In this document: positions 1 to 18,570 of the stretch, piece after piece
Layout of the letters: each line of letters starts with the position of its first letter
Numbering within the stretch: the first letter of the stretch is position 1
Source of the DNA: Candidatus Eiseniibacteriota bacterium
GTDB taxonomy: Bacteria > ARS69
DNA: 18,570 bases
Assembly (NCBI GenBank): GCA_052390515.1
Contig: JBQTGV010000152.1
Location: 1-18,570 of the forward strand
Direction of reading: 5' to 3'
Translations under genes and position numbers: made by a program
Notes under the pieces: model-generated
The model's input: only the letters and a program-made list of their open reading frames with translations
Databases searched by the model: none
Told to the model about the DNA's origin: nothing

Positions 1-1
1 G

Positions 2-109
2 CTGGCGCGCGGCGAAGTCGCGGAGCGGGCGCGACGCTTCGTCGACCTCGTGACGGGGCCGGTCGGAGCGGCCATCCTCGCGAGCCGCGGATTCGAGCCG
101 GTCCAGTGA
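2..109 (+). CDS. modA: 3' end of molybdate ABC transporter substrate-binding protein (partial)
   Basis: Frame from base 2 reads LARGEVAERARRFVDLVTGPVGAAILASRGFEPVQ*, resembling the ModA C-terminus (A..F.....g.ail...GF). TGA 107-109 overlaps the modB GTG (GTGA coupling). Confidence 0.75.
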   Translation: MARGEVAERARRFVDLVTGPVGAAILASRGFEPVQ

Positions 110-903
110 GCCGGGCCCGTCGGCGCCGCGGGCCGTTGTGGCTCGGCGCCGCCTCGTCGCTCCTCGTCTTCTTCCTGGTCTTCCCGTTCCTCGCCGTGCT
201 GCTCTCGCTCTCGCCGGGCTCCTTCCTCGACCACCTACGCACGCCGATGGCACTTCAAGCGCTGGTGCTCACGATCCAGACCACGCTCGTCGCCACGGCG
301 CTCAGCATTCTCGGCGGCGTGCCGCTCGCCTACCTGCTCGCGCGTCATCGCTTCCGCGGCCGCGAGTTGCTCGACACGCTGATCGACCTGCCCATCACCG
401 TGCCGCCGGTAGTCGGGGGCGTGGCGCTGCTGCTCGCGTTCGGCCGCCGCGGACTCATCGGCCGGAGCTTCGAGGCGATGGGCCTGGTCATTCCGTTCTC
501 GACGCTCGCGGTGGTCCTGGCCCAGGTCTTCATCGCCAGCCCTTTCTTCGTGAAGGCGGCGCGGGCCGGCTTCGAGGCCGTGCCCACGCGCTTCGAGGCG
601 GCGGCGCGTACGCTCGGCGCCGGTCCCTGGCGCGTGTTCTGGACCGTCACGCTGCCGCTCGCGCGCCCGTCCCTGCTGGCCGGCGCCGTCCTCTGCTGGG
701 CGCGCGCCCTCTCCGAGTTCGGCGCGACGATGATGTTCGCGGGCAACTTCCCGGGACGGACGCAGACCCTGGCGCTCGCGGTGATGTCTGCGATGGAGAG
801 CGACCTGGCCACCGCGCTGGCTGTCTCGTCGCTGTCCCTCGGGCTCGGGCTCGTTGCGCTGGTCCTGGCTAAGAGCTGGGCGCGGCGCGTGCCCGTCATC
901 TGA
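106..903 (+). CDS. modB: Molybdate ABC transporter permease
   Basis: Multi-TM protein with DLPITVPPVVGG, EAA loop (FEAAARTLGAGPWRVFWTVTLPLA) and WARALSEFGATMMFAGN motifs typical of ModB. Confidence 0.92.
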   Translation: MSRARRRRGPLWLGAASSLLVFFLVFPFLAVLLSLSPGSFLDHLRTPMALQALVLTIQTTLVATALSILGGVPLAYLLARHRFRGRELLDTLIDLPITVPPVVGGVALLLAFGRRGLIGRSFEAMGLVIPFSTLAVVLAQVFIASPFFVKAARAGFEAVPTRFEAAARTLGAGPWRVFWTVTLPLARPSLLAGAVLCWARALSEFGATMMFAGNFPGRTQTLALAVMSAMESDLATALAVSSLSLGLGLVALVLAKSWARRVPVI

Positions 904-909
904 GCCCGC

Positions 910-1977
910 GTGAGACCCGCGCTCGAGGCGCACGTCGCCGTCACCCTGGGGTCGTTCACCCTGGACGCGTCGCTCGCCGTGCAGCGGGGCGAAGTGCTCG
1001 TGCTGCTAGGACCCAACGGCTCGGGAAAGACGACCTGCCTCGATCTGCTCGCCGGGCTGCGCGCCCCGGACCGCGGCCGCGTGACGCTGGACGGCACGGT
1101 GTTGTGCGACACCGAGCGGGGCATCGACCTCGCGCCCGAGGAGCGCCGCGTGGGCCTCGTCTTCCAGGACTTCGCCCTGTTCCCGCATCGTACCGTGCGC
1201 GGAAACGTGGACTACGGGCCTCGTGCGCGGGGGGAGTCACGGGAAGCGGCGACGCGGACCGCGGCGGAGTGGCTCACGCGCCTGGACCTTCACGCGATGG
1301 CCGACCGCCCCGTTGGGGAGCTCTCCGGCGGACAGAAGCAGCGCGTGGCTATCGCGCGGGCCCTGGCCTCCGGCGCACGCGTCCTGCTTCTCGACGAGCC
1401 GTTCGCCTCGCTCGACGCGACGATGCGCGCCGGCGTCCGCGCCGAGCTGCGCGTCTTCCTCCGCTCCGTCGGATGCCCCGCGGTCCTCGTCACCCACGAT
1501 CCGCTGGACGCGTTCGTCATGGCGGACCGCGTCGCCGTGCTGGAGGGCGGGCGCGTGGTGCAGGCCGGAACGGGGGAGGAGCTGTTGGCGCACCCACGCA
1601 CGCCGTTCGTGGCGGAGCTCGTCGGGCTGAACTTCTACCAGGCGGAGCTGGCCCCAGGCAGCGGCCTCAAGGAAGCGCGGGTGGGCGGGGCCACGTTCCA
1701 CGTCCTGGCCGACGCGCTGGAGGGCGCGGTGCACCTGGCCTTCGCCCCGTCCGACGTGGCGCTCTTCCTGGAGTCGTCCGGCGGGTCGTTCCAGAACACC
1801 TTCGAGGCGCGCGTCCGCGAGACGCGGAGCCTCCCCGACCGCGTGCGCGTCATCCTCGACGCCGGCATCGTCATCGCCGCCGACGTCACCCGCGAGGCGA
1901 GCCGGCGCCTGGACCTCGCGCCAGGGTCGGTGCTGCGCGCGATGATCAAGGCCACCTCCATCCGCGTGTATCCCTAG
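910..1977 (+). CDS. modC: Molybdate ABC transporter ATP-binding protein with C-terminal TOBE domain
   Basis: Walker A GPNGSGKT, signature LSGGQKQRVA, Walker B LLLDEPF, VTHD; TOBE-like tail (ADVTREASRRLDLAPG..RAMIKA); follows modB. Confidence 0.9.
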   Translation: MRPALEAHVAVTLGSFTLDASLAVQRGEVLVLLGPNGSGKTTCLDLLAGLRAPDRGRVTLDGTVLCDTERGIDLAPEERRVGLVFQDFALFPHRTVRGNVDYGPRARGESREAATRTAAEWLTRLDLHAMADRPVGELSGGQKQRVAIARALASGARVLLLDEPFASLDATMRAGVRAELRVFLRSVGCPAVLVTHDPLDAFVMADRVAVLEGGRVVQAGTGEELLAHPRTPFVAELVGLNFYQAELAPGSGLKEARVGGATFHVLADALEGAVHLAFAPSDVALFLESSGGSFQNTFEARVRETRSLPDRVRVILDAGIVIAADVTREASRRLDLAPGSVLRAMIKATSIRVYP

Positions 1978-1985
1978 GAGACGTC

Positions 1986-2231
1986 GTGAACGGAGGCGGG
2001 ACGTCGACTACGACGCTCTCCGACCGAGATGCTGACGACCGCAAGGACGTGCTCGTCCGCGACGGAGAGCAGCGCACGGTGGGCGTGGTGCTCTCCCGCG
2101 CGTGGGGGGAGACGACCACCCTCACACTGCTTTGGGAGCACGTGAAGGCCGACGTGTACGCGAAGGCATCGGGAACTACCCGCGAGACCACCGCGAACCC
2201 GGTGACGTTCCAAATCCAGTACGGGTTCTGA
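1986..2231 (+). CDS. Small 81-aa ORF, probable remnant of an outer-membrane beta-barrel C-terminus
   Basis: AGGAG (1976-1980) lies 5 nt before GTG 1986. GC-rich codon use like neighbouring genes. Amphipathic strand-like segments and terminal VTFQIQYGF*. No signal peptide. Confidence 0.5.
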   Translation: MNGGGTSTTTLSDRDADDRKDVLVRDGEQRTVGVVLSRAWGETTTLTLLWEHVKADVYAKASGTTRETTANPVTFQIQYGF

Positions 2232-2233
2232 GG

Positions 2234-3226
2234 CTAGCTCTCCGCCGGGCTCGACTCGCGCTCGGCATCGTCGGCCGCCGTGCGCCCGCGTGCCTCCCGC
2301 ACGAGATGCAGCGCCCCGCCGGCGACGCCCTGCGCCACGGCGATGGCGTACGACGCGAGCGACACCGCGAGCGCGGCGGAAGGGCTCATCCCGGCGCGCG
2401 TCATGAACCACACGAAGGCGCTCTCGCGCACACCGAGACCGTTGATGCCGATGGGCAGCATCATGACGCAGAAGACGAGCGGCACGACGACCAGGAAGGA
2501 CGCGAACGAGACGCTCTCGCCGAACGCGAACTGGATGAGCCAGAAGTGCACGATCAGCAGGAACTGGAAGACGATGGACAGGACGAAGTTGGCGAAGAGC
2601 GCGGGCCGCGCCTTGGAGAACTGCTCGAACGCGTCGATCATCTTCGCCACGGTCTCGCGCACGAAGGCGATGGGCAGGCGCGGCACCACGGGGCGGAGCC
2701 GCCCGCGGACGCGACGGCTTATGGCGAAGTAGATGCCGGCGATGGAGACGAGGAGGGCGCCGCCGAGCAGCCAGGGCACGCGCGGGTCCAGCTCGCTGGC
2801 GTGACCGGTGAGCGCGGCCAGGCCGCCGAGGGTGAGCGTGGCGAAGAGTCCGATCATGCGCTCCACGAGCACGACGGTCAGGTGCTCCGTGAGCGTCCCG
2901 CCGGCCTTCTTCTTCGTGCTGGCGGCGCGCACCACGTCGCCGCCGATGGTGGAGGGCAGGAAGTTGTTGAAGAAGAGACCGACCATGTACGAGCCGAAGA
3001 GGAAGGGGACGCCGGCGCGGCGCCCCTGGCTCTTGAGCAGGATCTGCCACCGCCACGCGCCGAACACGTTGCCCAGAGAGTTCACGGCGAGCGCCGCGAC
3101 GAGCCACTCGACGCGCGCCGAGGAGAACCTGCTCACGAGATGGCGGATGTCCGCTTGGCGGAGCACCCAGTAGAGGAGCCCGGCGCTCACCAGGATCCGG
3201 AGCACCCGGACAACGTGCTTGTTCAA
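2234..3226 (-). CDS. Lysylphosphatidylglycerol synthase TM-domain / flippase-like membrane protein (UPF0104)
   Basis: Hydrophobic ~330 aa with WRWQILL, GLFFNNFLPSTIGGDVVR, ERMIGL and LPIGINGLGVRE motifs. Start reassigned to TTG 3226 with GAGG upstream; the ORF-track extension to 4369 is antisense to yjbQ-region/queC or out of frame. Confidence 0.88.
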   Translation of the reverse strand: MNKHVVRVLRILVSAGLLYWVLRQADIRHLVSRFSSARVEWLVAALAVNSLGNVFGAWRWQILLKSQGRRAGVPFLFGSYMVGLFFNNFLPSTIGGDVVRAASTKKKAGGTLTEHLTVVLVERMIGLFATLTLGGLAALTGHASELDPRVPWLLGGALLVSIAGIYFAISRRVRGRLRPVVPRLPIAFVRETVAKMIDAFEQFSKARPALFANFVLSIVFQFLLIVHFWLIQFAFGESVSFASFLVVVPLVFCVMMLPIGINGLGVRESAFVWFMTRAGMSPSAALAVSLASYAIAVAQGVAGGALHLVREARGRTAADDAERESSPAES

Positions 3227-3298
3227 CTCCGCCTCGTCGGAAGGTTCGGGGGGCGGCCGGCTGCGCCCGACCGTACGGGACGCGGGGCGAAGCGGCAA

Positions 3299-3358
3299 GG
3301 TCCTACTCGCCGGTCCCAGCAGGGAGGCCGGCGACGCGAGCGGTCCTACTCGCCGGTC
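3299..3358. repeat. 17-bp perfect direct repeat GGTCCTACTCGCCGGTC (3299-3315, 3342-3358) with an inverted core between the copies
   Basis: Read directly. The second copy spans the yjbQ stop codon; CCGGCGA at 3328-3334 is complementary to TCGCCGG in both copies. Confidence 0.85.
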
Positions 3359-3762
3359 ACCGTGACCAGGATCCGCCGCCGCCCCGGCCTTCGCCGGTGC
3401 TCGAACAGGAAGATGCCCTGCCAAGTTCCCAGCGCGAGATCCCCGGACGCGACCGGGATCGTCTCCGACGTGTGGGTCAGCGCCGACCGCACGTGGGACG
3501 GCATGTCGTCCGGACCCTCGGCGGTGTGCGTGTAGTGCGGCGCGTTCTCCGGCGCGAGGAGCGCGATGCTCTTCTCCAAGTCCCGCCGCGCGGAGGGGTC
3601 TGCGTTCTCCTGGATCACGAGACTCGCGGAGGTGTGGCGCACGAAGACGTGGCAGAGCCCCTGCCGGACGCGGCTCTCCCGCACCAGACGGCGCACCTCG
3701 GCGGTGAACTCGTACAGACCCTGGCCGGGCGGCGAAAGCTCGATCTCTCCCTGGAACCACAT
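3346..3762 (-). CDS. yjbQ: YjbQ/UPF0047 family protein (secondary thiamine-phosphate synthase)
   Basis: HTSASLVIQENADP, HTAEGPDDMPSHVRS, LALGTWQGIFLFEHR motifs. ATG 3762 with AGGAG (complement of 3771-3775) 8 nt upstream. Confidence 0.93.
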   Translation of the reverse strand: MWFQGEIELSPPGQGLYEFTAEVRRLVRESRVRQGLCHVFVRHTSASLVIQENADPSARRDLEKSIALLAPENAPHYTHTAEGPDDMPSHVRSALTHTSETIPVASGDLALGTWQGIFLFEHRRRPGRRRILVTVTGE

Positions 3763-3781
3763 GATGTGCGCTCCTGGCCGG

Positions 3782-3836
3782 CCGCGGGTCCGCCGCCGCG
3801 CTGCGGGCTCGCTGCCGCCCGCGGGTCCGCCGCCGC
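3782..3836. repeat. Three tandem 18-bp GC-rich repeats (CCGCGGGTCCGCCGCCGC)
   Basis: Copies 3782-3799 and 3819-3836 are identical; 3801-3818 (CTGCGGGCTCGCTGCCGC) matches 14/18. Confidence 0.8.
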
Positions 3837-3843
3837 CCCCCGA

Positions 3844-3852
3844 TGGTATAAT
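3844..3852 (+). promoter_or_regulatory. Extended -10 promoter (TG-G-TATAAT) for the que operon
   Basis: Perfect TGnTATAAT in a very GC-rich background, 25 nt before the queC ATG; SD GGAGGAG at 3868-3874. Confidence 0.8.
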
Positions 3853-3877
3853 GCCTCGCGCTTTTCCGGAGGAGCCC

Positions 3878-4618
3878 ATGTCGCGGCGAGCCGTCGTCCT
3901 GGCCAGCGGGGGCCTCGATTCCAGCACCCTGCTCGCCCAGGTGATCGGGGAGGGGTGGGAGACGTTCGCCCTCACGTTCGACTACGGCCAGCGACACCGT
4001 GTGGAGATCGAGCGGGCGGCGGAGATGGCGAGAAGCCTCGGCGCCGCCGAGCACCGCGTCGTCGGGGTGGATCTCGCGTCCTTCGGCGGCTCGGCGCTCA
4101 CCGGGGAGGCGGCTGTTCCGAAGGGGCGGCCAGACATCGGCGCCGGTATTCCCGTCACGTACGTTCCGGCGCGGAACACCGTGTTCCTGGCGCTGGCCTT
4201 GGCGTGGGCGGAGACGCTCTCCGCGCGGGACATCTTCTACGGCGCGAACGCGCTGGACTACTCCGGGTATCCGGACTGCCGGGGGGAGTTCGTGAGCGCG
4301 TTCGAGCGGCTGGCCAACGCAGCGACGAAGCAGGGCGTCGAGTCGGCTGAGCCGTGGTACCGCGTGCACGCGCCGTTTCTGGCGATGAGCAAGGGCGAAA
4401 TCGTGCGGCGCGCGGTCGAGCTGGGCGTGGATCTCTCGCGTACGGTGAGCTGCTACGATCCTTCGCCGGCCGGGACTCCGTGCGGCGCCTGCGACGCCTG
4501 TATTCTGCGCGCGAAGGGCTTCGCCGAGGCCGGCGTGGACGATCCGCTCGTGGCGGCGAGGGCGGCGACGGCGAGGACGGTTGCGGCGAGACCGGCGCCG
4601 GCGAGGACGACGCGATGA
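3878..4618 (+). CDS. queC: 7-cyano-7-deazaguanine synthase
   Basis: SGGLDS PP-loop, FDYGQRH, TYVPARN, DYSGYPDCR, zinc motif SCY..CGACDAC. ATG 3878 with strong SD. Confidence 0.97.
   Translation: MSRRAVVLASGGLDSSTLLAQVIGEGWETFALTFDYGQRHRVEIERAAEMARSLGAAEHRVVGVDLASFGGSALTGEAAVPKGRPDIGAGIPVTYVPARNTVFLALALAWAETLSARDIFYGANALDYSGYPDCRGEFVSAFERLANAATKQGVESAEPWYRVHAPFLAMSKGEIVRRAVELGVDLSRTVSCYDPSPAGTPCGACDACILRAKGFAEAGVDDPLVAARAATARTVAARPAPARTTR
4553..4612 (+). repeat. Four imperfect 15-nt tandem repeats encoding the QueC C-terminal tail
   Basis: gcggcgagggcggcg / acggcgaggacggtt / gcggcgagaccggcg / ccggcgaggacgacg = AARAA TARTV AARPA PARTT. Confidence 0.7.
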
Positions 4619-5259
4619 GCACCCTCGTCATCAACGAGATCTTCCATTCCATCCAGGGCGAGTCCACGCACGCCGGGCTGCCCTGCGTTTTCGTGCGGCT
4701 CACCGCCTGCGACCTGCGCTGCTCCTGGTGCGACACGGAGTACGCGTTCTACGAGGGGACCAAGCGGGAGGTGGGCGAAATCGCCGGCGAAGTCGAGCGC
4801 TACGGCTGCGATCTGGTCGAGATCACCGGCGGGGAGCCGCTGCTGCAGCCCAACGTGCACGACCTCATCGGCGTCCTGCTGGAGCGAGGGAAGACGGTGA
4901 TGATCGAGACCGGCGGCCACCGGGACATCTCGCCGCTCGACCCGCGCGTGATCCGCATCGTGGACGTGAAGACGCCGTCGTCCGGCGAGAGCCACCGCGT
5001 CCGCACGGAGAACTTCGCCCTGCTGCGGCCGGCAGACGAATTGAAGTTCGTCGTGAAGGACCGCGCCGACTTCGACTGGTCGGTGTCCATGATCGAGCGG
5101 CACGGTCTCGCGGCGAAGTGCCCGCTGCTGTTCTCGCCGGTGGCGGGCGTGCTGGATCCGGCGGAGCTCGCCGGCTGGCTGCTCGGCGCCGGGCTGCGCG
5201 CACGGCTCCAGCTCCAGCTCCACAAGATCCTGTGGCCCGAAGCGGTGCGGGGCGTGTGA
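4615..5259 (+). CDS. queE: 7-carboxy-7-deazaguanine synthase (radical SAM)
   Basis: EIFHSIQGES, FVRLTACDLRCSWCDT (CxxxCxxC), ITGGEPLLQ, QLQLHK. ATGA overlap with the queC stop. Confidence 0.96.
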   Translation: MSTLVINEIFHSIQGESTHAGLPCVFVRLTACDLRCSWCDTEYAFYEGTKREVGEIAGEVERYGCDLVEITGGEPLLQPNVHDLIGVLLERGKTVMIETGGHRDISPLDPRVIRIVDVKTPSSGESHRVRTENFALLRPADELKFVVKDRADFDWSVSMIERHGLAAKCPLLFSPVAGVLDPAELAGWLLGAGLRARLQLQLHKILWPEAVRGV

Positions 5260-5260
5260 C

Positions 5261-5647
5261 GTGAAGGTCGAGCTGGAGAGGACCTTCCGCTTCGAGGCGG
5301 CGCATCTCCTGCCGAACGTGCCGGAGGGGCACAAGTGCCGGCGGCTGCACGGGCACTCGTTCGTCGTGGACGTGGCCGTCCGCGGCGACGTGGACGAGGA
5401 GGTCGGCTGGTTCGTGGACTACGCGGATCTTGACGCGGCGTTCGCACCGCTCCGCCGCCGGCTCGATCACTATTACCTGAACGAGATCGACGGGCTGGAA
5501 AACCCGACGTCGGAGAACCTGGCGCGGTGGCTGTGGGAGCGGCTCGATCCGGAGGTGCCCGGCCTCTGGCGCATCGACGTGCACGAGACCTGCAACTCGC
5601 GGTGCGCGTACTACGGCCCGGGCGAGCTGCCCGCCAGGGAGGAGTGA
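5261..5647 (+). CDS. queD: 6-carboxytetrahydropterin synthase
   Basis: [35 protein letters not shown] motifs; in que operon. Confidence 0.97.
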
Positions 5648-5649
5648 GC

Positions 5650-5994
5650 GTGGCGGAGCCCCTCGAGACGTTCCCCAATCCAGCGCCGGGCCGGGACTAC
5701 GAGATCGACATCGAGGCTCCGGAGTGGACCGCGCTCTGCCCCATCACCGGGCAGCCGGACTTCGGCACGATCCGGATCCAGTATGTGCCGGACAAGCTGT
5801 GTCTCGAGCTCAAGTCGCTCAAGCTGTACATCGGGTCGTTCCGGAACCGCGGGGTCTTCCACGAGGCGGTGACGAACGAGATCCTGGATCACCTGGTCGC
5901 GTCGTGCCGGCCGCGGCGGATGCGCGTCGTGGGGGATTTCCGGGTGCGTGGCGGGATCAAGACGGTGGTGACGGTGGAGTATCCGAAGTCGTAG
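5650..5994 (+). CDS. queF: NADPH-dependent preQ0 reductase (short unimodular type)
   Basis: [10 protein letters not shown] (catalytic Cys/Asp), QueF motif [18 protein letters not shown] 5650 with GGAGGAG upstream (alternative GTG 5644). Confidence 0.96.
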
Positions 5995-6008
5995 CTCTCT
6001 CCGCGCAC

Positions 6009-8447
6009 CTAGCGGCCGAGGTGCACGACCTTTCGCGTGCCGGAGAAGGTCTCGCCTTTCAGCCGCACCAAGTACATCCCTGCCGGCACCGAAGCCCCGA
6101 GGTCGTCTCTTCCGTCCCAGAGCAGCGAGTGCGTGCCGATGTCGAACGGCACCGAGCCGATGCGACGCACCAGCCGCCCTATCACGTCGTAGACCCCCGC
6201 GCCGACCGCCTGCGGCTCGGCCAGGGTGAACTGCAGAGCCGTCTCGCCGCGGAAGGGATTGGGACGTGGCTCGCGGAGCTCCGTCGCAGCAAGTGTGCCG
6301 GCCGCCGTTGCAGAGATGGGCCCAAAGGGCCTCTCGCCCTGGATGTCGTCGCGGACGATCACCTGATACCAGTAGGTACGCCCAGGGTCCACGTTCCCGT
6401 CGACGCAACGGTGGGGTCCGCTGCGCGCCAAGGTCATGCTCGCCACGGTCGAGAACGGTCCGGACGGGCGAGCGGCGCGACGAACGTCGCAGCTGCCGCC
6501 CCGAGCGGATGGCGAGAGACTCCACGAGACGGCGAGCCCCTCCGGGCACTTCTCCACGGAGAGTGCCGAGATGGGAACAGCGGACGCAGCCGCCACGGCG
6601 CGACAGCCGTTCGCGCCCGTGACGCACGGCACCGAGCCCGCCGAGGAGAATCCTCTCACTTGCGCGTCCCGCTCCTTGAAGTCGTAACAGTCGGCCACGC
6701 CGAGCACACCGGATCCGGCCGCCGGCGCCAGGCAGAACTCGCCGCCGTCGTCGATCACAACCCAGTACCCGAGCAGGAACTCGGCCGAGCTTCCGATCGG
6801 GCAGTTGGGCACGGCCAGGAGGAGCTTGCGCGGGTCCGCGTAGACGTTGAGCACGCCATTCATGAGGACGAAGCCGAGCGGTTCGAGCGTTCCGGACACG
6901 TCGGCTTCAAACGCTGTCACGCCGCGCTCGGCACAGGTCACCCAAAGGTAGAGCTTGCGCGGGCCGCCGGTGGGCGTCCCCACGTTGACGAACGGATCGG
7001 TGTCGCTCGCGCTGATCGAGAACTCGTAGCCGGACGGGAGGAAGAGCGCGCTCTCCGTCATCGGCCCACGCATCGTGACCGTGGCCGTCGGCTCGGAACC
7101 CGAGTATCCGCCAGTCGTGTCGGCCGCCTCGCCACTCAACTCCCAGCGGACGAGGTCGTTGCGCGGACCGGGCGACGCCGAGATCTCGACTTCCGCGCCG
7201 GCCCGCTGCCACGCGCTGGCAGGCGTGACGGAACCGGTCCCACTAGCCTTCACGTCGAGCCAGTAGGACGTGTCGAAGAGCGCGGTCAAGGAACGAAGGT
7301 GGTCTCCGGCGACGAACTGGTAGACGCTCCCGGAGGTGCCGTCGCTCCAGCCGGCGAAGTCGAGACGGACGCCGACGCGCGGGTGCTGCTGCGGCTCGAC
7401 GGAGACTAGATGGACCGAGCCCGGATCCCAATCGAACACGGTCGGCTTGGAGTATCCGATGCCATCGATGCGAACCAGCCCACCGTCCTTGTTCGCCGCC
7501 ACCACGGCAGCGCCGTGCAGAGGTGACACGACCCCGACGACGGCATGTTGTGACCAGTATCCCGGGCTCCATGCGCGAGACGTGATCAGGATGCGTCCCT
7601 GGCGGTCTACCACCAAGCTCCCCGGGGAGTCCCAGGACTCGAGGCCGTAGAAGTCGGCTGACGTGAGCGGGACGCCGTCGGTCGTGAGCACCTCCAAGTG
7701 GGGCCAGGAGCTGCCCCCCTCCAACCCGTAGACGACGCCCGAGTCCACCACGAACCTCATCGTCTTCCACCACTGCCCGATCACCCGCTCCGAGACCAGC
7801 TGTCCAGCCTCGTCCAGCTCCTTGAGATAGATCATCTCTTCGGCGGCGTGCGGATTGTGGTAGGTGGGCCGGGACTTCGCCTCGAGCAGCACGACGAAGA
7901 ATCGGCCGCCCGAGTCGACAGCGACGTCAAGGGCGAGAGGAGGCACGAGCCATGGTTTCTCGGCCCGGAAGGGCCAGACAGCCAAGAGCTCGCCCGAGGT
8001 CGTGAACTTCCGAAGCTCGCGGTGGCCGAGTACGTACACGAAAAGGTTCTCGAACAGGGCCATCTGCGGCCAGTCCGAGTCGCTGCCGGTGTGCCAGCTC
8101 TGGAGGAGCGTGCCGCCCGCGGAGTAACGCTCGATGTCCTTGTTCACCAGCGTGTACACGTTCCCGTCCGAGTCCACCGCCAGATCGGAGGCGCCGTTCG
8201 GCAAGTCCCAGAGCGGTACCGAACTCCCGTCCTCCAAGAGCTTGACCAAGTGCCAGCCTGCGTCGGTCCCGAACACCGTGTAGACCTGCCCGTGCGCATC
8301 GATCGTGATCGGTCCGGGCCACGAGTCCTCCTCGAAGTACCAGCGGTCGATGACCGTCGGGGGGTCAATCAGATTCGCTGGACACTGGGAGGGCACCACA
8401 CCCTCACCGAGCAGCACGATCGCAGCGACCCTGATCAGTCCGCGCAC
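6009..8447 (-). CDS. Large secreted multidomain protein: NHL/beta-propeller-like N-terminus, InlB B-repeat-like modules, Cys-containing beta domain, FN3-like module, C-terminal FlgD-Ig/T9SS-A-like domain
   Basis: GTG 8447 with GGAGG 8 nt upstream and a signal-like N-terminus. Repeated (L/V)AVDSxG..Y / ..F...G.LL..W blades. YWLDVKASGTGSVTP..GAEVEISASP repeat. Tail PNPFRGET...WDGRDDLG..VPAGMYLVRL...TRKVV. Confidence 0.8.
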   Translation of the reverse strand: MRGLIRVAAIVLLGEGVVPSQCPANLIDPPTVIDRWYFEEDSWPGPITIDAHGQVYTVFGTDAGWHLVKLLEDGSSVPLWDLPNGASDLAVDSDGNVYTLVNKDIERYSAGGTLLQSWHTGSDSDWPQMALFENLFVYVLGHRELRKFTTSGELLAVWPFRAEKPWLVPPLALDVAVDSGGRFFVVLLEAKSRPTYHNPHAAEEMIYLKELDEAGQLVSERVIGQWWKTMRFVVDSGVVYGLEGGSSWPHLEVLTTDGVPLTSADFYGLESWDSPGSLVVDRQGRILITSRAWSPGYWSQHAVVGVVSPLHGAAVVAANKDGGLVRIDGIGYSKPTVFDWDPGSVHLVSVEPQQHPRVGVRLDFAGWSDGTSGSVYQFVAGDHLRSLTALFDTSYWLDVKASGTGSVTPASAWQRAGAEVEISASPGPRNDLVRWELSGEAADTTGGYSGSEPTATVTMRGPMTESALFLPSGYEFSISASDTDPFVNVGTPTGGPRKLYLWVTCAERGVTAFEADVSGTLEPLGFVLMNGVLNVYADPRKLLLAVPNCPIGSSAEFLLGYWVVIDDGGEFCLAPAAGSGVLGVADCYDFKERDAQVRGFSSAGSVPCVTGANGCRAVAAASAVPISALSVEKCPEGLAVSWSLSPSARGGSCDVRRAARPSGPFSTVASMTLARSGPHRCVDGNVDPGRTYWYQVIVRDDIQGERPFGPISATAAGTLAATELREPRPNPFRGETALQFTLAEPQAVGAGVYDVIGRLVRRIGSVPFDIGTHSLLWDGRDDLGASVPAGMYLVRLKGETFSGTRKVVHLGR

Positions 8448-8576
8448 TGGCTGCACCTCCGAAGGGACCTGCGTCTCTTGCATCGACGGGGGGGATGCCC
8501 GTACTAAGCAGCCGTCGTGCCGAGTCGAGCGGCGGTCAGGTTCCGCAAAGCATCCCGAGGTATCGGCCAAACCTGC

Positions 8577-8879
8577 CTACGGCTGCAGCTCCACCAGCGT
8601 CGCACCCCACCCGGCCCCGGTTTCCGAGTCCAGGCGAAACGCGACGACGTCGCCGCGCCGCGCGAGCACGGCGTGCACGGTTTCCCGCAGCACACCGATG
8701 CCCTTTCCGTGAACGATGCGCACGTGAAGGATGCCGCGGCGGCGGCACTCGTCGAGGTAGTCAGCGACGAGCTCGGGCACGTCGCGCGGGGCGAAGAGGT
8801 GCAGGTCGAGTGTGCCGTCGATGGGCAGCTCGACGGGATCGGGGTCCGGCGCGTCGTCGTCGGGTTCGTCAACCGCCAT
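8577..8879 (-). CDS. Stand-alone Smr domain protein (probable endonuclease)
   Basis: LDLH, IVHGKGIGVLR, GWGATLV Smr motifs; 100 aa. Confidence 0.92.
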   Translation of the reverse strand: MAVDEPDDDAPDPDPVELPIDGTLDLHLFAPRDVPELVADYLDECRRRGILHVRIVHGKGIGVLRETVHAVLARRGDVVAFRLDSETGAGWGATLVELQP

Positions 8880-8887
8880 GACGGCGG

Positions 8888-8916
8888 ATTATAGCCGCCG
8901 GGCGGCGTGCTATGCT
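8888..8916. promoter_or_regulatory. Back-to-back -10 elements for Smr (TATAAT, minus, 8893-8888) and rsgA (TG-C-TATGCT, plus, 8908-8916)
   Basis: Each hexamer lies 8-9 nt from its ATG with no SD. Palindrome GCCGCC-G-GGCGGC (8894-8906) lies between them. Confidence 0.65.
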
Positions 8917-8925
8917 CCACGCCTC

Positions 8926-10002
8926 ATGGCGAAGAAGACGCGAAGACGGACGCAGGCGGGTCGAAGCGCGCGCGGATCCTCCCGGCGCCAGCGCATCCAC
9001 GACGAGGACTCCGGTCCCCGCCGCGAGAAGATCCTGCGTGGCAGCGAGAACGAGGGTGCGCCGCCGCCCGAGGCCTCACGGCGCGAGGAAGAGGGCGACG
9101 TCCGCACCGGCCGGGTCGTCGCGTTGCGGGGCCGCGAAGTCGTCGTCGCCCCGGGCGGCGGTGCCGCTCCGGTCGTCTGCCTCCTGCGACGGTCGACGCG
9201 CGTCCCGCACCAGCGCTCGACCGTGCTCGCCGTCGGCGACGTCGTCCGCTACCTCGCGGAGGGGGCCGGGCCGCACGTGCTCACCGAAGTGGAACCGCGG
9301 CGGACGCGCCTCTCGAGAGCCCGCGGTGCGGGGGAGGAGCAGGTGATCGCCGCCAACGTGGACCTCTGCGTCATCGTCGCTTCCGCGGACCGGCCGCCGT
9401 TCAAGCCGCGCCTCGTCGACCGTTTCCTCGTCTCCGCCAAGGAAGGCGGCCTCGAACCGGTGCTCGTCATCAACAAGAGCGATCTCGTTTCGCCCTCCGA
9501 CTCCGCCGCCATGGTGGCTCCGTACGGCCCGCTCGGCTTTCCGGCGCTCGCCGTCTCGGCCGAGACCGGCGAAGGCCTGGACGCGCTCCGCGGCGTGCTG
9601 CGCGGGCGAACGTCGGTGCTCTCGGGCCAGTCCGGCGTAGGCAAGTCTTCGCTGCTGAACCAGCTCGTCCCCGACCTCGACATCCGAACTGCGGACGTCT
9701 ACGGAGCCCGGGGCAAGGGCCGCCACACGACGTCCTCGTCCACGCTCTACGAGCTCCCGGGTGGGGGCGCGGTCATCGACACCCCCGGCCTTCGCTCCTT
9801 CGCCATGCACGCACCTTCCCTCGAGGCGCTGCACGACTTCTTCCCGGAGATCGCTCGGGCGGCCGAAGCCTGCCGGTTCGCCGACTGCCGGCACCGGGGT
9901 GACGAGGGCTGTGCGGTCGCGGCCGCGGTCGAGCGCGGGCAAGTGCTGCCCGACCGCCTGGAGAGCTACCTGGCGCTCCGAGCGGACATCGAGAGCCGCT
10001 AG
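8926..10002 (+). CDS. rsgA: Small ribosomal subunit biogenesis GTPase RsgA
   Basis: OB-fold (AVGDVV), circularly permuted GTPase NKSD / GQSGVGKSS / GRHTT / DTPG, zinc finger CRFADCRH..DEGC. Confidence 0.96.
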   Translation: MAKKTRRRTQAGRSARGSSRRQRIHDEDSGPRREKILRGSENEGAPPPEASRREEEGDVRTGRVVALRGREVVVAPGGGAAPVVCLLRRSTRVPHQRSTVLAVGDVVRYLAEGAGPHVLTEVEPRRTRLSRARGAGEEQVIAANVDLCVIVASADRPPFKPRLVDRFLVSAKEGGLEPVLVINKSDLVSPSDSAAMVAPYGPLGFPALAVSAETGEGLDALRGVLRGRTSVLSGQSGVGKSSLLNQLVPDLDIRTADVYGARGKGRHTTSSSTLYELPGGGAVIDTPGLRSFAMHAPSLEALHDFFPEIARAAEACRFADCRHRGDEGCAVAAAVERGQVLPDRLESYLALRADIESR

Positions 10003-10039
10003 GCTGGACCAGGCCCGCCCCGTCTGGTAAACGGGATCC

Positions 10040-11644
10040 GTGGAGATCCTCGAGACCCGGCTGGACCCGAAATCGGAGGCGTTCCGCGGGAACGCCGCGC
10101 ACCACCGGGCCCTCGCCGAGGAGCTCGCCGCGAAGCTCGCCGCCGTCCGGGAGGGCGGCGGAGCGGAGAACCGCTCCCGCCACGAGAAGCGCGGCAAGCT
10201 CTTCGTCCGCGACCGCATCGACGCCCTCCTCGACGAGGGCAGTGCCTTCCTCGAGCTCTCGCCGCTCGCCGCGCATGGGCTGTACGACGACGCGGCCCCG
10301 GCGGCCGGCATCGTCACCGGCATCGGGCGCGTCGCCGGCCGCGAGGTGATGGTCGTCGCCAACGACGCCATGGTGAAGGGCGGCACGTACTTCCCGATCA
10401 CCGTGAAGAAGCACCTGCGCGCACAGGAGATCGCGCGCGAGAACCGCCTGCCGTGTGTCTACCTCGTGGACTCCGGCGGCGCGTTCCTTCCCATGCAGGA
10501 CGAGGTCTTCCCGGACCGCGAGCACTTCGGCCGCATCTTCTACAACCAGGCGGTCATGTCGGCGGAGGGGATCCCGCAGGTGGCCGCGGTGCTGGGGTCG
10601 TGCACCGCCGGCGGCGCGTACGTCCCGGCCATGAGCGACGAGGCCATCATCGTCAAGGACCAGGGCACGATCTTTCTCGGCGGCCCGCCGCTGGTGAAGG
10701 CCGCCACCGGCGAAGAGGTCACCGCGGAAGAACTCGGCGGCGGCGACGTGCACACGCGCATCTCCGGCGTGGCCGATCACCTCGCCGAGAACGACGCGGA
10801 CGCCATCGACCTCGTGCGCGAGACGCTCGCGCACCTGACCGGCGAGAAGCCGGAGCTCGAGCGGCGGAACGCCGAGCCGCCCGCCCACGACCCCGAGGAG
10901 ATCCTCGGCGTGCTTCCGGCCGACCTTCGCCGCCCCTACGACGTCCGCGAGGTCCTGGCCCGCGTGCTCGACGGCTCGCGCTTCCACGAGTTCAAGGCGC
11001 GCTACGGCACGACGCTCGTGACCGGTTTCGGACACGTCCACGGGTACCCCGTCGCCGTGCTCGGCAACAACGGCGTGCTCTTCTCCGAGAGCGCGCTCAA
11101 GGGAACGCACTTCATCGAGCTGGCCACGCAGCGACGCATTCCGCTGCTCTTCCTGCAGAACATCACCGGCTTCATGGTGGGGAAGGATGCGGAGCACGGC
11201 GGCATCGCCAAGGACGGGGCGAAGATGGTGCACGCCGTGGCCAACGCGCGTGTGCCCAAGATCACCGTCATCGTCGGCGGCAGCTACGGCGCCGGCAACT
11301 ACGGCATGTGCGGGCGCGCCTATGGCCCTCGCTTCCTCTTCATGTGGCCGAACGCCCGCATCAGTGTGATGGGCGGCGAGCAGGCCGCGAACGTCCTGCG
11401 CGCGGTGAAGGTCGAGCAGCTCGCGGCGAAGGGCGGGGCGATGTCCGACGCAGAGCAGCGCGAGTTCATGCGCCCCATCCTCGAGAAGTACGAGCGCGAG
11501 GGAAGCCCCTACTACTCGACGGCGCGCCTCTGGGACGACGGCGTGATCGACCCGCGGCGCACCCGCGACGTGCTCGGCCTGGCGCTGTCGGCGGCCGTGA
11601 ACGCGCCGATCCGGCACACCACGTACGGGGTCTACCGGATGTGA
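10040..11644 (+). CDS. liuB: 3-methylcrotonyl-CoA carboxylase beta (carboxyltransferase) subunit
   Basis: [73 protein letters not shown]; clustered with hydratase and HMG-CoA lyase. Confidence 0.93.
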
Positions 11645-12432
11645 GCGCCCTCGTGCGCGTCGTGCGGGAGGGCGATGTGCTGCGCGTGACGCTCGACCGC
11701 CCGGACGTGCGCAACGCGCTCTCCTCGGCGCTGCTCGACGAGCTGCGCCGCGCGTTCACCGACGCCGCGAAGGACGCGACGATCCGGCTGGCCGTCCTTG
11801 CCGGCGAGGGCAGGGACTTCTGCGCCGGCGCCGACCTCGCCGACATGAAGCGGGCCGGCGCGGCCTCGCCCGAGGAGAACCGGGCCGACGCGGCGCGCCT
11901 GGCCGCCGCCTTCCGCGCCGTGCACGCCTTCCCGCGGCCGGTCGTCGCGCGGGTGCAAGGCAACGTGCTCGGCGGCGGCAACGGCCTCGTCGCCGCCTGC
12001 GACATCGCCCTCTGCGCCACGGACGCGCGCTTCGCCTTCAGCGAGGTCCGCCTCGGAATCCTGCCGGCGGTCATCAGCCCGTACGTCCTCCGCCGCATCG
12101 GCGACCCCTGGACGCGCCGTCTCTTTCTGACGGGCGAGCGCTTCGGCGCCGACCTCGCGCTGCGCATCGGCCTCGTCAGCGAGGTTGCTCCGGAGGCCGA
12201 GCTGGACGCCGCCGTCGCGCACATCGCGGACGCCCTGCGGCTCGGCAGCCCGGACGCGCAGCGTCGCGTGAAGCATCTGCTGGACGCCGTGTCCACCGGC
12301 GACCTGGACGCGGCCTCCGCGGTGACGCCGGACTTCATCGCCGAAGCGCGCGCGTCGGCCGAGGGGCAGGAGGGGCTTCGCGCCTTCTTCGAGAAGCGGC
12401 CGCCTTCGTGGGCTCCGAAGGACGCGTCGTGA
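11641..12432 (+). CDS. liuC: Enoyl-CoA hydratase family, probable methylglutaconyl-CoA hydratase
   Basis: [63 protein letters not shown] overlap with upstream stop. Confidence 0.88.
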
Positions 12433-13967
12433 AGAAGGTGCTGGTGGCCAACCGCGGCGAGATCGCCTGCCGGGTGCTGGCCGCGCTGCGGGAGGAAGGG
12501 ATCCGCTCGGTCGCGGTGCACAGCGACGTCGATGCCGGCGCGCTGCACGTCCGCCGGGCCGACGAGGCATTGGCGATCGGGCCGGCGCCGGCGGCAGAGT
12601 CGTACCTGAGCATCGAGCGCATCGTGAGCGCGGCCCGGCACGCCGGTGCCGACGCCGTGCATCCCGGCTACGGCTTCCTCGCCGAGAACGCGGACTTCGC
12701 GCGGGCCGTCGAGGACGCCGGCCTCGTCTTCATCGGACCGCGGCCGGAGACGATCCGGCTGCTCGGCGACAAGCGCCGCGCCCGCGAGGTGGCGCGCTCG
12801 GCGAAAGTGCCGGTCGTGCCCGGCTGGGAAGGCGACGCTTCCGACCGGGGCGGGGCGGCGCGAGCCGCCGAGGCGATGGGCTGGCCGGTGCTGGTCAAGG
12901 CCGCGCTCGGCGGCGGCGGCAAGGGGATGCAACGCGTCTCCCGCCGCGAGGAACTGGATGCGGCACTCGACGCCGCCCAGCGTGTCGCGCGCGCGTCGTT
13001 CGGATCGGCCGAGGTGTATCTGGAGAAGGCGATCGTCGAGCCGCGCCACGTCGAGGTGCAGATCCTCGGCGACGGCGAGGGCACGGTGGTGCACTTGTTC
13101 GAGCGTGAGTGCTCGCTGCAGCGGCGCCACCAGAAGATCATCGAGGAGTCGCCGTCGCCGGCGCTCTCGGCGAAGGCGCGCAAGGCTCTCGTCAAGGCGG
13201 CCGTGGCCATCGGCGAGGCCGTGGGCTACCGCTCCGCCGGCACCTGCGAGTTCCTGCTCGACCAGAGCGGGGACTTCTGGTTCCTCGAAGTGAACGCGCG
13301 CATCCAGGTGGAGCATCCCGTCACCGAGCTGGTCACCGGTAAGGACCTGGTGCGCGCGCAGCTGCATGTAGCCCGAGGCGAGGGCATCGGCTTCGAACAG
13401 GAAGACGTGCAGCCGAGGGGCGCGGCCGTCGAGGCGCGCGTCTACGCGGAGGACGCGGACCACGGCTTCCTGCCGCAAGCCGGCCGGCTGCTGCGGGTCG
13501 AGCTGCCGGGGGGTCCCTGGATCCGCGTGGACGCCGGCGTCGCGGGGGGAGACGCCGTGACCGTGCACTACGACCCCATGATCGCCAAGGTGATCGCGCA
13601 CGGACCGGACCGCGCGTCGGCCTGGCGGAGGCTCGCGCGGGCGCTGGACGCCGCGGTCGTGCACGGTCCGGTCTCGAACCTCGACTTCCTGCGCTGGCTC
13701 GTGCGGCGGGAGGACGTGCTGGCCGGCGAGTTCAGCACTGAGTCGATCGAGACGGTGATGCTGCCGGAGAGGGCGAAGCGCGCCGCGAGCCACGATCTCC
13801 TCGCCGTCGCCGCGGCTCTGGCGGAGCGCTTCGACCTGGCGGCGGACGGCGCCGGACCTTCAGCCGCCGGCGGCTCCGGCAGCGGAGCATCGCTTCGCCG
13901 CGCGCCCGGGCCGTTCGAGTCGCTCGCCGGGTGGCGCCACCCCGGCCTTCGCGGGGGCAACGCATGA
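12429..13967 (+). CDS. Biotin carboxylase subunit (N-terminal part of MCC alpha, no biotin carrier domain)
   Basis: VLVANRGEIA, HPGYGFLAEN, GGGGKGM, ERECSLQRRHQK, LEVNARIQVEHPVTE, YDPMIAKVI; no AMKM motif. GTGA overlap. Confidence 0.93.
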   Translation: MKKVLVANRGEIACRVLAALREEGIRSVAVHSDVDAGALHVRRADEALAIGPAPAAESYLSIERIVSAARHAGADAVHPGYGFLAENADFARAVEDAGLVFIGPRPETIRLLGDKRRAREVARSAKVPVVPGWEGDASDRGGAARAAEAMGWPVLVKAALGGGGKGMQRVSRREELDAALDAAQRVARASFGSAEVYLEKAIVEPRHVEVQILGDGEGTVVHLFERECSLQRRHQKIIEESPSPALSAKARKALVKAAVAIGEAVGYRSAGTCEFLLDQSGDFWFLEVNARIQVEHPVTELVTGKDLVRAQLHVARGEGIGFEQEDVQPRGAAVEARVYAEDADHGFLPQAGRLLRVELPGGPWIRVDAGVAGGDAVTVHYDPMIAKVIAHGPDRASAWRRLARALDAAVVHGPVSNLDFLRWLVRREDVLAGEFSTESIETVMLPERAKRAASHDLLAVAAALAERFDLAADGAGPSAAGGSGSGASLRRAPGPFESLAGWRHPGLRGGNA

Positions 13968-14470
13968 AGGTCGTCCTACGTCTCGGTGCCGACGTCCACG
14001 AGGTGGAGATCGACGACGCAGCTTCGCCCCTCGAGGCGCGGATCACCGCGGGCGCGCTGTCCGGCGAGTTCCGCGTCACGCCGCTCGGGCCTGGACGCTT
14101 CCGCATGAGCAGCGGAGCGCGCACGTGGCTTGCTTGCGTGGACCGCGAGGGCGCGCTGCGTCACGTCACCGTGGAGGGGGAGGGGGAGGCGCGCTTCGAG
14201 CGCGAGACGAAGGGACGGCGTGCCGCGCGGGACGCCCACCCCGGCGATCTGTCCTCGCCGATGCCGGGTACCGTGGTGAAGGTGCTGGCCAAGGTCGGCG
14301 ACATCGTCGCCCGCGGGCAGAACCTCCTCGTCGTCGAGGCGATGAAGATGGAGATCCAGGTGTCGGCGCCGGCGGCCGGGTGGGTGCGCGCCATCCACGC
14401 CGCGGAGGGCGACCCCTGCGACGCCGGCCAGATCCTCGCCGAGGTGGAGCCTGCCGAGGAGACGACGTGA
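13964..14470 (+). CDS. Biotin carboxyl carrier protein with N-terminal BT-like domain (C-terminal part of MCC alpha)
   Basis: SPMPGTVVKV, VVEAMKME biotinylation motif; ATGA overlap with the biotin carboxylase stop. Confidence 0.92.
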   Translation: MKVVLRLGADVHEVEIDDAASPLEARITAGALSGEFRVTPLGPGRFRMSSGARTWLACVDREGALRHVTVEGEGEARFERETKGRRAARDAHPGDLSSPMPGTVVKVLAKVGDIVARGQNLLVVEAMKMEIQVSAPAAGWVRAIHAAEGDPCDAGQILAEVEPAEETT

Positions 14471-15414
14471 CCGCGTTGCCGGAGCGCGTTCGCATCGTCG
14501 AGGTGGGTCCGCGGGACGGCCTGCAGAACGAGGCTCGCCCGGTTCCGACCGCCGCGAAGATCGAGCTCGTCGAGGATCTCGTCGATGCCGGGCTCCTCGA
14601 CGTGGAGGTCACGAGCTTCGTCCGTGGGGACCGCGTGCCGCAGCTCGCCGACGCGGACCAGGTCTTCGCCGGCATCGAGCGGAGGCGGCGCGTCAGCTAC
14701 TGGGCGCTCGTACCCAACGCACGGGGACTCGCGCGGGCGCGGGCGGCCGCCGTCACGCACGTCGCCGTTTTCACCGCCGCGACCGACGGCTTCAACCGCG
14801 CGAACGTGAATGCGACGGTCGCGGAGTCGCTGGCGCAGCTCTCGCCGGTGGTGGCCGAGGCCAAGGCGGCAGGCCTCGGCGTGCGCGGCTACGTGTCCAC
14901 CGCGTTCGGCTGCCCGTACGAGGGTGACGTGGATCCGGTGAACCCGGCGCGCGTCGCCCGCGCCCTGCTCGATGCCGGCTGCGACGAGATCTCCCTCGGC
15001 GACACGATCGGCGTGGCCGTTCCGCCCGACGTTCGCCGCGTGCTGGATGCGTGCGAATCGGCCGGCGTCCCGCGGGAGCGGCTCGCCCTGCACCTGCACG
15101 ACACGTTCGGCACTGCCCTGGCGAACGTCTGGGCGGGGCTGCTGGAGGGCGTCTGCATCTTCGATTCCTCAGCCGGCGGCCTCGGGGGCTGTCCCTTCGC
15201 GCCGGGGGCGGCCGGCAATCTCGCCACCGAGGATCTGGTCTACCTGCTCGATGGGCTCGGCATAGACAGCGGGGTTTCCCTGCCGCGCGTCGCCGAGGCG
15301 TCCGGGCGGATCGCGGCGAAGCTCGCGAAGGCGCTACCCTCCAGGGCGCGGGCGGCCTGGGCGGCGAGAGGCGGGGGGGCCGCGGGTCCCGAAAGTGGTA
15401 CCATGGGTGCATGA
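14467..15414 (+). CDS. liuE: Hydroxymethylglutaryl-CoA lyase
   Basis: EVGPRDGLQNE, FGCPYEG, SLGDTIG, LHLHDT, GLGGCPFAPGAAGNLATEDL; GTGA overlap. Confidence 0.95.
   Translation: MTALPERVRIVEVGPRDGLQNEARPVPTAAKIELVEDLVDAGLLDVEVTSFVRGDRVPQLADADQVFAGIERRRRVSYWALVPNARGLARARAAAVTHVAVFTAATDGFNRANVNATVAESLAQLSPVVAEAKAAGLGVRGYVSTAFGCPYEGDVDPVNPARVARALLDAGCDEISLGDTIGVAVPPDVRRVLDACESAGVPRERLALHLHDTFGTALANVWAGLLEGVCIFDSSAGGLGGCPFAPGAAGNLATEDLVYLLDGLGIDSGVSLPRVAEASGRIAAKLAKALPSRARAAWAARGGGAAGPESGTMGA
15396..15404 (+). promoter_or_regulatory. Extended -10 (TG-G-TACCAT) of a putative leaderless promoter for the EEP gene
   Basis: TGnTAnnnT followed by 6 nt and ATG 15411; no SD; embedded in the last codons of the HMG-CoA lyase gene. 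Confidence 0.6.
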
Positions 15415-17357
15415 TCCCCCGTGGTTTCCGCATCCCGGCCTTCGCACTCGCCCTGAGCGCCGTGAGCGCGTTGACGCCGCGTCCCGCCGACGCCCTGCGC
15501 TTCATGACGTACAACCTGCTGAACTACAGCGGCGGCCGCGAGGTGGAGTTCCGCACGGTCCTGATGCAGACCCAGCCGGATGTGCTGGTGGTGGAGGAGA
15601 TCCTCTCCCAGACCGGCGTCGACAACTTCCTGAACAACGTGCTGAACGTCGTCAACCCCGGCGAGTGGGCGGCGGGAACGTTCGTGAACGGTCCGGACAC
15701 CGACAACGGGTTCTTCTATCGTCCGGCGAAGGTGACGTACCTCTCGCACTTCGTGATCTCGACGTCCCTGCGGGACATCAGCGAGTGGACGTTCCGGCCG
15801 TCGACGCACTCGTCGTCGTCGGCGAACATGCGCGCCTACGTCGTGCATCTGAAGGCCAGCCAGGGCAGCTCGGAGGAGGCGCAGAGACTCGCCGAGGTCA
15901 CCGCCATGCGCGCGCGCATGGAGACGTTCCCGGCGGGGCAGAACTACACGGTGACCGGGGACTTCAACATCTACACGAACACGGAGTCGCCGTACCAGTA
16001 CATGATCAACCCCGCGAACGGCACGGCGGGCGTCGTGGTGGATCCGATCGCGCGCGAGGGCAACTGGCACGATAACCCGGCCTTCGCCGACATCCACTCC
16101 CAATCGCCCCGGACTCTCTCTTTCGGGGGCGGCGCGACCGGAGGTATGGACGACCGCTTCGACATGATCCTCGTCGGACCGGCACTGCTGGACGGAGAGG
16201 GGCTCGACGCGCTGCCGGCGACGTATCGCGCGTTTGCTCAGGACGGGCAGCATTTCAACGGAGCGATCAACGTCGCTCCGTTCGACTCGGTGGACGCCGC
16301 CACGGCGCAGGCGCTGCACGACGCGAGCGACCATCTGCCGGTGTTCGTGGACCTGCAGGGTTACGCCGTCCTGGTGGTCGACGCCTCGCTGGCTCTCGGC
16401 TCGGCCATCGTCGGCGGGAGCGCTTCGGCGAATCTCACCGTCTCGAACGGCGCGGTGCTGCCGGCGGACGACCTGGACTACACGCTGACCGCACCGGCGG
16501 GATTCAGCGCACCGGCGGGCTCCTTCGCGCGGACGGCGGGCGGGGGTGCGGCGCTGCACGTCATCGCCCTCGACACGGCCGGGCCCGGGGCGAAGTCCGG
16601 GAGTCTCACGGTTTCCTCCGACGACCCGGACGCGCTCACCGAGCTCGTGCCGTTGACCGGCACGGTGCTCTCGCACGCGGAGGCCAGCGTCGACGGGATC
16701 ACGCTGCTCCACTCCGGGCTGCTGGATCTCGGCACCGTCGCGGCGGGAGACACGGCGAACGGCGCCGCGGCCGCCCACAACTTCGCCTGGACGGCGCTGC
16801 AGGCGCTGCTCGACGTGCACGCGTTCACGCTCTCGGGGGATCCGCGCTTCTTCCTGGACGGAGGCTTCGCTCCGGCAGCGGTCGGTGCGGCGCCCGCCTC
16901 CTTCGCGGTCGGCTTCGACGCGGTGGGCGCCGCGACCGGAGCCTACGCCGGCACGCTCACCCTGCACACGCGGGACCAGCAGGATCTGTCCGGTGCCGTC
17001 GACCTCGCCGACCTGGTCTGGAGCCTGTCCGCCACGGTGAGCGACGCGGTCGCCGCCGCCTCCGTGTCGGCGCTGCCCGACCGCGACGGCTTCGTCGCGG
17101 TACGTCCGAACCCCTTCGACCCGTTCACCGAGATCTCGTTCGGTCTTCGACGGCCGGGCGGCGTGGAGCTGACAGTCTACTCGGTGACGGGTCGCGCGGT
17201 GGCGAAGCTCTCGTCCGGCGGCCGTGCCGCCGGCGTGCACATCGTGCGCTGGGACGGGCGTGACTCGTCGGGCAGCGCGGTTTCGCCGGGGATCTACTTC
17301 GCCAGGCTCGTCACCGGCGAGGTGGTGGAGACGCGGAAGTTGGTCAAGGCTCGCTGA
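15411..17357 (+). CDS. Secreted endonuclease/exonuclease/phosphatase (EEP) family protein with Ig-like domains and C-terminal FlgD-Ig/T9SS-A-like domain
   Basis: Signal peptide (..ALALSAVSALTPRPADA), EEP motifs MTYNLLN, VEE, HLKA, GDFN, DRFD, SDHLPV; tail PNPFDPFT...WDGRDSSG..VSPGIYFARL...TRKLV. Confidence 0.9.
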   Translation: MIPRGFRIPAFALALSAVSALTPRPADALRFMTYNLLNYSGGREVEFRTVLMQTQPDVLVVEEILSQTGVDNFLNNVLNVVNPGEWAAGTFVNGPDTDNGFFYRPAKVTYLSHFVISTSLRDISEWTFRPSTHSSSSANMRAYVVHLKASQGSSEEAQRLAEVTAMRARMETFPAGQNYTVTGDFNIYTNTESPYQYMINPANGTAGVVVDPIAREGNWHDNPAFADIHSQSPRTLSFGGGATGGMDDRFDMILVGPALLDGEGLDALPATYRAFAQDGQHFNGAINVAPFDSVDAATAQALHDASDHLPVFVDLQGYAVLVVDASLALGSAIVGGSASANLTVSNGAVLPADDLDYTLTAPAGFSAPAGSFARTAGGGAALHVIALDTAGPGAKSGSLTVSSDDPDALTELVPLTGTVLSHAEASVDGITLLHSGLLDLGTVAAGDTANGAAAAHNFAWTALQALLDVHAFTLSGDPRFFLDGGFAPAAVGAAPASFAVGFDAVGAATGAYAGTLTLHTRDQQDLSGAVDLADLVWSLSATVSDAVAAASVSALPDRDGFVAVRPNPFDPFTEISFGLRRPGGVELTVYSVTGRAVAKLSSGGRAAGVHIVRWDGRDSSGSAVSPGIYFARLVTGEVVETRKLVKAR

Positions 17358-17477
17358 AGCCGGGCAACGCCGCAGTCCGGTGGCCGCTACGCGGTTCCCT
17401 TGACTTCCGCCTTGCACGAAGCGCAGGCTGGATACGTCGGCGCGTCGCGGGCGAGGAGCTCTGCGCTCCGTCCGGGA

Positions 17478-17576
17478 GTTCCCCCCTCGGACTCGACTGC
17501 GGCGCGTGGGTAGCTGGCGCCGCCCACTTGCCCGGGGCGCGGCGTCGTCGGTCGGTGCGTGTCTGGAGGGGGGAAC
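17478..17576 (+). promoter_or_regulatory. Structured 5' leader with anti-Shine-Dalgarno stem
   Basis: GTTCCCCCCTC (17478-17488) is the exact reverse complement of GAGGGGGGAAC (17566-17576), which overlaps the SD. Inner GTGGG (17506-17510) / CCCAC (17523-17527) hairpin. Confidence 0.6.
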
Positions 17577-17581
17577 GAACG

Positions 17582-18447
17582 ATGCTCACTCACTCACTCA
17601 CTCACTCACTCACTCACTCACTCATAGCCATGGTCTCGAGACCTGTCGCGCGGCGACGCGTCGCCGTTGGGCTGCCTCGCTCGCCGTTGCGCTGGCAGCC
17701 GTCATCACGGGGACATCTCCCGCCAGATCGCAGGAGAGCGCCACGTGCGCCCACGCGGCAGGAGTGCCGTTCCCCGAGGAGTTTGCCCCGCTACCGGTCG
17801 CGGGAGAGGTGCGGGCGCTCTTCATCCTCGTGAGCTTTCCGGATGAGCCAACTTCCGGCGGCTGCGTCCCGGACCCCTGGCCTCACGATCCAGATCCCGG
17901 GACCGCCGTTCCGGCGTGGGCACCGCTGCTGCTGGAGGAGACGGTCCCACCTCAAGCAGGCTCCGGGTCGCTCACGAACTTCTTCTGGCTCATGTCGGCC
18001 GGTCAACACGCCCTGACCGGGAAGACGTACTCGAAGGTCGTGACTCTCACCGCGGGCATGAGCTACTACCTCACCGACCCGGATGGCAGCGGCCCCCTGC
18101 AACCACCCTCGCTGGCGGCTGCGACCCGAGACGCGATCCTAGCGGTGGACTCGGATCCGGAGATCGATTTCTCCGACTTCGATGCGTACCCGCTGCCGAG
18201 CGGCGATGGCGTCGTCGATTTCGTGTTCGTGTACTACCGGCAGAAGCACTCGGGGACTCCCTTAGGCTCCCTGACGGTCTACGGAGGCCTCGGACTTCTG
18301 AGCTTGACGTCGCCGGTCACCGTGGATAGCGGGCCGGATCAACGGACGGTCGTCAGCTCCAACGGTGTGGAGCTCTTCCCCGACAACGTTCTGAGAGGGC
18401 CCGCCGCGTGCCGCGGGACCGCCCTCCATGAGTACGGTCATCACCTA
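17582..18447 (+). pseudogene. M6 (immune inhibitor A-like) secreted metalloprotease, out of frame at the SSR and interrupted by IS630
   Basis: Downstream frame has a signal peptide (RRRWAASLAVALAAVITGTSPARS) and M6-like motifs VRALFILVSFPD, SLTNFF..MSAGQ, IDFSDFD..DGVVDFVFV, GTALHEYGHHL, then stops shortly after entering IS sequence. Confidence 0.8.
17585..17624 (+). repeat. Perfect tetranucleotide microsatellite (CTCA)10
   Basis: 40 nt read directly, starting immediately after ATG 17582-17584. Confidence 0.98.
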
Positions 18448-18570
18448 GTGTCCTGTTTGGTTAGTTAGCAGCATAAGATTTGGCGATCCGTCGGAGGATG
18501 TCATCGGCACTCTTGGTCCAAGCGAAGGGCTTGGGATCCGCGTTCGTCAGCTCGAGGTACGCTTTGATTG
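18446..18570 (-). mobile_element. IS630-family insertion sequence, right end (partial)
   Basis: Abrupt drop in GC at CTAG 18445-18448; terminus TAGTGTCCTG...; IS630-type transposase C-terminus on the minus strand ends 15 nt from the TA. Confidence 0.85.
18461..18568 (-). CDS. IS630 family transposase, C-terminal fragment (runs off window)
   Basis: Minus strand reads IKAYLELTNADPKPFAWTKSADDILRRIAKSYAAN*, matching the IS630 C-terminal N.dPKPF.WTK.ad.Il pattern; not in the ORF track. Confidence 0.87.
   Translation of the reverse strand: MKAYLELTNADPKPFAWTKSADDILRRIAKSYAAN

Follow-up and report, generated by a model that had tools for sequence, protein, structure and literature searches.

What is the function of a perfect array of ten CTCA units that directly follows the ATG of a gene for a putatively secreted zinc protease? 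The window analysed here, 18,570 nt in length, is the whole of contig C152 from a 223-contig, 4.27 Mb assembly with a GC content of 70% (genome G000). An initial annotation of this DNA had proposed a contingency-type locus, i.e. a Shine-Dalgarno sequence (SD), an ATG and a tetranucleotide tract, followed by a signal peptide and a zinc-protease domain that are out of frame with the ATG (OFF), and it had assigned the locus to a high-GC, probably environmental lineage. The assignment of the lineage is well founded, as the genome has 70% GC and belongs to an uncultured bacterium, and as related DNA is present in sequencing runs that are labelled as sediment and stromatolite metagenomes. To our knowledge, repeat-driven phase variation is known mainly from host-adapted pathogens.

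The elements of the putative switch are compiled in Table 1. TRF describes the tract with a period of 4, 10.0 copies, 100% matches and a score of 80, and it is the sole perfect tetranucleotide array in the window. Directly 3' of the tract, from position 17625, the sequence continues with TAGCCATGG. The protease frame corresponds to ORF 17506..18468 (320 aa), which reads across the tract as ...AHSLTHSLTHSLTHSHGLETCRAATRRRWAASLAVALAAVITGTSPARSQ... and continues with a series of basic, hydrophobic and then small residues, RRRWAASLAVALAAVITGTSPARS, before a domain with HEYGHH at its end. The frame of ATG 17582 lies inside ORF 17528..17833 and stops with the end of this ORF at 17833. The offset between the ATG and the protease frame is 1 nt, and both are joined if the number of units n obeys n mod 3 = 2. 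In case of ten units, n mod 3 is 1, and the C152 copy is OFF relative to ATG 17582. SD, ATG and (CTCA)10 had been correctly recognised in the initial annotation, as judged from the sequence and from TRF, and its frame predictions hold as well: the ORF coordinates agree with an ATG frame that is off at ten units and ends at 17833, nine units lead at once to the TAG at 17625 (n mod 3 = 0), and eight or eleven units join the ATG to the protease (n mod 3 = 2). The frames and the layout of the paralogues described below also agree with the proposed overall arrangement in its OFF state.

Table 1. Features of the putative switch region in the C152 window
Feature	Position	Strand	Basis
Possible anti-SD GTTCCCCCCTC, exact reverse complement of 17566-17576 (SD region)	17478..17488	+	sequence, folds, alignment
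Conserved 5' module in common with C5 (leader, SD, ATG, repeat, signal-peptide coding)	17428..17768	+	blastn
Shine-Dalgarno sequence GGAGGGGGG	17565-17573	+	read from sequence; 8 nt to ATG
ATG, putative start codon	17582-17584	+	SD spacing; repeat-less homologues begin in frame at SD and ATG
(CTCA)10, exact, candidate slippage tract	17585-17624	+	sequence, TRF, genome SSR count, simulation
TAG, immediate end of the ATG frame at n mod 3 = 0	17625-17627	+	frame arithmetic
Signal-peptide-like coding region, protease frame (HGLETCRAATRRRWAASLAVALAAVITGTSPARS)	17629..17730	+	predicted from translation: basic, hydrophobic, then small residues
N-terminal part of M6-like zinc-protease domain, ending in HEYGHH (18427-18444)	17731..18447	+	alignment, TIGR03296, fold match
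Insertion sequence end (terminal repeat, transposase C-terminus, stop 18461-18463)	18445..18570	-	repeated 126 nt

The length of (CTCA)10 is far beyond chance. The 4.27 Mb genome contains seven tetranucleotide tracts of at least 4 units, one each of 10, 8 and 7 units and four of 4 units. In ten simulated second-order Markov genomes, there were 25 tracts with exactly 4 units, and tracts with at least 5 units were absent, against three in the real genome. Among the 12 genomes searched, (CTCA) tracts of at least 5 units are found in G000 only, and the absence from the other 11 suggests that the CTCA unit is young. The exact 28-nt leader-plus-repeat pattern had no matches in metagenome contigs. 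The count of ten units rests on one low-depth assembly, and no contig of run X1, the likely source run, which was available as assembled contigs only and has a depth of ~3-6x, spans the C152 tract. Some other repeats were considered and dropped: (TCAC)4 on C26 follows an SD and an ATG, but its 4 units are at chance level and only short frames follow it; (CCGGCTC)6 on C221 is intergenic and lies outside 5' coding regions; and poly-G/C runs that terminate contigs (C136, C138, C4, C81 and others) were set aside, as they likely represent sequencing or assembly ends.

All four paralogues of the gene in G000 have a non-triplet repeat 3-27 nt past an SD and ATG. Besides (CTCA)10 in C152, these are (CTCA)7 in C5, (TTCC)8 in C35 and (CT)33 in C207, and all four genes are OFF relative to their SD-backed ATG, with an offset of 1 in C152, C5 and C35, and of 2 in C207. 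Together, the four tracts are the three longest tetranucleotide tracts of the genome and its longest SSR of any kind. The (CTCA)7 tract of C5 was found at the equivalent place when the genome was scanned for further CTCA/TGAG tracts after start codons, which had been suggested in the initial annotation. The open frames of the other three paralogues comprise 1532, 1647 and 1310 aa, and that of the C152 gene 354 aa in the window plus 1362 aa on contig C143. C5 is the intact example of the C152-type module, as its gene continues for 1444 codons after the tract. In a blastn comparison, the C152 module and positions 19780-19452 of C5 are 92.4% identical over 341 columns, and the sole gap in this alignment has 12 columns, i.e. 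three CTCA units (10 versus 7), while ~14 substitutions distinguish the C152 module from that of C5. Outside the 341-nt module, the DNA of the two genes can no longer be aligned, and their proteins share 51% identity.

The family was surveyed with its N-terminal domain as query in 12 genomes, which represent the order of the window and at the same time the whole phylum in the collection searched. Seven of the 12 genomes contain family genes, 17 in total. With a tract defined as a homopolymer of at least 8 nt or as 5 or more multi-base units, located at +3 to +120 relative to the SD-backed ATG, a tract is present in 12 of these 17 genes, and five of the tracts are in frame and seven out of frame. 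Apart from G000, tracts within 120 nt of the SD-ATG occur in G007 (G8, G11, G9 and C9), G001 (C9 and C9), G008 (C8) and G010 (C9). In all the rest of the family genes in the surveyed loci, ~29 kb, there is a single tract of at least 8. In G007, three of the 13 C/G tracts of at least 9 nt in 4.8 Mb lie in 5' ends of family genes. The comparison of orthologues that the initial annotation had proposed has two sides: slippery tracts recur in the family, but the CTCA unit itself is confined to G000. The tract-less genes are G007:C47, G007:C1a, both G004 genes and G009:C93, and G007:C1a has (ACCGC)5 in its leader. Family members without a tract begin in frame at an SD and ATG, which supports ATG 17582 as start, and in the relatives, too, the signal-peptide sequence of the family genes is preceded by an SD and begins with an ATG. 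The offset between ATG and protease frame is 1 also in G008:C73, and it is 2 also in G007:C20 and G007:C31. The most direct comparison comes from G001:C3 and G008:C73, which differ over 2,862 columns by 30 mismatches and by one indel, namely the poly-C tract (C9 and in frame in the former, C8 and out of frame in the latter), an indel that could be a homopolymer sequencing error. An in-frame C9 is present in G007:C3 as well as in G010:C92, which belong to two species. More distant relatives appeared in profile searches: with a 5-row alignment, the genome contigs gave 12 loci, two of them in G007 and ten in distant rumen or gut Bacteroidales, and the metagenome contigs gave ten distant matches, likewise of the rumen/gut Bacteroidales kind.

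What kind of protein is encoded behind the tract? In a 15-sequence family alignment, H250 and E251 are invariant and H254 is nearly so (HE..H). TIGR03296 matches the window copy with 20.7 bits (E 3e-4) and the C5 copy with 32.1 bits (E 1e-7), which both are below the cut-off of 110.8, and Pfam gave no family for the truncated protein of the window. When an AlphaFold model of the N-terminal domain (mean pLDDT 70, pTM 0.72) was compared with the PDB by Foldseek, the top four matches were InhA2 chains (4yu5/4yu6; E 1e-6 to 2e-5, probability 1.00, TM 0.33-0.34), and the next matches were other metzincins with E > 0.01. Judged from this model, the label “M6-like zincin” seems fair, with a sequence score that is far below the M6 family cut-off. 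As to the M6-like domain of the initial annotation, the HExxH motif and the best fold match to InhA2 are in its favour, but TIGR03296 stays below its cut-off. In the C5 protein, Beta_helix is above the Pfam cut-off, whereas M6, FlgD_ig and the T9SS tail are sub-threshold; at the C-terminus, TIGR04183 reaches 21.9 with a cut-off of 23, and PF13860 reaches 21.2 with a cut-off of 27. PF13860 is also named in the precomputed domain list for P0005, the remainder of the window gene. The JGI protein P0003 is 84% identical and mosaic in composition, with a first half (approximately) that resembles the C5 protein and last ~600 residues that resemble the remainder on C143. The protease family is mosaic. 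In the source annotation, the gene models P0002 and P0006 have their starts within the mature protein.

The C152 copy has a further peculiarity. Its protease gene is cut by an insertion sequence at the HEYGHH zinc site, and contig C152 ends within this element. The same 126 nt are found at the ends of C190, C112 and C69. Contig C143 carries at its end the opposite terminus of the element and next to it the remainder of the protease gene with 1362 codons, which begins with ...LVALANTLPTLDGLDVPGHIKSIGRYG..., and CTAG/TA is present at both junctions of element and gene. The element, which may be of IS630 type, has inverted ends of ~22 nt and is present in at least 5 copies, and its interior is not in the assembly. 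Pfam gave no family for the 35-aa transposase tail. In run X1, the junction of protease gene and insertion sequence is bridged by a contig (17689-18474) that has the same depth as the gene, and in run X2, a 91%-identical relative continues through the junction site without insertion sequence. Among the 40 differences to this relative that are listed (17 further ones exist), 18 of the 33 that were counted are at third codon positions, and the relative has an in-frame 3-nt insertion. As the insertion sequence cuts the HEYGHH motif, a change of the unit number alone would not give a working C152 protease.

Taken as a family, these genes make it likely that (CTCA)10 is the mutable element of a translational phase-variation (contingency) switch that operates by slipped-strand mispairing, and that this switch belongs to a lineage-wide set. 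Translation would start at the SD-backed ATG 17582, and the tract would occupy the first signal-peptide codons of a large protein (~1,400-1,650 aa) that is secreted or exposed at the surface. Three parts are predicted for this protein: a zinc-protease domain of M6-like type with the HEYGH motif, a beta-helix region and, at the C-terminus, a FlgD-Ig/T9SS-like domain. Whenever CTCA units are gained or lost by slipped-strand mispairing during replication, the protease frame would shift relative to the ATG, with n mod 3 = 2 resulting in the ON state, n mod 3 = 0 in an immediate stop, and n mod 3 = 1, the present state, in an 83-aa off-frame product. As each paralogue and most genes of the relatives have their own slippery tract, the proteins could be switched independently of each other, and the lineage appears to maintain a repertoire of surface or secreted proteins, each with a switch of its own. 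The start codon, secretion, protease activity and frequent, reversible length changes in cells are what we infer for this system. The contingency reading is stronger now than it was in the initial annotation, because the layout recurs on all four paralogues and in most relatives, with other repeat units too. That all four G000 tracts are OFF has a chance of ~0.2 if the phases are random, and it would fit as well to gene decay or to a different start codon.

Such a decay would mean that microsatellites grew neutrally in a decaying gene family, and that frameshifts and the insertion sequence are steps of pseudogenisation. The out-of-frame position of all four G000 copies relative to SD and ATG agrees with this idea, as do the additional disruption of the C152 copy by the insertion sequence, the frameshift in G004:C1b that occurred without any repeat, and the absence of the CTCA unit from 11 relatives. 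However, the genes behind OFF tracts retain uninterrupted frames (1532, 1647, 1310, 1373 and 1266 aa), tracts are located within the first 120 nt in 12 of the 17 genes as compared to one tract of at least 8 in the other ~29 kb, and five tracts of the relatives are in frame, including the C9 tracts of the two species mentioned above. In addition, the paralogues carry different units at the equivalent position, and third codon positions are in excess among the listed differences to the X2 relative. Pure decay is thus unlikely, above all because of the intact ORFs, the position of the tracts and the in-frame state in several relatives. A different start codon has to be considered, since in C152 no stop interrupts the protease frame between GTG 17506 and the end of the tract, the same GTG exists in C5, C35 also has an in-frame GTG, and both CTCA copies have n mod 3 = 1. 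If GTG 17506 and its counterparts served as start codons, the tract would be translated as (HSLT)n ahead of the signal peptide, and the genes with 10 and 7 units would be ON; slippage would then still switch the gene, with n mod 3 = 1 as the ON phase. We regard this as quite improbable: no SD is found upstream of the GTG, where the sequence is GACTCGACTGCGGCGC, the hydrophobic core would begin only ~55 residues into the protein, tract-less homologues all begin at SD and ATG, and an in-frame start further upstream is missing in OFF relatives such as G008:C73. Moreover, according to a composition estimate, a 25-codon open stretch with a GTG arises by chance about half the time at 70% GC.

Two further explanations would leave the DNA unchanged in the cells or would attribute the tract to the data. 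Ribosomal frameshifting or transcriptional slippage could correct the frame at the RNA level and thereby set a low expression, and long repeats such as (CT)33 or G11 could in principle promote slippage. However, the required shift differs between the genes (offset 1 in four and offset 2 in three of them), which makes a uniform programmed frameshift unlikely, and five tracts are in frame as they stand. As furthermore no element that would stimulate frameshifting was identified, and as the region 17300-17700 had no Rfam match above threshold, a correction at the RNA level is very unlikely. An assembly artefact, in which the tract length or the linkage to the gene resulted from mis-assembly of near-identical 5' modules at low depth, would find some basis in the ~3-6x depth of run X1, in which the tract is covered by a single contig, of C5 form, with contig breaks at 17476 and 17689. 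Against this, the X1 contigs 17253-17476 and 17689-18474 tie the C152 flanks to the ends of the C152-type module with 0 mismatches, the module has its ~14 own substitutions relative to C5, and tracts of like kind are seen in the separate assemblies of relatives, and so we judge an artefact to be extremely improbable.

Returning to the slipped-strand switch, the closest analogue appears to be the autA/autB system. PMC5118866 describes for these genes of Neisseria meningitidis and Haemophilus an (AAGC)n tract directly past the start codon, in the DNA of the signal sequence, as well as alleles that are mostly OFF and often further disrupted, and a switching that has been demonstrated. The similarity lies in the tetranucleotide tract behind the ATG, in its position within the signal-peptide sequence of a protein that is (here presumably) secreted or surface-exposed, in the n mod 3 logic, and also in the state of the window copy, which like many autA/autB alleles is OFF and carries a further disruption, in this case the insertion sequence. 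The differences are that the unit is CTCA, that the protein would be a zinc protease with a beta-helix and not an autotransporter, that four paralogues have three different units, and that the host is an uncultured environmental bacterium with 70% GC, whereas autA/autB are found in host-adapted pathogens; also, switching is deduced from sequence in the present case. As a multigene family, the system is reminiscent of opa in Neisseria, where (CTCTT)n is located in the region that encodes the signal peptide. Both are multicopy families of (in our case putative) surface proteins in which each copy has its own leader-peptide repeat, with 5' regions conserved between paralogues and a recombining, mosaic structure (the 341-nt module and P0003 in our case), but opa has a pentanucleotide and encodes small porin-like adhesins, whereas tetra- and dinucleotides as well as homopolymers occur here in genes for predicted proteases of at least 1,400 aa.

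More generally, tetranucleotide SSRs in 5' coding regions serve as translational on/off switches of surface-related genes in Haemophilus influenzae (PMC2651432). This organism is, unlike the bacterium studied here, low in GC and host-restricted, and most of its switched genes code for LPS enzymes, adhesins and restriction systems. For phase-variable proteases, PMC3723659 mentions homopolymeric tracts in the coding sequences of the autotransporter proteases NalP and MspA of N. meningitidis. This resembles the poly-C/G tracts (C8/C9/G9/G11) in the coding sequences of the putative secreted or surface proteases of the relatives, but NalP and MspA are serine-protease autotransporters of a pathogen, whereas an M6-like zinc protease with T9SS-like tail is predicted here. 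With peptidases of family M6 (immune inhibitor A, InhA2), the family has in common the HExxH zinc site, and InhA2 is the best fold match of the modelled domain; the family differs in the context of beta-helix and FlgD-Ig tail.

In the full texts of open-access papers and bioRxiv, no report of phase variation was found for this lineage or for the M6-like protease family. Soil and ocean bacteria are named as a gap in the knowledge on phase variation in a 2025 review (PMC11868660). With four protease paralogues and three kinds of tracts, the system described here would be a clear and testable case of phase variation in an uncultured lineage of 70% GC, and the locus is of value as part of what appears to be a lineage-wide set of giant secreted proteins, switched by repeats, in an organism that lives freely. 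There is also a consequence for annotation. Gene callers place the starts of these genes 3' of the signal peptide, and secreted proteins of such lineages are therefore systematically mis-called as cytoplasmic or truncated.

A second family, which consists of giant beta-helix proteins, has poly-C tracts in promoter-like spacers or in early codons, and an (ACCGC)n leader is common to an M6-like gene of G007 and a gene of this second family in G010. This leader, as well as the 341-nt module of C152 and C5, may be taken as examples of an exchange of 5' cassettes. It is conceivable, and we propose this only tentatively, that portable 5' cassettes recombine among paralogues and even between the two giant beta-helix protein families, thereby constituting a phasome like those of pathogens in a small, deep-branching environmental lineage. 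Such a cassette would comprise a promoter, a leader with anti-SD, SD, ATG, a slippery tract and the signal peptide. If this were true, the phasome would generate a combinatorial heterogeneity of the exoproteome, heritable and yet reversible, in a free-living bacterium, which may counter phages or grazers or may hedge the cost of a protease that acts as a public good.

The leader itself contains a candidate for a regulatory element. According to MFE folding, GTTCCCCCCTC is base-paired with the SD in the leaders of C152, C5 and C35, and TCCCCCCTCGGA is invariant across the alignment of these three leaders, which would be compatible with an anti-SD function. The fold of the whole leader is no better than that of shuffled sequences (z = 0.77), the Rfam search of 17300-17700 gave one sub-threshold snoRNA match (E 0.11), and a scan of 17200-17700 for sigma-70 promoters and terminators found none. 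Further upstream, a TTGACT at position 17401 is common to C152 and C5.

Directly 3' of its HEYGHH motif, the protease gene of the window is interrupted by an insertion sequence, and its final 1362 codons are found on contig C143, where the other end of the element lies (see table). The ends of the element form inverted repeats of ~22 nt, and CTAG/TA is present at each junction with the protease gene. At least five copies exist, the ends of which form the termini of contigs C190, C112, C69, C163, C156, C72 and C52, and the interior of the element is absent from the assembly. In the neighbourhood of the protease gene, several proteins carry a FlgD_ig sorting-type tail, among them the product of the gene upstream.

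For the paralogues on contigs C5 and C35, the gene models in the public record (P0002, MPHEPAQ..., and P0006, MLPVEST..., respectively) begin within the mature protein, i.e. 3' of the slippery repeat tract and the signal peptide, and therefore automatic annotation conceals both the proposed repeat switch and the secretion signal of these genes. At the sequence level, the protease family is mosaic: approximately the first half of the JGI metagenome protein P0003 resembles P0002, and its C-terminal ~600 residues resemble the remainder of the window gene on C143 (P0005). This mosaicism presumably stems from recombination among paralogues. One family member in the single-contig related genome G004 is frameshifted at a position that carries no repeat; decay into a pseudogene, a sequencing error or a different mechanism may account for the frameshift.

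A second family in the same assembly comprises proteins of ~1,200 residues with a signal peptide, a Beta_helix domain and a FlgD_ig tail, the C-terminal part of which is related to the protease family. About 140 nt 5' of the ATG, three of these genes have poly-C tracts that are flanked by TTGACG and TACATT/TAGATT, which looks like phase variation by promoter spacer length. Relatives of this family in the genomes G001, G007 and G010 likewise have repeat tracts, and the leader of the G010 gene matches that of an M6-like G007 gene. This match suggests that 5' switch modules may be mobile, moving from one gene family to another.

As a second layer of control, the Shine-Dalgarno (SD) sequence of the protease genes may be masked by a hairpin. 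An exact complement of the SD region is positioned 78 nt 5' of it in the window leader, its pairing with the SD region is seen in the predicted folds of all three paralogous leaders (window, C5 and C35), and even the diverged C35 leader retains TCCCCCCTCGGA. The fold energy of the whole leader, however, is no better than that of shuffled sequences.

Features of the protease family, the second family and other repeats, with their coordinates
Feature	Location	Strand	Details
Upstream gene	window 15051-17357	+	protein up to 768 aa; FlgD_ig C-terminal domain, E 3e-8
SD-region complement, 11 nt	window 17478-17488; C5, C35 leaders (L001, L002)		pairs with 17566-17576 in window
Insertion sequence	window 18445-18570; C143 15287-15411 (L068)		splits protease gene
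Frameshifted protease-family member	G004:C1 3569489-3570439 (L018)		just 3' of lipobox-like signal peptide (…ILAC GSK stop)
Poly-C tract of 9	C177 126-134 (L065)		spacer 20 nt
Poly-C tract of 11	C126 7931-7941 (L066)		spacer 19 nt
Poly-C tract of 7	C58 (L067)		spacer 15 nt
C9, two second-family paralogues	G001:C2 (L071, L075)		at +35, both out of frame
(GCCTC)11	G007:C1 (L072)		upstream of second-family gene
(CCGCA)6	G010:C8 (L076)		leader of second-family gene
(ACCGC)5	G007:C1 (L016)		leader of M6-like gene
(TCAC)4	C26 5096-5111 (L069)		same unit as CTCA
(CCGGCTC)6	C221 853-894 (L003)		heptanucleotide repeat, intergenic
C9	C154 29183-29191
G11	C98 11400-11410	minus
G11	C121 31250-31260

Further repeats occur elsewhere in the assembly. 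The (TCAC)4 tract lies between an SD sequence with ATG and an out-of-frame, signal-peptide-like open reading frame; four units correspond to chance level and the frames behind the tract are short. Its presence may be coincidental, or it could represent a remnant. The heptanucleotide repeat directly follows a stop codon and precedes an open frame of 187 codons. Among the homopolymers, the C9 tract on C154 is located ~18 nt 3' of a TTATAAT box and ahead of a frame of 1,211 codons, the G11 tract on C98 lies ~25 nt 5' of an SD sequence with ATG, and that on C121 is close to the 3' end of an open reading frame.
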